A stretch of DNA of 64,000 bases, from NCBI GenBank assembly GCA_937901745.1, contig CALGSZ010000105.1, positions 122,028 to 186,027 of the forward strand, written 5' to 3'. The stretch comes from an uncultured Chloroflexota bacterium (GTDB lineage Bacteria > Chloroflexota > Chloroflexia > Thermomicrobiales > UBA6265). The notes below the pieces were generated by a model. It saw only the letters and a list, made by a program, of their open reading frames with translations, was not told the DNA's origin and did no database searches. A program made the translations under genes and the position numbers. Shown piece after piece: positions 1 through 64,000 of the stretch (the stretch's first letter is position 1; each line of letters opens with the position of its first letter).

Positions 1-346
1 CACGGCCAGTGCCAGCAACGAGCCGCCTCTCCGCATGGTGAGGAAGGGAACGCGACCTTTCTCACGACACGTCAACGCACCATTGGGATCGATTGCGCGT
101 GGAGACTCTGCCTGAGGAGGCGGCGCGAATTCGTGCACCGTGTCCGATCCGCGCCCGCCGCGCTGACTATAATGACTCGGTGGAACAGCGATGAAGAGCC
201 GGGACGACGCCACATCACGGTCGCGAATCGCGACTCACCAGATCTATCCCAGCGCAAACCTGCTGCCAGCTTCCGGACTCGCTCGGCTGGTGGCGCATCG
301 GTGATCCCGGTCTGAGCGAAATTTCTCAGCACGCAAGGAGCGCGAG

Positions 347-1681
347 GTGACGATGCCTTCCCCCGGTCAGAAAACCGAGACCGCTTTCCAGATGGACACA
401 TCGTCCATCAAGTTCGGGCCAGGTGTGACACGAGAGGTCGGCGCGGACATGCGCGCGCTCTCCTGCACACGGGTAATGGTCGTCACCGACCCGAATCTCG
501 CGCAGCTCGATCCCGTGCGTATCACGCTCGAATCGCTCCAGGCCGAAGGGATCGAGGCCGTTCTGTATGATCGGGTTCGCGTCGAGCCGACCGATGCCTC
601 GCTCAAGGAGGCGATCGCCTTCGCGATTGACGGGCGGTTCGACGGGTACGTGGCGGTCGGCGGCGGCTCGGCGATGGACACGGCGAAGGCCGCGAATCTC
701 TACGCCACCTTCCCCGCCGAGTTCCTCGCCTATGTCAACCCGCCGATCGGCGAGGGCCGCCCGGTGCCTGGCCGACTTCGGCCGCTCGTCGCCATCCCGA
801 CGACCGCCGGCACTGGCAGCGAGACAACCGGCGTGGCGATCTTCGATCTCGACTTGAGCCGGCACAAGGGTGAGACAGGCGGAGCGCCTGGCTTGCACGC
901 CAAGACCGGCATCGCTCACCGCGCGCTGCGGCCGGTGCTCGGCATCATTGACCCCGCGAACACGCGGACGTTGCCGCCAATGGTCGCCGCCTGCTCGGGC
1001 TTGGACGTCCTCTCGCACGCCATCGAGTCGTACACCGCGCTGCCCTACAACCAGCGCCCGGCGCCGGAGCATCCGAAGCTACGGCCCGCGTACCAGGGAG
1101 CTAACCCGATCAGCGATGTCTGGGCCTGCCGCGCGATGGAGATGGTCGCCCAGAATATCGTCGCCGCGGTCGAGGATCCCACCAACGACGAGGCGCGCAG
1201 CCAGATGCTGCTCGCGGCCGCGTTCGCGGGCATCGGCTTCGGCAACGCGGGCGTGCACCTGCCGCACGGGATGTCGTACCCGATCTCGGGCATGGTGCGC
1301 GACTATACCCCGCCCGACTACAAGGTCGATCACCCGATCATCCCGCACGGGATGTCGGTCATTCTCACCGCCCCGGCCGTCTTCCGCTTCACGGCGCCCG
1401 CCAATCCAGAGCGCCACCTCACGGCCGCCCGGCTTCTCGGCGCGGATGTCGAAGGCGCCCGGCCCGAGGATGCCGGCGAGATTTTGGCACAGGCGATCAT
1501 CAAGATCATGCGGGCGGTTGGAATGCCAAACGGATTGGCCGCGGTTGGCTTCACTCCGGACGACGTGGACAAGCTCGTGGCGGGGACGCTGCCGCAGCAC
1601 CGCGTGACGAAGCTTTCGCCCCGTCCAGCATCGGCGGAGGATCTGCGGCAACTGTTCCTGGAATCCATGACGCTTTGGTAG
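347..1681 (+). CDS. Iron-containing (group III) alcohol dehydrogenase family, hydroxyacid-oxoacid transhydrogenase (ADHFE1/HOT)-like
   Basis: 444-aa ORF. Family motifs VAVGGGSAMDTAKAANL, AIPTTAGTGSETT and GNAGVHLPHGMSYPISG. AAGGAG lies 6 nt upstream of GTG-347; the in-frame ATG at 353 is an alternative start. Confidence 0.9.
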   Translation: MTMPSPGQKTETAFQMDTSSIKFGPGVTREVGADMRALSCTRVMVVTDPNLAQLDPVRITLESLQAEGIEAVLYDRVRVEPTDASLKEAIAFAIDGRFDGYVAVGGGSAMDTAKAANLYATFPAEFLAYVNPPIGEGRPVPGRLRPLVAIPTTAGTGSETTGVAIFDLDLSRHKGETGGAPGLHAKTGIAHRALRPVLGIIDPANTRTLPPMVAACSGLDVLSHAIESYTALPYNQRPAPEHPKLRPAYQGANPISDVWACRAMEMVAQNIVAAVEDPTNDEARSQMLLAAAFAGIGFGNAGVHLPHGMSYPISGMVRDYTPPDYKVDHPIIPHGMSVILTAPAVFRFTAPANPERHLTAARLLGADVEGARPEDAGEILAQAIIKIMRAVGMPNGLAAVGFTPDDVDKLVAGTLPQHRVTKLSPRPASAEDLRQLFLESMTLW

Positions 1682-1708
1682 CACGGTCCCGCCAGCGCCA
1701 TTCGAGCG

Positions 1709-2494
1709 CTACGCCGCGGTCCAACCGGCGTCGGCGGTGATGATCGCGCCATTGATGTGCCGGGACTCATCCGAGGCCAGGAACAGCGCGAGCGAGGCGA
1801 TATCGTCCGGGCTCAGGATCGCCGGGATCAGCGCCGCGTAGGCACCGGTCCGTTCGACGCCTGCCGGATCCAGCCGGTCGGGCGGCATCGTCTCCGAAAT
1901 GTTGGTCGCGGTCGCTCCTGGACAGATGGCGTTGCACCGCAGCCCGCGCTTGGCGTACATCCACGCCGTGTTGCGCGTCAGGCCGATCACCGCGTGCTTC
2001 GCGGCCGTGTAGGCCACGCCGGCGGCTCCGCCGCGCAGACCGCCGACCGAGGCCACATTGATAATCGAGCCACTACCCTGGCTCAGCATCTGCTTGACCG
2101 CCCGGCGGCTCGTGTACATCGGGCCGTCGAGGTTGATGCTGAGGACGCGACGCCAGATCTCGTCGGTGACCTCCCCGACCCCCTGCATGTAATCCATCAC
2201 GCCCGCGTTGTTGCAGAGTACGTCGAGGCGGCCATGCGTACTAACCGCCAGATCAACGAGGGCTTCCGCGGACGCCCGGTCGGAGATATCGCCAGACAAC
2301 CCGACGATTGTCCCGCCTGACTCGCGGATGCTTGCGACCGCGGCATCGAGCCGCTCCTTGTTCCAATCGCCGGCGACGATCGCGGCGCCCTCTGCCGCGA
2401 ACCGCGTCGCGATCGCCAGCCCGATGCCCGAGGCCGCGCCGGTGATGACGGCAACCTTCCGTTCAAGCCTCATCGTGTTTCCCCTCGTATCCAA
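1709..2494 (-). CDS. Short-chain dehydrogenase/reductase (SDR)
   Basis: 261-aa ORF. Cofactor motif ITGAASGIGLAIA (TGxxxGxG), NNAG, and catalytic YxxxK (YTAAKHAV). Confidence 0.9.
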   Translation of the reverse strand: MDTRGNTMRLERKVAVITGAASGIGLAIATRFAAEGAAIVAGDWNKERLDAAVASIRESGGTIVGLSGDISDRASAEALVDLAVSTHGRLDVLCNNAGVMDYMQGVGEVTDEIWRRVLSINLDGPMYTSRRAVKQMLSQGSGSIINVASVGGLRGGAAGVAYTAAKHAVIGLTRNTAWMYAKRGLRCNAICPGATATNISETMPPDRLDPAGVERTGAYAALIPAILSPDDIASLALFLASDESRHINGAIITADAGWTAA

Positions 2495-2550
2495 TCCGAA
2501 TCACGGAGCGCAAACCCCGGAGCGGATCCGAGCCGCGACAGTGAAGGGAA

Positions 2551-4752
<2,202 letters not shown>

Positions 4753-4974
4753 TCCCACGCACGCTCCCCGCGTTTGCCGCAACTCCCCTGGACCATGTTC
4801 TGTCCGGAATCCCACGGAATCCGCATACGCACGATGTATGCCGCACGACTGACACACCTGACGCCGATGTCACCGGCTGGCACGGGGGATGCAGCCCGCT
4901 GTGTACGTCCGAATGTGCCCGAGGTTCGGGCATGGCGAAAGCCGGCGGACGTTGCAATACGGGAGGAAGCGGAT

Positions 4975-5853
4975 ATGGAGCAGCGACTGACACAAGCTCG
5001 AGCACGGCTCCTCGTCCCGGCCGTCGTCCTTGCTCTGGCGCTGGCGTGGCTCGTCAGTCCTTCGCTCGGTGCTCAAGGGACTCCGGAACCGATGGCGGGG
5101 CCATCCTTGCCGGTGGCGATCCACCAAGGCACCTGCGACCAGCCGGTAGCCGAGACGGCGTTCGAGCTTGGCAATGCGATGACGTTTGGACTAGAGGCCG
5201 ATGAAGAGGACGATGAGCCTCAGGCTGACGAGATTCGCGGCACCTCTCCGGATGTGCCGGTCTTGCGAGCGCAAGCCACGATCGACGCGACATTTGACGA
5301 CCTACTCGACCAGCCGCACCTGATCGCGGTGCACGAGAGCACCCAGGCAATGGGGACGATCATCGCCTGCGGCAATCTCGGCGGCGTCGTTGACGACGGA
5401 CGACTCGCGGTCGCCATCCTCCCAACGCAAGAGGGCGGGCCGACCGGCGTCGCCATTCTGGACGAGGACACGGAAGGGATCCTCGGGATCGGTGAGGATC
5501 AAGTCCGGATCGCTGTCTACCTGGTAAGCGCGGGCGCCGCTCCCGGTGCGGCTGCCACGCCCGGCGCCACGACCGGCAACGTGGTCGAGGTCGGGTTGAC
5601 CGAGTTCACGATCGACATGCCCACTAGTCTGCCCGCCGGCCGGACGATCTTCCGGGTGACGAACAACGGCACAGTGGAGCACAACTTCGAGATCGAGGGG
5701 CAGGGGATCGAGGAGGAGTTCGAGGATGACCTCCAGCCCGGCGAGACTCGCGAGATGATCGTCGACCTGCAGCCAGGAACGTATGAGATCTACTGCCCGG
5801 TCGACGACCACGAGGATGAGGGCATGCGCCTCGACCTTACGGTCACTTCGTAA
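4975..5853 (+). CDS. Secreted two-domain copper protein: N-terminal Cu,Zn-SOD/CHRD-like domain plus C-terminal type-1 cupredoxin (paralog of 33756..34601)
   Basis: ATG-4975 follows GGGAGGA. Signal peptide ...LVSPSLGA/QG. N-domain motifs AIHQGTC and IAVHES...IIACGNLGG. C-domain has cupredoxin ligands H (VEHNF) and C-x4-H-x4-M (YCPVDDHEDEGM). The track ORF start at 4069 is an antisense read-through of glgX. Confidence 0.75.
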   Translation: MEQRLTQARARLLVPAVVLALALAWLVSPSLGAQGTPEPMAGPSLPVAIHQGTCDQPVAETAFELGNAMTFGLEADEEDDEPQADEIRGTSPDVPVLRAQATIDATFDDLLDQPHLIAVHESTQAMGTIIACGNLGGVVDDGRLAVAILPTQEGGPTGVAILDEDTEGILGIGEDQVRIAVYLVSAGAAPGAAATPGATTGNVVEVGLTEFTIDMPTSLPAGRTIFRVTNNGTVEHNFEIEGQGIEEEFEDDLQPGETREMIVDLQPGTYEIYCPVDDHEDEGMRLDLTVTS

Positions 5854-5925
5854 CCCGGAGCGCCGGTCGATCTAGACTCAGTGGCGTCACGGGATGCTGA
5901 TAAGCTTCTCCGGCGCCAGACGGCA

Positions 5926-5955
5926 GACGACCTCGGGTAAAACCCCGAGGTCGTC
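5926..5955. terminator. Bidirectional hairpin between convergent genes
   Basis: Perfect 12-bp stem GACGACCTCGGG / CCCGAGGTCGTC with a 6-nt loop TAAAAC. It lies between the stop at 5853 (+) and the stop at 6014 (-). Confidence 0.6.
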
Positions 5956-6013
5956 GCACTCATGTCGTGATTGCCCGCTTCATCGGCGCGACAACACAGG
6001 CCACGCCAGTGTC

Positions 6014-6838
6014 CTATCGCCGCCGAGCGAGGACGTTCAAGTAGGCCAGCTCTGGGTGATTCCGAGCCGCCTCGGTCAGACGCTGCCGCTGCCGCTCGTC
6101 GGGCGGGCCAAGATCGAGGTCCCGCTCCCGCAGGCGGCTCATCGTCTCTCGCATCGCGTCCCAATCGGCGCTGGTTGCCCGCGCTGCGAAGACGAGATCG
6201 AAGCCCGCCTCATCGAGCGCGGCGAAGAACGCTTCCTCGCCGATCAGACTCTCACCGAAGACGAAGCGCATGAGATCGGACGGCGAGCCGGGCGCGACAA
6301 GATCGCCGCAGATGAGATGGCCGCCAGGCGCGCACCAGCGAGCTGCCGTCGCCAATCCGCCGGTCAGCCCACCCGGCAGCGTGTCCGAGAGGGCGCCGCC
6401 GAGCCCGAGAACGAGATCGAACGAAGCATCCTCAAACGCCGCCACCGCCTCGGCGCCATCCATCGCCCGGAAGGTGACGAGCTTGCCCACGCCGCGCGCG
6501 TTGGCGCTCTGCCTGCCGAAGGCGGTGTAGGGCGGATAGTTATCGAACGCCACGACGCGGCAACCGAACGCCTCCGCCAGATCGATCGCGGCCGAGCCGA
6601 TGCCACACTCGATATCCACCACCCGCGTGCCGGGCTGGATCCCCGCCAGCAGCGCCGCCGCAATGAGAAACCGTCGCCCACCCGGCGACTGGTAGTACGC
6701 CTCCGGAGAGAGGCGGGACAGGATGGATTCCAAGGAGCGCTCGCTCCGCACTGCCTGCACCGTGTTTCCCCTCGCTCCCGCGACTCTCGAACCGCTACTC
6801 CGCCAGTGGACCCGTCGCCAGCGCCAGCATATCGGCAA
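6014..6838 (-). CDS. Class I SAM-dependent methyltransferase
   Basis: 274-aa ORF with SAM-binding motif VVDIECGIGSAAIDLA. Start is uncertain: the ORF-track start at 6838 overlaps the hom 3' end by 44 nt. Confidence 0.75.
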   Translation of the reverse strand: MPICWRWRRVHWRSSGSRVAGARGNTVQAVRSERSLESILSRLSPEAYYQSPGGRRFLIAAALLAGIQPGTRVVDIECGIGSAAIDLAEAFGCRVVAFDNYPPYTAFGRQSANARGVGKLVTFRAMDGAEAVAAFEDASFDLVLGLGGALSDTLPGGLTGGLATAARWCAPGGHLICGDLVAPGSPSDLMRFVFGESLIGEEAFFAALDEAGFDLVFAARATSADWDAMRETMSRLRERDLDLGPPDERQRQRLTEAARNHPELAYLNVLARRR

Positions 6839-7913
6839 CGACGCCAGCAGCCGTCACCGCGGCTCCCGCGCCAGGACCGGTGACGGTCAGTGGATAGTCA
6901 TCGTATCGGCTGGTTCGGAATGTGATGATGTTCTCCGGCCCCTGAAGCGCGCCGAGCACGGTGTTGGACGCGACCGCCCGTACACCGACAGAGATCGGCT
7001 CATCTGGCCGGACGGTAGCGACGTACTTGAGCACCTTCCCCTCGGCTCGCGCCTCTTCTGCCCGCGCGGCCATCGCGGGATCGGACTCGCTCGCTCGGTC
7101 GAGGAATTCCGCAACGCTCACCGAGCGCAGCTCCTCTGGCACGAGGTTCTCGACGCTGATCTCAGCAAGATCGATCCGCCGCCCGAGCGTCCGCGCCAGG
7201 ATCAGCGCCTTTCGCGCCACATCGAGCCCGCTGAGATCGTCTCGCGGATCGGGCTCCGTGTAGCCTCGCTCCTTGGCGCTTCGCACCGCGGCGGAGAATG
7301 GCTTGCCAGCCGCCACGTCGGAGAAGATCGCGCCGAGCGTGCCGGACAGCGCGCCGACGATCTCGATCACCTGATCGCCGGTGTCGAGGAGCGAGCGCAG
7401 CGTCGAGATGACGGGCAGTCCAGCGCCGCAGGTCGTCTCGTAGCGGACCCGGCCTCGTGGCCCGGCGCACGCCCAGAGCGCATCTCCCACGGCCCCGGCC
7501 GGCATCGCCAGCGGCGCCTTATTGGATAGGGCGAGGCCAGCGCCGCGCTCCAGCGCGAAGGCATCGATCTCCGCCGTCCTGTCGCCGACCGCCGTGTCGA
7601 GGACGATAGTCGGGCCGAGGCGCGTGACCCGCTCGATCACGTCGCGCGGATCGCGGATCGTCAGGCCAAACTCCGCCGCGATGTCGGGCATTGCGCGGCG
7701 GCTCGCTCGGGCCTCGCAGACGCCGCGCAGTGTCGCATCACTGTACCCGCCCGGGTCCTCGCAGGCGGTGCCTCCCTCGAGCTCGATCAGCCCTCGATAG
7801 TGGACCTCGATCCCGAGCGTCTCTCGCCAGCGCTCCCGATTGTCGAGCACCTGCTCGATCGTCGTCCGGCCAATCAGGCCGACGCCAACTTGGATCAGAT
7901 TGATTACGCTCAC
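6795..7913 (-). CDS. hom: Homoserine dehydrogenase (stand-alone ThrA/MetL-type HD domain)
   Basis: 372-aa ORF. N-terminal Rossmann GVGLIG. The block GYTEPDPRDDLSGLDVARKALILAR matches homoserine dehydrogenase catalytic domains. thrB and thrC lie on the same strand nearby. Confidence 0.85.
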   Translation of the reverse strand: MSVINLIQVGVGLIGRTTIEQVLDNRERWRETLGIEVHYRGLIELEGGTACEDPGGYSDATLRGVCEARASRRAMPDIAAEFGLTIRDPRDVIERVTRLGPTIVLDTAVGDRTAEIDAFALERGAGLALSNKAPLAMPAGAVGDALWACAGPRGRVRYETTCGAGLPVISTLRSLLDTGDQVIEIVGALSGTLGAIFSDVAAGKPFSAAVRSAKERGYTEPDPRDDLSGLDVARKALILARTLGRRIDLAEISVENLVPEELRSVSVAEFLDRASESDPAMAARAEEARAEGKVLKYVATVRPDEPISVGVRAVASNTVLGALQGPENIITFRTSRYDDYPLTVTGPGAGAAVTAAGVVADMLALATGPLAE

Positions 7914-7938
7914 GCCCTGCTACTCCGGCTCTATGACG

Positions 7939-10059
7939 TCAGTCCTCTGGGTCTTCTTGGTGTTCGCTCTCGGTCTCCGTCGCCGCCGGCGACTCCGGCC
8001 GGCCACCGTGCCGCGGCAGGCGGCCACCCTCTATCGTCTCCGCCAGCCCACCTACTTGGCTCCGCACGATCTCCCGGCCCGTGGCGGCGAGCCTGCTGGC
8101 AAGGTCGACGACATCATGCCGTGTGACGGAGACGCGCCGGAGCTGAGACAGGTTCGGCAACGGTGGGAGACTGCCGAGCTGTGGCAACTGCGGGAGATGA
8201 GGACGCGGTGGCAGCGTCGGCAAAGAGAGCTGGCGGTGCTCCCACCGGTCGCGGAGGTCGAGCAGCGACCGGCTGATCGTCCGCTGCAGTTCTTGCAGCT
8301 CGCGGAGCTCGCGGCGAGCTGCCTCTTGTCCCTCTGGCGTCGCCTGCCCGAGCGTCCGCACTTTGCGGGCACGCTCATCGAGCAGACGTCGCGGCGCCAT
8401 CCCAACGATTTCGGCAAACGCGGAGCTGATCGCGCTGCGTAGCATCGCGGCTGCATGTCCGGGATCGGCGTGGGCTGCCGGCTCTGGCTCGGGCACAACT
8501 GCATCCACCACACCGAGCCGCAGGCAATCGCGAGCGGTGAGGTGCAGCGCGGCAGCGCCATCTCCAGGCCGCTCCGGATCGCGGCCAAGACCGGCCTCGG
8601 CGCTGAGCACGCTGTAGACGGCATGCTCGAGCATCAGGACGCGGTCGCCAACGCCGAGCGCGAGCGCGCCAGCGCTCCCCGCCTCGCCGATGACGACCGT
8701 GACGATCGGGACCGGGAGCTGCACCATCAGGCCGAGCGCCTGCGCCAGCGCCATTCCGAGCCCGCCGGACTCGGCCTCGGCGCTGGTAGCGACACCCGGC
8801 GTATCGATCAGCGTCAGCAGCGGCAGATCGAGGTGCCCCGCCAGCCGCATCATCCGCACGGCTTTGCGATAGCCCTCGGCCGCCATGCGCCCGTGCCGGC
8901 GCAGCACCTGCTCATCGCCGCGTCCCCGCTCCTGAGCAATGACGCCGACGGTCACGCCGTCAATTCGGCCGAGCCCGCAGATCAATGCTGGATCGTCACC
9001 GCCCACCCGGTCGCCGTGCAGCTCGATGAAGACCGGCATCATGCGCTGGATGTAGTCGGCCGCCGTGGGCCGCTCTGGGTGCCGGGCCAGCGCGACTTCC
9101 TCGAGGGCTCGGAGGCCGGACTGCGAAGGCGTGGCTGCGACGGGTACGGCGCGCGGCATGCCGCGATGGGCGAAGAGATCGAGGAGTGCAGCCAGCAGAT
9201 CTCGCTGCCGCGTCCGGTCGACGATGTCGTCAATCAGCCCGCGCTCGAGCAGCGACTCCGCCGTTGAGATGACCGCTGCGCGGACCGAGGGATCCGGCGC
9301 GGCGCGGAAGCCGATATGCGCGCCGGGCTCAGCGAAGATGAAATCGGCCTGATTGGCAAGACCGGCGTAGACGGCGCCCGTGGTCGGGTGGGTCAAGAGA
9401 CTGATCAACGGCAGACCGGCCCGGTGCAATCGGGCGGCCGCGATCGCTAGCTTCGGCAGCTGCGCAAGGGACAGTAGTCCCTCCTGCTTTCGCCCCACGC
9501 CGCCGGAACAAATCGCGATGAGCGGCAGACGCCGATTCGCCGCTAGCTCCATCGCGAGCGTGACCTTTTCGCCGGCGACGACGCCGATGCTGCCGCCGAG
9601 GTAAGCGAAATCCAGGAGCACCAGGACGGCGCTCTGCCCGCCGATCGTTCCGACACCGGTGATGACCGCGTCGGAGATGCCGCTCCGCTCATGCTCCTCC
9701 GCGATTCGATCGGGGAGCGGGAGCGGGTCGCGAAACGTCAGCGGATCGACCGAGACGAGCTCCGCATTCGTTTCATAGAAGCTGCCGGGATCGACGAGCA
9801 GCCCCAGCCGCTCACGCGCGGGAAGCCAGAAGTGCCGCCGGCAATCAGGACAGATCCGGTAAGTCGAGAAGAGCTCCGCGCCGTCGAGACTGGAGCCGCA
9901 AGACGGACAAACGAGGTCAGCGTCGAGATCGCTCTCGTCTCCGTTCGCCATTGCTGGCGTCGGCGTGCGATCCGCCTCGTTGTCCGGAAAGCGTGGCGCT
10001 GCTCCCATGCCAATCTCACATCCTGCTCGAGCGACGCGCGGGCGAAGCGTCCGACCCAT
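7939..10059 (-). CDS. accD/accA: Acetyl-CoA carboxylase carboxyltransferase, fused beta (AccD) and alpha (AccA) subunits, with a long C-terminal extension
   Basis: 706-aa ORF. AccD zinc ribbon CPSCG...CPDCRRHF is followed by two carboxyltransferase halves in one frame. Start is uncertain (ORF-track start at 10059 or the MANGDES Met codon at 9951). Confidence 0.85.
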   Translation of the reverse strand: MGRTLRPRVARAGCEIGMGAAPRFPDNEADRTPTPAMANGDESDLDADLVCPSCGSSLDGAELFSTYRICPDCRRHFWLPARERLGLLVDPGSFYETNAELVSVDPLTFRDPLPLPDRIAEEHERSGISDAVITGVGTIGGQSAVLVLLDFAYLGGSIGVVAGEKVTLAMELAANRRLPLIAICSGGVGRKQEGLLSLAQLPKLAIAAARLHRAGLPLISLLTHPTTGAVYAGLANQADFIFAEPGAHIGFRAAPDPSVRAAVISTAESLLERGLIDDIVDRTRQRDLLAALLDLFAHRGMPRAVPVAATPSQSGLRALEEVALARHPERPTAADYIQRMMPVFIELHGDRVGGDDPALICGLGRIDGVTVGVIAQERGRGDEQVLRRHGRMAAEGYRKAVRMMRLAGHLDLPLLTLIDTPGVATSAEAESGGLGMALAQALGLMVQLPVPIVTVVIGEAGSAGALALGVGDRVLMLEHAVYSVLSAEAGLGRDPERPGDGAAALHLTARDCLRLGVVDAVVPEPEPAAHADPGHAAAMLRSAISSAFAEIVGMAPRRLLDERARKVRTLGQATPEGQEAARRELRELQELQRTISRSLLDLRDRWEHRQLSLPTLPPRPHLPQLPQLGSLPPLPNLSQLRRVSVTRHDVVDLASRLAATGREIVRSQVGGLAETIEGGRLPRHGGRPESPAATETESEHQEDPED

Positions 10060-10181
10060 CGTACGGAGTTCGAGGCCGGAGCGTCAATTCTGAACGTTCG
10101 CCGGTAGGCACGAATGCTATTCCCTGCCTTGAGGTGCATGGAGCGTCATAGAACCCCTGCTGGGCTCGCCTCCAGCGGTCC

Positions 10182-10886
10182 TCAGCTCGCGACGACCGTC
10201 TGCTCGGGCTGTTTCGCTGGCAACGCCTGGAACTCCTGGAGGAGCGCCTTCACTTCTTCATCCTCCACCGGCGAGAAGTCCTCGTAATAGAGGCCGACCG
10301 CCCAGAACGGTTCCGGCGTGAGCAGGCAGACCACCTCGTCCGCCTCCTCCCGTAGCACTGTGCATGCTTCCTCCGAGCCAACCGGCACGGCGACGACGAG
10401 CTTATCGGGTCCGCGCTTGCGCACCGACTGCACCGCCGCCGGCATCGTCGCGCCGGTCGCGAGCCCATCGTCGATGATGATGACCGTTCGCCCGGCCACC
10501 GCCGGCTCGGGTTTCGGCCCGCGGAAGCGTTCCTCGCGCCGCCGCGCTTCGGCCGACTCGCGCGCGATGATCGCGTTCAAGACGTCGTCAGTCACGCCGG
10601 CGTCAGCAATGACCTCGTAATTCAGGAACAGTCCACCGTTCGCCGTCATCGCGCCGAGGGCGAGCTCCGGCTGCAATGGCGCGCCGAGCTTGCGAGCGAC
10701 GATGACGTCGAGCTCGGCCCCGAGCCCGCGCGCTACCTCGGCGGCCACCGAGACACCTCCACGGGGTATGCCAAGGACAAGTGTGCCCGTTCCGCGGTAT
10801 TTCGCCAGCGCGTCGGCCAGCTGCCGGCCGGCGTCGACTCGATTCTTGTATGGCCGGTTGGACGGAGATAGCTCTACGGCTTCCAT
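10182..10886 (-). CDS. Phosphoribosyltransferase-family protein
   Basis: PRPP-binding loop VIIIDDGLATGATM. ATG-10886 (MEAVEL) has AGAGG upstream, whereas the track's GTG-10904 has no SD. Confidence 0.75.
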   Translation of the reverse strand: MEAVELSPSNRPYKNRVDAGRQLADALAKYRGTGTLVLGIPRGGVSVAAEVARGLGAELDVIVARKLGAPLQPELALGAMTANGGLFLNYEVIADAGVTDDVLNAIIARESAEARRREERFRGPKPEPAVAGRTVIIIDDGLATGATMPAAVQSVRKRGPDKLVVAVPVGSEEACTVLREEADEVVCLLTPEPFWAVGLYYEDFSPVEDEEVKALLQEFQALPAKQPEQTVVAS

Positions 10887-10947
10887 ATTCGCGACCTCTT
10901 GCACCGGAGGACCAGGGCCGATCTCGCCCTTTCCGGCACCGCGCTCC

Positions 10948-12381
10948 TTATCCTTTGATGCAGATCTTCGGCCGCAAGTACGCGACGCGGCGCGCCAGAC
11001 CCGCGCGCTCGGTCGCTTCCGCGACCAGGTGGACGTCCTTGTAGGCGCCGGGAGCTTCCTCCGCCGCCCCGCGCAGCGAGCGAGTGCGAATCAGGATGCC
11101 CTGCCGCGCGAGCTCGTCGACGAGCTCGCGCCCCCGCCAGCGCTTCAGCGCCTCATTCCGGCTCATCGCCCGTCCTGCCCCGTGCGAGGCAGAGGAGAAG
11201 GACCGCTCCTCCCCCTCAGGCGTGCCGGCCAAGATGTACGATCCGGTCCCCATGCTCCCGCCGATAATCACCGGTTGCCCGGTGGCGCGATACCGCTCGG
11301 GAATCGCCGGGTGCCCTGGCCCGAATGCGCGCGTCGCTCCCTTGCGATGGACGTAAAGGAGGCGTTCTTCGCCATTGACCCGGTGCCGCTCGGCCTTGCA
11401 CGTGTTGTGAGAGACATCGAAGAGCGTCTCGACTCGGCAGCCGGGGAACACCTGCGTGAAGACCTCGCGGGTCAGCCCGGTCAGGATTTGCCGATTGGCG
11501 AGGGCACAGTTGATCGCGGCGTTCATCGCGCCGAGATAGCGCTGCCCTTCCGGAGAGTAGATCGGGGCGCAGGCTAGTTCGCGATCCGGCAGCTTGATTC
11601 CCAGCCGACTGGCTGCCTTCGCTAACTCCATGAGGTACTCGGTGCCAATCTGGTGCCCGAGTCCGCGCGAGCCGCAGTGGATCGAGACGACGACCTGGCC
11701 GAGCCGCAGCCCGTACGCCGTGGCCGCGGCCTCGTCAAAGATGCGATCGACGATCTGGACCTCCAGGTAGTGGTTACCGGAGCCGAGGGTGCCCATCTCG
11801 CCTTGCTGTCGGCGCTTGGCCAGCGCCGAGACGTTCTCTGGCACGGCGCCTTCCACTCGGCCGTTCTCCTCGACATACTCCAGGTCCTCGGAGCAGCCAT
11901 ATCCCTGGCGGACGGCCCAGACGGCGCCGCCAACAAGGACCTCATCGAGCTGGTCGGGAGTCAGCCGGATATCTCCTTCCTTCCCCACGCCAGCCGGAAT
12001 CGTTCGAAAGAGAGCGTCGGCGAGCGGTTCCATCGCCGGCCGCAGATCGTCGAGCATGAGATTGGTTCGCAGGCAGCGAATGCCGCAGGAGATGTCGAAT
12101 CCGACGCCGCCGGCCGAGACGATGCCGCCCTGCTCGGGATCGAAGGCAGCCACCCCACCGATGGGGAAACCGTAACCCCAGTGCGCGTCGGGCATCGTCA
12201 TCGCCGGTCCGACCAGACCCGGCAACTGGGCAACGTTGGTGATCTGCTCTAGGACCTTGTCGTCCATTGTCCGCAGGAGCTCGGCCGTGCCGTAGAGGAT
12301 TACCGGCGCCCGTTTCTCACCCGGCCGTAGCGGCACTGTCCAGCGATTCTCATCAAGTTGACGAAGCTGAGCCAGGTTCAC
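10948..12381 (-). CDS. rtcB: RNA 3'-phosphate ligase RtcB
   Basis: Motifs GSRGLGHQ, DVSHNTCKAE, GSMGTGSYIL and SASHGAGR. GTG-12381 is preferred (GAGGTG 8 nt upstream; 477 aa) over the track start at 12432, which overlaps archease. Confidence 0.9.
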   Translation of the reverse strand: MNLAQLRQLDENRWTVPLRPGEKRAPVILYGTAELLRTMDDKVLEQITNVAQLPGLVGPAMTMPDAHWGYGFPIGGVAAFDPEQGGIVSAGGVGFDISCGIRCLRTNLMLDDLRPAMEPLADALFRTIPAGVGKEGDIRLTPDQLDEVLVGGAVWAVRQGYGCSEDLEYVEENGRVEGAVPENVSALAKRRQQGEMGTLGSGNHYLEVQIVDRIFDEAAATAYGLRLGQVVVSIHCGSRGLGHQIGTEYLMELAKAASRLGIKLPDRELACAPIYSPEGQRYLGAMNAAINCALANRQILTGLTREVFTQVFPGCRVETLFDVSHNTCKAERHRVNGEERLLYVHRKGATRAFGPGHPAIPERYRATGQPVIIGGSMGTGSYILAGTPEGEERSFSSASHGAGRAMSRNEALKRWRGRELVDELARQGILIRTRSLRGAAEEAPGAYKDVHLVAEATERAGLARRVAYLRPKICIKG

Positions 12382-12401
12382 GGCGGTACACCTCAGTGTT
12401 C

Positions 12402-12896
12402 TCAGACATCGACAACGCAGCGAGCTTCCCAACCCTCAGCGGTTTGCCGCACGGAGAGCATCGTCAGCGTCGCGCCTTTGACCTCGACGCCGCGCTCGAG
12501 CCCTTCCCGCCACGGCTCGCCTCGGGCTTCGCCTATCCAGTGACCGTTCTCCCGGCGGAGGCTGAATTCCCCGAGCACCAGCCCGGAGGCGCGGGCCTCC
12601 GCCAGAAGGGCATTCAGCCAAGTTACCAACGCGAACTCAGGATCGGGCTCGTCGAACTCGATCCGCAACGTGTGTGTCGCGCGGACGGCGCTGCGATCGA
12701 CCATCACGGAGAACATTGCCTCGGCGGCAGCGACGAAGGCCGCCTCGATCGTCGGCCCGCGACCGATGACGCCGACATCGGCGTCATGGCTAAAGTAGGT
12801 CGACTGATCGAGCTCGGCTTGCAAGGAGGGCGCCGAGGAGGGCTCAGGGGATTGCTTGGCGGCCGAAGTCGATTCTGTGTTGGACTCCAGTGTCAT
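12402..12896 (-). CDS. Archease (RtcB activator)
   Basis: 164-aa ORF. Motifs HDADVGVIGRG and VKGATLTMLSV, with an EARCVVDV C-terminus. GGAGGTGGTGC precedes ATG-12896. It lies directly upstream of rtcB. Confidence 0.8.
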   Translation of the reverse strand: MTLESNTESTSAAKQSPEPSSAPSLQAELDQSTYFSHDADVGVIGRGPTIEAAFVAAAEAMFSVMVDRSAVRATHTLRIEFDEPDPEFALVTWLNALLAEARASGLVLGEFSLRRENGHWIGEARGEPWREGLERGVEVKGATLTMLSVRQTAEGWEARCVVDV

Positions 12897-13416
12897 GCAC
12901 CACCTCCACGCTTAGATCCGAGGCCGAGCCTACGATGTCATCGACGCTCTAAGCAACGCCCCTTGCCCGCCGCACCACCGAGGCGACGCGCCCATCTCAA
13001 CATAACGAATATTTCCTCACCATGGACGTGAATCCGACCAGTGTCGCTTCCTCGGCGGCGAACCCGCGACTTCTCCAGAGCTCCCGCACATCGAAACCGA
13101 GAGTGGTAGGTACATGCCGTCCGTGGCAGACGCCGGGCGCTCGCTCATTGCTTTGCGGCAACGTCCTCGACCCTTCCGGCGCGTGCGCGTTGCTGGCCTG
13201 CTCCGGACTCATCTACTCACGAACCAACGCCGGCTGACCCCAGGGCCGGTTCGCCCGGAGTCGGAGACCTATCCCTACCGTACGCCGGTTCAGTCGCACT
13301 CGCGTTCAGAATCGGGGAGATGGCGTGACAAGGTCGTCACAAGTCGGCAGCAAACCGGCCAGTCGATCGCCAGAGGTTTGATGCTTTGAGGCGCGTTGCA
13401 GGCTACCCGCGGCTAC

Positions 13417-14316
13417 TCACTCGACGATGTGAGCGCCGCGAGGAGCGGGGCAGAGCACCACAACGCGTCCCTCCAGGGCTTGAGTGCGAGCGACGCGCTG
13501 AAACGCTGCCTTGACTTGCTCGGCGTCCGCTGGATCGACCAGTGCGAGGATCGAGGGACCGGCGCCACTCAAGCAGGCGCCGACCGCGCCAGCCTCACGC
13601 GCGGCCTCGACCATCGGCGCTAGGTGCGGGAACAGCCGCGCCCGGTACGGCTCGTGGAGCCGGTCGTGCATCCCGGCCGCGATGGCCGCGCGGTTGCCCG
13701 TCAGCAACCCGACCGCCAGCCCGGCGGCGGCGCCGACATTGAATGCGGCATCGGGATGAGGGATCGTCGCCGGCAGAGTCGCGCGCGCCGCCCAGGTCGC
13801 GCTCGTCGCGTCTGGGATGAAGACGACGGCGACCAGCCCGAGCGATGGCCCATCGGAGAGACGCAACGCTTCCGGCACGCCCGCGACCGCCAGGATCGCG
13901 CCGCCGTAGAGCGCGGCGCCGACGTTATCGCCATGCCCTTCCATCGCCCAGGCATGCCGAAAGATTTCGGCGGTTGGCAGCTTGAGGTCGAGCAGCCGGT
14001 CCGCCGCGAGGAGCCCGGCAACGAGCGCGGCCGCGGAGCTCCCCAACCCTCGCGCGACGGGCACTTCTGCGCGCACAGTCATCGCGAACGGCGGCAGCTT
14101 CCGGTGATACTCCGCCGCCAGCTCCTCCATCGCGTTCAGGACATAGTTGTCTTTGCGCGGATCGAGCCTCGGAGCCTCGGAGCCCTCAACCGAAATGCTC
14201 GGCGGAGCTTCGGTGTCGATCTCCAGCTCATTCCAGAGATCGAGCGCCAGGCCGAGGGCGTCGAAACCCGACCCGAGATTCGCGACTGATGCTGGAGCGC
14301 GGACTCTAAAGCGCAT
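13417..14316 (-). CDS. thrB: Homoserine kinase
   Basis: 299-aa ORF. GHMP-kinase motifs ANLGSGFDALG and ARGLGSSAAALVAG. It overlaps the thrC stop by 11 nt. Confidence 0.9.
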   Translation of the reverse strand: MRFRVRAPASVANLGSGFDALGLALDLWNELEIDTEAPPSISVEGSEAPRLDPRKDNYVLNAMEELAAEYHRKLPPFAMTVRAEVPVARGLGSSAAALVAGLLAADRLLDLKLPTAEIFRHAWAMEGHGDNVGAALYGGAILAVAGVPEALRLSDGPSLGLVAVVFIPDATSATWAARATLPATIPHPDAAFNVGAAAGLAVGLLTGNRAAIAAGMHDRLHEPYRARLFPHLAPMVEAAREAGAVGACLSGAGPSILALVDPADAEQVKAAFQRVARTQALEGRVVVLCPAPRGAHIVE

Positions 14317-15622
14317 CGGCCAACGTCCGCTCCAGGGCCGAGTAGTCGGCCGGGATCGTCACGGGCCGGTTGGCTCCCGGCCGAGGCTGACCGTCGCGGT
14401 CACCGAGGTGATAGTTGACCACCGCGTCGGCGTCCTTCAGCAGATGGCCCGTCAGGATGCCGACGACGCTGGCGTCGGGGCGGATCGCTCCCTCTCGGAC
14501 GAGCCGCCGCACACCGGCCAGCGAGGCAGCCGACGCTGGCTCGCAGCCGATGCCCACCCGGTCGATCTCCGCTTTCGCGTCGAGGATTTCGTCGTCCGTG
14601 ACCGTCGTCACCCAGCCGTCCGTGAGCTCGATGGCGCGACGCGCGCGTTCGACGCTGGCCGGGCTGCCGATCTTGATCGCCGTCGCGACCGTCTCCGCCG
14701 TCACCGGCTGGTAGCTCGTAAACCCGCTCGCGTAGTAGGCGGCGAACGGAGCCGCGCCGGCGGCCTGTACCGTCAGCAAGCGCGGCAGGCGGTCGATCAA
14801 CCCAGCGGCCCGCAGGTCCGCCAGCGCCTTGCCGAATGCCGCCGTGTTGCCGAGATTCCCGCCGGGCAAGGCGATTACGTCCGGCACTTGCCAGCCGAGC
14901 TGCTCCAAGAGCTCGAAGACGATCGTCTTCTGGCCCTCGAGCCGGAACGGGTTGACCGAGTTGACGAGATAGACGGGACGCTCCTCCGTCAGCCGGCGCA
15001 GCAGCCGCAGCGCCGCGTCGAAGTCTCCCTGCACCTGCACGATCCGCGCGCCGTGGGCGATCGTTTGGGCGAGCTTGCCCCCCGCGATCTTTCCTTCTGG
15101 CACGAGGACGAGCGCGGTCATCCCGGCCGCCGCCGCGTATGAAGCGAGCGAGGCCGAGGTGTTGCCGGTCGAGGCGCAGGCGACGACGCGGGCACCGACC
15201 GCCTTCGCGTGGCTGATCCCGACCGTCATGCCCCGGTCCTTGAACGAGCCGGTCGGGTTCTGCCCCTCGTGCTTGAGTCCGATGCGGTCCAGTCCAGCAT
15301 AGCGGGCCAGCCGGTCATCCCAGTAGATGGGGGTGTTGCCTTCCGCTCGGCTGACGATGGCCTCCTCTGGCAGTCTCGGCAGCAACGCCTGGTAGCGCCA
15401 GACACCCGATGTCGTCAGACGGGGCGGGAGGTCGCGGCCAAAATCGGCCGCGTCTATCGGGCCGGTTAGGGATAGCTCGACATCGAGCAGGTCGCCGCAG
15501 GCAGGGCACTGCGTCACCGGCCGATCCGCTGGAACTCGCTCGCCACACATCATGCAGCGAACGACAATCGCGGCCAGATCGGCCCCGCCATGCACGCGTG
15601 TTTCGTTGTGGACCAGGCTCAT
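14306..15622 (-). CDS. thrC: Threonine synthase with N-terminal zinc-ribbon
   Basis: PLP-lysine motif NPTGSFKDRG. N-terminal CMMCG...CPACG. ATG-15622 follows GGGAGGGG; the track start at 15733 is less likely. Confidence 0.9.
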   Translation of the reverse strand: MSLVHNETRVHGGADLAAIVVRCMMCGERVPADRPVTQCPACGDLLDVELSLTGPIDAADFGRDLPPRLTTSGVWRYQALLPRLPEEAIVSRAEGNTPIYWDDRLARYAGLDRIGLKHEGQNPTGSFKDRGMTVGISHAKAVGARVVACASTGNTSASLASYAAAAGMTALVLVPEGKIAGGKLAQTIAHGARIVQVQGDFDAALRLLRRLTEERPVYLVNSVNPFRLEGQKTIVFELLEQLGWQVPDVIALPGGNLGNTAAFGKALADLRAAGLIDRLPRLLTVQAAGAAPFAAYYASGFTSYQPVTAETVATAIKIGSPASVERARRAIELTDGWVTTVTDDEILDAKAEIDRVGIGCEPASAASLAGVRRLVREGAIRPDASVVGILTGHLLKDADAVVNYHLGDRDGQPRPGANRPVTIPADYSALERTLADAL

Positions 15623-15826
15623 CGCCCCTCCCGACGCCGACCGCACCGGACTGTGCCGGGGGAGTGTTTCATTGCTGAGAGGATACCACGGCAGGGCCTG
15701 CCACCCGGCGTCAAAGCCAGCCGAGAAGGGCACTCTAGCTAGAGTGCGGCGAGTACAGAGTGCAAGACGCCCCGGAGCGCGCGGTCGAGTCCGGCTACTC
15801 CGGGGCGTTGATTGGCGGACGAGTGT

Positions 15827-16534
15827 CTATTCCTGGACGCGATGCGCGCGAACGACGGTGCGCTGCAGGTAGACTCCGTTCGTGTAGTCGAACGGGCCGC
15901 CGCAGGTGATGAGCGTAAGGTTCTCCTCTTCGGTCGGCCCAACGATGTCCTGGATCGGCGCGTTGGCGCTGTCGTAGTTGCGCACCCAATCCACTTCGTA
16001 GACGTACGTCTTCCCGTCCTCGCCAACAATCTCGACCTGATCCCCTTCGGCCAGCTGGGCGATGTTGTAGAAGACCGCCGGGCCGACATCCCAGTAGTCG
16101 AGGTGGCCGGCCATAACTATGTTACCGACCTCGCCGAGCCGCGCCGTCTCCTTGTACCACGAGACGACCCACGGTCCAGTCGGATCCTGCATCACGCCGT
16201 CAACGATCTCGATCGTCTCGATCTCGGCTTCTATGCCGATCTTTTCGATCGAAATCGAGACGGGACGCGGCCCGCGAATCCGCGCCGTCTGCGCCGGCGC
16301 GATTCCGATCGGTCCCGGCCGGAGTGCGCCGGTTGTCGGCACCTCACCGACCAAAGTCGAGACGATCCGCTGTTGCTGTTGCTGTTGCTGCTGTTGCTCC
16401 TCCTGCTCATCGTCCTGCGCGGCAGCCGTCGCGGTCATCCCGAACAGCATCGCGACGACCGCTAGCAGCACGCCAATGTGGCCAATCCGGCGCGATAGTC
16501 CCGACTCGAACCCCGATGCCCGCGTCCTCTTCAT
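15827..16534 (-). CDS. Sortase-family transpeptidase with N-terminal membrane anchor and poly-Gln linker
   Basis: 235-aa ORF. Catalytic TLITCGG (TLxTC), conserved His in MAGHLDY, N-terminal hydrophobic anchor. Confidence 0.8.
   Translation of the reverse strand: MKRTRASGFESGLSRRIGHIGVLLAVVAMLFGMTATAAAQDDEQEEQQQQQQQQQRIVSTLVGEVPTTGALRPGPIGIAPAQTARIRGPRPVSISIEKIGIEAEIETIEIVDGVMQDPTGPWVVSWYKETARLGEVGNIVMAGHLDYWDVGPAVFYNIAQLAEGDQVEIVGEDGKTYVYEVDWVRNYDSANAPIQDIVGPTEEENLTLITCGGPFDYTNGVYLQRTVVRAHRVQE
16370..16396. repeat. (CTG/TTG)9 trinucleotide tract encoding Gln9 on the minus strand
   Basis: ctgttgctgttgctgttgctgctgttg read directly from the sequence. It translates as QQQQQQQQQ inside the sortase linker (DDEQEEQ9R). 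Confidence 0.9.
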
Positions 16535-16700
16535 GGCCTCGCTCCGCTGTGGCTTCGTGCCTCTGTCTCGTCAGGTCAGCGCCGCGGTACTCCGTCGGCG
16601 ACCGCTCTGTCGTCCTTTCAAACGCTTCACGCGCAACAATCGTATCACTACCACGAGTAACCACGTATACCGTCTCGCCCAATCGGCGCGATCGGCGAAG

Positions 16701-17594
16701 TCAACCACCCAGACGCGCGTCAAGCCAGCGGGCAAGCTGCGTGCGCGATATTTCGTCCAACTCGGCCGCCGGCTGCCGCTGCATGGCGGTGCGGAAGACG
16801 CCCCGCCGGCGCAACTCCTCTTTCGCGGCGGCGACAGAGTAATCCACCGACTGCATGGTCCAGACGACGAACGGCAGCTCGGCGTGGAAGCGCGCCGTAG
16901 CATCCTGGATCTCGCCGCGCTCATAGAGCCGCTGGACGTCGGCGAAGAGGCGGGTGAAGTTCGGCGCCGGCATGGTCCCAACGCTGCCGCGCTCCAGCGC
17001 GTCGAGGACGCCCACACCGCCCCAGCCACTGAAGACGCGCAGCCGCCCTCCGCTTTCCCGCAGCGTGGCGGAGATCGTCTGCCCCTGGGGCATCCCCTCC
17101 ACCTTCACGGCGCAGATGTTTGGCGCTTCCTCGTTGAGTCGCACCCAGAGTGATGGCGACATCGCGACGCCGGTCAGCTGCGGCGCATCCTGGACGATCA
17201 GCGGCAGCTCAGCCACTCGGGCAATGCGCAGGTAGTAGTCGCGCAGCCCCTCGGCGCTAGGCTTGACGAAAGACGGCGGCAGCGCCATCAGCGCATCGGC
17301 GCCGAGCGCGGCCGCCCTCCGTGCCCGATCGGCCGCAACCTCCGTCCCGTCGCCGCCCACCGAGATCACGACCGGCACCCGCCGCCCGGTCGCCGCCACC
17401 GTCACGCGGGTGACCTCATCCCGTTCTGCTTCAGTCAGCTTGTAGCCCTCGCTCGCGATCGCCAGCGCAACCACGCCGCTGGCCCCTTCCGCGATCACCC
17501 ACTCGACCTCGCGCTCCAAGCTCTCAAGGTCGAGCGCGCCATCCTCGGTGAAGGGCGTGCAGAGGATCGGGTAACAGCCGCGAAGCTCAGTCAT
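16701..17594 (-). CDS. DapA/DHDPS-family lyase (likely 2-keto-3-deoxy sugar-acid aldolase or dehydratase)
   Basis: Family pattern PILCTPFTEDGALD...GVVALAIASEGYKLT...CAVKVEG. ATG-17594 overlaps the upstream stop by 8 nt; the track start at 17639 is less likely. Confidence 0.8.
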   Translation of the reverse strand: MTELRGCYPILCTPFTEDGALDLESLEREVEWVIAEGASGVVALAIASEGYKLTEAERDEVTRVTVAATGRRVPVVISVGGDGTEVAADRARRAAALGADALMALPPSFVKPSAEGLRDYYLRIARVAELPLIVQDAPQLTGVAMSPSLWVRLNEEAPNICAVKVEGMPQGQTISATLRESGGRLRVFSGWGGVGVLDALERGSVGTMPAPNFTRLFADVQRLYERGEIQDATARFHAELPFVVWTMQSVDYSVAAAKEELRRRGVFRTAMQRQPAAELDEISRTQLARWLDARLGG

Positions 17595-18840
17595 CGTCGC
17601 CAGATTCTTCGGCCGCGTCTTCGGCGGCTGGCTGCGCATCTTCCGCCGCTGGCTTCGCGTCCTCGTCGGCCGCGGCCACTGCCGCCGGCTTCGCGCCCTC
17701 CCGGCGCTCCCAGCCAGGCGCGAAGAGCGGCAAGAAGTTGGAGACCTGGTACGGGTGCTTCTCCAGCTCAGGCCAGTTGAGATCGGTGCCGAGTCCTGGC
17801 TCAGTCGGCACCTCGATGCGACCGTCCACCACGCGCACCGGGTTCGTCACGATCTCCCGCTCCCAGGAGACGTTGAACTCGTCGAACAGCTCCTGCACGA
17901 GCGTGTTCGGACTGCAAGCGCAGATCTGAACGCAGACAGCGGTCGAGACCGGCCCCTGCGCCTGGTGCGGCGCGATCACCGCGTAGTGGGCATCGGCCAT
18001 CATGCAGACGGCGCGCGTCTTGAGGATGCCGCCAAGGTTGCTCGGGTCCGGCTGGAGGATGTGCACGGCGTTGTGCTTGAGCAGCTCGGCGAACTGGTGA
18101 GTCGTGGTGAAGCTTTCGCCGCACGCCACCGGGATATCGATCCGTTTCGCGACTTCAGCCGTGGCGTCGATCTTGGTATGGTCGGTCGGTTCCTCGAACC
18201 AGGTTGGCTCGGAGTCCTCCAGCATCTCGCCAACGACGATCGCCTCCGCCACGCTGAACCGGCGGTGCCCCTCGATCATGATCTGGACACTCGGGCCGAC
18301 CGTTTCGCGAACCGCCTCTACGATCTCGATCGAGAGCCGGCGGTCGTCCGGGTCCATCGTCCGCCACGCCGCGCCGAAGGGATCGAACTTGAGCGCCTTG
18401 TAACCGCGCTCGATCACCGCTTGCGCCTTTTCCGCGAACGACTCGGGTGTGCGCGGCCCGGCGTACCAGCCATTGGCGTAGGCGGGGATCGTTTCGTGGT
18501 AGCGGCCGCCGAGCAGGTCGTAGATCGGCCGCCCGGTCACCTTGCCGATGATGTCCCAGCAGGCGATCTCGATCGCGGCGACGGCATTCATGTGAATTTG
18601 CGCGCCCTCGGAGTAGACGTCGCGCGTCATCCGCTGGTAGATCGTCTCGACCTGGAACGGGTCCATCCCCTCGTAGCGCGGCGCGAGCTCGTGGATCGCC
18701 GCCTCGACCGTCTTCGCAAAGGCGTTCAGCGAGCCTTCGCCGATGCCGTACAGCCCGGGCTGATCCGTGTCGAGCCGCACGAAGAGCCAGTTCTTCCAGG
18801 GATTCCCGACGATATACGTCGTCGCTCGCGTTATGCGCAC
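17587..18840 (-). CDS. Enolase-superfamily dehydratase (galactonate/mannonate dehydratase-like)
   Basis: 417-aa ORF. N-terminal MRITRATTYIV...GIGEGS, plus ALKFDPFG, MIEGHRRF and WFEEP blocks. It carries an acidic Ala/Pro-rich C-terminal tail. Confidence 0.85.
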   Translation of the reverse strand: MRITRATTYIVGNPWKNWLFVRLDTDQPGLYGIGEGSLNAFAKTVEAAIHELAPRYEGMDPFQVETIYQRMTRDVYSEGAQIHMNAVAAIEIACWDIIGKVTGRPIYDLLGGRYHETIPAYANGWYAGPRTPESFAEKAQAVIERGYKALKFDPFGAAWRTMDPDDRRLSIEIVEAVRETVGPSVQIMIEGHRRFSVAEAIVVGEMLEDSEPTWFEEPTDHTKIDATAEVAKRIDIPVACGESFTTTHQFAELLKHNAVHILQPDPSNLGGILKTRAVCMMADAHYAVIAPHQAQGPVSTAVCVQICACSPNTLVQELFDEFNVSWEREIVTNPVRVVDGRIEVPTEPGLGTDLNWPELEKHPYQVSNFLPLFAPGWERREGAKPAAVAAADEDAKPAAEDAQPAAEDAAEESGDDD

Positions 18841-18867
18841 GGTGGCTCCCTCTCCCCAATGGCCGCG

Positions 18868-19725
18868 CTAGAGCAGCGGCGCCCCCTCGATGCCAACTGG
18901 GATCTGAGTGATGTGCCAGCGCCCGAGATTGGCGGTGAACAGGTCCGTCCCCCGAAAGGCGATGTTCGTCGGGTGGCACATCGTGTGTGCCTCGGGGTCA
19001 TCAATCAGCAACTCGAGCTTTCCGTCCGGGCTCGCGCGGAAGATACGCGACGGCTCGTAGCAGGCGATGTAGAGGTTGCCCTGCACGTCGAGCGCCAGGC
19101 CATCCGGCAGACGCTCGATCCCCTCGATGAAGACCTCAATCTGCCCCGGGCTGCCATCGGGCAAGATCGGAATGCGGGAGATGCGCCGGGCGAAGGTCTC
19201 GACAACGTAGAGCGTCGAGCGATCGAGCGAGAGGGCCATGCCGTTGGCGAAGTTCAACGTCTCGGCGTACCACAGGCTGCCTTGCCCGGTGGCGAGATCG
19301 AACCGCCAGATTCCGGGTCCCGGCGTGCCGAAGGCGTGGCTGTCGGAGACGTAGAGGCAATTGCGCACCGGATCGACGACGGGATAGTTCGGGATCTGAA
19401 TCTGCCGCCCGTCACCGCCAGTCGCCCACTGCTCTAGGCGCTTCGACTTCGGATCCAGGCGGAAGACCGCCTTGTGCCCGAGATCGCAGACATAGAGCAG
19501 ACCTTCGCGGTCAAAGGCCATGCCGACGGTGAATCCACCGGTATTGGCAACGATCTCGATGGACGAGCCATCCGGCGCGAGCCGGTAGATCTCGCCCCCG
19601 TCACCGCCGCACCAAACCGCGCCATCAGCGGCGACGGCTACCCCCTCCGGGTGCTTGAGGCGGATCGGTCCCAGCGTCCCATCGAAGAAGATGCGCGCCT
19701 GGCTCAACGGAATGACCGGCTCCAC
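18868..19725 (-). CDS. SMP-30/gluconolactonase/LRE-like lactonase
   Basis: Beta-propeller repeats PEGVAVAADGAVW, NGMALSLDRSTLYVVET and PDGLALDVQGNLYIA. GTG-19725 follows AAGGAGGGGG; the track start at 19806 would overlap the upstream gene. Confidence 0.8.
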   Translation of the reverse strand: MEPVIPLSQARIFFDGTLGPIRLKHPEGVAVAADGAVWCGGDGGEIYRLAPDGSSIEIVANTGGFTVGMAFDREGLLYVCDLGHKAVFRLDPKSKRLEQWATGGDGRQIQIPNYPVVDPVRNCLYVSDSHAFGTPGPGIWRFDLATGQGSLWYAETLNFANGMALSLDRSTLYVVETFARRISRIPILPDGSPGQIEVFIEGIERLPDGLALDVQGNLYIACYEPSRIFRASPDGKLELLIDDPEAHTMCHPTNIAFRGTDLFTANLGRWHITQIPVGIEGAPLL

Positions 19726-19777
19726 TCGCCCCCTCCTTTCCCTACAAGCGTCGCCATCCGTCCCGCTCGTGACATGA

Positions 19778-20989
19778 CTAGCGCAGCGGCGGCGCGAGGC
19801 TGACATTCGGATCGGCCCAGCGCTCGTTCGGCACCAGCGCGAACCAATCCGGCCGCCCCGGATCGCGGTCGTACTGGTAGCCGCCTAACTCGCGGTACAG
19901 CTCCGAGTATTGCCGCAGCTTCTCCCGGTCGAGCCGGACACCGAGTCCCGGCCCGTCCGGCACGCGGATCGCGCCGCCCTCGTAGCGCAGCGGCCCGCCC
20001 TCGATCACGTCGTCGCGCAGGTGATGGTAGTGCGCGTCGGCGGCGAACGCGAGATTCGGCAGCACCGCGCCGAGGTGGAGCATCGTCGCCAGCTGGATGC
20101 CCAACTCTCCGGACGAATGGACGGCGATGCCGAGCTGGAATGTCTCGCACACGCCCGCCGCCTTGATGCACGGCCGAATTCCGCCCCAGAAGGTGGTGTC
20201 CAGCAGGATCACGTCGACGGCCAAATCGAGGATGTTCGCCGCCAGCTGCTCAAAGTTGACGACGACAGTATTTGTCGCGAGCGGCACCCCGACCATGCTG
20301 CGAACCCGGCGCATCCCGTTCAGCCCCCAGGTCGGGTCTTCGAGATAGTCGTTCCGCAGGTCGGCGATCGCCTGCCCGAAGCGGATACTCTCCTCGACGC
20401 TCAGGGCCGCATTCGGATCGTAGCGCAGGCTGTCCTCCGGGAACGCCTCCGCCAGAGCCCGGTAGCACTCAAGCTCGTAGTCCGGCGGGAACACTCCCCC
20501 TTTCAGCTTGTGGCTGGTGAAGCCGTGCTTCGACTTGAGATCGGCGGCGTGCAGCACGAGTTGCTCGACCGTGCGGACCTCGCCCTCCCCCGTCTCCGGG
20601 TCTGGATAGCGATAGAAGAGATAGCTGGCGAAGGGGACGGCGTCGCGCAACCGCCCGCCGAGTAGGTCACAGACCGGCACGCCGAGCTTCTGGCCGATCA
20701 GGTCCAGGCATGCGAACTCAATCGCGGCGTGCAGCTGGGTGCGATTGTTGTAGAGGCTCGCCGTCGGGTTGCAGATCTTGAAGCGCAGCGCCTCGAGCTC
20801 GAACGGGTTGTGTCCAACCAGATACTGCTTGAGCCCTTGGAACGCGAGCTCGGCGCTCTCGCCACCGCCGCCCATCTCGCCGAGGCCGACGTACCCATCG
20901 TCCGTCTCAACCTCGACGATGGTGCGGACGAACCGCCCCCAGTGAGCGCCGTTGCTGTGGCGCAGCGGCGCTTCCAGCGGCACAGTCAC
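19778..20989 (-). CDS. Enolase-superfamily dehydratase (glucarate dehydratase-like); true start probably CTG-21019
   Basis: Motifs LGEMGGG and SHKLKGGVF. The track start GTG-20989 lacks an SD. In-frame CTG-21019 has AAGGAG 7 nt upstream and restores an [15 protein letters not shown]-type N-terminus. Confidence 0.85.
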
Positions 20990-21386
20990 CGTCGTCGCGC
21001 GGATATCTACGATCTTCAGGGCACCGCTCCTTGTCGCTGAAACGAAGAGCCGCTAGCGAGCGGGCGACGGGCACCATTGTCCCGGCTCGATGAGCCGGCA
21101 CAGCTCAGGTGCGCCAGCGAGCGCCCGCCACCTCGCGCAACCGTGACGCCCACGACGTGGCCGCGACCGGCGCTCCGGGTCACTGCCCGCATAGCGCCGA
21201 CTGACCTCGGCGCCGGTCGCTATTCACTCGCCCGCTCAATGTGCGGCATCTTACGAAATCTGGCAGATCAATGGAGCCACACTCAGACGCGCACCGATGA
21301 GCGCTGCTCGCGGTGTGGCTCAAAGAGAACGAACGCTGAGCGCCACTTGACGGCATCGCCCAGTCACGGGAGACACGCGGCGAATC

Positions 21387-22298
21387 TCATTCTGTCGGCT
21401 CGGGCTCGCTGACGCGCCGGGTGCTCGCAAGCTGAGGCTCATCATCAGCGACCGGCGCTGGCTCCTCCGGCGCGGTCGGCTCCGGCTGGGGAGCGGCCGG
21501 CGCCCCTTCAGGCGCTGGCGAGGGTCCGGCTCGTCGCCCATCCGGGCCGAAGCGGCTTATAAACGCACCCAGCATATCGATGGGGAGCGGGAAGACGACG
21601 GTCGTATTTCGCTCCGCGCCGATCTCTGTCAGCGTTTGCAGGTACCTCAACTGGATCGCAATGGGATTCTGGTAGATGACCTCGGCGGCCTCGGCCAGCT
21701 GCCGGCTCGCCTGGTACTCACCTTCAGCGTGGATAATCTTGGCGCGCTTCTCCCGCTCCGCCTCCGCCTGCCGGGCCATCGCCCGCTGCATGGTTTGCGG
21801 CAGCTCGACATCCTTGACTTCGACCACGCTGACCTTCACGCCCCAGGGCTCGGTCTGCTCATCAATGATGCGCTGCAGCTCTTGATTGATCTTGTCCCGT
21901 TCGGCAAGCAACTCATCGAGCACGGACTGGCCGAGAATGCTCCGCAGCGTCGTCTGCGCGATCTGTGACGTCGCGCGGATGTAGTCGGCCACGTTGACGA
22001 CGGCCGCGTTCGGATCAACGACGCGGAAATACGCGACCGCATTGACGCGGACGGTGACGTTGTCCCGCGTGATCACCTCTTGCGCGGGCACGTCCATCGT
22101 CACGGTCCGCAAATCCACCTTCTCCATCCGCTCGATGAAGGGGATCAGGAGGATCAGGCCCGGACCGCGCGTCCCGACCAGGCGACCCAAGCGGAAGACG
22201 ACGCCCCGCTCATATTCCTTGACCACCTTGATCGCCGCTGAGAGGACGATCAAGAGGAAAAGGACAACAACAAGGACCGCGATACCTAAACCCGTCAT
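21387..22298 (-). CDS. SPFH/band-7 (stomatin-like) membrane protein
   Basis: 303-aa ORF. N-terminal TM, SPFH core [15 protein letters not shown]...[13 protein letters not shown], and coiled region [17 protein letters not shown]. Confidence 0.9.
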
Positions 22299-22362
22299 AG
22301 CTGACTCCTACGCGGCGCGCCGCCGAAAGCGCCACGCCGAATGCGCCGAATTGAATCGCTGC

Positions 22363-23865
22363 TCAAGAGGCCGAGGCCGGTCCTTCGGCACGCGGCGCGG
22401 CGCCCGCCTGCTCACCGATTGGAATCACGCCGCGCCGATCTCCCACCTGACTGCGCTCGCGGCCCCACGCCAGATCCTCAGCGGTCGCCGGCCGCACTGT
22501 CAGCCGCAGGCCATTGACGCGCGTCACTACAACCGGCGTGCCAACCGGCAACTCAGCGGTTCCGCCCGGCTCCAGCGTCGCTCGCCATAGCTCGCCCTGC
22601 ACCCAGACCATGCCGGAGGGCTTGAGCGGCTGCCTCACCTCCGCGATCTCCCCGATGAGCGATTCCTTGCCGGTCGCCGGCGGCCGGAATCGCGCCCGCA
22701 CCACCGACCAGCCGAGGAAGAGGGCGAACGCGAGCAGGCATGCGGTAAGCGCCCAAATGGCCGTCCGCGAGACTTCGTAGCCCGGCGCCGCTTCGTCTCC
22801 GAAGAGGAGGTACGACCCGATCACGAAACTGACGAGCCCACCGACGGTCAGCAATCCGAGCGACGGCACGAAGAGATCCACAATGAGCAGGATGAACGCC
22901 AGCCCGATGAGCAGGACGCCCGTCCAATTGACCGACAACGTGCCGAGAGCGAACAGTCCGAGCAGGAGCGCGATCCCCCCGGCGACGCCCGGCAGCGTGA
23001 TGCCGGGATTGGAAAGCTCGATCCAGATGCCGAGGAGACCAAGGCTGAGCAGAAGGTAGGCGATCGTCGGATCCGCGATGAGCTGGAGGAACTGCTCGAA
23101 GACATTCATCTCCAGTTCCCGCGTCTCGGCGCCACGTGTCGCGAGTGTAGCCGTGCCTTCGGCCATTTGGACCGTTCGGCCGTCGATCGCCTCGAGCAAC
23201 GTCGGCAGATCCGGCGCGAGCAGATCGACGACACCGATCGCGGCGGCTTCATCGGCAGTGATGTTGTCGGCCTCCCGCACCGCCTTCTCCGCCCACTCGA
23301 CGTTGCGGCCACGCAACTCCGCGAGGTTCTTGATCTGGCTGACCGCGTCGTTCGTAACCTTGCGCTGCAAGGTCTCGTCGCCGTCGCTCGCGCTCCCATC
23401 ACTGTCGAGGAAGATGGGGGAAGCTGAGCCGATGTTCGTTCCAGGAGCCATCGCTGCCACGTGCGCGGCATAGGTAATGAAGACGCCGGCCGAAGCCGCG
23501 CGCGCTCCCCTTGGCGCGACGTAAACGACGACCGGCACATCGCTTTCGAGGATGTCGCGGATGATGTCGTCCATCGCTGAGCTGAGCCCACCCGGCGTGT
23601 CCATCTGCAGGACGAGGGCCGCGGCGTTGTCGCGCTCAGCGCGAGCGATCGCTCGCTCCACGTAGCGAGCCATGACCGGCGTGATGGTGCCGTCTACATG
23701 AGCAACGATCACGCGGCGCTCGCTTTGAGCGGTCGCAAGCTCGGCAAAGGGCTGCGCGGCCAACCCAACGACGGCCACGAGGATGGCGATCAGCGAGAGC
23801 CAGCGCAGCACTGGGAGATCTCCAATTGGTGAACGTGGAATGAGGCGCGCTTGCCGGCAGGACAT
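22363..23865 (-). CDS. NfeD-family membrane-bound serine protease (long form)
   Basis: 500-aa ORF. N-terminal ClpP-like domain (VVVYVAPRGARAASAGVFI), a central multi-TM block, and a C-terminal OB-like NfeD domain (VWVQGELWRA...VVVTRVNGLRLTVRP). It lies directly upstream of the SPFH gene. Confidence 0.85.
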   Translation of the reverse strand: MSCRQARLIPRSPIGDLPVLRWLSLIAILVAVVGLAAQPFAELATAQSERRVIVAHVDGTITPVMARYVERAIARAERDNAAALVLQMDTPGGLSSAMDDIIRDILESDVPVVVYVAPRGARAASAGVFITYAAHVAAMAPGTNIGSASPIFLDSDGSASDGDETLQRKVTNDAVSQIKNLAELRGRNVEWAEKAVREADNITADEAAAIGVVDLLAPDLPTLLEAIDGRTVQMAEGTATLATRGAETRELEMNVFEQFLQLIADPTIAYLLLSLGLLGIWIELSNPGITLPGVAGGIALLLGLFALGTLSVNWTGVLLIGLAFILLIVDLFVPSLGLLTVGGLVSFVIGSYLLFGDEAAPGYEVSRTAIWALTACLLAFALFLGWSVVRARFRPPATGKESLIGEIAEVRQPLKPSGMVWVQGELWRATLEPGGTAELPVGTPVVVTRVNGLRLTVRPATAEDLAWGRERSQVGDRRGVIPIGEQAGAAPRAEGPASAS

Positions 23866-23997
23866 CGTCGTCCCTCCTTGTTTTCATACAAAGTGTACGC
23901 TGAAGCCGGGCTTACGGGCGCGCCGTAGGGGAAAGCGAGAGGCCGCTCACGTGCTGAGCGGCCCCGGTGCGCCGTGTCTTTCGTCTTGCGACTGGAT

Positions 23998-24873
23998 TTA
24001 GAGCTCGTGGACGAGGATGATGATCGCGCTCGGGATCGTCAGCAGAACGGCCCCGATCAGTGCCGCCCAGAAGAGCTGCCGCTGCCGGCGAGTCCCCATC
24101 TTCCAGAAGTCGATCAGGATGATCCGGATGCCGTTCAGCGCGTGGTAGAGCACCGCGCCGACCAGCAGGATCTCCATCGGCAGGAGGAACGGGTTGGAAT
24201 AGAACTCGACCGAATCGTTGTAAACCCCCTGGCCGAGCCCGATGAGCATGATGTCGATGATGTGGACGAGGAGGAAGAAGAGGACACCAATGCCCGTCGC
24301 CCGGTGAAGCGCGAAGGCATACTGCCCGAGATCTCCGGCATAGATCGGACGCACGCCGCTTTGGAGGGACCGCCCGACCCAAACGATCAGTGCGATCGCG
24401 CCGACGTACGTCGCAATCGCGAAGACGAAGAGGGAATAGCCGAGGATGTCTGCCAGCCAGAGCGGCCCTTCCTTCGCCGCCGCCTCATCGGCGTCGAAGG
24501 TGACGACGGTGATCGTGCCGAGGACGGTGAAAATCAGCCCGAGAACCCAGACCGTCGAGTGGCCGAAAACGCGCCAGCCGGCTGACCGGATGTAGTCGGT
24601 CACCACGACCCGGAGCCCCATCAGGCCGTGCCAGAGCGCCATTAGGAGCAGGGTCCAGTCGAACGCGCGCCAGAGCGGATTGGACCAGCGGTCAGCGACG
24701 AACTCGAACGTCGTCTCTGACGGGACATTGAGGTAGTGGGTGATGAAGATGTGGCCGAGCGCGAGGACGACGAGGAGGACGCCGGACACCCGGAAGAAGT
24801 ACCAGGCTAGCTGATCGGCTCCTGGCACACTTGCCCCGGATCCCGACCGTGTCCGCTCCGTCAGTACCGCCAT
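23998..24873 (-). CDS. Fused SdhD-like / SdhC-like membrane b-type cytochrome (succinate dehydrogenase anchor-like), orphan
   Basis: ATG-24873 follows GGGAGGAGGGGAGG. The N-half WHGLMGLRVVVTDYIRS resembles SdhD. The C-half ALHRATGIGVLF and YHALNGIRIILIDFW resembles SdhC. No sdhA or sdhB is adjacent. Confidence 0.65.
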   Translation of the reverse strand: MAVLTERTRSGSGASVPGADQLAWYFFRVSGVLLVVLALGHIFITHYLNVPSETTFEFVADRWSNPLWRAFDWTLLLMALWHGLMGLRVVVTDYIRSAGWRVFGHSTVWVLGLIFTVLGTITVVTFDADEAAAKEGPLWLADILGYSLFVFAIATYVGAIALIVWVGRSLQSGVRPIYAGDLGQYAFALHRATGIGVLFFLLVHIIDIMLIGLGQGVYNDSVEFYSNPFLLPMEILLVGAVLYHALNGIRIILIDFWKMGTRRQRQLFWAALIGAVLLTIPSAIIILVHEL

Positions 24874-25243
24874 CGGCCTCCCCTCCTCCCTCGCCACTCC
24901 CCGTGGCACGCGGCACATCTCCGCCGCGGATTCAGCAGGCGCCGCATCCGCGCTCACCCGGCGCGGAGCGATCCATATGTCGCGATTGGTCGCGTCAATC
25001 CGCGAACCGGCGCTCGACGCACTGCCCGAACGCTTTTCCAACGCGACATTGTACGACCAAGTGTCGTTGCTCGCGGGGCACTCATTCGCGAACCTACTTC
25101 GCCAAGTCTGGGCCACGATAATGGCGGCAAGTTATGACAAGAGGGTGCGCAATTTGGCGCTTGGCCGTCATACTGTTAGCCACAGGACGCCGCTTCACGG
25201 CCGCGCCGCGGCTGACTCATGCGAAAGGGAGAACGCGACCAAC

Positions 25244-25672
25244 GTGATATCGACCAATGACCGGAGCCGAGGCTCGCATCGCCTCCTCTCCTTCGCCCCC
25301 GCTGTCGCCTGGATGGCGGTGATCTTCGCCCTGTCCTCGCGACCGTCGCTCCCGACCGGCGGTATTGGGGCAGTTTCCATCCTCGGCCACTTCGGCGTCT
25401 ATGCCGTGCTGGCCGCGCTTCTCTTCTGGGGCTTACGGCGCGAGGGATTGCCACTCCGGCGCGCGGCGTTGTTCAGCTTCGCGATCGCGGTCCTCTACGG
25501 CGTCTCCGACGAGGTGCACCAAGACTTCGTCCCGGGCCGCGATCCCGATCCTCTCGATCTCCTCGTCGATGCAGTCGGCGCGGCGACGGCGCTCGGCGCG
25601 ATCGCGCTCTGGCTCACATCGCGTCAGTCTGGGCTCCAAAGTCGAGTGGAGACGCGCGGCGCCACCAAATAA
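25244..25672 (+). CDS. VanZ-family membrane protein
   Basis: Motif VSDEVHQDFVPGRDPDPLDLLVDAVGA. GTG-25244 follows AAAGGGAG. The longer track ORF from 24977 is unsupported. Confidence 0.7.
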   Translation: MISTNDRSRGSHRLLSFAPAVAWMAVIFALSSRPSLPTGGIGAVSILGHFGVYAVLAALLFWGLRREGLPLRRAALFSFAIAVLYGVSDEVHQDFVPGRDPDPLDLLVDAVGAATALGAIALWLTSRQSGLQSRVETRGATK

Positions 25673-25708
25673 GCGCGCCAAACGCGCACGCGGGCGGCGC
25701 GCTTCGAG

Positions 25709-26590
25709 CTAGTCAACGGTCGGGTGGCGACCCAGACCGGCGGGCGGCCGGGAATGCCGCACCAACCCGGTGATGGCAATGAGCGTCAGCAGATACGGCA
25801 GCGCCAGGAGCAGATCCGCCGAGATGCCGACCCCGGCCGCTTGCGCCTGAACCTGGAACGCCTGCGCCCCGGCGAAGAGGAGCGTCGCGGCCAGCGTGCC
25901 GAGCGGGTTCCAGTTGCCGAAGATCACCGCGGCGAGGGCGATGAAGCCACGCCCCTGGGTCATGTCGCGGGTGAAGAGCGAGAGGTCGCCGATCGACAGG
26001 AAAGCGCCCCCGATCCCAGCCAGGACGCCGCTGGCGATGACGCAGGCATAGCGATAGCCCGAGACGCGGATGCCGACGCTCTCCGCCGCCTGCGGATGCT
26101 CCCCAGCCGCCTGGATCCGCAGCCCTGGTTTCGTCCGCTCCAGCAGGTACCAGACGACGGGAACGAGGAGAAACGCGACCGGCACCAGTATGCTGACGCC
26201 GCTCGCGATCATCGGCAGTTTCTCTACGGACGGCGTGCGCCCCGCCTGCTCCCAGAGGCGCTGCATCAAGAAGATCGGGATTCCGGCGCCGAGGAGGTTG
26301 AGCGCGATGCCAGCGACGATCTGGTCCGCCCGCAGCGAGATGCACCAGACGGCGTGGATCGCCGCGCCGGCTGCCGCCGCCAGAGCGCCACACAACAGGC
26401 CGAGAAACGGATCGTGCAAGTAGTACGTCCCGGCGACAGCAGTGAACGCGCCGAGCAGCATGAAACCTTCGAGCGCGATGTTCATCACGCCAGAGCGCTC
26501 GGAGAGAAGCCCCCCAAGCGCCGCGAAGAGGAGCGGCGTCGCCGTCCGCAGGACCGCTGTCAGTAGTTCGACCGTGAAGAAATCGCCCAT
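25709..26590 (-). CDS. ABC transporter permease (BMP/nucleoside-type, second permease)
   Basis: 294 aa starting at ATG-26590 (MGDFFTVELL) behind GGGGAG. Multi-TM. The upstream 375 aa of the 669-aa track ORF are an out-of-frame read-through of the neighbouring gene. Confidence 0.85.
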   Translation of the reverse strand: MGDFFTVELLTAVLRTATPLLFAALGGLLSERSGVMNIALEGFMLLGAFTAVAGTYYLHDPFLGLLCGALAAAAGAAIHAVWCISLRADQIVAGIALNLLGAGIPIFLMQRLWEQAGRTPSVEKLPMIASGVSILVPVAFLLVPVVWYLLERTKPGLRIQAAGEHPQAAESVGIRVSGYRYACVIASGVLAGIGGAFLSIGDLSLFTRDMTQGRGFIALAAVIFGNWNPLGTLAATLLFAGAQAFQVQAQAAGVGISADLLLALPYLLTLIAITGLVRHSRPPAGLGRHPTVD

Positions 26591-26607
26591 TGCGTCTCCC
26601 CGGCCGC

Positions 26608-27759
26608 TCAAACGGGCGGCGTCGAGCCGGGCTCGACACCGATCGTCGTCGCCTCGCCCAGCGGTGCTTGCCGCGCCTGCGCCCGGCGCGCCCACCACGC
26701 CCGCAGCCGGCCCGCGGAGGCGAACGCCGCGACCGAGAGGATGATCACCCCCTGCAGGACGAGGACAAGCTCCTTGGAGGTGCCCGCGGTGTTCTGCATC
26801 TTGGTCGCTCCGCTCCGCAGCACACCGAAGAGGAACCCGGAGAGCACGACTCCGATCGGATGGTTCCGCCCGACGAGCCCGACCGCGATCGCCGTGAAGC
26901 CGTAGCCCTGCGGCGCTGAGATCTGCCGCCCGTGCAATCCCAAGGTCTCTCCGGCGCCGGCCAGCCCGCCCAGCACGCCGCTGACGAACATGGCGCCGGT
27001 TACGACTCTCCCCCAGGAAAACCCGGCGAACGCCGCAGCGCCTCGGCTGTAGCCCACTGTCCGCAAGCGGTAGCCCCAGGTCGTGCGGTAGAGCAGGAAC
27101 CAAAGAGCAAGCGCGGCCAGCACCGCCACGATGACGCCCGCGTGCAGGCGCGTTCGCTCCAGCAGAATCGGGAGCCGCGCCGCTGGTTGCACTGGTTCCG
27201 TTGCCTGCAGCTGCGGGTTGACCGGCAGCCAGCTCTCCGTCTTGGTCAGCACATAGGTCAGGAGACGGAAGGCGAGGTAATTGAGCATGATCGTCGTAAT
27301 CACTTCGTGGGCGCCGGAGAGCGATTTCAGCACGCCGGGAATTGCGCCCCACAGCCCGCCGGCCAAGGCCGCGACCAGCAGGGCCAGCGGCAAGAAGAGC
27401 ACTGGCGGCAAGCCAAGGTCGGCGGCGCCGATGAGACCGGCGGCGAGCCCGCCGATGACGATCTGCCCCTCGATGCCGATGTTGAACAGACCCGCCCGGA
27501 ACGCAACGGCGAATGCCAGCCCGCCGAGGACGTATGGCGCCGCGGCAACGAGCGTTTCGGCGATGCTCCGGCGATCGCCAAACGCCCCGGAGAGGAGCGC
27601 GCGGTACGCGGTCACCGGATCCTGGCCGGAGGCAAGGATCACCAGCGCCCCAAGCAGCAGAGCGACCGCGACCGCGCCGGCCGACGAAACGACGGTCAGC
27701 CCAAGGTGGCGCAGCCACCCGCTCGAATTAGTCCGCGGCCTGTCCGCCACCGCGCTCAT
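26608..27759 (-). CDS. ABC transporter permease (BMP/nucleoside-type, first permease)
   Basis: 383-aa multi-TM ORF containing the GLFNIGIEGQ block. It lies in an operon with the ATPase and the BMP binding protein. Confidence 0.85.
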   Translation of the reverse strand: MSAVADRPRTNSSGWLRHLGLTVVSSAGAVAVALLLGALVILASGQDPVTAYRALLSGAFGDRRSIAETLVAAAPYVLGGLAFAVAFRAGLFNIGIEGQIVIGGLAAGLIGAADLGLPPVLFLPLALLVAALAGGLWGAIPGVLKSLSGAHEVITTIMLNYLAFRLLTYVLTKTESWLPVNPQLQATEPVQPAARLPILLERTRLHAGVIVAVLAALALWFLLYRTTWGYRLRTVGYSRGAAAFAGFSWGRVVTGAMFVSGVLGGLAGAGETLGLHGRQISAPQGYGFTAIAVGLVGRNHPIGVVLSGFLFGVLRSGATKMQNTAGTSKELVLVLQGVIILSVAAFASAGRLRAWWARRAQARQAPLGEATTIGVEPGSTPPV

Positions 27760-29299
27760 CGCCGCCGCGGCCCCCCATCCGCAGTCCGATCTCGGTCCTG
27801 CTCACTTGCCCGCTCACGAATTCGCCCACGATGCGCCCCTGGTAGATGACGAGGATGCGATCGCTCAGGTCGAGGATTTCGTCCAAGTCGAAGGAGACCA
27901 GGAAGACGCCGCGACCACGCTCTCGCTGCTCGATCAGCTCGCGATGGACGAACTCGATCGCACCGACATCCAACCCGCGCGTCGGCTGCACGGCGAGCAG
28001 GACATCCGGCTCCCGCAGCAGCTCGCGCGCGATGATCAGTTTCTGTTGATTCCCGCCGGAGAGCGCCGCCGCCGGCACATCTGGACTCGGCGCGCGAACG
28101 TCGAACTCGCGCATCAATCGCTCGCACGTCTCCTCAGCCGCGCCGTAATCAATGCAGCCCCAGCGGCTGAACGGCGGGTCCTCGCTCGTGCCGAGCAAGA
28201 CGTTTTCCGTCAGCGAGAAGGGCAGCACGAGTCCACGATGATGCCGGTCTTCCGGGATGTAAGCGAGGCCGGCTCTGCGCAGCGTTCGCGGGTCCGCGCC
28301 GGTCAGGTCGCGCCCCTTGAGCATCACTCGGCCGGACTCCGGCGCGCGCAGGCCAGCCAACGCCTCGACCAGCTCGGTTTGCCCGTTCCCTTCGACGCCG
28401 CAGAGGCCAACGATCTCGCCGCGCCGCACACTGAAGCTGACGTCGTTGACGGCAGGGACGCCGCCCCGGCCGCGCACGACCAAGTTCTCGACGGCCAGCA
28501 CCGGCTCGCCCGGATGCGCGGGCGGCCGGTCCACGCGCAGCGAGACCTCCCGCCCGACCATCAGCTCGGCCAGCTCGCTCGGCGTGGTTTCGGCGGTGAC
28601 GCGCGTGCCGACCGTCTTGCCGCGCCGGATGACAGTGACGCGGTCGCTAATCGCCGCGACTTCGCGCAGCTTGTGCGTGATGAAGATGATCGTCCCGCCC
28701 GCCGCCCGCAGCCGCTCGAGCGTCTGGTAGAGCTCTTCGACTTCCTGCGGCGTCAGCAGCGCAGTCGGCTCATCGAGGATCAGGATGCGGCTGCCCTGAT
28801 AGAGCGCGCGCAGGATCTCGACCCGCTGCTGCATGCCGACCGGCAGATCCTCGACCCGCGCCCGTGGATCGACACGCAGCCCGAACGACTCCGCGAGCTC
28901 GCCGACTCGCCGTTCGGCGGCGTCACGATCGAGACGGAGCGTCCCGGTCCCTTCGAAGCCGAGGATGACATTCTCGGTAACCGTGAAGCGGTCGACGAGC
29001 ATGAAGTGCTGATGCACCATGCCCAGTCCGGCTTGCACGGCATCGCGAGGCGACTGGAATCGGACTGGACGGCCCTCGATGCGGATCTCGCCGGCATCCT
29101 GGTGGTAGAGGCCGAAGAGGATGTTCATCAGGGTCGTTTTGCCCGCGCCGTTCTCGCCGAGCAGGGCATGGATTTCCCCACGGCGGACGGCAAGATTGAC
29201 CCCGTCATTCGCCACGACGCCGGGAAAGCGCTTGACGATGCCACGCATCTCGACGGCGAGCGGCGCGGCATCGTCGCTCACCGTCATCGCTCGTGGCAT
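27728..29299 (-). CDS. ABC transporter ATP-binding protein, duplicated ATPase
   Basis: Two Walker A motifs (GENGAGKTTL, GVEGNGQTEL), signature motifs LPVGMQQRVE and LSGGNQQK, and Walker B ILILDEPT. Start is either the Met codon at 29299 or the one at 29287. Confidence 0.9.
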   Translation of the reverse strand: MPRAMTVSDDAAPLAVEMRGIVKRFPGVVANDGVNLAVRRGEIHALLGENGAGKTTLMNILFGLYHQDAGEIRIEGRPVRFQSPRDAVQAGLGMVHQHFMLVDRFTVTENVILGFEGTGTLRLDRDAAERRVGELAESFGLRVDPRARVEDLPVGMQQRVEILRALYQGSRILILDEPTALLTPQEVEELYQTLERLRAAGGTIIFITHKLREVAAISDRVTVIRRGKTVGTRVTAETTPSELAELMVGREVSLRVDRPPAHPGEPVLAVENLVVRGRGGVPAVNDVSFSVRRGEIVGLCGVEGNGQTELVEALAGLRAPESGRVMLKGRDLTGADPRTLRRAGLAYIPEDRHHRGLVLPFSLTENVLLGTSEDPPFSRWGCIDYGAAEETCERLMREFDVRAPSPDVPAAALSGGNQQKLIIARELLREPDVLLAVQPTRGLDVGAIEFVHRELIEQRERGRGVFLVSFDLDEILDLSDRILVIYQGRIVGEFVSGQVSRTEIGLRMGGRGGDERGGGQAAD

Positions 29300-29437
29300 G
29301 TCCGTCCGATCGACCGTCTCCACGCTGGTCCCTACGTCGTCCTCACGTGTCCTCGGCGCTCTACCGAGCCCAACATCACACGCCAAGGGCGCACGCGATG
29401 GTGCGCCCTGACGATTGAGTCATCAATCCGGCCGACG

Positions 29438-30541
29438 TCACGCTCCCGGTGTCGCGGCTGGCGTCGCCTCCGCCGCGATTGGCGTGGCCAGCGGCGGCAG
29501 GTTCTGGCTGAAGGTCTCGAACTCTTCATCTGTCGTCGGGACCACCAGCGCCCCATCGAGAATCATCTGCTTGTAGGCGCGGACGTAGCCCTTGATCTCC
29601 TCGGGGACGCGGTCGTTCGGATCCTGGAAGTCGACGCCGCTTTCCTTCAGCCCGAGATCGTGAATGCCTCCCTCGAAGGTGCCCTCGGCGAGCTGCCGGC
29701 ACCCTTCGTAGACGGCCACATCCACGCCCTTGCGAGCGACGCACAGCTCGAAGCCTGGCGCGAGGTGATCCTGCGTCACGTCGGCGCCGATCACCCACTC
29801 CTCGCCGAGCCGGTTCCGCTCCTTGACCGCCTCATAGCAACCGACGCCGGTGAGACCGGCAATCGGGAGCACGATATCGGCGCCCTGGTTGAACTGGGCG
29901 ACCGCCAACTCCTTGCCCTTCGCCGGATCGGTGAACGAGTCCGCGTAGGCGATGGAGAAATTGGCGTCCGGCCGCACGGCGAGGACACCGGCCTTGAAGC
30001 CGACCTCGTACCGGATGACCGGCGGGATGCGCATGCCGCCGACGATGCCGATCGTGCCGGTCTTGGTAAACATACCGGCCGCAACGCCGACGAGGAACGC
30101 CGATTCTTGCTCCCGGAACGTGACCGATTGGACGTTCGGCTGGTCAACGACCGAGTCGATGAGCAGGAACCAGTCATCGGGGAACTGCGGCGCGACTTCC
30201 GCGAGTGCGTCGGTGAGCAAGGCGCCAACGGCGACCGTCAGATCTCCCTGCTCGGCGCCGGCAACGAGATTCGGCACGTACGCGGAGGCATCCTGCGACT
30301 CGACCACCCTCCAGGTGATCCCGAAATCGCGCGCGGCGTCGGTGCCGCCGTTGTTCGCCAGGTCGTTGAAGTTCTGGTCGCCAAGACCCACCGTGTCGGT
30401 GACCATCGTGCAGACGAGTGAGTCCTGCGCCATCGCGATCCGCCCGCCTACCGGCATGGCGGCAGCCAGCGGCGCGAGCGCGGCGAGCGCACTAAACCGG
30501 CGTCGAGAGAGTCGCAATTGACCAGCAGGCACGATAGTCAT
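29438..30541 (-). CDS. BMP-family (Med/PnrA-like) ABC substrate-binding protein, Tat-type signal
   Basis: 367-aa ORF. SRRRFSALAALA twin-arginine leader. GLGDQNFND and VGLVVG-type blocks are typical of BMP lipoprotein-family binders. AAGGAG lies upstream. Confidence 0.8.
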   Translation of the reverse strand: MTIVPAGQLRLSRRRFSALAALAPLAAAMPVGGRIAMAQDSLVCTMVTDTVGLGDQNFNDLANNGGTDAARDFGITWRVVESQDASAYVPNLVAGAEQGDLTVAVGALLTDALAEVAPQFPDDWFLLIDSVVDQPNVQSVTFREQESAFLVGVAAGMFTKTGTIGIVGGMRIPPVIRYEVGFKAGVLAVRPDANFSIAYADSFTDPAKGKELAVAQFNQGADIVLPIAGLTGVGCYEAVKERNRLGEEWVIGADVTQDHLAPGFELCVARKGVDVAVYEGCRQLAEGTFEGGIHDLGLKESGVDFQDPNDRVPEEIKGYVRAYKQMILDGALVVPTTDEEFETFSQNLPPLATPIAAEATPAATPGA

Positions 30542-30677
30542 GCTTGTTGCGCTCCTTCACGAAATTGTCGACCGCGGCCGTCATCGGCGCGGACCGGTCC
30601 CCACCCCAATGAGCTAACCGGATGGTACCAGAGGACGAATCTCTCGGTCCCGCGGGAGCGAGACGAATGCCACACAC

Positions 30678-31187
30678 TCAGCGTTCCAGCGACTCCGCCC
30701 GCGTCCAGTCGCCGCTGCGCCCGCCGGATTTCTCCTCTAGCTGGATCGCCTCGATCGTCATCCCCCGGTCCACGGCCTTCACCATGTCGTAGATCGTCAG
30801 CGCGGCGGCGCTGACAGCAGTCAACGCTTCCATCTCAACGCCCGTCTTTCCGTGCGTTTCGACACGCGCCCGGATCGAGACCGCCGCCTCCTCGATCTCG
30901 AAGCTGACCTCGATCCGCGTCAGCAGGAGCGGATGGCACATCGGGATGATCTCGTGCGTCCGCTTCGCGGCCATGATCGCCGCCACCTGCGCCACGCCGA
31001 GGACATCCCCCTTCGCCGCCCGCCCCTCGCGGATCAGCGTCGCCGTCTCCGGCCGCATCGCCACCCGGCCGGAGGCCACCGCTACCCGGTGCGTGGCCGG
31101 CTTGTCGCCGACATCAACCATTCGCGCTCGCCCCGACTCGTCGAAATGCGTCAGGCGCGGCGCTCCACTTCCCTGATCCTCACTCAT
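30678..31187 (-). CDS. moaC: Cyclic pyranopterin monophosphate synthase accessory protein MoaC
   Basis: Motifs LTHFD...MVDVGDKP and [11 protein letters not shown]. The MSEDQGS Met codon at 31187 is preferred over the track start at 31289. Confidence 0.9.
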
Positions 31188-31504
31188 GCCACTTCCTCGC
31201 TTGCCGTATCGTCGCGCGCTGGCCTCACGTTTCGCGGTAATTGGCAGACAATCGCGTGTGCGCGACGGCGAATCGTCCTTCGCAATCATCGGTCGCGCGC
31301 GAGGCCCCCCTCCCCGGCGAACGATATCGGACGATCGCCGAGAGGGACGGGGCCATTATCGTCTCAGCGACCGCGCGTCGCCCTGTTCACCTTCCTCCCA
31401 ATTCACGCGCGGCGCGCTCCCCCCTTCCCTGATCCCGCGTCTCCGGCGATACTGCCGCCGTAATCCACGGCCTCAATGGTTGAGCGGGGAAAAGGAGGGA
31501 GTGC

Positions 31505-32317
31505 GTGCCTATCGCAACCGTTGGTGATCTCGATGTCGCCTACGACGTTTTCGGCGAGGGCGAGCCGGTCCTGATGATCAACGGGATCGGCGCCGAGCGG
31601 GGAGCCTGGAGTCTCCAGACGCCGGCCCTCAGCCGAGAGTTCCAAGTCATCACCTATGACAACCGGGATGTCGGAGAGACTGGCCCCGGCCGCAACCCGC
31701 GGCCATACAGCATGCGCCAGTTCGCCGAGGACGCCGCCGGCCTCCTCGACGTGCTCGGCATCTCGTCTGCTCATATCGTCGGCGCCTCGATGGGCGGCGC
31801 CATCGCTCAGGAGTTCGGCCTGGCCTATCCGGATCGCACCCGCAGCCTAACGATCATCTGCTCCTGGCCGAAGACCGATCCGTGGCTGGCCGAGCTGTGG
31901 GAGCTTTGGGAGCATCTTTTCGAGGCACACGGCGCGGTCGAGTGGTCGCGCACGACTTGGCTCTGGGTCTTCACCCATCGCTGGTACCAGAACCCGGACA
32001 ATCTCCGGAACCTGCTCGCCGACACGCAAGCGAACCCGCGACTGCAAACGCTCGACATGTACCGGCGCCAATCCCACGCGGCGAAGACGCACGACGCGCT
32101 CGACCGCCTGCCGCGCATCACCGCGCCGACCCACGTGATCTGCGGCGCGGAGGACATCTTCACGCCGCTCCGCTACTCGCAGGCGATTGCGAACGCGATT
32201 CCCGGCGCCCGCCTCTCCGTCATGCCAAACGTCGGCCACGGCATGTTCTGGGAAGCGACCGACGCCTTCAACGAGCTGGTGCTCGACTTTCTGCGAGGAG
32301 CGAAGTCGGCCAGTTGA
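31505..32317 (+). CDS. Alpha/beta-fold hydrolase
   Basis: 270-aa ORF. Nucleophile elbow VGASMGG (GxSxG) and C-terminal GHGMFWE. GTG start follows AAAGGAGGGAG. Confidence 0.85.
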   Translation: MPIATVGDLDVAYDVFGEGEPVLMINGIGAERGAWSLQTPALSREFQVITYDNRDVGETGPGRNPRPYSMRQFAEDAAGLLDVLGISSAHIVGASMGGAIAQEFGLAYPDRTRSLTIICSWPKTDPWLAELWELWEHLFEAHGAVEWSRTTWLWVFTHRWYQNPDNLRNLLADTQANPRLQTLDMYRRQSHAAKTHDALDRLPRITAPTHVICGAEDIFTPLRYSQAIANAIPGARLSVMPNVGHGMFWEATDAFNELVLDFLRGAKSAS

Positions 32318-32546
32318 GCGATCGCCTGCAGCTGGAGGCCGAAAAGATAACGGGAGGGAGCGCGGATCGAGCAACTTCGGGACGTGGTAGCCGGGCACGT
32401 GAGCCGGTGATGGCCATTTGATGCCGGCAAACGCGGCGAACTTCGATCACCCGGAACGACGAGTGGAGTCTGTGCGCGACGCCGGCAGCGCCGGTGCGGC
32501 CGGCAAGCGCCAGTGAGATATCCGCTAGCGCGGAAAGGAGAATGCT

Positions 32547-33386
32547 GTGTCGGAGTCCGTTCAGAGCTTTCAGAACATCCCCAACCCGATCCTCGGGTCT
32601 ACCATCGTCTTCGCCCCGTACAACCTGGAGCAGGCGCTGACCGGGTTGGCGGAAGCCGGCTATCGCCGGTGTGAGATCGGTGCGGTCAAGGGCTGGTTCG
32701 AGCACATCGATCCCGACACCGTGACCGACAAGGAGATCGCCAATGCCCAGCAGCTGCTGAAGGATCTCGGCCTGGAGCCGGTCAGCCTCAGCGGGCATTC
32801 CCAGCTCCACACCAAGGAGGGCAAAGAGCGTTTCGGCCGCGCGCTCGAGATCGCCGCTGAGCTCGGAATGCGCATCGTCAACACCTTCACGGGCGATGCC
32901 GAGTCGGAAGAAGAGCGCGAGGCGTACTTCGCGAACGTGGCGGAGCTCTGTGACAAGGCCGCGAGCCTGGGCCTGACGATCGGGATGGAGACGGACAGCA
33001 ACATGCTGCCGACGGCGAAGATCGGCCTCGAGATCCTCGACCGGATCAACCGGCCGGACGTCCTCGGCTTCAACTACGACCCGGGCAACGTCGTCTACTA
33101 TGCCGGCGCCGACCCGATCGAAGACATCACCTACGCCCTGCCACGGATGGTCCACATGCACTTGAAGGACAAGGTCGGCGGGAAGGGCGTCTTCAACTTC
33201 CCGGTGCCGGGCACCGGAGAGCTCGACCTGCGCCGCCTCGTCCAGATTGCCGTGGAAGCCGGCTACACCGGCCCGATTAGCGCCGAGGTTGAGTTCGATG
33301 AGCGCGGCTGGCCGGATTACGACTCGTGCCGTGCGGCCGCGAAGCAATCCGTCGTGAATCTCCGCGCGATGGGCCTGCCCGTATAG
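32547..33386 (+). CDS. Xylose-isomerase-like TIM-barrel sugar phosphate isomerase/epimerase
   Basis: 279-aa ORF. Pattern MHLKD...ISAEVEF with GMETD metal-ligand context. GTG start is 6 nt after AAAGGAG. Confidence 0.75.
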   Translation: MSESVQSFQNIPNPILGSTIVFAPYNLEQALTGLAEAGYRRCEIGAVKGWFEHIDPDTVTDKEIANAQQLLKDLGLEPVSLSGHSQLHTKEGKERFGRALEIAAELGMRIVNTFTGDAESEEEREAYFANVAELCDKAASLGLTIGMETDSNMLPTAKIGLEILDRINRPDVLGFNYDPGNVVYYAGADPIEDITYALPRMVHMHLKDKVGGKGVFNFPVPGTGELDLRRLVQIAVEAGYTGPISAEVEFDERGWPDYDSCRAAAKQSVVNLRAMGLPV

Positions 33387-33755
33387 ACACGCCTGACCGG
33401 AGATTCAGGCCGGCACGGAGCGACTCGCAACGCTGGGTGTCTGCCGTCCGGCTTCGTCCACCTGAGCAGACGGGCGCGGATGATCCACCCGCGCCCAACT
33501 CCCCTATCCGCGGACGTCATCGGCGCTGAAAGGGAGCGCCCGGTGGCGTCCGCGTCTCACCTCCCCGCGCTGTCGCCTCCGGCGCGACCGACTGGCCACG
33601 GCTCGAATCTGGGCGCGAGCTTGCCACCGCGATCTCATGCGCTCATCCAAGGTGACCAGCCAATCGTAAGAGAGGTGCATGGGGCAAACGCGCTCCGTGA
33701 CCGGGGCACTCGGGCACCGGTCGCACGGGATTCACGCCAAAGGAGGGCGAAGAGC

Positions 33756-34601
33756 ATGCACACGAGCCGGCGATACGCGGCGCTGACCGCAGCGCTCGCG
33801 GTGATCATCGCGATGATGGGCATTGCGATCGGCACGGCGTCGCGGACGGCGCGCGCCCAAGGAGAAGAGGCGCACCCGGCACATATCCACTCTGGCACCT
33901 GCGCGACCCTCGGCGATGTCGTCGCTCCATTGAGCTCGATCGGGCCTGAAGGGCTCGTTGACGGCACGCCGTCCGCTGGCGAGACAGCCGGGCCGGAGAG
34001 CGCGATTCCGGTCGAGGTCAGCATCACCACCGTGCCGATGGCGCTGGCCGACATCATCAGCGGCGGTCACGCCATCAATGTCCATGAGAGCGCGGAGAAC
34101 ATCGGCAACTACATCGCCTGCGGCGACATCGGCGGCACACTGATCGGCACCAGCGACCTGGCGATCGGGCTCGCTGAGCTGAACGACTCCGGGCACCACG
34201 GCGTGGCCTGGCTGCACGACAACGGCGATGGCAACACGACCGTCTACGTCTTCCTCGAGGAAGAGTATGGTGAGGGAGACATGGGCGGTGGCGACATGGG
34301 CACGCCGGAGGACATGGGCGATCACGACATGGGTGATTCGGACAGCGCGGGAACCAACGAGGTAGCCGTGTCGATCGCGAACTTCGCCTATGATCCGTCG
34401 CCGCTCGAGATTTCGGTCGGCACGACGGTCACCTGGACGAACATGGACAGCGCGCCGCACACCGTCACCAGCTCCGGCAACTTCCAATCCGGACGCATGG
34501 ATCAGGGTGCGACGTTCCAGCACACCTTCGATACCGCTGGCACGTTCGACTACTTCTGCGAATTCCACTCGAATATGAAGGGACAGGTCATCGTTCAATG
34601 A
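33756..34601 (+). CDS. Secreted two-domain copper protein: N-terminal Cu,Zn-SOD/CHRD-like domain, Asp/Met/Gly linker, C-terminal plastocyanin/amicyanin-like cupredoxin
   Basis: ATG-33756 follows AAGGAGGG. Signal/anchor ends ...TARA/QGE. N-domain motifs HPAHIHSGTC and HAINVHES...YIACGDIGG. C-domain has T1-Cu ligands H (APHTV) and C-x2-H-x2-M (FCEFHSNM). Confidence 0.8.
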   Translation: MHTSRRYAALTAALAVIIAMMGIAIGTASRTARAQGEEAHPAHIHSGTCATLGDVVAPLSSIGPEGLVDGTPSAGETAGPESAIPVEVSITTVPMALADIISGGHAINVHESAENIGNYIACGDIGGTLIGTSDLAIGLAELNDSGHHGVAWLHDNGDGNTTVYVFLEEEYGEGDMGGGDMGTPEDMGDHDMGDSDSAGTNEVAVSIANFAYDPSPLEISVGTTVTWTNMDSAPHTVTSSGNFQSGRMDQGATFQHTFDTAGTFDYFCEFHSNMKGQVIVQ

Positions 34602-34621
34602 GTCCCTTCTAGGGAAGCGCG

Positions 34622-34663
34622 CGCCCGGGGAGATACCGTATAACGCCTCCCCCTCCCCGGGCG
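34622..34663. terminator. Hairpin between convergent genes
   Basis: 11-bp perfect stem CGCCCGGGGAG (34622-34632) / CTCCCCGGGCG (34653-34663). Confidence 0.5.
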
Positions 34664-34674
34664 TAGCGCTCGGT

Positions 34675-34695
34675 GGCGCAAGGGCTCCTTGCGCC
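34675..34695. terminator. Second hairpin between convergent genes
   Basis: 9-bp perfect stem GGCGCAAGG / CCTTGCGCC with a GCT loop, 6 nt from the stop at 34702 (-). Confidence 0.5.
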
Positions 34696-34701
34696 GAGCC
34701 A

Positions 34702-35160
34702 TCAGGCGTCGCTACGCTCGAAGCGGCCAGACTTATCCAGCGGACGCAATCGAAAGAAGATGAGCGGCGAACTCGCTTCCAGGCCGCGCGAGACCAATCC
34801 CGTCCCATTGAGCGAGATCGTGTGCGCGGCCCGCTGCCGCTCCACGTCGTCGGTTAGCTCCTCGTAGATCGCCTCGACGACGACACATCGCCAAGAGGTT
34901 GGGGCATCAATCTCATCCACTAAGAAGCTAACGAGCGGCTGCTCCCGCATGACGTCGATTTTCCGACCAGGACCACTGAAACCGTAGATGTATTTCCCGT
35001 CGTAGCCATAGTTGATCGGCACGACGTAAGGCCGATCGTTGGTCGAGACGGCAAGGCGGCCGATCTGGTTGCGTTGCAGCACCGCCTCGATCTCTTCCGG
35101 CCCGAGAAGACCAATCACGAAACCACCCTCATAATTCGGCAAGCCACCCTTCACGGTCAT
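34702..35160 (-). CDS. Pyridoxamine 5'-phosphate oxidase-family (FMN-binding split-barrel) protein
   Basis: 152-aa ORF. The pattern IGRLAVSTNDRPYVVPINYGYDGKYIYGFS is typical of the PNPOx-like family. Confidence 0.75.
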   Translation of the reverse strand: MTVKGGLPNYEGGFVIGLLGPEEIEAVLQRNQIGRLAVSTNDRPYVVPINYGYDGKYIYGFSGPGRKIDVMREQPLVSFLVDEIDAPTSWRCVVVEAIYEELTDDVERQRAAHTISLNGTGLVSRGLEASSPLIFFRLRPLDKSGRFERSDA

Positions 35161-35304
35161 GCCATCCGTGCCATGTGGCCATGACCTCTCATATGAGGCA
35201 ACGTCTCTATCTTCCGCTTCGCGGAGTCACGAGACGGTCGCACGTACCTGCTGCTTATTACAAATTCGTCACAGCCAAGAGCCGGCAGGGTCAGGAGCAA
35301 CGAG

Positions 35305-35337
35305 CCAGGGGAGGCGGGGCAGCCCCGCCACCCCTGG
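35305..35337 (-). terminator. Strong GC hairpin downstream of the NnrS-like operon
   Basis: CCAGGGG-A-GGCGGGG-CAG-CCCCGCC-A-CCCCTGG: 14 paired positions with a symmetric A/A mismatch. It begins 16 nt beyond the stop at 35353. Confidence 0.55.
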
Positions 35338-35352
35338 CGCCCACTCCCCCTC

Positions 35353-36588
35353 CTATGCGCTCCGAGGCGCCGGACGCGCCGGCGCCATGATGAGCTGCGC
35401 TCCTGGCCGTCCACTGAACGTACCGGCGACGATAACGGCAAAGAGCGCGAACCCTGCGGCAACCATCGCCTGCGCCGCCAGCAACCAGCCGGTCACATCG
35501 CTGCCAGAAGCGCGCTCGACAAGGGCATACACTCCCAGCGCCACTCCAACGCCAAGTAGCAGCACTTGCAAGCCGGCCAGGCGCGGCCAACGCAGCGGAC
35601 GCCCGGCGAAACGCGGGACGAGGTAATAGCCGACTCCGGAGATGAGGAATCCGGTCCAGCCGAAGAGGTTGAGCTCGGCATGGACTTGGCGCAGCCGGGC
35701 GCCCGTGGCGGGATCGATCGCGAAGATAGCGCCAAGCGCGATCCCGGCCGCGAGACACGCGGCGGCGACGAGGAATGTCGGACGCGACCAGCCAGGCAGC
35801 GCCACGATCTGCGGAGTGATCGTCGCCAAGAAGAGCGCGAGCGCCGCTGCCTGGAGCGGTCCGGCAATGAGGAAGAGTCCCTTCGAGCCGGTGGCGAGCG
35901 CGATGAGCATCACCGGCAGCCCGATGGCGACGACAATTAGGTGCAGACGAATCGGCGCCACCGACCGCCAGCGTCGCCCTGTCCAGCGGCTCAGCACGTG
36001 GTAGCAGACGCCGGACGCCATCGAGAGGAAGAAGCCGACGAGCATCGCGTGCGCCCAGACGATGTCCCAGCGAGCCGTCTCGACGAGATCAGCGGCGATC
36101 AGCAGGCCGATGCCAAGCCCGATCAAGAGATACAGCCCGGAAAGGCGCGTGAACCGGGTGGCGAGCCGGTCAATCGTCGCCTGCTCGGGGAACGGCTGCG
36201 GCGCGGAGTGACCGGTGGCTGGTAGGCGGAAGAGCCGGGCGATATTGACCATGAAGGTCACGCCGCCGGCCAGCGCCAGGACCGCTCCCGCGACCTCGAG
36301 CCAGCGCTCCGCCGCCATACGGCCGAAGAAAACGCCCCAAGCGCCAGCGATTCCCATCGCCACCTGCGCTCGCAGCCAATTGAGGCTCCGCCATTGGCGC
36401 CGCCCGAAAACCGGGATCACGCGGATATTGACCGCGTAGATCATCGGCGTCACGCCGCCGAGCACGGCGAGCGCCACTGCCGCCCGCCACCACGTCGGAT
36501 GCTCCGGCATGCGTCCGACAGTAAGAGCGGCGGCCGCGAAGGCAAGCAGCGAGGCGACCATCGTCGCCGGCACCAGGAGACGCCCCAT
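35353..36588 (-). CDS. NnrS-like polytopic membrane protein (about 12 TM)
   Basis: ATG-36588 lies 4 nt after the upstream stop. Repeated modules WAHAMLVGFFLSMASGVCYHVLSRWTGRRW and VHAELNLFGWTGFLISGVGYYLVPRFAGRPL resemble the H-x-H/E...FG...G...P...GR pattern of NnrS proteins. The family call is tentative. Confidence 0.65.
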   Translation of the reverse strand: MGRLLVPATMVASLLAFAAAALTVGRMPEHPTWWRAAVALAVLGGVTPMIYAVNIRVIPVFGRRQWRSLNWLRAQVAMGIAGAWGVFFGRMAAERWLEVAGAVLALAGGVTFMVNIARLFRLPATGHSAPQPFPEQATIDRLATRFTRLSGLYLLIGLGIGLLIAADLVETARWDIVWAHAMLVGFFLSMASGVCYHVLSRWTGRRWRSVAPIRLHLIVVAIGLPVMLIALATGSKGLFLIAGPLQAAALALFLATITPQIVALPGWSRPTFLVAAACLAAGIALGAIFAIDPATGARLRQVHAELNLFGWTGFLISGVGYYLVPRFAGRPLRWPRLAGLQVLLLGVGVALGVYALVERASGSDVTGWLLAAQAMVAAGFALFAVIVAGTFSGRPGAQLIMAPARPAPRSA

Positions 36589-36592
36589 GACG

Positions 36593-36841
36593 CTACGCTC
36601 CGGCCGCGGACTCAATCGCCGCGAGGACCCGCGGAATCGCGGTCTCGCGATCCACGCCATGCAACTCGAGTGCCTCGCCAAGCCGGTGCGCTCCGCCGCA
36701 GCAGAGATCGATACCGTACGGCGCGAGCGCCTCCAGTGTCGCCGGATACCGTTCGACCAGCTCCCGAATCGTCAGATCGGCGACCGTCTCGGCGGTGATA
36801 GTCGGCGCCTCACCAGCCTGATGCATGCGTCGCAATGCCAT
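36593..36841 (-). CDS. Stand-alone ScdA_N/DUF542-like domain protein (CCGG motif)
   Basis: 82 aa from ATG-36841 (GAGGA upstream; 7 nt after the upstream stop). GIDLCCGGAHRLGEA matches the D-x-CCGG signature of the N-terminal domain of ScdA/YtfE di-iron repair proteins. No hemerythrin domain is present. Confidence 0.65.
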   Translation of the reverse strand: MALRRMHQAGEAPTITAETVADLTIRELVERYPATLEALAPYGIDLCCGGAHRLGEALELHGVDRETAIPRVLAAIESAAGA

Positions 36842-36848
36842 GATGTCC

Positions 36849-37361
36849 TCACATCCTTTCTGCGGCTGGCGGGGCGGCTGGCTCCCGCTCCGCTGCACGC
36901 CGAACCGGCCGGGGCGCGACGCGCGGCCACAACTGCCCGACCACGATTGCCAAAGCGAGCGCCTGCAGCGCTCCCGAACCGACGAGTGTCAGCGACGTCC
37001 AATCCGCGGCATGCCCGGAGCGCTCGACCGGCTCTGCCGCGACACGCGCCAGCAAGCCGAGATTCAGTGCGGCCATCGCGATGAAAGCGGGGCGCTCGCG
37101 ATACCCGAGCGGCAGGGCCGGGCTCCTCCGGCGGGGCAAGAGCCAGTAGGCAACACCGACCGCGAACTGGACGAACCAGCCGACGAAGAGCATGTGCCCG
37201 TGCGTCGGCGCGAGCCAGACGCGCCACGCTCCGGGAATATAGGGATCGGCCATCATTCCCGCGCCCGCCATCGCGCCCGCGAGCAGCCAGATCATCGATG
37301 CTCGCAGCATCCACGCGCTCAGGCGATCCACGTAACCTTCACACGACGCACGAGCAAGCAA
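36849..37361 (-). CDS. Small NnrS-like membrane protein (single module)
   Basis: 170-aa hydrophobic ORF. THGHMLFVGWFVQFAVGVAYWLLPRR repeats the module seen in the 411-aa protein. Start is uncertain (the Met codon at 37361 or the one at 37310). Confidence 0.6.
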   Translation of the reverse strand: MLARASCEGYVDRLSAWMLRASMIWLLAGAMAGAGMMADPYIPGAWRVWLAPTHGHMLFVGWFVQFAVGVAYWLLPRRRSPALPLGYRERPAFIAMAALNLGLLARVAAEPVERSGHAADWTSLTLVGSGALQALALAIVVGQLWPRVAPRPVRRAAEREPAAPPAAERM

Positions 37362-37481
37362 GCAATCGTGCCAGAGGCAATGCTCCGGCTAGCTCTCCAT
37401 CGTCGGCGAACGCGGGATGCAAAGCCGTCACATTTCGCGGCCGGGACGTTACAAAAACGTTGCAAATCGCGGCCGACCGGA

Positions 37482-38423
37482 TCACCAGATCCGATCGAGC
37501 CGCTGCTCCAATTCCACCCCCACTTCTGCGAGCGGGCTCTGCGCGAGCCAGCTGCTGAGGGCGGTCATCTGCCCGGTGAGCAGCAGCACGCCGAGGCCGA
37601 TTAGCAACACGCCACTGACCACCGACGTCGAGTGGGCAAAGGCGTGCACCCGGCCCAGACGAAACTCCCATGCTCGCCCGCGCAGGAGTTGGGCCAGCCG
37701 CCCGCGCGCCTCACCCCGTAGCAGGAGAGAAACGAAGATCAGGATCGGCAACCCGAGTCCAAGGACGTAAACGACGGCGAGCAAGCCGCCAGCCAGCAGC
37801 GAGAGCACTCCCGCGGTCGTCGAGCCCTCTGTGAGCAGGAGCGTCAACACCGATCCGAGAATCGGTCCGACGCAGGTCGTCCACCCCAGCGCGAAGATCA
37901 GGCCGTAGACGTATGCGCCGCCAGCGGTGAATCCGGGCCGGCGAAAGACTCGGAGCCCGGCAAACCCCTTGCCCATCAGGCTCATCACGCCGAAGACGAT
38001 CACGACGATGCCGCCGAACGTGGTGAGGAGCTCTTGGTGATCGAGCACCAGCGAGCCGAGCGTCGTGAACCCCGCGCCGAGCACCGCCATGGTCGTTGCT
38101 ACGCCGGTCAGGAACGCCACGGTCACCACCCCGATCCGCTCCCGGCGCTCTTGTAACGCGACCGAGAAGTAGCCGATCAAGATCGGCAAGGAGCAGGGCG
38201 ACAGCACCGAGAGGATGCCGGCCAGGAACGCCGGCAGCGCCAGAGTCAGCACATCACCGGCCAGCTCCGGCGCGTCTAAGGCGACGCTGAGCAGCGAGAC
38301 GGAGATCAGCAAGACGACTAGCAGCGCCAGGGTGATCGCGAACGAGCGTGCCGCGAGCCGCCACTCTCCTCCTTGGCGATTCGCTCCCAGCGCTGGAGCA
38401 GTGGGCTGGGCTGATGCGCTCAT
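37482..38423 (-). CDS. ccdA: Cytochrome c biogenesis thiol-reductant transporter CcdA (DsbD family)
   Basis: 313-aa multi-TM ORF with the two conserved Cys contexts LSPCSLPIL and TTCVGPILG. It has a 4-nt ATGA overlap with tlpA. Confidence 0.85.
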   Translation of the reverse strand: MSASAQPTAPALGANRQGGEWRLAARSFAITLALLVVLLISVSLLSVALDAPELAGDVLTLALPAFLAGILSVLSPCSLPILIGYFSVALQERRERIGVVTVAFLTGVATTMAVLGAGFTTLGSLVLDHQELLTTFGGIVVIVFGVMSLMGKGFAGLRVFRRPGFTAGGAYVYGLIFALGWTTCVGPILGSVLTLLLTEGSTTAGVLSLLAGGLLAVVYVLGLGLPILIFVSLLLRGEARGRLAQLLRGRAWEFRLGRVHAFAHSTSVVSGVLLIGLGVLLLTGQMTALSSWLAQSPLAEVGVELEQRLDRIW

Positions 38424-38998
38424 CCTGCTTCCCCTCCCACGTCGCCACCGGCGCGAGCGGCGCGGATCAAATCATTCAGCCGATCTTCATCGAGTGGGCC
38501 AAGCACGAAGTCACGCACGATGCCGGACGAATCGAGCGCGACGGTTACCGGCAAGTTCGTCACGCGATAGGCCCGCGTCACCTTTCCGTTGCGGTCCAGC
38601 AAGAGCGGAAACGTGGCGCCGGTCTCCTCGGCCAGGCGCTCAACGGTCTCCGGACCTTCGCGCAGATTGATGCCGATGACGGTGATCTCCTCTGAGTTGG
38701 CCTCATCGAGCAAGGCCATCTCTTCCTTGCAGTTCTCGCACCAGGAAGCGAAGAAGTTGATCAAGAGCGGCTGCCCGAGATGATCGTCGAGCGAAACGGC
38801 CTCCCCGGCCGCGTTCTCCAAGCGGAAATTCGGCGCCCGCTGACCGGGGCGACTTCCCGTCTCCTTATCCCCGTCTGGCCACGAAATCACCCCAAGGCTA
38901 TTGCCGCTGGCGCCGCCGCCACAGCTCGCCAGCAAGATCACCACGGCGAGCGCGCCGGCCAGCGGCATGAAGTTGCGACGCAGCATGCTCCTAGACAC
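38420..38998 (-). CDS. TlpA/ResA-like thiol:disulfide oxidoreductase lipoprotein
   Basis: 192-aa ORF. Lipobox LLASC. Thioredoxin active site FFASWCENCKEE (CxxC). Confidence 0.85.
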   Translation of the reverse strand: MSRSMLRRNFMPLAGALAVVILLASCGGGASGNSLGVISWPDGDKETGSRPGQRAPNFRLENAAGEAVSLDDHLGQPLLINFFASWCENCKEEMALLDEANSEEITVIGINLREGPETVERLAEETGATFPLLLDRNGKVTRAYRVTNLPVTVALDSSGIVRDFVLGPLDEDRLNDLIRAARAGGDVGGEAG

Positions 38999-39001
38999 GC
39001 G

Positions 39002-39457
39002 CTACGCCTCCACGATCACTCGAATCGATTCGGAAGGATCCACCGTACAAGTCACCGGATACTCGCCTGGCTCCGGGAAACGCATCGTGTAGGTTTCGCC
39101 AGGGTTGACGACGAACGGCCCCGCGCGATGGACGACGGTATCCTCGTTGCGAACGGAGATCGCCGCGGTCTCGCCCTTCTTGAACCGGATCAGCGTCGGT
39201 AATGTGATGGCCGATTCCACGCCTGGCTGAGAGAGCCGCGCCGCGCTGCCAGCGGGAATGACGAAGAGGAGCCCGTCCGAATTGCTGGCCGGCTCGCTCC
39301 GCAGCAGATTGATACCCAGCAGCGCCAGCACGACGACGAGCAGCGTTGACGCGGCCGCGATGCCCACGACCGAGCGCTTGCGCTTCGGCTGTCCCGACTG
39401 GCGCGAGATTGCTTGGCGATCGACCAACCCTTGCGCGGTAGTGGTTGGAGTCATCAC
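39002..39457 (-). CDS. Membrane-anchored cupredoxin-like protein with incomplete T1 copper site
   Basis: 151-aa ORF. One TM (VVGIAAASTLLVVVLALLGI). The C-terminal domain FKKGETAAISVRNEDTVVHRAGPFVVNPGETYTMRFPEPGEYPVTCTVDPSESIRVIV follows the cupredoxin spacing but keeps only His and Cys. Its stop is 3 nt from the tlpA start. Confidence 0.6.
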   Translation of the reverse strand: MMTPTTTAQGLVDRQAISRQSGQPKRKRSVVGIAAASTLLVVVLALLGINLLRSEPASNSDGLLFVIPAGSAARLSQPGVESAITLPTLIRFKKGETAAISVRNEDTVVHRAGPFVVNPGETYTMRFPEPGEYPVTCTVDPSESIRVIVEA

Positions 39458-39514
39458 ACACTCCTCACTCGCCGTTGAGAGGGCAGCCCAGCCGCCCTCT
39501 CACCCCGCCAGCCG

Positions 39515-40111
39515 CTACATTCCATGCGTTCCCGGCGTCGCCTCGGGCGTTCCCATGTGCGTGGCCCCGCCCAGAGCGGGCGCCGGGCGCGACCAGACAT
39601 TCGAGATGGTCAAGTCACCCGCGGTGACCGGAGCGACCGGCGTACCCTCGGCTGGCTCAGCGGTGGGGCGCACCTCGACGGTCACCGTCACCTCGCCCGC
39701 CTTCTCGAACTGCAGGGTCAGCTCGTAGCGGTCACCCCGATTGAGATCGCGCGTCAGGCCGATCAGCATGATGTGATAGCCGCGGGGCTTCAGCTCGACC
39801 GTCTCGCCCGCCGGGATCTCCAAGCCATCAGCCAGCGGCCGCATCTCCATGACGCCGTCCTTCTCCGACATCTCATGGATCTCGACGACCGCGGCCACAT
39901 CCGTCTCGCCGCCCAGGAGTCGGTCCGCCTCCTCGCCCTGGTTGGTGATCGTCAGGTACGCCGCGCCCATGCCCGTCGCTGTCGGCGTGCCTGCGCCGGG
40001 CGATGCCTGTGGCGAGGCCTGACCGTGCCCCTCATGCGCGTCGGAGACGCTCGCCCAGCCAACCACGACAAACAGGAGCACAACGATCGTGCCCAAGAGA
40101 GTCCGTCGCAT
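39515..40111 (-). CDS. Periplasmic copper chaperone PCu(A)C (DUF461)
   Basis: 198-aa ORF. Signal peptide. Motif HEMSEKDGVMEM...GYHIM, i.e. the H(M)x10M...HxM Cu(I) motif. Confidence 0.85.
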   Translation of the reverse strand: MRRTLLGTIVVLLFVVVGWASVSDAHEGHGQASPQASPGAGTPTATGMGAAYLTITNQGEEADRLLGGETDVAAVVEIHEMSEKDGVMEMRPLADGLEIPAGETVELKPRGYHIMLIGLTRDLNRGDRYELTLQFEKAGEVTVTVEVRPTAEPAEGTPVAPVTAGDLTISNVWSRPAPALGGATHMGTPEATPGTHGM

Positions 40112-40156
40112 CGGTCTTCCTCCGAGTGAAGTCTTGATCCACGGTTCTCCGCGCCA

Positions 40157-40777
40157 CTAGAGCAAGTGGCGGATGTCTTCGGCGATCAGCTCTGGATCGG
40201 TTCCATGCGCGTAGACGAGGCGCAGGTTCCCTTTCGTGTCGATGACGAAAGTAGAGGTGGTGTGGTCAACGAGGTAGCTCATCGCCGACTCGTCGAATTC
40301 GCGCTTGACCACGGCAACGCCGTAGTCCTGCGTGATCGCCTGGATCTGCTCCGGCGTCCCGGCCAAGCCGATGAACTCCGGATCGAAAAAGGCCAGATAC
40401 TCGCCCAGCCGCTCAGGCGTGTCCCGCTCGGGATCCACTGTTACCATCACGAACCGGACGCGCTCGGCATCCTTTCCAAGCTCTTCCTTGACGGAGATCC
40501 AGTCGCTGAGCGTCGTTGGGCACGCATCCGGACAGGCGGTGTAGCCGAAATAGAGCACGACTACCGCCCCCGCCTGGTCAGCGAGCGAGAATGGCTGACC
40601 ACGCTGATCGGTGAGCTCGATCGGTGCCGCGGCGCGGACCGGCTGAATCTCTCCGCCATGGAAGGCGTAGGATTCGCGATTCCAGAGCATCCACCCCGCG
40701 ACCAGCGCGATCGTGGCCACCGCGATTGCCGAGCCGAGCGCAATGAACTTTGCGCGACGAGACATGACGTCGCTCAC
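40157..40777 (-). CDS. SCO1/SenC copper chaperone
   Basis: 206-aa ORF. N-terminal TM, CxxxC motif YTACPDACP, and conserved downstream His (VDHTTSTFVID). Confidence 0.9.
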   Translation of the reverse strand: MSDVMSRRAKFIALGSAIAVATIALVAGWMLWNRESYAFHGGEIQPVRAAAPIELTDQRGQPFSLADQAGAVVVLYFGYTACPDACPTTLSDWISVKEELGKDAERVRFVMVTVDPERDTPERLGEYLAFFDPEFIGLAGTPEQIQAITQDYGVAVVKREFDESAMSYLVDHTTSTFVIDTKGNLRLVYAHGTDPELIAEDIRHLL

Positions 40778-40837
40778 TCCTCCTCTTGGATAGCGACGAA
40801 TGCCGACGGAGCCGCCGGCGTGCTGCCGGCAGCGACG

Positions 40838-41422
40838 CTATGAAATGGAATGTGTCCGGGGTGGGGGACTGTTCGGCGCGATCGCGCGACCGTGCAGGCG
40901 GTCGCCGGGCTCGAGCACCGGAGTCTCAGAAACATTCAGGATCACGGGGGTCTCAACCGGCAGATCCGCCGCGAGCGTGAGAACGGTCATCGCCGGATGC
41001 GGAATCTGATTGACTCGCGCCGTCTGCTCAGGGCACAGCTCGACCGGACCAGGGACGCCACCCGTCGCGGACCGCGTGCCCTGCTCCTCCGGCGCGCCCT
41101 GCGCATCGTCCTCCACGGTCGGCGAGAACGCATGACTGAGGTGCTCGTAGTGAAGACCGAAGTGTGCGAGCGCGTGCGCCGAGTCAGTGACAGAGCTGTC
41201 TTCGGTCACCGACGCGGTGAATTCCACCTCGTAGCCACCAGACGAAGGCGAGCCACTTGGAGAAAGGTAGAGGGAGTGCGGGCCTGATGTCGCTGAGCAG
41301 GTCGCCGGGACGGACAAGAGCCCGATCAGCATCGCGACGGTGATCAGCCGGCGCGCGACGCTGATGAAGCCGGAAGAGCGCCAGTGCATCGCGATGGATC
41401 TTGATCTCCGGGCGCGGATCAT
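40838..41422 (-). CDS. Hypothetical membrane-anchored protein with His cluster (first gene of the copper operon)
   Basis: 194-aa ORF. ATG-41422 follows GAGAGGG. N-terminal hydrophobic anchor. His cluster HALAHFGLHYEHLSH. I recognise no family. Confidence 0.55.
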   Translation of the reverse strand: MIRARRSRSIAMHWRSSGFISVARRLITVAMLIGLLSVPATCSATSGPHSLYLSPSGSPSSGGYEVEFTASVTEDSSVTDSAHALAHFGLHYEHLSHAFSPTVEDDAQGAPEEQGTRSATGGVPGPVELCPEQTARVNQIPHPAMTVLTLAADLPVETPVILNVSETPVLEPGDRLHGRAIAPNSPPPRTHSIS

Positions 41423-41447
41423 GACCAGCCCTCTCGGACCAGCCTGC

Positions 41448-41468
41448 TGACCACGTGCAATGTGGTCA
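41448..41468. promoter_or_regulatory. Perfect inverted repeat TGACCAC-N7-GTGGTCA in a divergent promoter region
   Basis: Read directly from the sequence. It starts 26 nt upstream of ATG-41422 (-) and lies about 380 nt upstream of sucA (+). Candidate operator or RNA hairpin. Confidence 0.3.
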
Positions 41469-41845
41469 CTGAAACATAGCGTAGCAAACGGGGCTCCTGG
41501 AAACCACGGTTCCAGCGGTGGTGTGCGGCACCTCTGCTCTAGTTGGAATTTTAGGCGCGACGCCCAACAATGCCTCGGAACATTGTGTAGAATGCCTAAA
41601 TGGGCGTCTCTCCCGCGAGGCGGCCGGGCCGACCACCGGGTTCGAGTTTCAGGACTAGCGGGCGGTCATTCAGGAGACGAAACCTCATTTCTAGGAGCCG
41701 GTACTGTGCTATCCTGCCCACTGAAAAGTTGTCAGGGTGGCGGGCGGTTTCAAGAGGCACGGATCGGACACCCAATGCAACAACATGAAGCTCGATTCGC
41801 CGAGTGGCGACCGAGGTCCATTTGTCAAGCACCAGGTAGGACAAG

Positions 41846-44764
41846 ATGAGCGACCTGCGCGCGTTTCATGGGCCGAATGCCGGGTACGTCCTGGAGCTTT
41901 ACGACCGCTACCTTGCTGACCCCAATTCCGTAGATCCCGAAATACGTGCATTCTTTGCCGAGTTTCGGCCGACCTTGCCGCCGACCAACGGCGCCGCCGC
42001 GGCCGAGCGGGCAGAGACTGGCGCGCCAGCGATCGCGGATGTGCGGAAGATCGTAGCGGCCGCGTCGCTCGCCTTATCCATCCGCGAGTATGGCCACCTC
42101 GCGGCGCGCTTGGATCCACTTGGCACCGAGCCGCTGGGCGCGCCGGAGCTCGACCCGAGCTACCACGGCCTGACTGAGGCGGATCTACGGGCGCTGCCAC
42201 CGCTCGTCGTCGGCGGACCAGTCGCGGAAGGCGCGGCGAACGCGGCGGAAGCGATAGCGCGGCTGCGCGAGATCTACTCCGGGACGATCGGTTTCGATTT
42301 CGATCACGTCCAGATCGCCGCCGAGCGCGCATGGCTGACCGAGGCGGTTGAGTCTCGCCGCTTCGCCATTCCGCTGGAGCGGTCGGCGAAGCGGGCGTTG
42401 CTGCGCCGCCTGACCGACGTTGAGGCGTTCGAGAAGTTCCTGCACCAGACCTACCTGGGCCAGAAGCGCTTCTCGATCGAGGGGAACGACATGCTCGTTC
42501 CCATGCTCGACGAAATCGTCCATGAGGCAGCCGCCGCCGGCACGCGGGAGATTGTCCTCGGCATGGCGCACCGTGGCCGGCTGAACGTGATGACCCACGT
42601 GCTGGCTCGACCCTACGCCTCGATCATCGCCGCGTTCGAGGGCAACAAATGGCGCACCGCATCCCAGCCGGCGAGCGATGCCAGCGATGATTGGACTGGA
42701 GACGTCAAGTACCACCTTGGAGCGCGGCTCCTGCGCGGGCAACACGGCACGATGGTCGAGGTGCCGATCGTTCTCGCGCCCAACCCGAGCCACCTCGAGG
42801 CGATCAACCCGGTCGTCCAAGGCATGGTGCGCGCCGCGCAGGATATCTGCGATCAGCCCGGAGCGCCGCGGATCGATCGGCAGGCGAGCATGCCGATTCT
42901 GGTCCACGGCGATGCCGCCTTCCCGGGTCAGGGCGTGGTCGCGGAGACGCTGAACATGTCCGCCTTGGAGGGCTACAGCACCGGCGGGACAATCCACATC
43001 ATCGTCAACAACCAGATCGGCTTCACCACCAATCCGAGCGACGCGCGCTCAACCCTCTACGCAAGCGACCTGGCCAAGGGCTTCGAGATCCCGGTGGTGC
43101 ACGTCAACGCGGACGATCCGGAGGCGTGCCTCCTCGCGACGCGCTTGGCGATGGCCTACCGGCAGACGTTCGGCAAGGACTTCCTCATCGACCTCATCGG
43201 CTATCGCCGCTGGGGCCACAACGAGGGAGACGAGCCGAGCTTTACTCAGCCGCGCTTGTACGCGCAGATTGCGAAGCACCCGACCGTCCGCCAGATTTGG
43301 GCTAAGCGGCTCGTGGAAGAGGGCGACGTCACGCCGGACGAGCCGGAGCAGATGCTCAAGGCAGCGCTGGACCACCTGGCCGGCGTGCGCCGCTCGGTGA
43401 CCGACGGCACGCTGCCCGAAGAGGAGGAGATTCCGCCGCCCGGTCCGCGACGCGAGGTCCAAACCGCGGTGCCCGCCGAGCGGCTGCGTGAGTACCACGA
43501 CGCGATCCACGCGATCCCGGACGGGTTCACGCTGAATACGAAGCTCGCCCGTCAATGGGAGCGCCGGGCGCGCATCCTGGATCAGCCGGATGGCCGCATC
43601 GATTGGGCGCACGCGGAGTCACTCGCCTTTGCCGCGATTCTGAGTGACGGCATCCCGATCCGCTTGACCGGGCAAGACGCCGAGCGCGGCACGTTCAGCC
43701 AGCGGCACCTGGTCCTGCATGACCCGAAGACCGGCGACACCTATACGCCGCTTCAGCACCTGCCGACGGCAAAGGCCTCGTTCGCCGTGTTCAACAGCCC
43801 GCTCTCGGAGGAGGCGCCGGTCGCGTTCGAGTACGGCTACAGCGTCCACGCGCCGGGCCGGCTGGTGCTCTGGGAAGCGCAGTTCGGCGACTTCGCGAAC
43901 GGCGCACAGGTGGCGATCGACCAGTTCATCGTCGCCGCCCGCTCCAAGTGGCGCGTGTACCCGGCGCTCGTCATGCTGCTCCCGCATGGCTATGAGGGTC
44001 AGGGTCCCGAGCACTCCAGCGCGCGGCTGGAGCGCTACCTGCAGCTGGCGGCGCAAGACAATATTCGCGTCGCGAATTGCACGACGGCGGCTCAGTACTT
44101 CCACCTGCTGCGCCGGCAGGCCGCGCTCCTGACCATCGATCCGCGCCCGTTGATCTTGATGACGCCGAAGAGTCTCCTGCGCCATCCGCTCGCCTCTTCG
44201 ACCCTGGCGGATTTGGCCAGCGGCACCTTCAAGCCGGTCATTGATGATCCAACCGCCGCCGGCCGCGAGGAAGAAGTGACGCGCCTGATCCTCTGCTCGG
44301 GGAAGGTGGCAGTCGATCTCGAGGCGAATCCGCAGCGGGCCGAGGCGCGGAACGTCGCGATCGTGCGGGTCGAGCAGTTGGCGCCGTTCCAGAACACCGC
44401 GCTCCGCCAGACGATCAGCCGGTACCCGAACCTCGTCGAGCTGGTCTGGCTGCAAGAGGAGCCGCGCAACATGGGCGCGTGGAGCTACATGGAGCCGCGC
44501 CTGCGTGAGCTGACTAGCAACGCCCTGCCGATACGCTACATTGGCCGCGCCGAGCGAGCGAGCCCAGCTGAGGGCTCAGCCGACCTCCATGCCATTGAGC
44601 AGGAGCGCATCGTCAGCGCGGCGTTCGCCGACGTGCCGGAGCAGCCTGCCGAGCGCAAGAACGGTCGTGCAAAATTGCGCGCGGGCGCAGCCACCGGGGC
44701 GGACGCGAACGGGCCGGATGGTGTCGCCACCGCTCGGAAAGGCGAGCGCGCCAAGCGCGGATAG
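41846..44764 (+). CDS. sucA: 2-oxoglutarate dehydrogenase E1 component
   Basis: 972-aa ORF. Blocks RFSIEGNDMLVP, GMAHRGRLNV and HGDAAFPGQGVVAETLN are typical of OGDH E1. Confidence 0.95.
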   Translation: MSDLRAFHGPNAGYVLELYDRYLADPNSVDPEIRAFFAEFRPTLPPTNGAAAAERAETGAPAIADVRKIVAAASLALSIREYGHLAARLDPLGTEPLGAPELDPSYHGLTEADLRALPPLVVGGPVAEGAANAAEAIARLREIYSGTIGFDFDHVQIAAERAWLTEAVESRRFAIPLERSAKRALLRRLTDVEAFEKFLHQTYLGQKRFSIEGNDMLVPMLDEIVHEAAAAGTREIVLGMAHRGRLNVMTHVLARPYASIIAAFEGNKWRTASQPASDASDDWTGDVKYHLGARLLRGQHGTMVEVPIVLAPNPSHLEAINPVVQGMVRAAQDICDQPGAPRIDRQASMPILVHGDAAFPGQGVVAETLNMSALEGYSTGGTIHIIVNNQIGFTTNPSDARSTLYASDLAKGFEIPVVHVNADDPEACLLATRLAMAYRQTFGKDFLIDLIGYRRWGHNEGDEPSFTQPRLYAQIAKHPTVRQIWAKRLVEEGDVTPDEPEQMLKAALDHLAGVRRSVTDGTLPEEEEIPPPGPRREVQTAVPAERLREYHDAIHAIPDGFTLNTKLARQWERRARILDQPDGRIDWAHAESLAFAAILSDGIPIRLTGQDAERGTFSQRHLVLHDPKTGDTYTPLQHLPTAKASFAVFNSPLSEEAPVAFEYGYSVHAPGRLVLWEAQFGDFANGAQVAIDQFIVAARSKWRVYPALVMLLPHGYEGQGPEHSSARLERYLQLAAQDNIRVANCTTAAQYFHLLRRQAALLTIDPRPLILMTPKSLLRHPLASSTLADLASGTFKPVIDDPTAAGREEEVTRLILCSGKVAVDLEANPQRAEARNVAIVRVEQLAPFQNTALRQTISRYPNLVELVWLQEEPRNMGAWSYMEPRLRELTSNALPIRYIGRAERASPAEGSADLHAIEQERIVSAAFADVPEQPAERKNGRAKLRAGAATGADANGPDGVATARKGERAKRG

Positions 44765-44800
44765 TCCGACGACCGACCAGGCAATTGAGGAGTTGCAACG

Positions 44801-46162
44801 ATGCCGGTAGAAATCCGCGTCCCCCCGCTCGGGGAATCGCTGGTTGACGCGGTAGTTGGCCAGTGGCTCAAAAGCGAGGGTGATCCCGTCTCTCGCGGGG
44901 AGACACTGCTCGAGCTCGAGACAGACAAGGTCAATCTCGACGTCACCGCGACTGAGGACGGCATCCTGAGCAAGATCGAGAAGCGGGAAGGGGACGTCGT
45001 CACCGTCGGCGAGCTCCTGGGTGTGATCGCCGAGGCGGGCGCCGCCGCGACCAATGGCGCGGGCGACGCTGAGGCCGCGCAAGTGGCTGCCCCGGCCGCC
45101 GCTCCGCTCGCGGCGGCAGCGCCGGCCAACACCGCGGCCGTCCCACCGGCGGCTGCCCCGCAAGAGGCAGCGCCCACGGAAGCGGCTGATGTCGGGGTCG
45201 GTCGCGCCGCACCCGCCGTGCGCCGGCTCGCCGAAGAGCACCAAGTTGATATCAACGCGATTCCGGGCACCGGTCCGGGTGGCCGCGTGACCCGCGACGA
45301 CGTGCTCGCCTACGTCGCTCGCCAAGCCGCGACACCGCCGGCTCCAGTCCCGGCCGCTCCCGCTCCGGCGCCGGCTCCTGAGCCGCCGGTCCAGCCGGTC
45401 CAGCAGCCGGCCGCCCAAGCGCCGGCTCCCGCTGTTGAGGCACCGGCCCCTGTTGTCGAGAGCCGACGCGAAGAGCGGATCCGAATGACCCGCCGGCGAC
45501 AGACGATCGCGGCGCGGCTCGTCGAGGCGCAGCACACGGCGGCGATGCTGACGACCTTCAACGAGATCGACATGAGCGCCGTGATCGAGCTGCGCAAGGC
45601 GCGCAAGGAATCGTTCCAGCAGCGCCACGGCATCGGTCTCGGCTTCATGTCATTCTTCACGAAGGCCTGCGTTGGCGCGCTCAAGGCCTTCCCGCTGCTG
45701 AACGCCGAGATTCAGGGCAACGAGATCGTCGTCAAGCATTACTACGACATCGGCATCGCCGTCAGCACGGATGAGGGGCTCGTCGTCCCAGTCGTGCGCG
45801 ACGCCGACCGCAAGACGTTCGCCGAGATCGAGCGCGAGATCGCCGATCTGGCGACGCGGGCGCGGGAAGGCAAGCTGACGCTGCCGGAGCTGCAAGGCGG
45901 CACGTTCACGATAACGAACGGCGGCGTCTTCGGCTCACTGATGTCGACACCGATCCTCAACTATCCGCAAGTTGGCATCCTCGGGATGCACAAGATTCAG
46001 GAGCGGCCCGTCGTCCACAACGGCGAGATCGTGATCCGCCCGATGATGTATGTGGCGCTCTCCTACGACCACCGGATCGTAGACGGGAGCGAGGCGGTTC
46101 GCTTCCTCGTCCGGGTCAAGGAGCTGATTGAGGATCCGACGACGCTGCTCCTGGAGGGGTAG
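44801..46162 (+). CDS. sucB: Dihydrolipoyllysine-residue succinyltransferase E2 component
   Basis: 453-aa ORF. Lipoyl domain [12 protein letters not shown], Ala/Pro linkers, E3-binding domain ([13 protein letters not shown]), and catalytic SYDHRIVDG. Confidence 0.95.
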
Positions 46163-46193
46163 CCCGAATCAGTCAGGCAATTGATTAGTCGTC

Positions 46194-46233
46194 ATCGAGC
46201 GCGGGGCAAGACACCCCGCGCTCGATCATTTTG
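46194..46233 (+). terminator. Intrinsic terminator of sucAB
   Basis: 13-bp perfect stem ATCGAGCGCGGGG / CCCCGCGCTCGAT with loop CAAGACA, followed by CATTTTG. Confidence 0.75.
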
Positions 46234-46356
46234 CGGCACGGACCGGTCGAGCCCGGGCGCTGTCGGCCTCGACGCGGGAGCCACGCGGCTCCGGTCGGGT
46301 TCCCAACGGCCTTGAGGGCCGGCGAGGGTTGAAAACAAGCCGACAAATGATTGCAA

Positions 46357-46386
46357 TTGACTTGCAGAGACCTCGTACGTGAGAAT
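46357..46386 (+). promoter_or_regulatory. Candidate sigma-70-type promoter for the sugar ABC operon
   Basis: TTGACT (46357-46362), a 17-18 nt spacer, then TGAGAAT. It sits in an AT-richer stretch about 45 nt upstream of ATG-46430. Confidence 0.35.
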
Positions 46387-46429
46387 GTCGGGGGAACCTT
46401 TCAGTTAGTCCTGAGAGAAGGGAGTACTA

Positions 46430-47521
46430 ATGTCAGTGCAGACTGTCTCGCGACGCACGGTCGTGCGGACCGGGATCGGCGCCGCGGTTGCGCTCGCACT
46501 CCAGTCGCGCCTGCAGCGAGCCTCGGCTCAGTCCGAGCCCATCAAGATCGGCTGGTCGACGATCTATCTCACGCCGTCCTGGATGAAGGAGACGAGCCAG
46601 GAGATCGATGCCGAGCTCGAGCGGCTGCGGGGGCTCGGCTTCGAAATCGAGTACCAGGTCTTTGACGCCAACGGCGATACACCGACGCAGATCAACCAGA
46701 TTCAGACGATGATCGATCAACAGTACGACATCTGTCTTCTGATCGCCGGCTCCGCCACCGCGCTCGACCAGGTCGTCGAGGCAGCGCATGAGGCGGGCGT
46801 CATCGTGGTGAACTGGGACAGCCTGGTCACCACCGACCAATTGACGTGCAAGGTCTACGAAGACCAGGTCGAATGGGGTCGGATGACGGCGCAGTGGCTC
46901 GTGGACAAGCTGGGCGGACAAGGCAAGATCCTCGCGATCAACGGTCCGGCCGGTATCGCCGTGTCCGAGCAGCGCTGGCAGGGCGCCAAGGAGATCTTCG
47001 ACCAGAACCCGGGCATTGAGATCGTCGGCACGGCGAACATCGAGTACAACGAGGCTCCGGCTCTCGTTCAGCTCAACAGCCTCGTGACCGCCAATCCGGA
47101 ACTGGACGGCATCTGGTGCCAGGCCGGCGCCCATGCTTCCGCCGCGATGAAGGCGCTCAAGCAAGCTGGCATGCCGCTGGTTCCGATGACCGGCGAGAAC
47201 TTCAACGCCTTCCTGAAGCAGTGGGTTGAGGCCCTGGATGAAGGGTTCTCCGCCTTCGCGACGGCCGAGCTGAACTACATGGCGGTCATCTCCCTCCAAG
47301 TCGCACTCATGGCCTATAACGGCGAGGCAGTGCCGAAGGAGGTCGTTGTCCCGCTGCCGCGCATTGACGACAGCAACGTGGCCGAGTGGGCGTCCGATGA
47401 GCATCCGGACGACTGGTACGTCATTCCTGAGGTGCCGGGCCCGGAGGAAATCGCGCAGCTGATCCAGCAAGCGCTCGACGCGGAGAGCGGCGCCACCCCG
47501 GCCGCCTCGCCGGAGGCCTAG
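46430..47521 (+). CDS. Sugar ABC transporter substrate-binding protein (RbsB-like PBP type I), Tat-type leader
   Basis: 363-aa ORF. SRRTVVRTGIGAAVALAL leader. GGGAG lies upstream. It is followed by the cognate ATPase and permeases. Confidence 0.85.
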   Translation: MSVQTVSRRTVVRTGIGAAVALALQSRLQRASAQSEPIKIGWSTIYLTPSWMKETSQEIDAELERLRGLGFEIEYQVFDANGDTPTQINQIQTMIDQQYDICLLIAGSATALDQVVEAAHEAGVIVVNWDSLVTTDQLTCKVYEDQVEWGRMTAQWLVDKLGGQGKILAINGPAGIAVSEQRWQGAKEIFDQNPGIEIVGTANIEYNEAPALVQLNSLVTANPELDGIWCQAGAHASAAMKALKQAGMPLVPMTGENFNAFLKQWVEALDEGFSAFATAELNYMAVISLQVALMAYNGEAVPKEVVVPLPRIDDSNVAEWASDEHPDDWYVIPEVPGPEEIAQLIQQALDAESGATPAASPEA

Positions 47522-47654
47522 GGTTAGCCGAGACAGGGACTCGTCGGCGGTGTGCCGCACGTGGCACATCGTCGACGAATGGGCAGTGTCCAGGAGCTGC
47601 TTGCCTCATGGCGCAGCTCCTGGAACATTCCCGCGAGTGCTTGGATGGTGAACG

Positions 47655-50294
47655 GTGTCTTCTGACCGATGGGCTTCCACCACGGCCGAGCCCAGCCTGA
47701 CGCGAGCTGACGACAGGCAGCCCGCACCGGCCGACGTACCGGCGCTCCACGTCGAGGGTATTACCAAAGCCTTCTCCGGAAATGTCGTTCTCAACCAGGT
47801 GACGTTGACCGTTCTGCCGGGCGAGATCCACTGTCTACTTGGCGAGAACGGAGCGGGCAAGAGCAGTCTGCTGAAGGTCATCACCGGCGCGCTGACGCCC
47901 GACCAGGGGACCATCGAAATCGGTGGCCAGCGCCACTCTCGCCTAACGCCCGATCGAGCGCGGTCGCTCGGTATTGCCGCGGTCTATCAGGAACTCAGCC
48001 TCTTTCCACACCTGACCGTTGCGGAAAACATCTTTGTAAGACAACTCCCCACGCGGCTACACCAGCGCGATGATGCCGCGATGCGAGCCACTCTGCAGCA
48101 GCTTGCATCCGAGTATGAGCTTGAATTGAATCCGGACGCGGTGGTGGGCGACCTCTCACTGGCGGAGCAACAGCTAGTGGAGTTCGCGAAAGCGCTAATC
48201 GCTAAACCGCGCGTACTCATTCTCGATGAAGCGACATCGGCGCTCGCCCAGCATCAGGTTGAGATTCTCTTTAGAGCCGTGCGGAAGCTCCGCGACGCCG
48301 GCACGGCGATCATCTTCGTCTCCCATAGGCTCAGCGAGATTTTCGAGCTCTGCGACCGGATCACTGTCCTGAAGAACGGTGAGCATGTCGCGACGTTGCC
48401 GGTTTCCGAGGCGGAGCCCGACCGCCTGATTCAGCTGATGACCGGTCGGCCTGTCGAGCTCGTGTTCCCGCCGAAGCCGCCCGTCGAAGAGGTGCTGCAA
48501 CGGCCGGTCGTGCTCTCGGTTCAGCGACTCTCCAGCGGCCACCGCTTCTCGGACGTCAGCTTCGAGCTCCACCAGGGGGAGATCCTCGGCCTCGGCGGAC
48601 TTCAAGGGCAAGGGCAACGAGAGCTGCTCCGCTCCTTATTCGGCGTCCATGACACGAGCGGCATCATTCAGCTGGATGCCGCGAATGGGAGCATCTCGAG
48701 CCCGCGTTCCGCGATCGCGAAAGGCATCGCCTATGTCCCCGAAGATCGCAAGACCGAGGGATTGCTCCTTCCCAAATCCGTTCGAGAAAACATCGCACTC
48801 CCGAACTTGCGTCGCCTGACGCGATGGCGCCTGCTCAGCCGGGGGCAGGAATCGACGCTGGTCTCCAATCTCATCCAGGAGTTGCAGGTCAGGACCCGCT
48901 CTCCCAAGCAGCCCGTCGTTCGCCTCTCCGGCGGCAATCAGCAGAAAGTCGTCATGGCGAAGTGGCTCCCACGGGAGCCGCGAATCCTGCTACTCGCCGA
49001 GCCCACGCGAGGCATTGACGTCGGGACGAAGCAGGAGATTTATCACCTGCTCCGGCAACTCGCCGCCCAGGGCACGAGCATGATCTTGATCTCGTCGGAC
49101 ACGATCGAGCTCCTGGGGTTGAGCGACCGCATCCTCGTGTTGTACGAGCGACGCCCGGTCGCAATGCTGTCCGGCGACGAGATCACCGAGGAGAACCTCG
49201 TTCGCGCGTCGCTGCTCGGCGGAAGCGCGACATCAGACAACGGAACCACCGGCCACACCCGTCAATTGAAGGCCACCCAATCGGCATCGCGGCCCGCATC
49301 TTCATCACCGGCGAGTCAGAGCGAGGCGCGACGCGCGGCGCAGCGGGCATCCCGGTGGCGGACCTGGCGAGAAGCCGCGCCGATCACCGCGGTCATGCTA
49401 CTGCTCGCCGTCGTCTACGCCGTGCTCTCCCGCGAGTCACTGAGCCTGCAGACGGTCAACAATCTGCTCGTCTACTTGCTACCGCTGCTGCTCGCTTCGA
49501 TGGCCCAGGCGCTCATCATGATCACCGGGGGAATTGACCTCTCCATCGGCGCCATGATGACCTTGGGCTCGGCAATCCTCGTGACGCGGATGGGCGACTC
49601 CCCGGTCTCGATGATTGCCACGTTGGCGTTGGTAGCTGGGGTCGGTTTGGTGCTCGGAGCGTGCAACGGCGCGCTGGTGAGCCTAGCCCGGCTCCCGGCA
49701 ATCATCGTGACACTTGCGACATCATTCGTCTGGACCGGCTTCGCTCTCGCGGTCTTGCCACGCGCCTCCGGCCATCTCCCGCGTGACTTCTCCAATGCGC
49801 TGAAGCATCAGCTCGGGGGCGTCGTACCCGTTTCGCTTCTCGTCCTCGTCGGTGCCGTGATTCTGTGGACCGCGATCAAGCGATCCCGGCTTGGCCTTTC
49901 AATCTATGCGCTCGGCGATAACCCTGGCGGCGCCTACATTTCCGGTATTCCCCTGCACCGAACTCGCATCGCGGCCTATACGCTCGCTGGTCTCCTGACG
50001 ATGCTCGCCGCGGCGGCGCTCGCTGGCTATACCGGCACCAGCGATCCCACGATCGGGCCCCCGTATACGCTGATGTCGATCACAGCGGCCGTCTTGGGTG
50101 GCGTCAGCTTCCTGGGAGGACAGGGCGTCATGCGCGGCGTCATCGCCGGTGCGCTGACCTACGGCTTCCTGACCCAAATCCTGACGATCTCCGGCTTCGA
50201 TCCGTCGTACCAGCGCGTCGTGCAGGGCATGGTCCTGATCGTGGCTCTCGGCATTCGCGCACTGGGCGCCTATCGCCTCTCGCGCGAGCGCTAG
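47655..50294 (+). CDS. Fused sugar ABC ATPase (duplicated) and RbsC-like permease in one 879-aa ORF
   Basis: Walker A GENGAGKSSL and GLQGQGQREL. Signatures LSLAEQQ and LSGGNQQK. A Ser/Ala/Arg-rich linker of about 55 aa is followed by the permease block ITGGIDLSIGAMM and about 9 hydrophobic segments, all in the same frame. Confidence 0.85.
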   Translation: MSSDRWASTTAEPSLTRADDRQPAPADVPALHVEGITKAFSGNVVLNQVTLTVLPGEIHCLLGENGAGKSSLLKVITGALTPDQGTIEIGGQRHSRLTPDRARSLGIAAVYQELSLFPHLTVAENIFVRQLPTRLHQRDDAAMRATLQQLASEYELELNPDAVVGDLSLAEQQLVEFAKALIAKPRVLILDEATSALAQHQVEILFRAVRKLRDAGTAIIFVSHRLSEIFELCDRITVLKNGEHVATLPVSEAEPDRLIQLMTGRPVELVFPPKPPVEEVLQRPVVLSVQRLSSGHRFSDVSFELHQGEILGLGGLQGQGQRELLRSLFGVHDTSGIIQLDAANGSISSPRSAIAKGIAYVPEDRKTEGLLLPKSVRENIALPNLRRLTRWRLLSRGQESTLVSNLIQELQVRTRSPKQPVVRLSGGNQQKVVMAKWLPREPRILLLAEPTRGIDVGTKQEIYHLLRQLAAQGTSMILISSDTIELLGLSDRILVLYERRPVAMLSGDEITEENLVRASLLGGSATSDNGTTGHTRQLKATQSASRPASSSPASQSEARRAAQRASRWRTWREAAPITAVMLLLAVVYAVLSRESLSLQTVNNLLVYLLPLLLASMAQALIMITGGIDLSIGAMMTLGSAILVTRMGDSPVSMIATLALVAGVGLVLGACNGALVSLARLPAIIVTLATSFVWTGFALAVLPRASGHLPRDFSNALKHQLGGVVPVSLLVLVGAVILWTAIKRSRLGLSIYALGDNPGGAYISGIPLHRTRIAAYTLAGLLTMLAAAALAGYTGTSDPTIGPPYTLMSITAAVLGGVSFLGGQGVMRGVIAGALTYGFLTQILTISGFDPSYQRVVQGMVLIVALGIRALGAYRLSRER

Positions 50295-50318
50295 CACTTC
50301 GAGGAGCTTAGACACCCA

Positions 50319-51284
50319 ATGGGACAGACACTCCGGCGGCTGCGATTCGGACAGACGAACTTCGATCCGCTGATCCTTACCTTCGTCGCACTTGCCATCG
50401 TTTGGGCGATCGCCCTGATCGATATCGAGGGCTACCGCTCCCTGAAAGCGAATCTCCGCTTCCTGCGCTTCGCCTCGCTCCTGGCCATCGTCGGCATCGG
50501 CCAGACTATCGTCGTCCTCCAAGGAGGAATTGACCTATCTGTCGCCGCGGTCATCGGGCTCGCGGGCGTGGTCGGCGGCAACCTCATTTCTCAGTTCGGT
50601 CAAGAAGTCGGCATCACGCTGACGCTGATCGTGGCGGCACTGGTCGGGATCATCAATGGACTTGGCACCATCGGGCTGCGCCTTCCCCCGTTGATCATGA
50701 CGCTGGCGACGTCCGCGATCATCGATGGCGCGCTACGCATATACAACTCAGGCAATCCCGTCAGTGCGCAATCCCCTTTGCTGCAGCGGTTGGCGCTCGA
50801 TGATACCTGGGGGATTCCCAATTCCGCACTGCTCGCGCTCGCCATCGCAATTGTGATGATGGTCATCTTGCATGGGACCGCTTTCGGGCGCAGCATTTAC
50901 GCGATCGGCGTCAATCCCCAGGTGGCGTATCTTTCTGGAATCCCAGTCGGCTTCACGCAGCTCGCGACCTACGCGATTTCGAGCGTGACCGCGGCAATCG
51001 TCGGCCTCCTGCTGCTCGGCCAGACAGGCTACAGCTTCCAGGATATGGGGACGCCGTACCTGCTGCAGTCAATCGCGGTCGTCGTGCTGGGAGGAACTTC
51101 CATTCTCGGTGGCCGCGGGAAGCTGGTCGGCACGCTCGCCGCGGCCCTCTTCATGATCATTCTGACGAGCTGGCTCCAGGCACTACGAGTTTCGGAGGCT
51201 TTCCGCCTCGTTGCTCAGGGGCTGCTCTTGCTCCTGCTGCTCATCGCCTACGGCTTGACGAACGAGTCAAGCGAATCCCGCTAG
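50319..51284 (+). CDS. Sugar ABC transporter permease (RbsC/AraH family)
   Basis: 321-aa multi-TM ORF with LQGGIDLSVAAVIGL. GAGGAG lies upstream of ATG-50319. Confidence 0.9.
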   Translation: MGQTLRRLRFGQTNFDPLILTFVALAIVWAIALIDIEGYRSLKANLRFLRFASLLAIVGIGQTIVVLQGGIDLSVAAVIGLAGVVGGNLISQFGQEVGITLTLIVAALVGIINGLGTIGLRLPPLIMTLATSAIIDGALRIYNSGNPVSAQSPLLQRLALDDTWGIPNSALLALAIAIVMMVILHGTAFGRSIYAIGVNPQVAYLSGIPVGFTQLATYAISSVTAAIVGLLLLGQTGYSFQDMGTPYLLQSIAVVVLGGTSILGGRGKLVGTLAAALFMIILTSWLQALRVSEAFRLVAQGLLLLLLLIAYGLTNESSESR

Positions 51285-51318
51285 CCGCACGCCGGCGCCT
51301 GAGCCCCCGCCAGACTCG

Positions 51319-51747
51319 CTAGTCAGCGCCAGCAGGCTCTGGCGCCGGCAACGCGACGAGATCATTGAAGAGATCTTCGAGCTCAGCCTCCGGATCGTCG
51401 CAGAGGCCAGTGTGCACGGGTGAAGGCTGGACGATGGTGCTCGCCGGCGCCGACAACCAGTGCCACCGCTCGCCGAGCGAGAGGCGGGCAATCGGTCCGG
51501 CGGTGGGATCGCCAGCGCAGATCCGCGGGATCAACGCGAGGTGCGCCTCGATCTGCTCGACCGTCGCCTGGTCCAAGTAGGGCGCGAGCGCCAGCAGGCG
51601 ATCCCGGTCGAGCGCCACCCGCGCCCCCAAGAACCGGCGTGGCCGGCAAATCAGGATGACGCCCGCGTTCAGGCACTCGCCCCGCTCGACGCGCGGAACG
51701 ACGCGGACGATCGTGTACTCAAACGGCACGCGCGGCGACTCGGGCAC
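51319..51747 (-). CDS. DUF3037-like protein
   Basis: N-terminus PFEYTIVRVVPRVERGECLNAGVIL fits the pattern I recognise for DUF3037. GTG-51747, 6 nt after GAGGAGG, is preferred over the track's TTG-51765. It overlaps the upstream kinase-like gene by 29 nt. Confidence 0.65.
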   Translation of the reverse strand: MPESPRVPFEYTIVRVVPRVERGECLNAGVILICRPRRFLGARVALDRDRLLALAPYLDQATVEQIEAHLALIPRICAGDPTAGPIARLSLGERWHWLSAPASTIVQPSPVHTGLCDDPEAELEDLFNDLVALPAPEPAGAD

Positions 51748-52507
51748 GCTCGGCCTCCTCGACAAAGACAGCGGCGGCTTCCAAGCGCCAGGTGAGCATA
51801 TCGCGGTACGCGGCGCGGTGCTGCTCGACGTCCGCGAACCGTGGTTCCCCTTCCAGCCAGGCGTCCGGGATCATCGCCACAATCCGCTCGATCGTCTCGG
51901 CCGTCATCCGATTTTCGAGCTCGGGCGCAACCCCCGGAATCGGACCGGCGAACGGCAGCAGGACGTGCTCGCGAATGAGCGGAAAGGGCGATCGCGCGCG
52001 GCTTTCGACGTTCTCCCACGTGTGATGGACATAGAGCGCCGCTCCGTGGTCGATCAGCCACAGGCGGTGGTGCCAGAGGAGCAGATTCGGGTTGCGCGGG
52101 GTCCGATCGACGTTCATCACGTAGGCATCGAACCAGACGACGGAGGCCGCCAGCGCCGGGTCGAGACTCGGTCCGGCCGCCACCGTGAAGGCGAGCGCGC
52201 CGGGCAGATAGTCCATCGCCAGGTTGAGCCCCGCGCTCGCGTTGAGAAGATCCTGGATTTCCGGGTCCGGCTCCGCTCGCGCCAGGGCAGGATCGAGTTC
52301 AACGAAGACGATCTCCGGTACGGGCAACCCGAGCGCCCGCCCGATCTCCCCGGCGACAAGCTCCGCGATCAACGCTTTCGGTCCCTGGCCGGCGCCACGG
52401 AACTTGACGACATACATGCCGTCGTCGTCCGCCTCGACGATCGCGGGCAGCGATCCCCCTTCGCGGAGGGGCGTCACATAGCGAGTGGCGACGACGGTTC
52501 GGAGCAC
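51719..52507 (-). CDS. Minimal PI3/PI4-kinase / HipA-like kinase-fold protein
   Basis: 262-aa ORF. GTG-52507 follows GGGAGAGAG. Motifs VVKFRGAGQG (Lys), NVDRTPRNPN (DRxxxN catalytic loop) and LIDHG (DxG). Confidence 0.65.
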   Translation of the reverse strand: MLRTVVATRYVTPLREGGSLPAIVEADDDGMYVVKFRGAGQGPKALIAELVAGEIGRALGLPVPEIVFVELDPALARAEPDPEIQDLLNASAGLNLAMDYLPGALAFTVAAGPSLDPALAASVVWFDAYVMNVDRTPRNPNLLLWHHRLWLIDHGAALYVHHTWENVESRARSPFPLIREHVLLPFAGPIPGVAPELENRMTAETIERIVAMIPDAWLEGEPRFADVEQHRAAYRDMLTWRLEAAAVFVEEAERARVAARAV

Positions 52508-52547
52508 GCTCTCTCTCCCTCGGCCCTCACCGGGCTACTCGACAGGG

Positions 52548-53612
52548 CTAGCGAACGCCGCCCCAAATGTCGCCGACGACGAACCCCTCCGGGAACGGAT
52601 CGGTCGCGTCAACGAGATATTGGCTGAAGCCGGTGATCCAAGCCTGGCCGCCGAACTCGGGCACCACCGCGGGATAGGGCCCAACCCGCGTCTCCTCGAC
52701 CAGCCTGCCGACGAAGGTGGTGCCGATGATGCTCTCGTGGACGAAATCCTGATGCAGGCCAAGCTGACCGCGCGCGTGCAGCACCGCCATCCGTGCGCAG
52801 GTGCCAGTGCCACAGGCCGATCGGTCCAGGACCCCGGTCCAGGTCGCTGGCCGCTGCCAATCGAAGCTGCCGGTCGAGATGACGACCGTGTTCTTGGCGT
52901 GCGCGTCGGCCCGTGTCGGTGGCGCGCTGATGAGCGCGATCGTCGGACCGACGATTTCCGGGTTTTCGGGATGAGTCACTGGATACTGCTCGCGGGTGGC
53001 CGCCTTGACCATCTCACCGATGCGGACGCAATCGGCGCCCTCATCTGGTGTCACGCGTAGCCCGAGCGCCGGCCCGTCGAAGAGGACGTACATCATCCCG
53101 CCCCAGGCGACGTCCACGGTCACCGTGCCGAGCGTCGGCACCTCGACGGGCACGCCGAGATGGATCGCGAACGACGGGACGCTGCGCACGGTCACGCGCG
53201 TCACCTTACCGTCGCGGCAATCGGCGCGGACACGAACCAGACCGGCCGGTTCTTCCAGCGTCAGCTCGGTGACCGGCTCGGTCATCGGCAACATGCCCGT
53301 CTCTAGCAGGACCGTCGCCACGCAGATGGTGTTGCTGCCGGACATCGGCGGATACTCCATCTGCTCCATGATGACGAAGCCCGCGTCCGCTTCCGGCCGG
53401 GTCGGCGGCAAAAGGACGTTGCAGCACAGCGCCGGATACCCCCGCGGCTCACGCAGCATCAGGCGACGCAAGCCGTCGCCGTGCGTGGCGAGGTAGCGCA
53501 TCTTCTCGAACATGGTCGCGCCGGGGACGTCGAGGACGCCGCCGGTGATGACGCGGCCAGGCTCGCCTTCAGCGTGCGCCTCGACCGCGGTGATCGCCCG
53601 AGCGATGCGCAT
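52548..53612 (-). CDS. Proline racemase superfamily enzyme (hydroxyproline epimerase/dehydratase-like), Ser/Cys catalytic pair
   Basis: 354-aa ORF. N-terminal AVEAHAEGEPGRVI. First catalytic position is PMSGSNTI (Ser where racemases have Cys). Second is DRSACGTGTCA (Cys retained). Confidence 0.85.
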   Translation of the reverse strand: MRIARAITAVEAHAEGEPGRVITGGVLDVPGATMFEKMRYLATHGDGLRRLMLREPRGYPALCCNVLLPPTRPEADAGFVIMEQMEYPPMSGSNTICVATVLLETGMLPMTEPVTELTLEEPAGLVRVRADCRDGKVTRVTVRSVPSFAIHLGVPVEVPTLGTVTVDVAWGGMMYVLFDGPALGLRVTPDEGADCVRIGEMVKAATREQYPVTHPENPEIVGPTIALISAPPTRADAHAKNTVVISTGSFDWQRPATWTGVLDRSACGTGTCARMAVLHARGQLGLHQDFVHESIIGTTFVGRLVEETRVGPYPAVVPEFGGQAWITGFSQYLVDATDPFPEGFVVGDIWGGVR

Positions 53613-53619
53613 CTTGCTC

Positions 53620-55344
53620 CTACCCCGCGGCCGGCTGGCCGTGATCCGCGAGAATCGCGTCGGCGAGCTTTTCCGCGACCATGATCGTCGGCAGATTCGT
53701 GTTCGCGCAGGGGATTGTTGGCATCACCGAGGCGTCGGCCACGCGCAGCCCGGTGACGCCGATGACGCGACCGGCTGCATCGACAACGGCGTTGGGATCG
53801 TCTTCACGCCCCATCCGGCAGGTGCCGCAGGCGTGCCATGTCCCGTGCACCTGCTCCCGGACGAACGCCTCGAGCGCTTCCTCGTCGCGGACGATCGCCT
53901 GGAGCCACCGCCCTCCGGACACGCGCCGTCGCATCACCGCGCGGCGGATCGGCGTCGGAAGATCCAGGAGCCAGCCAATCGGCGCGGTGCGCAGCCAGTT
54001 ATTTCGCGACACGATGGCCAAATCCCGGGCGCGCTCGGTATAGCTGGTCGGGAACGGGTAAGCGGCCGCGCGGCGCATCGCCGGGTGGCGATAGAGGCGG
54101 GCGATTAGCCGCAAGCCATCCATCAGCCGGCAAGCATCGCGCGGATCGGAGAGCAGATTGAAGTCCACCTCCGGCTCGCGGTCGGGGTCCGGCGAAGCGA
54201 GCGAGACGCGACCCGTCGAATAGGCCTTGTTGACCCAGAGCAGGAAGCCGCCCATCCGGCGACCGAGCGGATGCCAGGCGCTGCGATTGACGACGACCCC
54301 GTACATGTCGGTCTCGCAGCAGTCGTCTCGACCGGAGGAGTACCGGAATCCGACGAAGATGTGCCGGCCCTGCCAGGCTGGCAACCGGGAATCCGGCCGG
54401 AGATAGGAGGAGACGGCGATCTGCGGATGCTCCTGCAAATTGGTTCCGACGCCGGGCCGGTCAGCGACAACGGGAATGCCAAGCCTCTGGAGCTCCGCCC
54501 CCGGCCCAATGCCAGCGCGGAGGAGCATTGCCGGGGAATGCAACGCGCCCGCGGCGAGGACGACTTCCGCGCCCTGGATGACGCGGCGCGCGCCTCGCTC
54601 ATCCTCAACCTCCACACCCTCAACGCGGCGCTCGTTGATCAGGACGCGGCGGACGCGCGTCCGATCGAGGATCGTCAGGTTCGGGCGGCGGCGAGTTAGC
54701 GGATCGAGGTAGGCGGTCGCCGTCGAGACTCGGCGGTCGTAGAGATTGTTGATCGTGATCGGGAAGTGGCCGGGCTGGAACGACTCGTTCTGGTCTTCGA
54801 TGTAGGGAAAGCCCTCGGCCTGGAGCGCCTCGGCGGCCGCCCGTGAGAATCCCGGCCAGCATTGACGCGGAACCCGGCGGATCGGCAGCGGCCCGCCCCG
54901 GCCATGCATCGGACCATCGAAATCGACGTCGTGCTCCAGCCGCTTGAAGTAGGGTAGGACGCCGTCCCACCCCCAACCCGTCGCGCCGAGCGCTTCCCAC
55001 TCGTCGTAGTCCGACGGCTGGCCGCGGTTCGCCATCATCCCGTTGATGCTCGAGCCGCCGCCCATCACCTTCGCCTGCTCGTAGCGACGCAGGGGGCGGG
55101 TGTCCGGCCCCTCCTTCGGACGTGGTTGGAGGCGAACCCGGAGCTCGGTCCAGTGGTGCCGGGGATCGAAGTAGGCGACGATGGGGTAGCTGTCCCACAG
55201 GACCGAATCGTGGTGGTCAGGCGGTTTGTCTGGGCCGGCTTCGATCAGCAGGACGCGCAGATCGGGCCGCGCCGAGACGCGGTGAGCCAGCACGCAACCG
55301 GCCGTGCCGCCACCGACGATGATGACGTCGTACCGCTGATCCAT
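53620..55344 (-). CDS. GMC-family FAD oxidoreductase (choline dehydrogenase-like)
   Basis: 574-aa ORF. YDVIIVGGGTAGCVLAHRVS. C-terminal GTCRMG...VVD...LRVADASVMP. Confidence 0.9.
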   Translation of the reverse strand: MDQRYDVIIVGGGTAGCVLAHRVSARPDLRVLLIEAGPDKPPDHHDSVLWDSYPIVAYFDPRHHWTELRVRLQPRPKEGPDTRPLRRYEQAKVMGGGSSINGMMANRGQPSDYDEWEALGATGWGWDGVLPYFKRLEHDVDFDGPMHGRGGPLPIRRVPRQCWPGFSRAAAEALQAEGFPYIEDQNESFQPGHFPITINNLYDRRVSTATAYLDPLTRRRPNLTILDRTRVRRVLINERRVEGVEVEDERGARRVIQGAEVVLAAGALHSPAMLLRAGIGPGAELQRLGIPVVADRPGVGTNLQEHPQIAVSSYLRPDSRLPAWQGRHIFVGFRYSSGRDDCCETDMYGVVVNRSAWHPLGRRMGGFLLWVNKAYSTGRVSLASPDPDREPEVDFNLLSDPRDACRLMDGLRLIARLYRHPAMRRAAAYPFPTSYTERARDLAIVSRNNWLRTAPIGWLLDLPTPIRRAVMRRRVSGGRWLQAIVRDEEALEAFVREQVHGTWHACGTCRMGREDDPNAVVDAAGRVIGVTGLRVADASVMPTIPCANTNLPTIMVAEKLADAILADHGQPAAG

Positions 55345-55502
55345 CGGATTCTCACCGGCTCCGTCCGTGCGGCTGGCGAGCCGCGAAGCACCGCGGCGTT
55401 ACCCATCCGCCGGCCGACCCTTCGTCCGGCCGGCGACCACGATTCAAGCGCGGAGATCGTGTCACTGGCCCGTGAGGAGCCATCCGGCGGACGGCTCTCG
55501 GT

Positions 55503-56129
55503 CTAGGCCGAATGTGGACCGGGACGCCGCGGTTGCCGGCTGAAGGAAGCGGGAGCCCGATGCCAGCCGAGGGCCTCGACTTCGTCGCCGCGAATGGCGA
55601 GGAACGCTGACCGCGTCTCCGGATAGACTGCGGCGACCGCCTCGACCGGGATCCAGAGGTCGTCGTTGGCGCCAAAGAGTCCCTGCGCGTAAATCAGCCC
55701 GCGGCGCATCTTGCCCTGCTCCTCGATCCCCGACAGCACCTCAACGACGCGAGCAAGCGCGCCACTGCGAGCGTAGAGCGTGTAACCGGGGCCGATGTCA
55801 GCCACGGTGCCCTCTGGGCCACGGCGGGCGGCCAGATCGACTGGCGGCAGATTTGGGCCGAACATCGGCTTATCACCGATGGCCACCTCGCGGTCGAGCA
55901 AACCGGTGGCACCAGCGGGCCGCGTCGCCAGGAAGCCACAACCAAACAGGATCACGAGCGAGAGTCCGACGGCGAACCAGAGCTCCATCCGCTCGAGCTC
56001 CGGCTTGCCGTGCTCGAAGAGGTTCAGCAGGATCTCGCCGATACCAATGATCAGTGCGCCTGCTACGATCGCTACTCCAAGCGGCACGACCAGCGGACGG
56101 ATGATCCGCGTCATGAATCCTTGGGCCAC
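55503..56129 (-). CDS. Hypothetical membrane protein: 2 N-terminal TM plus a soluble domain (PRC-barrel-like, tentative)
   Basis: 208-aa ORF. Hydrophobic segments VVPLGVAIVAGALIIGIG and WFAVGLSLVILFGCGFL. The C-terminal LWIPVEAVAAVY...AFLAIRGDEVEAL is reminiscent of PRC barrels. It is the last gene on the cta strand. Confidence 0.55.
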   Translation of the reverse strand: MAQGFMTRIIRPLVVPLGVAIVAGALIIGIGEILLNLFEHGKPELERMELWFAVGLSLVILFGCGFLATRPAGATGLLDREVAIGDKPMFGPNLPPVDLAARRGPEGTVADIGPGYTLYARSGALARVVEVLSGIEEQGKMRRGLIYAQGLFGANDDLWIPVEAVAAVYPETRSAFLAIRGDEVEALGWHRAPASFSRQPRRPGPHSA

Positions 56130-56182
56130 GCCTGTCTTCTCCCCTCTTCTCCCAATCCTCTACCGCGGGACCAACGTCCCGC

Positions 56183-56497
56183 TCAGTCCAGCATCCATTC
56201 TGCCCGTTGTAAGCGTTTGCGCCGTGCCCGCACCCGACGCAATCGCAGGTAGAAAAGGAGCGGGCCGGCGATGGCAATAGCCGGGATTATCAAGAAGTAC
56301 CAGGCAGTGGCGGCCAGCAGCACCCCCGCGTGCCGACTCCCGCCTGCTACCCAAAAGATGATGGCAACCGTCGCCATCTTGAAAACGAACAGCGTCCAAA
56401 CAAACGTCCAGACTGTCGTCCGCTCCGCCGCTCGGCGCTTGCGTTCGGCAGCCTCGCTCACCTCGGTGGCGTAGGTGTGTATATCCACGCCAGGCAT
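56183..56497 (-). CDS. Hypothetical small membrane protein
   Basis: 104-aa ORF with hydrophobic segments (VWTFVWTLFVFKMATVAIIFWV, WYFLIIPAIAIAGPLLFY) and a basic C-terminus. It lies between ctaG and the 208-aa gene. Confidence 0.5.
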   Translation of the reverse strand: MPGVDIHTYATEVSEAAERKRRAAERTTVWTFVWTLFVFKMATVAIIFWVAGGSRHAGVLLAATAWYFLIIPAIAIAGPLLFYLRLRRVRARRKRLQRAEWMLD

Positions 56498-56572
56498 AGC
56501 TCGCCCACCTACCGTTACGCGCCATCGGCCCTCTGCTGGGAGCGGACACGCCCGCTAACGGTCGAAACGGTC

Positions 56573-57460
56573 TCATACGCCGCTCGTTGGCTGGGCGTGG
56601 GGACGCGGCGCCGGTCGACTGGCCGACTCCTTCGCGTCCTCCTTTGCCGCCCAGCGGAAGAAGAGAACCGAGATGACGGCCAAATAGACGACGCTGCCGC
56701 CGACCCACATCAAGACGCCCGCGGCCTCCTGATCTGCGGCAACACTGATTCCCCAGAGGCGTGGCGCTGTTACGTAGTAGTGATACACCCCCGGCTCCGC
56801 GAAGGCAATGAATGCGCCGATGATGCCACTAGGGACGCTCATCAGGAAAATGTACAGACATTGCAGCGGAAGTGACAGACGCGACCATGCCGGCACCGGC
56901 GCCGCGACCGGCCACCAAGACAGGATCGCCGCTACGAGGAACGAGGCGTGTTGCGCGACGTGCACCGGCTCGTAGCGGAGCGCCACGTCGTATGGCCCTG
57001 GGAGATGCCAAATCGTGATGATCAGATTGGCCACGAAGAAGACCGATACGGGGTGGGTGACGGCGGCGCCAATTCGATTGAGCAGCGGCCGCTGCGCCAG
57101 CGGCTCGAAGACCCAGCGCGGCGTCCCGCTCAGCCACAGCGGGCCGGTCACGAACATCAACAGCATGTGCTGCAGCATGTGGGCGGACAGGAGATAGCTG
57201 TCCGCCCAATCATCCAGCGGCGGTCCAAGCGCGATCAGGAAGACGATCGTTCCGGTGACGAACGCGACGCGCTGGCCTGTCGTGACCGGCTTCGCCGGAT
57301 TGTTGACATTACGGTTGCGCGGCCCCGTCCAATAGAAATATCCGGTGAGCAGCGCTACCGCCGCCAGGACGACCGTTGGGTCGATGAACCAGTCGCTCGA
57401 GAGGAAGCCAGTTGGTGGCGTTTGTCCGGCGTGCAACACCGGAAGTAAGAGCGAGAGCAT
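56573..57460 (-). CDS. ctaG: Cytochrome c oxidase assembly factor CtaG (caa3/Bacillus type)
   Basis: 295-aa multi-TM ORF. LLSAHMLQHMLLMFVTGPLWL and HVAQHASFLVAAILSWWP are typical of the caa3_CtaG family. It lies downstream of ctaF. Confidence 0.8.
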   Translation of the reverse strand: MLSLLLPVLHAGQTPPTGFLSSDWFIDPTVVLAAVALLTGYFYWTGPRNRNVNNPAKPVTTGQRVAFVTGTIVFLIALGPPLDDWADSYLLSAHMLQHMLLMFVTGPLWLSGTPRWVFEPLAQRPLLNRIGAAVTHPVSVFFVANLIITIWHLPGPYDVALRYEPVHVAQHASFLVAAILSWWPVAAPVPAWSRLSLPLQCLYIFLMSVPSGIIGAFIAFAEPGVYHYYVTAPRLWGISVAADQEAAGVLMWVGGSVVYLAVISVLFFRWAAKEDAKESASRPAPRPHAQPTSGV

Positions 57461-57520
57461 CGGGCATCCTCACGAGTGGCGCCGGAGGGCGGCGAGTCAG
57501 TGACGCGCTTGGCGATGGGC

Positions 57521-57913
57521 CTACTCGCCGCCTGTCAGCAACCGCAGAGCATAGTCGATCGGATGAACGTCCATGAGGATCTTCAGACTGATGACGATGG
57601 CGAGGGAGATAACGAGGCCGACGGCGAAGATCCACGTCAGCCGACGGTCATCGAATTTCAAGTGCATGAAGTACCCGACGACCGTTACGAACTTCGCCGC
57701 GGACAGGACGATCAGCGTCGGCACGAGGACGCCGGAATCCGCCATCCATTCGATGTAGTAGGTCGCAACCTCGACGATCGTGATGATCGCCAAGATGATG
57801 GCGATATTGATGTAGGTTCGCTGACCGGGATGCCCGGGCAGATGCTCGCCGGCGGCCGACCCTGGATGTCCACCATGCCCGCCGTGTGTTGCGACTGAGG
57901 CTCTGTGAGCCAT
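57521..57913 (-). CDS. ctaF: Cytochrome c oxidase subunit IV (prokaryotic CtaF/CoxIV type)
   Basis: Small hydrophobic ORF. YINIAIILAIITIVEVATYY and KFVTVVGYFMHLKFD. Its position after ctaE fits. The His/Gly-rich N-terminus leaves the start uncertain. Confidence 0.8.
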   Translation of the reverse strand: MAHRASVATHGGHGGHPGSAAGEHLPGHPGQRTYINIAIILAIITIVEVATYYIEWMADSGVLVPTLIVLSAAKFVTVVGYFMHLKFDDRRLTWIFAVGLVISLAIVISLKILMDVHPIDYALRLLTGGE

Positions 57914-57954
57914 CTCGATGCCCCCTTACCTCGCTCCGTCCGGCCGGACGCCGG

Positions 57955-58683
57955 CTAGCTCAGCCCAAGCAGGCGCGCGGCGTGTTCCGCGCCCTCCGAG
58001 ATCGTCGAGATATCGTCGTCGTACGGGATCAGGTAGACGAGCGTGAAGATGACGATCCAGACGATATCGACGAAGTGCCAATAGAGTCCGATGATCTCGA
58101 CGTTGATCGCCTGTTCCTGCCGCAACCCGCCGCGCAGCGACACCCACAACAGCGACAGGAGCATGATGACTCCGATTGTCACGTGCGCGCCGTGGAAGCC
58201 GGTCAGCGTATAGAAGGACGTGCCGAACATGTTGGTCGTCAGCCCGAGCCCGTCCTCCTTGTAGAAGCTCGTGAACTCGAAGTACTGACCGCCGAGGAAG
58301 ATCGAGCCCAGCGTGGCCGTCGCGAACAGCCAGATCCGAGTGCCGCGAACGTCACCCCGTTGCACCGCCGCCAGCGCGAGCACCATCGTCAGCGAACTCA
58401 TCAGCAGGACGAACGCGCTGACCGACGTGTACGGAATGTCGAGCACCTCGTGCGGCAGCGGACCTGATCCCTGACCAGCCGCGACCAGCTCCTCGGCCCG
58501 CCCCCGGTAGATTAGGTACGTCGCGATCAGCGAGCCGAAGAACATGCAGTCGGAGGCCAGGAAGCCCCACATTAGGAGCTTGCGGTGGTCAATGCCCGTA
58601 CTGGTCGGCGGGTGCGGGGAGTGCTCGGCTCCCCCGCCGTGCCCACCCCCGTGGGCTTCAGCTGTGGCGACCGCGGTTGACAA
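57955..58683 (-). CDS. ctaE: Cytochrome c oxidase subunit III
   Basis: 242-aa ORF with HGAHVTIGVIMLL and YWHFVDIVWIVIF signatures. Confidence 0.9.
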   Translation of the reverse strand: MSTAVATAEAHGGGHGGGAEHSPHPPTSTGIDHRKLLMWGFLASDCMFFGSLIATYLIYRGRAEELVAAGQGSGPLPHEVLDIPYTSVSAFVLLMSSLTMVLALAAVQRGDVRGTRIWLFATATLGSIFLGGQYFEFTSFYKEDGLGLTTNMFGTSFYTLTGFHGAHVTIGVIMLLSLLWVSLRGGLRQEQAINVEIIGLYWHFVDIVWIVIFTLVYLIPYDDDISTISEGAEHAARLLGLS

Positions 58684-58752
58684 CTCCTGTTCCCTCCCGT
58701 GTTTGCACCCGTCCGCGCGTTACGGAGCGGTTGGCGCCGATCATCGGACGCA

Positions 58753-60714
58753 TCAACCAGCCGGCTCGAATGCCCAGCCGTAGCAGCCGAGCAGCGTAAT
58801 GGCCACGCCAATCGGAACCAAGATCGGCAAGTGCAGCAGGCCAATCGTCAGGACCGGGTTATCGATCAGGAGGCCCATCGCGGCGACGAACAACCCGATC
58901 GAGACAATCAGCGGATAGTACGACGGGTTCGGCATGTGGATGTGCTCCACATCTTCCTTGGTCGGCGAGACCACGGCGGTCCGCCGCATCGCCTGAGCCT
59001 CCGGCGCCTCATCCGGAGCGTGGACGCTACCCATCCGCCGGCCAGCGACCTCGATCGCGACCTCTTCCTCCTGAGCGTGGTCCTCATGCCCGCCGTACTT
59101 CTCCCACCAGAGCGGATCGCGGTGAGAGATCACCGGAATGCGAGCGAAGTTGTACGGCGGTGGCGGAGAGGACGTGGCCCACTCCAGCGTCGCGGCATCC
59201 CACGGATTGTCCGGCGCCTGCTCGCCGTGCCGCAGGCTTTTCCAGACGTTGTACATGAAGACTAGGATCGAGAACCCGAGCACGAACGCGCCGATCGTCG
59301 AGACGAGGTTCCACGCGGTCCAGCCGCTCTCCTCACCGTAGGTGTAGTAGCGGCGCGGCATGCCGGCCAGGCCGAGGAAGTGCATCGGGAAGAACGTCAT
59401 GTTGAAGCCGATGAAGGTCAACCAGAAGTTCCACTTGCCCAGCCGGTCATCGAGCATCTTCCCGAAGATCTTCGGGAACCAGTAGTACATCGCCGCCAGC
59501 AGGCCGAACATGCTGCCACCGAAGAGCACGTAGTGGAAGTGGGCGACGACGAAGTAGGAGTCGTTGTGATGCGTGTTGACCGGCGCGGAAGAGTGCATCA
59601 CGCCAGAGATACCGCCGATCGTGAACTGCGAGATGAGTCCGACGGCGAAGAGCATCGGCGTCGTGAATTTCAGTGAGCCGCGGAACATCGTCCCGAGCCA
59701 GTTGAAGATCTTCACGCCGGTCGGGATCGCGATCAGCATCGTGGCGCCCGCGAAGATCGAGTTCGCGGTCGGGCCAAGACCGGTCGTGAACATGTGGTGG
59801 GCCCAGACGCCGAATCCGAGGAACGCGATCGCCCCGAGCGCGTAGACCATCACGGCGTAGCCGAACAGCGGCTTGCGCGAGAAGACCGGTACGATCTCCG
59901 AGACGATGCCGAACGCCGGCAAGATCAGGATGTACACCTCGGGATGGCCGAAGACCCAGAACAGGTGCTGCCAGAGGAGCGGGTCACCACCAGCGGCAAC
60001 CTCATAGAACCCCGTGCCGGCGTAGCGGTCGAAGGAAAGTAGGATCAGCGCGACGGTCACCGCCGGGAAGGCCATGACGATCAGGATCGAGACGATCAGC
60101 GTAGCCCAGCTGAAGACCGGCACCCGCATCATCGTCACGCCTGGCGCGCGCATGTTGAAGATGGTGACGATGAAGTTGAGAGACGACGCCATCGAGGAGA
60201 CACCGAGCACCTGCAGGCCGATCATCCAGAAGTCAACGGCGCGGGTCGGGTTCCAGGCGTTCTCGGTCAGCGGCGCATATCCGTACCAACCCTGGTTCGG
60301 CACGGTAGCGAAGAACCAGCTCAGATTGAGGATGATGGCGCCGGCGAGGAAGGTCCAGTAACTGAACGCATTGAGTCGCGGGAACGCGACGTCACGCGCT
60401 CCGATTTGGAGCGGCACGAGATAGTTGAAGAAGGCGGCGTTGAGCGGCATGACGACGAGGAAGATCATCGTCGTGCCGTGCATCGTGAAGAGCTCGTTGT
60501 AGGTCTGGGCGCCGACGAGATCGTTGTCCGGTACAGCGAGCTGGAGCCGGATCAACAGCGCCTCAAGACCACCGATGAGGAAGAAGAGAAACGCAGTCGT
60601 CCCGTAGAGGATGCCGATTCGCTTGTGGTCGACCGTCGTGAGCCAGCTCCACAGCCCTGTTGCTGGCGCGGCGACCGGCCGAGTCAGCGTTTGCGGCTGC
60701 GCGATGGTTGCCAT
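58753..60714 (-). CDS. ctaD: Cytochrome c oxidase subunit I (long form with two extra C-terminal TM helices)
   Basis: 653-aa ORF. Motifs FWVFGHPEVYILILPAFG, WAHHMFTTG and HFHYVLFGG. The C-terminal extension ends in two hydrophobic helices. Confidence 0.95.
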   Translation of the reverse strand: MATIAQPQTLTRPVAAPATGLWSWLTTVDHKRIGILYGTTAFLFFLIGGLEALLIRLQLAVPDNDLVGAQTYNELFTMHGTTMIFLVVMPLNAAFFNYLVPLQIGARDVAFPRLNAFSYWTFLAGAIILNLSWFFATVPNQGWYGYAPLTENAWNPTRAVDFWMIGLQVLGVSSMASSLNFIVTIFNMRAPGVTMMRVPVFSWATLIVSILIVMAFPAVTVALILLSFDRYAGTGFYEVAAGGDPLLWQHLFWVFGHPEVYILILPAFGIVSEIVPVFSRKPLFGYAVMVYALGAIAFLGFGVWAHHMFTTGLGPTANSIFAGATMLIAIPTGVKIFNWLGTMFRGSLKFTTPMLFAVGLISQFTIGGISGVMHSSAPVNTHHNDSYFVVAHFHYVLFGGSMFGLLAAMYYWFPKIFGKMLDDRLGKWNFWLTFIGFNMTFFPMHFLGLAGMPRRYYTYGEESGWTAWNLVSTIGAFVLGFSILVFMYNVWKSLRHGEQAPDNPWDAATLEWATSSPPPPYNFARIPVISHRDPLWWEKYGGHEDHAQEEEVAIEVAGRRMGSVHAPDEAPEAQAMRRTAVVSPTKEDVEHIHMPNPSYYPLIVSIGLFVAAMGLLIDNPVLTIGLLHLPILVPIGVAITLLGCYGWAFEPAG

Positions 60715-60792
60715 CTCGATCTCCTGCCTTACGCTCCTGCGCGTCCGCGCATCCTCTCAGCCCCGAATACGATCGTCGTCATCATGCTCCCG

Positions 60793-62088
60793 TCACTCTC
60801 CCTCGGAAGCCGCACTCTCGGCCGGCTGGGCCGGCGGGATGTTGACATCGTCAGCAGTCGGCGGCTCCAAATCAGCATTCTCACCAGTCGGCTCCGGGCA
60901 GCCTCCATCCGGCTGCAGCGCTTGGAGGTAATTCACGAGCGTCTGAATCTGATCCTCGGTCAGCGTGCCCGGCTTGATCGCCGTCGCCATGTGGTTGCCC
61001 GGCTTGATCGCGCCCGGGTCACGCAGCCAGCTGGCCAGGTTCTCCGGCGTGTTCCTCAGGAGACCGGCGCCAATCGTGGCCCGGCAGCCGAAGAGCGTCA
61101 GGTTCGGACCGGCGATCTTCGAAATGTCCGGGGTCTGCTCCAGACCAACCGCGGCCGTGTTGAACTGCGTGCCATTGATGCGGTGGCAGGCAGCGCAGAC
61201 GGCGAACGCATCCGGGGCCTGCGCGACATCACCCGTGCCGGCGGCATCAGCTGCCGCCTGGCTCGGGCCCGCCTTCCAGGCATTCACCCACGCGTCGAAC
61301 TGCTCCTGCGGCTGGACATGCACGATGAAGCGCATCCAGGCGTGGGAATCACCGCAGAACTCGGCACATTCGCCGTAGTAGACACCCGGCTTGTCAGCGG
61401 TGAAGCCCAGACGATTCACGTGTCCGGGAATGAGGTCCATCTTGCCACTGAGCTGTGGCACCCAGAAGGAGTGAATGACGTTATTGGAGTAGAGGCGGAA
61501 GACAACACGCTTCCCGGCCGGGATATAGATCTCGTTCGCGGTGATGATGCCGCCGACCTGATCCGAGGGCTCAGCGTAATGAACTTCCCACCACCACTGC
61601 TTGCCGTAGACGTCGATGACGTAGTCGGCGTCTGCTTCCTGAGCCTCGGCATCGAACTTGAACAGCGTCTGAACGGTCGGGATGAAGATCACCAGGAGCA
61701 CGATCGCCGGCAGAATCGTCCAGGCAATCTCGAGTGTCTTGTTGCCATGGACCTGCTCCGGCCGCTCTTCCTGCTCCGAGCGACGGCGGAACCGCAAGAC
61801 CGTGTAAACGAGACCCGCCTGGACACCGACGAAGACGACCAGCGCCATCCAGAAGATGAGCTTATAAAGGAATTGGATATCGCTGGCGACCTCGGTGCGA
61901 GGACTGATGGTCGAGTATGGGCTCTCCGCCCCGACCGCCCGCGGCAGAATTGCCGCTCCGGCCATCAGCAGCAACGACAGCAGCGTTCCCGCGCGCAGCA
62001 ACATGATGATGCGCCTGTGCCGCGCCCTCAGGTCATTGCCGCGGCGATCTCGCTCTACCATTCCGCCTCCCCGCCTCGTCACCCTCAA
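60793..62088 (-). CDS. ctaC: Cytochrome c oxidase subunit II with fused C-terminal cytochrome c (caa3 type)
   Basis: CuA site CAEFCGDSHAWM and heme-c site CAACH. Start is uncertain (the Met codon at 62088, 62061 or 62004). Confidence 0.9.
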   Translation of the reverse strand: MRVTRRGGGMVERDRRGNDLRARHRRIIMLLRAGTLLSLLLMAGAAILPRAVGAESPYSTISPRTEVASDIQFLYKLIFWMALVVFVGVQAGLVYTVLRFRRRSEQEERPEQVHGNKTLEIAWTILPAIVLLVIFIPTVQTLFKFDAEAQEADADYVIDVYGKQWWWEVHYAEPSDQVGGIITANEIYIPAGKRVVFRLYSNNVIHSFWVPQLSGKMDLIPGHVNRLGFTADKPGVYYGECAEFCGDSHAWMRFIVHVQPQEQFDAWVNAWKAGPSQAAADAAGTGDVAQAPDAFAVCAACHRINGTQFNTAAVGLEQTPDISKIAGPNLTLFGCRATIGAGLLRNTPENLASWLRDPGAIKPGNHMATAIKPGTLTEDQIQTLVNYLQALQPDGGCPEPTGENADLEPPTADDVNIPPAQPAESAASEGE

Positions 62089-62351
62089 CTCTGGACGCTA
62101 TGGTCGCCGAGGTGAAACTGACTCCGCCCACGGAAACCGCCTCAATCAATGCGAGAAACCACAAGCCGAAGCATGCGCCGCAGTCTTCGTGCCAGAATCT
62201 CGTTTGCGTGGGTCGTGTTTCCGCGTGCTCTGGATCAGCGCCGCTGCCGTCGCATCAGGCCGGCGCACAGTGGGGCCGCACCCCGGCGTCGCCCCGGCTG
62301 CTTGCGAGCATCGTACACCCAACGGCGGGCAGGCGGTCAAGACCTTGGTAC

Positions 62352-62369
62352 CTGGAATCGGCATTCCAG
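62352..62369. promoter_or_regulatory. Perfect dyad CTGGAAT-N4-ATTCCAG upstream of the cta operon
   Basis: Read directly from the sequence. It lies about 265 nt upstream of the longest ctaC start, within a 520-bp gap with no convincing ORF. Confidence 0.3.
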
Positions 62370-62612
62370 CACGATGCAGCACGACCAAGCCTCATCGCGC
62401 TCATTTGGTCGCTTCGCCGCTTCGCGGGCGCCCGAACGTGCGGGTGGTATACTTTGGAATCAGTGCGACGAGTGTATGGTGCGCGCCGTCCGCCGGTGGC
62501 GGGCTAATCGGTGATTCCCCGTGGCGACGCGCACATATCTGCGCAGACCGCCGCCGTCGCAATGCCTCCACACCATCCGGCGAACCGGCGCAGTGCCAGG
62601 AGTCCGTCGGTG

Positions 62613-62852
62613 ATGCCTCGCCATCAGGAACAATCAGTCGTGCGGTACGCGGCCATTTTCTGCATCGCGATCGGCGCGGTCATCATGGTAGTGGCCATTT
62701 TTGCCGATTCGATCGGCATCAGTGGCGGCGGTAGAGGTTTCGGTTGGAAGCAGCTGATTGCCGCTATCGTCGGCTTGGTCGTGCTGCTGATCGGCCTCGC
62801 CTGGCTCCTGCGGCCGCTCGCGCATCTCCCCGCCGAAGAGACCGAAGAATAA
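62613..62852 (+). CDS. Hypothetical small membrane protein (2 TM)
   Basis: 79 aa from ATG-62613 (AGGAG 12 nt upstream). Hydrophobic segments YAAIFCIAIGAVIMVVAIF and LIAAIVGLVVLLIGLAWLL. Confidence 0.45.
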   Translation: MPRHQEQSVVRYAAIFCIAIGAVIMVVAIFADSIGISGGGRGFGWKQLIAAIVGLVVLLIGLAWLLRPLAHLPAEETEE

Positions 62853-62980
62853 AGCGGCATCTTGCGATAGCAGCCTGCCCTCGCGCATGCTTGGGTGAGT
62901 ATTCGACCCGGCCGCGCCCGGCTGGCGCTATGGCGTGTGCCGAAGCAGCATCATGCAGCCAACGATGAAGGACGGACGAC

Positions 62981-64000
62981 ATGAGTGAAAAGGCGGGCGG
63001 ACCCAGCGGGGATGGGATCGTCGTAATGGAAGCGCAGCTCGCGCGCGAGGCAATCGCCGCGGCGCTGGCGGACGCCGGCCTCGCCCCACCTCCGCGCGGC
63101 ATCGATCTCCGCCCGATTCCCTTTGAAGGCTCCTGGGGCGTCGCCAGCTCGGTTTGCCACGCGATCGCGGGCGATCTCGTCCAGCGCGAGCTCGAGGCGA
63201 GCGGCGAGCTACAACAGCTCTCTAAGAAGGAAGCGAAGCAACGGGCGAGCGAGGCGGCGCGCAAACGCGCACAGGAGCTGGCCGAGGCGATCGCGACCAA
63301 GGTCAAGTCGACGAACGGCTTCGCTCGCGTCGAAGCGGTCAACGGCTACGTCAATCTCTACTTCGACGCCAACGCCGTCGCCTCTCGCCTCATCGGCGAG
63401 GTCATCAAGCTCGGACCGGATTTCGGCAAGGGAGCGCCGAAGACCGAGCGCGTGATGGTCGAGCACTCCCAGCCGAACACGCACAAAGTCTTCCACGTCG
63501 GCCACCTGCGAAATTCCTGCCTCGGCATCGCCGTCAGCAACATCCTAGCCGCCGCCGGTTATCCCGTTCTGCAGGCGACCTACCCCGGCGACATCGGGAT
63601 GCACGTCATCAAATGCCTCTGGTGCTACGAGCGCTTCCACAAGGGGCAGGAGCCAGCCGATCCGTCCCTGCGCGGCCGCTGGCTCGGTCAGATCTACTCC
63701 GAGTCGGACGCGCGGCTCGAGTATCGGAAGGACGTGCTCTCCTTCCTACATCTCTTGTCTAAGGAAGATCAGGGGTTCGTCGCGGGGATCGACCGCCTGC
63801 TCAAGTACCTCTGGCGCAAGAATGAGCAGGGCGAGGTGGTCGAGGGCGAGGACATCGCCTATCTCCTGGGCCGCATCACGCATGGCCAGGAGATCAAGGA
63901 GGACCAGCTGCGACGCGATGACGTAATCGTCAAGTTCTGGCCGATCGTCGGCGATTACCTGCGGGACGCTGCTCTCAATCCGAAGCCGCACGTCCCGGCC
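62981..64000 (+). CDS. argS: Arginyl-tRNA synthetase, 5' partial (runs off the window)
   Basis: My own translation from ATG-62981 has no stop through 64000. The class I HIGH region SQPNTHKVFHVGHLRNSCLG, followed by YPGDIGMH, resembles the ArgS pattern (PN..K.FHVGHLR...G...Y.GD.G). It is missing from the supplied track because the ORF is open-ended. Confidence 0.75.
   Translation, partial: MSEKAGGPSGDGIVVMEAQLAREAIAAALADAGLAPPPRGIDLRPIPFEGSWGVASSVCHAIAGDLVQRELEASGELQQLSKKEAKQRASEAARKRAQELAEAIATKVKSTNGFARVEAVNGYVNLYFDANAVASRLIGEVIKLGPDFGKGAPKTERVMVEHSQPNTHKVFHVGHLRNSCLGIAVSNILAAAGYPVLQATYPGDIGMHVIKCLWCYERFHKGQEPADPSLRGRWLGQIYSESDARLEYRKDVLSFLHLLSKEDQGFVAGIDRLLKYLWRKNEQGEVVEGEDIAYLLGRITHGQEIKEDQLRRDDVIVKFWPIVGDYLRDAALNPKPHVPA

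What the first reader, a model, noticed from the sequence alone, without database searches (positions are those of the whole stretch)
35353..37361. Tightly packed three-gene operon: mini NnrS-like protein, stand-alone ScdA_N (CCGG) domain, 12-TM NnrS-like protein
Seen in the sequence:
- The three minus-strand genes are separated by only 7 nt and 4 nt (stop 36849 to ATG 36841; stop 36593 to ATG 36588).
- A strong hairpin terminator follows at 35305-35337.
- The 170-aa and 411-aa membrane proteins share a repeated module: THGHMLFVGWF...GVAYWLLPRR, WAHAMLVGFF...SRWTGRRW and VHAELNLFGWT...YYLVPRFAGRPL.
- The middle 82-aa protein carries GIDLCCGG, the signature of the N-terminal domain of ScdA/YtfE repair-of-iron-centre proteins, but it has no hemerythrin-like di-iron domain.

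Established knowledge: NnrS and YtfE/ScdA are both linked to nitric-oxide and iron-centre damage responses.

Inference: this is a membrane-associated nitrosative or iron-stress module in which the Cys-rich ScdA_N domain works with NnrS-like partners rather than with its usual di-iron domain. I do not know this split arrangement as characterised.
Basis: partly seen in the sequence, partly recalled or inferred. Interest (0 to 1): 0.55.

Follow-up and report, generated by a model that had tools for sequence, protein, structure and literature searches.

The report
Split NnrS-like membrane complex with ScdA_N
Three tightly packed genes in a Thermomicrobiales genome encode an uncharacterised membrane metalloprotein related to NnrS and to cytochrome-oxidase subunit I, split into a 4-helix and a 12-helix piece, plus a small cytoplasmic cysteine-pair protein; in related genomes the set sits next to copper nitrite reductase, which suggests but does not prove a role in handling nitric oxide.

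Summary
Three minus-strand genes are separated by 7 and 4 nt and followed by a strong hairpin. A is about 160 aa (4 TM), B is 82 aa, C is 411 aa (12 TM).

- B passes the Pfam ScdA_N threshold, keeps an invariant D-x-CCGG motif and has no di-iron domain.
- C is modelled with high confidence as 12 TM helices. Its best structural matches are haem-copper oxidase subunit I.
- C and A fall below the Pfam cut-offs for NnrS and COX1. Profile-profile comparison still ties both to NnrS-type domains (97%). A matches NnrS module 1, including its HGH motif, which C has lost.
- C lacks the canonical oxidase histidine set.

In 38 species-level Thermomicrobiales loci with full flanks, 37 keep A or B beside C, in shuffled orders (A-B-C, B-A-C, B-C-A). 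Other Chloroflexota fuse ScdA_N/DUF1858 domains to NnrS. NirK-like genes accompany only the loci that have B. In the window the neighbours are copper chaperones and cupredoxins.

Verdict: a real, conserved, uncharacterised variant of the NnrS kind, probably linked to nitrite/NO. The mechanism is inferred, not shown.

The parts
37420..37475 (-). Two 24-nt direct repeats 32 nt apart, inside the 150-nt gap upstream of gene A. Candidate operator or promoter region for a separate A-B-C transcript.
   Evidence: the repeat finder. Partly conserved in the orthologous gaps of L007 and L008. No sigma-70 consensus found.
36849..37331 (-). Gene A: 4-TM membrane protein, 160 aa from GTG 37331 (170 aa from TTG 37361, 148 aa from ATG 37295). 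Carries the invariant motif T-H-G-H-M-L-F-V-G-W. It is a stand-alone copy of the NnrS/oxidase 4-helix module.
   Evidence: alignment and start. (homology to C module 2). (97.1% to NnrS module 1, HGH aligned to HGH). (four helices, pLDDT 76.6). (both His 41/41).
36593..36841 (-). Gene B: 82-aa soluble, acidic ScdA_N (DUF542) protein with invariant D-x-CCGG. No di-iron domain.
   Evidence: Pfam ScdA_N 39.4 bits, above the 32.5 cut-off. RIC models matched only over positions 1-48. 41 orthologues aligned. NCBI names an identical protein 'DUF542 domain-containing protein'.
35353..36588 (-). Gene C: 411-aa, 12-TM protein with the fold of haem-copper oxidase subunit I. It is a remote homologue of NnrS. 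Conserved H180, Y196, H197, H216, H303, N307 and M227.
   Evidence: AF2 pLDDT 92.5 with 12 helices. Foldseek top 50 are all oxidase subunit I or NorB, TM-score 0.71-0.73 to cbb3 CcoN. hhalign to NnrS domains 97.3%. Conservation.
35293..35348 (-). GC-rich stem-loop starting 5 nt after the stop codon of C. Probable transcript end, with no U-tract.
   Evidence: strand folding: -45.7 kcal/mol, z = -4.3. Not listed by the consensus terminator scan.
37482..40777 (-). Upstream same-strand copper and thiol maturation genes: Sco1/SenC (40157-40777), PCuAC (39515-40111), degenerate cupredoxin-like 151-aa protein (39002-39457), TlpA-like redoxin (38420-38998), DsbD/CcdA-like 313-aa membrane protein (37482-38423).
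   Evidence: Pfam and NCBIfam. The same block precedes A-B-C in L004-L008, and precedes PNPOx-NirK-cupredoxin-B-C in L050.
34702..35160 (-). Downstream PNPOx-like (Pyridox_ox_2, Nim-like) 152-aa protein. A recurrent neighbour of the module.
   Evidence: Pfam 67.8 bits. Weak NimABCDEF hit. Also present in L001, L007, L008, L048 and L050.
33756..34601 (+). Convergent blue-copper (amicyanin/plastocyanin-type) protein. Possible extracytoplasmic electron carrier.
   Evidence: Cupredoxin_1 and Copper-bind hits. Amicyanin and halocyanin models. Conserved neighbour in many loci.

Best explanation
A, B and C together form a Thermomicrobiales-specific membrane metalloprotein module of the NnrS / haem-copper-oxidase-subunit-I superfamily.

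What each part is:
- C is the 12-helix core. Its first 4-helix module has lost the HGH motif. It also lacks the canonical CuB and low-spin-haem histidines.
- A is a separately encoded 4-helix module that keeps HGH. It probably supplies that metal or haem site in trans on the outer side of the membrane.
- B is a small, acidic, cytoplasmic ScdA_N protein. Its invariant Cys-Cys pair probably docks on the very basic cytoplasmic loops of C, near the conserved inner-side residues Y196, H197 and H216. There it would act as a thiol redox relay or NO gate, as proposed for the same domain in YtfE.

What the module most likely does: it serves extracytoplasmic copper enzymes, above all NirK and its cupredoxin. 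It would limit damage from the NO that NirK makes, in the manner of NnrS.

Shown: gene structure, domain identities, fold, remote homology, conserved residues, synteny, fusions, and the association with NirK.

Inferred: that the three proteins form a physical complex, which cofactors they bind, the direction of electron or NO flow, and the physiological role.
For: Domains and fold:
- ScdA_N passes its Pfam threshold.
- C has a 12-TM oxidase-like fold at pLDDT 92.5.
- C and A are homologous to NnrS domains at 97%. A is homologous to a module of C.

Histidines:
- HGH is present in A (41/41) and deleted from C module 1.
- H180 and H303 lie toward the outer ends of TM6 and TM10. H197 and H216 lie at the inner ends of TM6 and TM7.
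- Loop charges give an N-in topology: 17 K+R on the inner side against 7 on the outer side.
- B has net charge about -5. The cytoplasmic loops of C read GRRQWR, TGRRWR and GRPLRWPR.

Linkage:
- 37 of 38 full-flank species-level loci keep A or B next to C, and 22 keep both. Three different gene orders occur.
- [ScdA_N]-NnrS-DUF1858 fusions occur in at least 100 clusters.

NO and nitrite link:
- NirK-like genes with intact ligand motifs and Tat signals sit directly upstream in 14 of 28 loci that have B, and in 0 of 10 loci that lack B (p = 0.006).
- nnrS and dnrN/ytfE are core members of NO regulons (PMC1274295).
- A DUF1858 gene beside nnrR, itself adjacent to nnrS, and close to nirK is strongly NnrR-dependent in Bradyrhizobium (PMC6710368).
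- The Cys30/Cys31 pair of ScdA_N is proposed as an electron relay and as the cap of a hydrophobic NO channel (PMC9052748).

Copper link: Sco1, PCuAC, TlpA-like and CcdA-like genes lie directly upstream in the window and in L004-L008 and L050.
Against: - There is no experimental or expression data for any member.
- The 64-kb window holds no NirK gene.
- B is absent from 10 of 38 full-flank loci and A from 7 of 38, so neither is strictly required.
- C and A fail the Pfam NnrS and COX1 gathering scores.
- The function of NnrS itself is unresolved (PMC3345576), so 'NnrS-like' transfers little mechanism.
- I had no access to model coordinates. Histidine positions are inferred from helix boundaries, not from measured distances.
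- No complex model could be made.
Confidence: 0.5

Rival explanations
1. Electron conduit or membrane anchor. A/C would be a haem-b membrane module that passes electrons from menaquinol or a cytoplasmic donor (B, the PNPOx-like flavoprotein) to the cupredoxin and then to NirK or the two-domain multicopper oxidase. It would feed electrons to these enzymes rather than protect against NO.
For: - Conserved histidines sit at two membrane depths: H180/H303 on the outer side and H197/H216 on the inner side, with H180 and H197 17 residues apart on TM6. This resembles di-haem transmembrane cytochromes (own knowledge).
- Fused NnrS relatives sit directly after the alpha and beta genes of type II DMSO-reductase-family enzymes, where a membrane or haem subunit is expected.
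- Cupredoxin genes flank the module.
- Loci without B accompany another copper oxidoreductase.
Against: - Haem binding is not shown, and no quinone site has been identified.
- NirK is normally served by soluble or anchored carriers downstream of bc1 or ACIII (own knowledge).
- The strict link between B and NirK, but not the laccase-like oxidase, fits an NO-specific role better.
- The neighbourhood of the fused proteins was examined in only two loci.
Confidence: 0.25
2. A new, divergent nitric oxide reductase of the haem-copper oxidase superfamily that removes the NO made by the neighbouring NirK.
For: Oxidase and NorB fold. A TM10 histidine that the weak CcoN-model match (ccoN model positions 342-396) places in the helix X region. 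A NirK gene directly upstream in many relatives.
Against: - There is no invariant His in TM2 and no His pair at the outer end of TM7. The three-His metal site and the low-spin haem ligands that define every known NOR and oxidase are therefore missing.
- No cytochrome c or subunit II partner gene was annotated in the neighbourhoods inspected.
- The closer sequence relatives are NnrS domains. NnrS has not been shown to reduce NO (PMC3345576).
Confidence: 0.08
3. A biogenesis factor: a membrane protein that handles copper or haem for the assembly of cupredoxins, NirK or a terminal oxidase, working with the upstream Sco1, PCuAC, TlpA-like and CcdA-like genes.
For: Same-strand adjacency to a full copper-chaperone block in the window, in L004-L008 and in L050. 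HGH is a plausible copper-binding motif (own knowledge).
Against: Most relatives lack the chaperone block beside the module. The conserved gap with repeats suggests a separate promoter. A 12-TM oxidase-like fold is not known as a metallochaperone. The cytoplasmic ScdA_N partner is left unexplained.
Confidence: 0.1

Closest known systems
NnrS (Pfam PF05940; Rhodobacter sphaeroides and Vibrio cholerae NnrS)
   Same: 12-TM membrane protein. Remote but significant homology over about 350 residues. The repeated 4-helix module with an H-G-H ... G ... P-R-F motif is shared, and the TM10 histidine is shared. Genomic association with nirK and with NO regulons.
   Different: Below the Pfam threshold. 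The HGH-bearing module sits on a separate 4-TM protein, while module 1 of the 12-TM protein has lost it. Extra conserved H180, H197 and H216. An obligatorily adjacent ScdA_N gene in most loci. Found only in Thermomicrobiales and related Chloroflexota MAGs.
Haem-copper oxidase subunit I / NorB (PF00115; cbb3 CcoN 3mk7, NorB 4xyd)
   Same: Overall 12-helix fold, TM-score 0.71-0.73. Weak COX1 HMM hits at 34.2 bits. N-in topology.
   Different: No sequence match to PDB oxidases or to E. coli CyoB. The six canonical histidines are not all present. No subunit II or cytochrome c partner.
YtfE / ScdA / DnrN repair-of-iron-centres (RIC) proteins
   Same: B is the ScdA_N domain with the conserved Cys-Cys pair.
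   Different: No hemerythrin-like di-iron domain, so it cannot carry out RIC chemistry by itself. Its genomic partner is a membrane protein instead.
Fused [ScdA_N-like]-NnrS-DUF1858-[FeS_assembly_P] proteins of Dehalococcoidia, other Chloroflexota and Armatimonadota ('DUF1858 domain-containing protein', 'uncharacterized protein involved in response to NO')
   Same: They combine the same two domain types in one chain. The membrane domain is homologous to C and A.
   Different: They are a single polypeptide with HGH in module 1. The N-terminal domain has GCGG rather than CCGG in the example read. They follow type II DMSO-reductase-family genes rather than NirK. They are also uncharacterised.
Bradyrhizobium diazoefficiens bsl7085 (stand-alone DUF1858 protein beside nnrR/nnrS, near nirK)
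   Same: A small stand-alone protein of the ScdA_N/DUF1858 type, encoded next to nnrS-type and nirK genes. Strongly induced through NnrR.
   Different: DUF1858 rather than ScdA_N. Not in a tight operon with the membrane protein. Canonical NnrS. Proteobacterial.

Membership tests
ScdA_N / DUF542 (PF04405) | Score above the Pfam gathering threshold | tested here: met
   39.4 bits against 32.5, residues 23-68.
ScdA_N / DUF542 (PF04405) | Conserved adjacent Cys-Cys pair (Cys30/Cys31 of YtfE) | tested here: met
   D-x-CCGG present in at least 90% of 41 orthologues. Role of the pair taken from PMC9052748.
RIC proteins (YtfE/ScdA; TIGR03652) | C-terminal hemerythrin-like di-iron domain | tested here: not met
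   B is 82 aa. Only positions 1-48 of the 216-position model match, at 30.9 bits against a cut-off of 204.7.
NnrS (PF05940) | Score above the Pfam gathering threshold | tested here: not met
   C scores 14.8 bits against 28. A gives no hit. Only a few homologues carry a precomputed PF05940 hit.
NnrS (PF05940) | Homology to NnrS membrane domains over the whole 12-TM region | tested here: met
   hhalign of the C family against the NnrS-fusion family: 97.3%, E = 1.7e-11, 346 columns. A family against NnrS module 1: 97.1%.
NnrS (PF05940) | H-G-H motif in the second helix of the 12-TM protein | tested here: not met
   C has a 4-residue gap at that position. The motif is instead on the separate protein A. 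This feature is taken from the fused NnrS family aligned here, not from a curated definition.
NnrS (PF05940) | Haem and copper content; NO-responsive expression | not testable with these tools
   Reported for R. sphaeroides and Vibrio NnrS (cited in PMC3345576; PMC1274295). This needs biochemistry or transcriptomics.
Haem-copper oxidase subunit I (PF00115) | 12-helix subunit I fold | tested here: met
   Foldseek against PDB: the top 50 are all subunit I or NorB. Best is 3mk7 CcoN, TM-score 0.71-0.73, E about 1e-6.
Haem-copper oxidase subunit I (PF00115) | Score above the Pfam gathering threshold | tested here: not met
   C scores 34.2 against 34.8, on residues 272-387 only. A scores 19.4. No hit to PDB oxidase sequences or to CyoB.
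Haem-copper oxidase subunit I (PF00115) | Six canonical histidines (one in TM2, one in TM6, two in TM7, two in TM10) | tested here: not met
   The invariant histidines are H180 (TM6), H197 (TM6, inner end), H216 (TM7, inner end) and H303 (TM10). There is none in TM2, no pair at the outer end of TM7, and only one in TM10. Positions come from predicted helix limits, not from a superposition.
Haem-copper oxidase / NOR operon | Adjacent subunit II or cytochrome c partner gene | tested here: not met
   None is annotated in the window neighbourhood or in the neighbourhoods of L001-L007.

The most novel reading that the evidence does not exclude
A+B+C is a previously unrecognised type of NirK-coupled membrane enzyme. 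It would be a split relative of the haem-copper oxidases without a CuB site. A stand-alone ScdA_N dithiol protein would act as cytoplasmic reductant or NO acceptor, so that NO is reduced, trapped or trans-nitrosated at the membrane. If so, it would give the first mechanistic handle on both NnrS and the ScdA_N domain.
Probability: 0.12. Interest if true: 0.8.

Novelty: new variant of a known kind. Interest (0 to 1): 0.55.

Why it matters
NnrS and the ScdA_N domain of YtfE/ScdA are recurrent members of bacterial NO regulons, and their molecular roles remain unsettled.

This module shows the two encoded side by side, reshuffled but kept together across a whole order. In other lineages they are fused. 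That argues for a direct physical partnership.

Two comparisons are readily testable. The first is the split of the HGH-bearing module onto a separate small protein. The second is the all-or-none association of the ScdA_N gene with NirK: loci with B against loci without it, and NirK neighbours against laccase-like oxidase neighbours.

The module also marks an unstudied component of nitrite metabolism in soil Thermomicrobiales.

Tried and rejected
- **Sequence search of the C profile against all PDB chains:** no hit even at E = 10.
- **hhalign of the C family against E. coli CyoB:** nothing (0.1%). Histidines could therefore not be mapped residue by residue onto an oxidase.
- **AFDB Foldseek library:** not available, so I could not check whether AlphaFold NnrS models are closer than oxidases.
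- **Model of A alone:** only moderate confidence (pLDDT 76.6). Its Foldseek matches are generic helix bundles with E of 1 or more, which is uninformative.
- **Linker-fused A+C model with a paired alignment:** I prepared 38 pairs but did not submit them.
- **Other scans:** the sigma-70 promoter scan found nothing. Rfam found nothing in the window.
- **NirK in the window:** looked for and absent.
- **Chance adjacency:** rejected on the synteny counts.
- **Canonical NOR or oxidase:** rejected on the missing histidine set.
- **A RIC protein:** rejected on the missing di-iron domain.
- **Repeat-like site upstream of archease-RtcB:** statistically weak (7 of 100 shuffles), so I make no regulon claim.
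Full report
**1. Observation**

The region holds three minus-strand genes. Gene C runs from ATG 36588 to the stop at 35353 (411 aa). Gene B runs from ATG 36841 to the stop at 36593 (82 aa). Gene A ends at 36849.

The start of A needs correcting. Homologues begin MDRLS..., which aligns with GTG 37331. That codon has GAAGG four bases upstream and is conserved in two orthologous loci. A is therefore most likely 160 aa, not 170. Automated callers elsewhere chose ATG 37295, giving 148 aa.

Five bases after the stop of C, a GC-rich stem-loop spans 35293-35348, with its core at 35304-35338. It folds at -45.7 kcal/mol, z = -4.3. It has no U-tract, so the consensus terminator scan misses it.

**2. The small protein B**

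B passes the Pfam ScdA_N threshold (39.4 against 32.5 bits). It matches the RIC/YtfE models only over their first 48 positions. It has the ScdA_N domain and nothing else.

In 41 orthologues taken from related loci, the D-x-CCGG motif is invariant and a downstream His is conserved. B is acidic: 12 D+E against 7 K+R. NCBI names an identical protein 'DUF542 domain-containing protein'. A and C are named 'hypothetical protein' in a Thermomicrobiales MAG.

**3. The membrane proteins A and C**

Pfam gives only sub-threshold hits:

| Protein | Family | Score (bits) | Cut-off (bits) |
|---|---|---|---|
| C | COX1 | 34.2 | 34.8 |
| C | NnrS | 14.8 | 28 |
| A | COX1 | 19.4 | 34.8 |

An AlphaFold2 model of C, built on 42 homologues, is confident (pLDDT 92.5, pTM 0.90) and has 12 transmembrane helices. 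All of the 50 best Foldseek matches in the PDB are haem-copper oxidase subunit I or NorB. The best is cbb3 CcoN, with TM-score 0.71-0.73. At sequence level nothing in the PDB matches, and E. coli CyoB does not align.

The A family aligns to residues 135-264 of the C family at 93.7% hhalign probability (E = 1.8e-7, 28% identity).

An exhaustive profile search found only about a dozen close full-length cluster representatives. It also found a wider set of 4-, 8- and 12-TM relatives built from the same module, 630 representatives at E < 1e-3. Some of these carry H-x-H in all three modules, for example P0266.

**4. Relation to NnrS**

One distant hit, P0364, is a 710-aa protein combining a weak ScdA_N match, NnrS (50 bits), DUF1858 and FeS_assembly_P. 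Searching with it returned at least 100 clusters with this architecture. They come from Dehalococcoidia, other Chloroflexota and an Armatimonadota genome. Several are named 'DUF1858 domain-containing protein' or 'uncharacterized protein involved in response to NO'.

Against an alignment of 20 of these proteins:
- The C family aligns in register over 346 columns at 97.3% (E = 1.7e-11).
- The A family aligns to the first NnrS module at 97.1%, with HGH on HGH.
- C has a gap exactly where NnrS module 1 has HGH.

The most economical reading is that the HGH-bearing module has moved to a separate polypeptide.

**5. Conserved residues and topology**

Across 58 C sequences, down to 38% identity:

| Residue | Conservation |
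|---|---|
| H180, Y196, H197, R201, W202 | 57/57 |
| H303, N307, M227 | 58/58 |
| H216 | 55/58 |

In A, both histidines of HGH are 41/41 and E100 is 42/42 (160-aa numbering).

Loop charges support an N-in topology like that of oxidases: 17 K+R on the predicted inner side against 7 on the outer side.

With the predicted helix limits, H180 (TM6) and H303 (TM10) lie toward the outer side. H197 (TM6) and H216 (TM7) lie at the cytoplasmic ends. There is no invariant His in TM2, no His pair at the outer end of TM7, and only one His in TM10.

The six-histidine signature of oxidases and NO reductases is therefore not present. I could not measure distances, because model coordinates are not exposed. 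These placements are inferences from helix boundaries.

**6. Synteny**

A scan of one genome per species found 55 loci. All are from Thermomicrobiales, Sphaerobacteraceae or other Chloroflexota MAGs. I searched their six-frame ORFs with the window proteins.

Among the 38 loci with adequate flanks:
- 37 have A or B beside C, and 22 have both.
- A is present in 31 and B in 28.
- Gene orders are A-B-C (13), B-A-C (4), B-C-A (5), A-C (9) and B-C (6).

Retention through such reshuffling is good evidence of a functional unit. The fusions in section 4 add Rosetta-stone evidence for a partnership between ScdA_N/DUF1858 domains and NnrS.

**7. Neighbourhood**

In the window and its close relatives (L004-L008), the module follows a same-strand block after a 150-nt gap. 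The block is Sco1/SenC, PCuAC, a degenerate cupredoxin-like protein, a TlpA-like redoxin and a DsbD/CcdA-like protein. The module is followed by a PNPOx/Nim-like protein and a convergent blue-copper protein.

In more distant relatives the module follows a NirK-like gene and a small cupredoxin. These NirK-like proteins:
- align over their full length to the copper nitrite reductase model at about 170-175 bits, below the equivalog cut-off of 296;
- carry the HSLDFH and YHC...H...M ligand motifs;
- carry a twin-arginine signal.

L050 joins both contexts: Sco1, PCuAC, cupredoxin-like, TlpA, CcdA, PNPOx, NirK, cupredoxin, B, C.

NirK-like genes occur in 14 of 28 loci that have B and in 0 of 10 that lack B (Fisher p = 0.006). 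Seven of the 10 B-less loci carry instead a two-domain laccase-like multicopper oxidase (p = 1e-5). In L042 this oxidase comes with a GAF-HisKA_3 kinase, a NarL-type regulator and a Usp protein.

The window itself has no NirK gene.

**8. Mechanism**

From the literature:
- nnrS and dnrN/ytfE are core members of NO-responsive regulons (PMC1274295).
- NnrS is reported as a haem- and copper-containing membrane protein. It aids NO resistance in Vibrio, but its function is unresolved (PMC3345576).
- The ScdA_N Cys pair caps a hydrophobic channel and is proposed as an electron relay (PMC9052748).
- A stand-alone DUF1858 gene beside nnrR, itself adjacent to nnrS, and close to nirK is strongly NnrR-dependent in Bradyrhizobium (PMC6710368).

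Combining this with the anatomy, my best explanation is a split NnrS-type metalloprotein (A+C) with a cytoplasmic dithiol partner (B). It would serve the NirK-cupredoxin system by limiting NO damage at the membrane.

The main rival is a pure electron-conduit or anchor role. It is favoured by histidines at two membrane depths. It is also favoured by the fused relatives that sit where a membrane subunit of type II DMSO-reductase-family enzymes is expected.

A new NO reductase is unlikely because the catalytic histidine set is missing. A copper-biogenesis role is possible but does not explain B or the many loci that lack chaperone genes.

**9. Regulation (side observation)**

The 150-nt gap upstream of A holds two 24-nt direct repeats 32 nt apart, at 37420-37475. 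They are partly conserved in L007 and L008. This suggests a separate regulated promoter for A-B-C.

**10. Verdict**

The finding is real, conserved and uncharacterised. It is a new variant of a known kind: the NnrS superfamily, with a partner domain already known from RIC proteins. It is not categorically new.

Its value lies in tying two long-unexplained NO-regulon families together and in offering clean experimental contrasts. Interest 0.55.

Noticed in passing
window 37420-37475 (minus strand): Two 24-nt direct repeats 32 nt apart (CGGCCGCGATTTGCAACGTTTTTG and CGGCCGCGAAATGTGACGGCTTTG) in the gap upstream of gene A. Each holds a pair of TTTGYAAC-like half-sites about 11 nt apart. They are partly conserved in L007 and L008.
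   Followed up: partly
window 13324-13342 (minus strand): TTGTGACGACCTTGTCACG resembles the half-site pair and lies upstream of an archease (12402-12896) and RtcB (10948-12432) operon. Statistics are weak: 7 of 100 shuffles give two or more matches.
   Followed up: partly
window 4030-5853 (+): A 607-aa ORF with a C-terminal cupredoxin-like domain and no other Pfam match. It is another copper-protein candidate far from the cluster.
   Followed up: no
L063 3066-9115; L064 3058-9115: Fused ScdA_N-like/NnrS/DUF1858/FeS_assembly_P proteins (704 aa) directly follow the alpha and beta subunit genes of a type II DMSO-reductase-family enzyme. This is where a membrane or haem subunit is expected. NosD/F/Y-like genes lie upstream in L064.
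   Followed up: partly
L008-L062 (38 loci with full flanks): The ScdA_N gene and NirK-like genes go together: 14 of 28 loci with B against 0 of 10 without (p = 0.006). Loci without B carry a two-domain laccase-like multicopper oxidase instead (7 of 10).
   Followed up: yes
L042 3233-7498: In a B-less locus, the multicopper oxidase and the A-C pair are preceded by a GAF-HisKA_3 sensor kinase (best matches NarQ/NarX) and a NarL/LuxR-type response regulator. A universal stress protein gene lies between them. Usp genes also surround the module in L001.
   Followed up: partly
L010 5436-7958 (also L013, L059): An 840-aa flavin amine-oxidase-like gene is inserted between B and C, splitting the otherwise tight module.
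   Followed up: partly
window 39002-39457 (minus strand): The 151-aa cupredoxin-like protein inside the copper-chaperone block has only one His and one Cys, so it lacks a full type 1 copper ligand set. It is conserved in L004-L008 and L050.
   Followed up: no
window 40838-41422 (minus strand): A 194-aa protein with no Pfam or NCBIfam match heads the Sco1-PCuAC block. It is conserved in L004-L008.
   Followed up: no
P0266 (413 aa, from the representatives search): A distant 12-TM relative keeps H-x-H plus G-W ... Y ... P-x-F-S-G-R/K in all three 4-helix modules and passes the Pfam COX1 threshold (92 bits). It looks like a symmetric, possibly ancestral-type form linking NnrS-like and oxidase-like proteins.
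   Followed up: no
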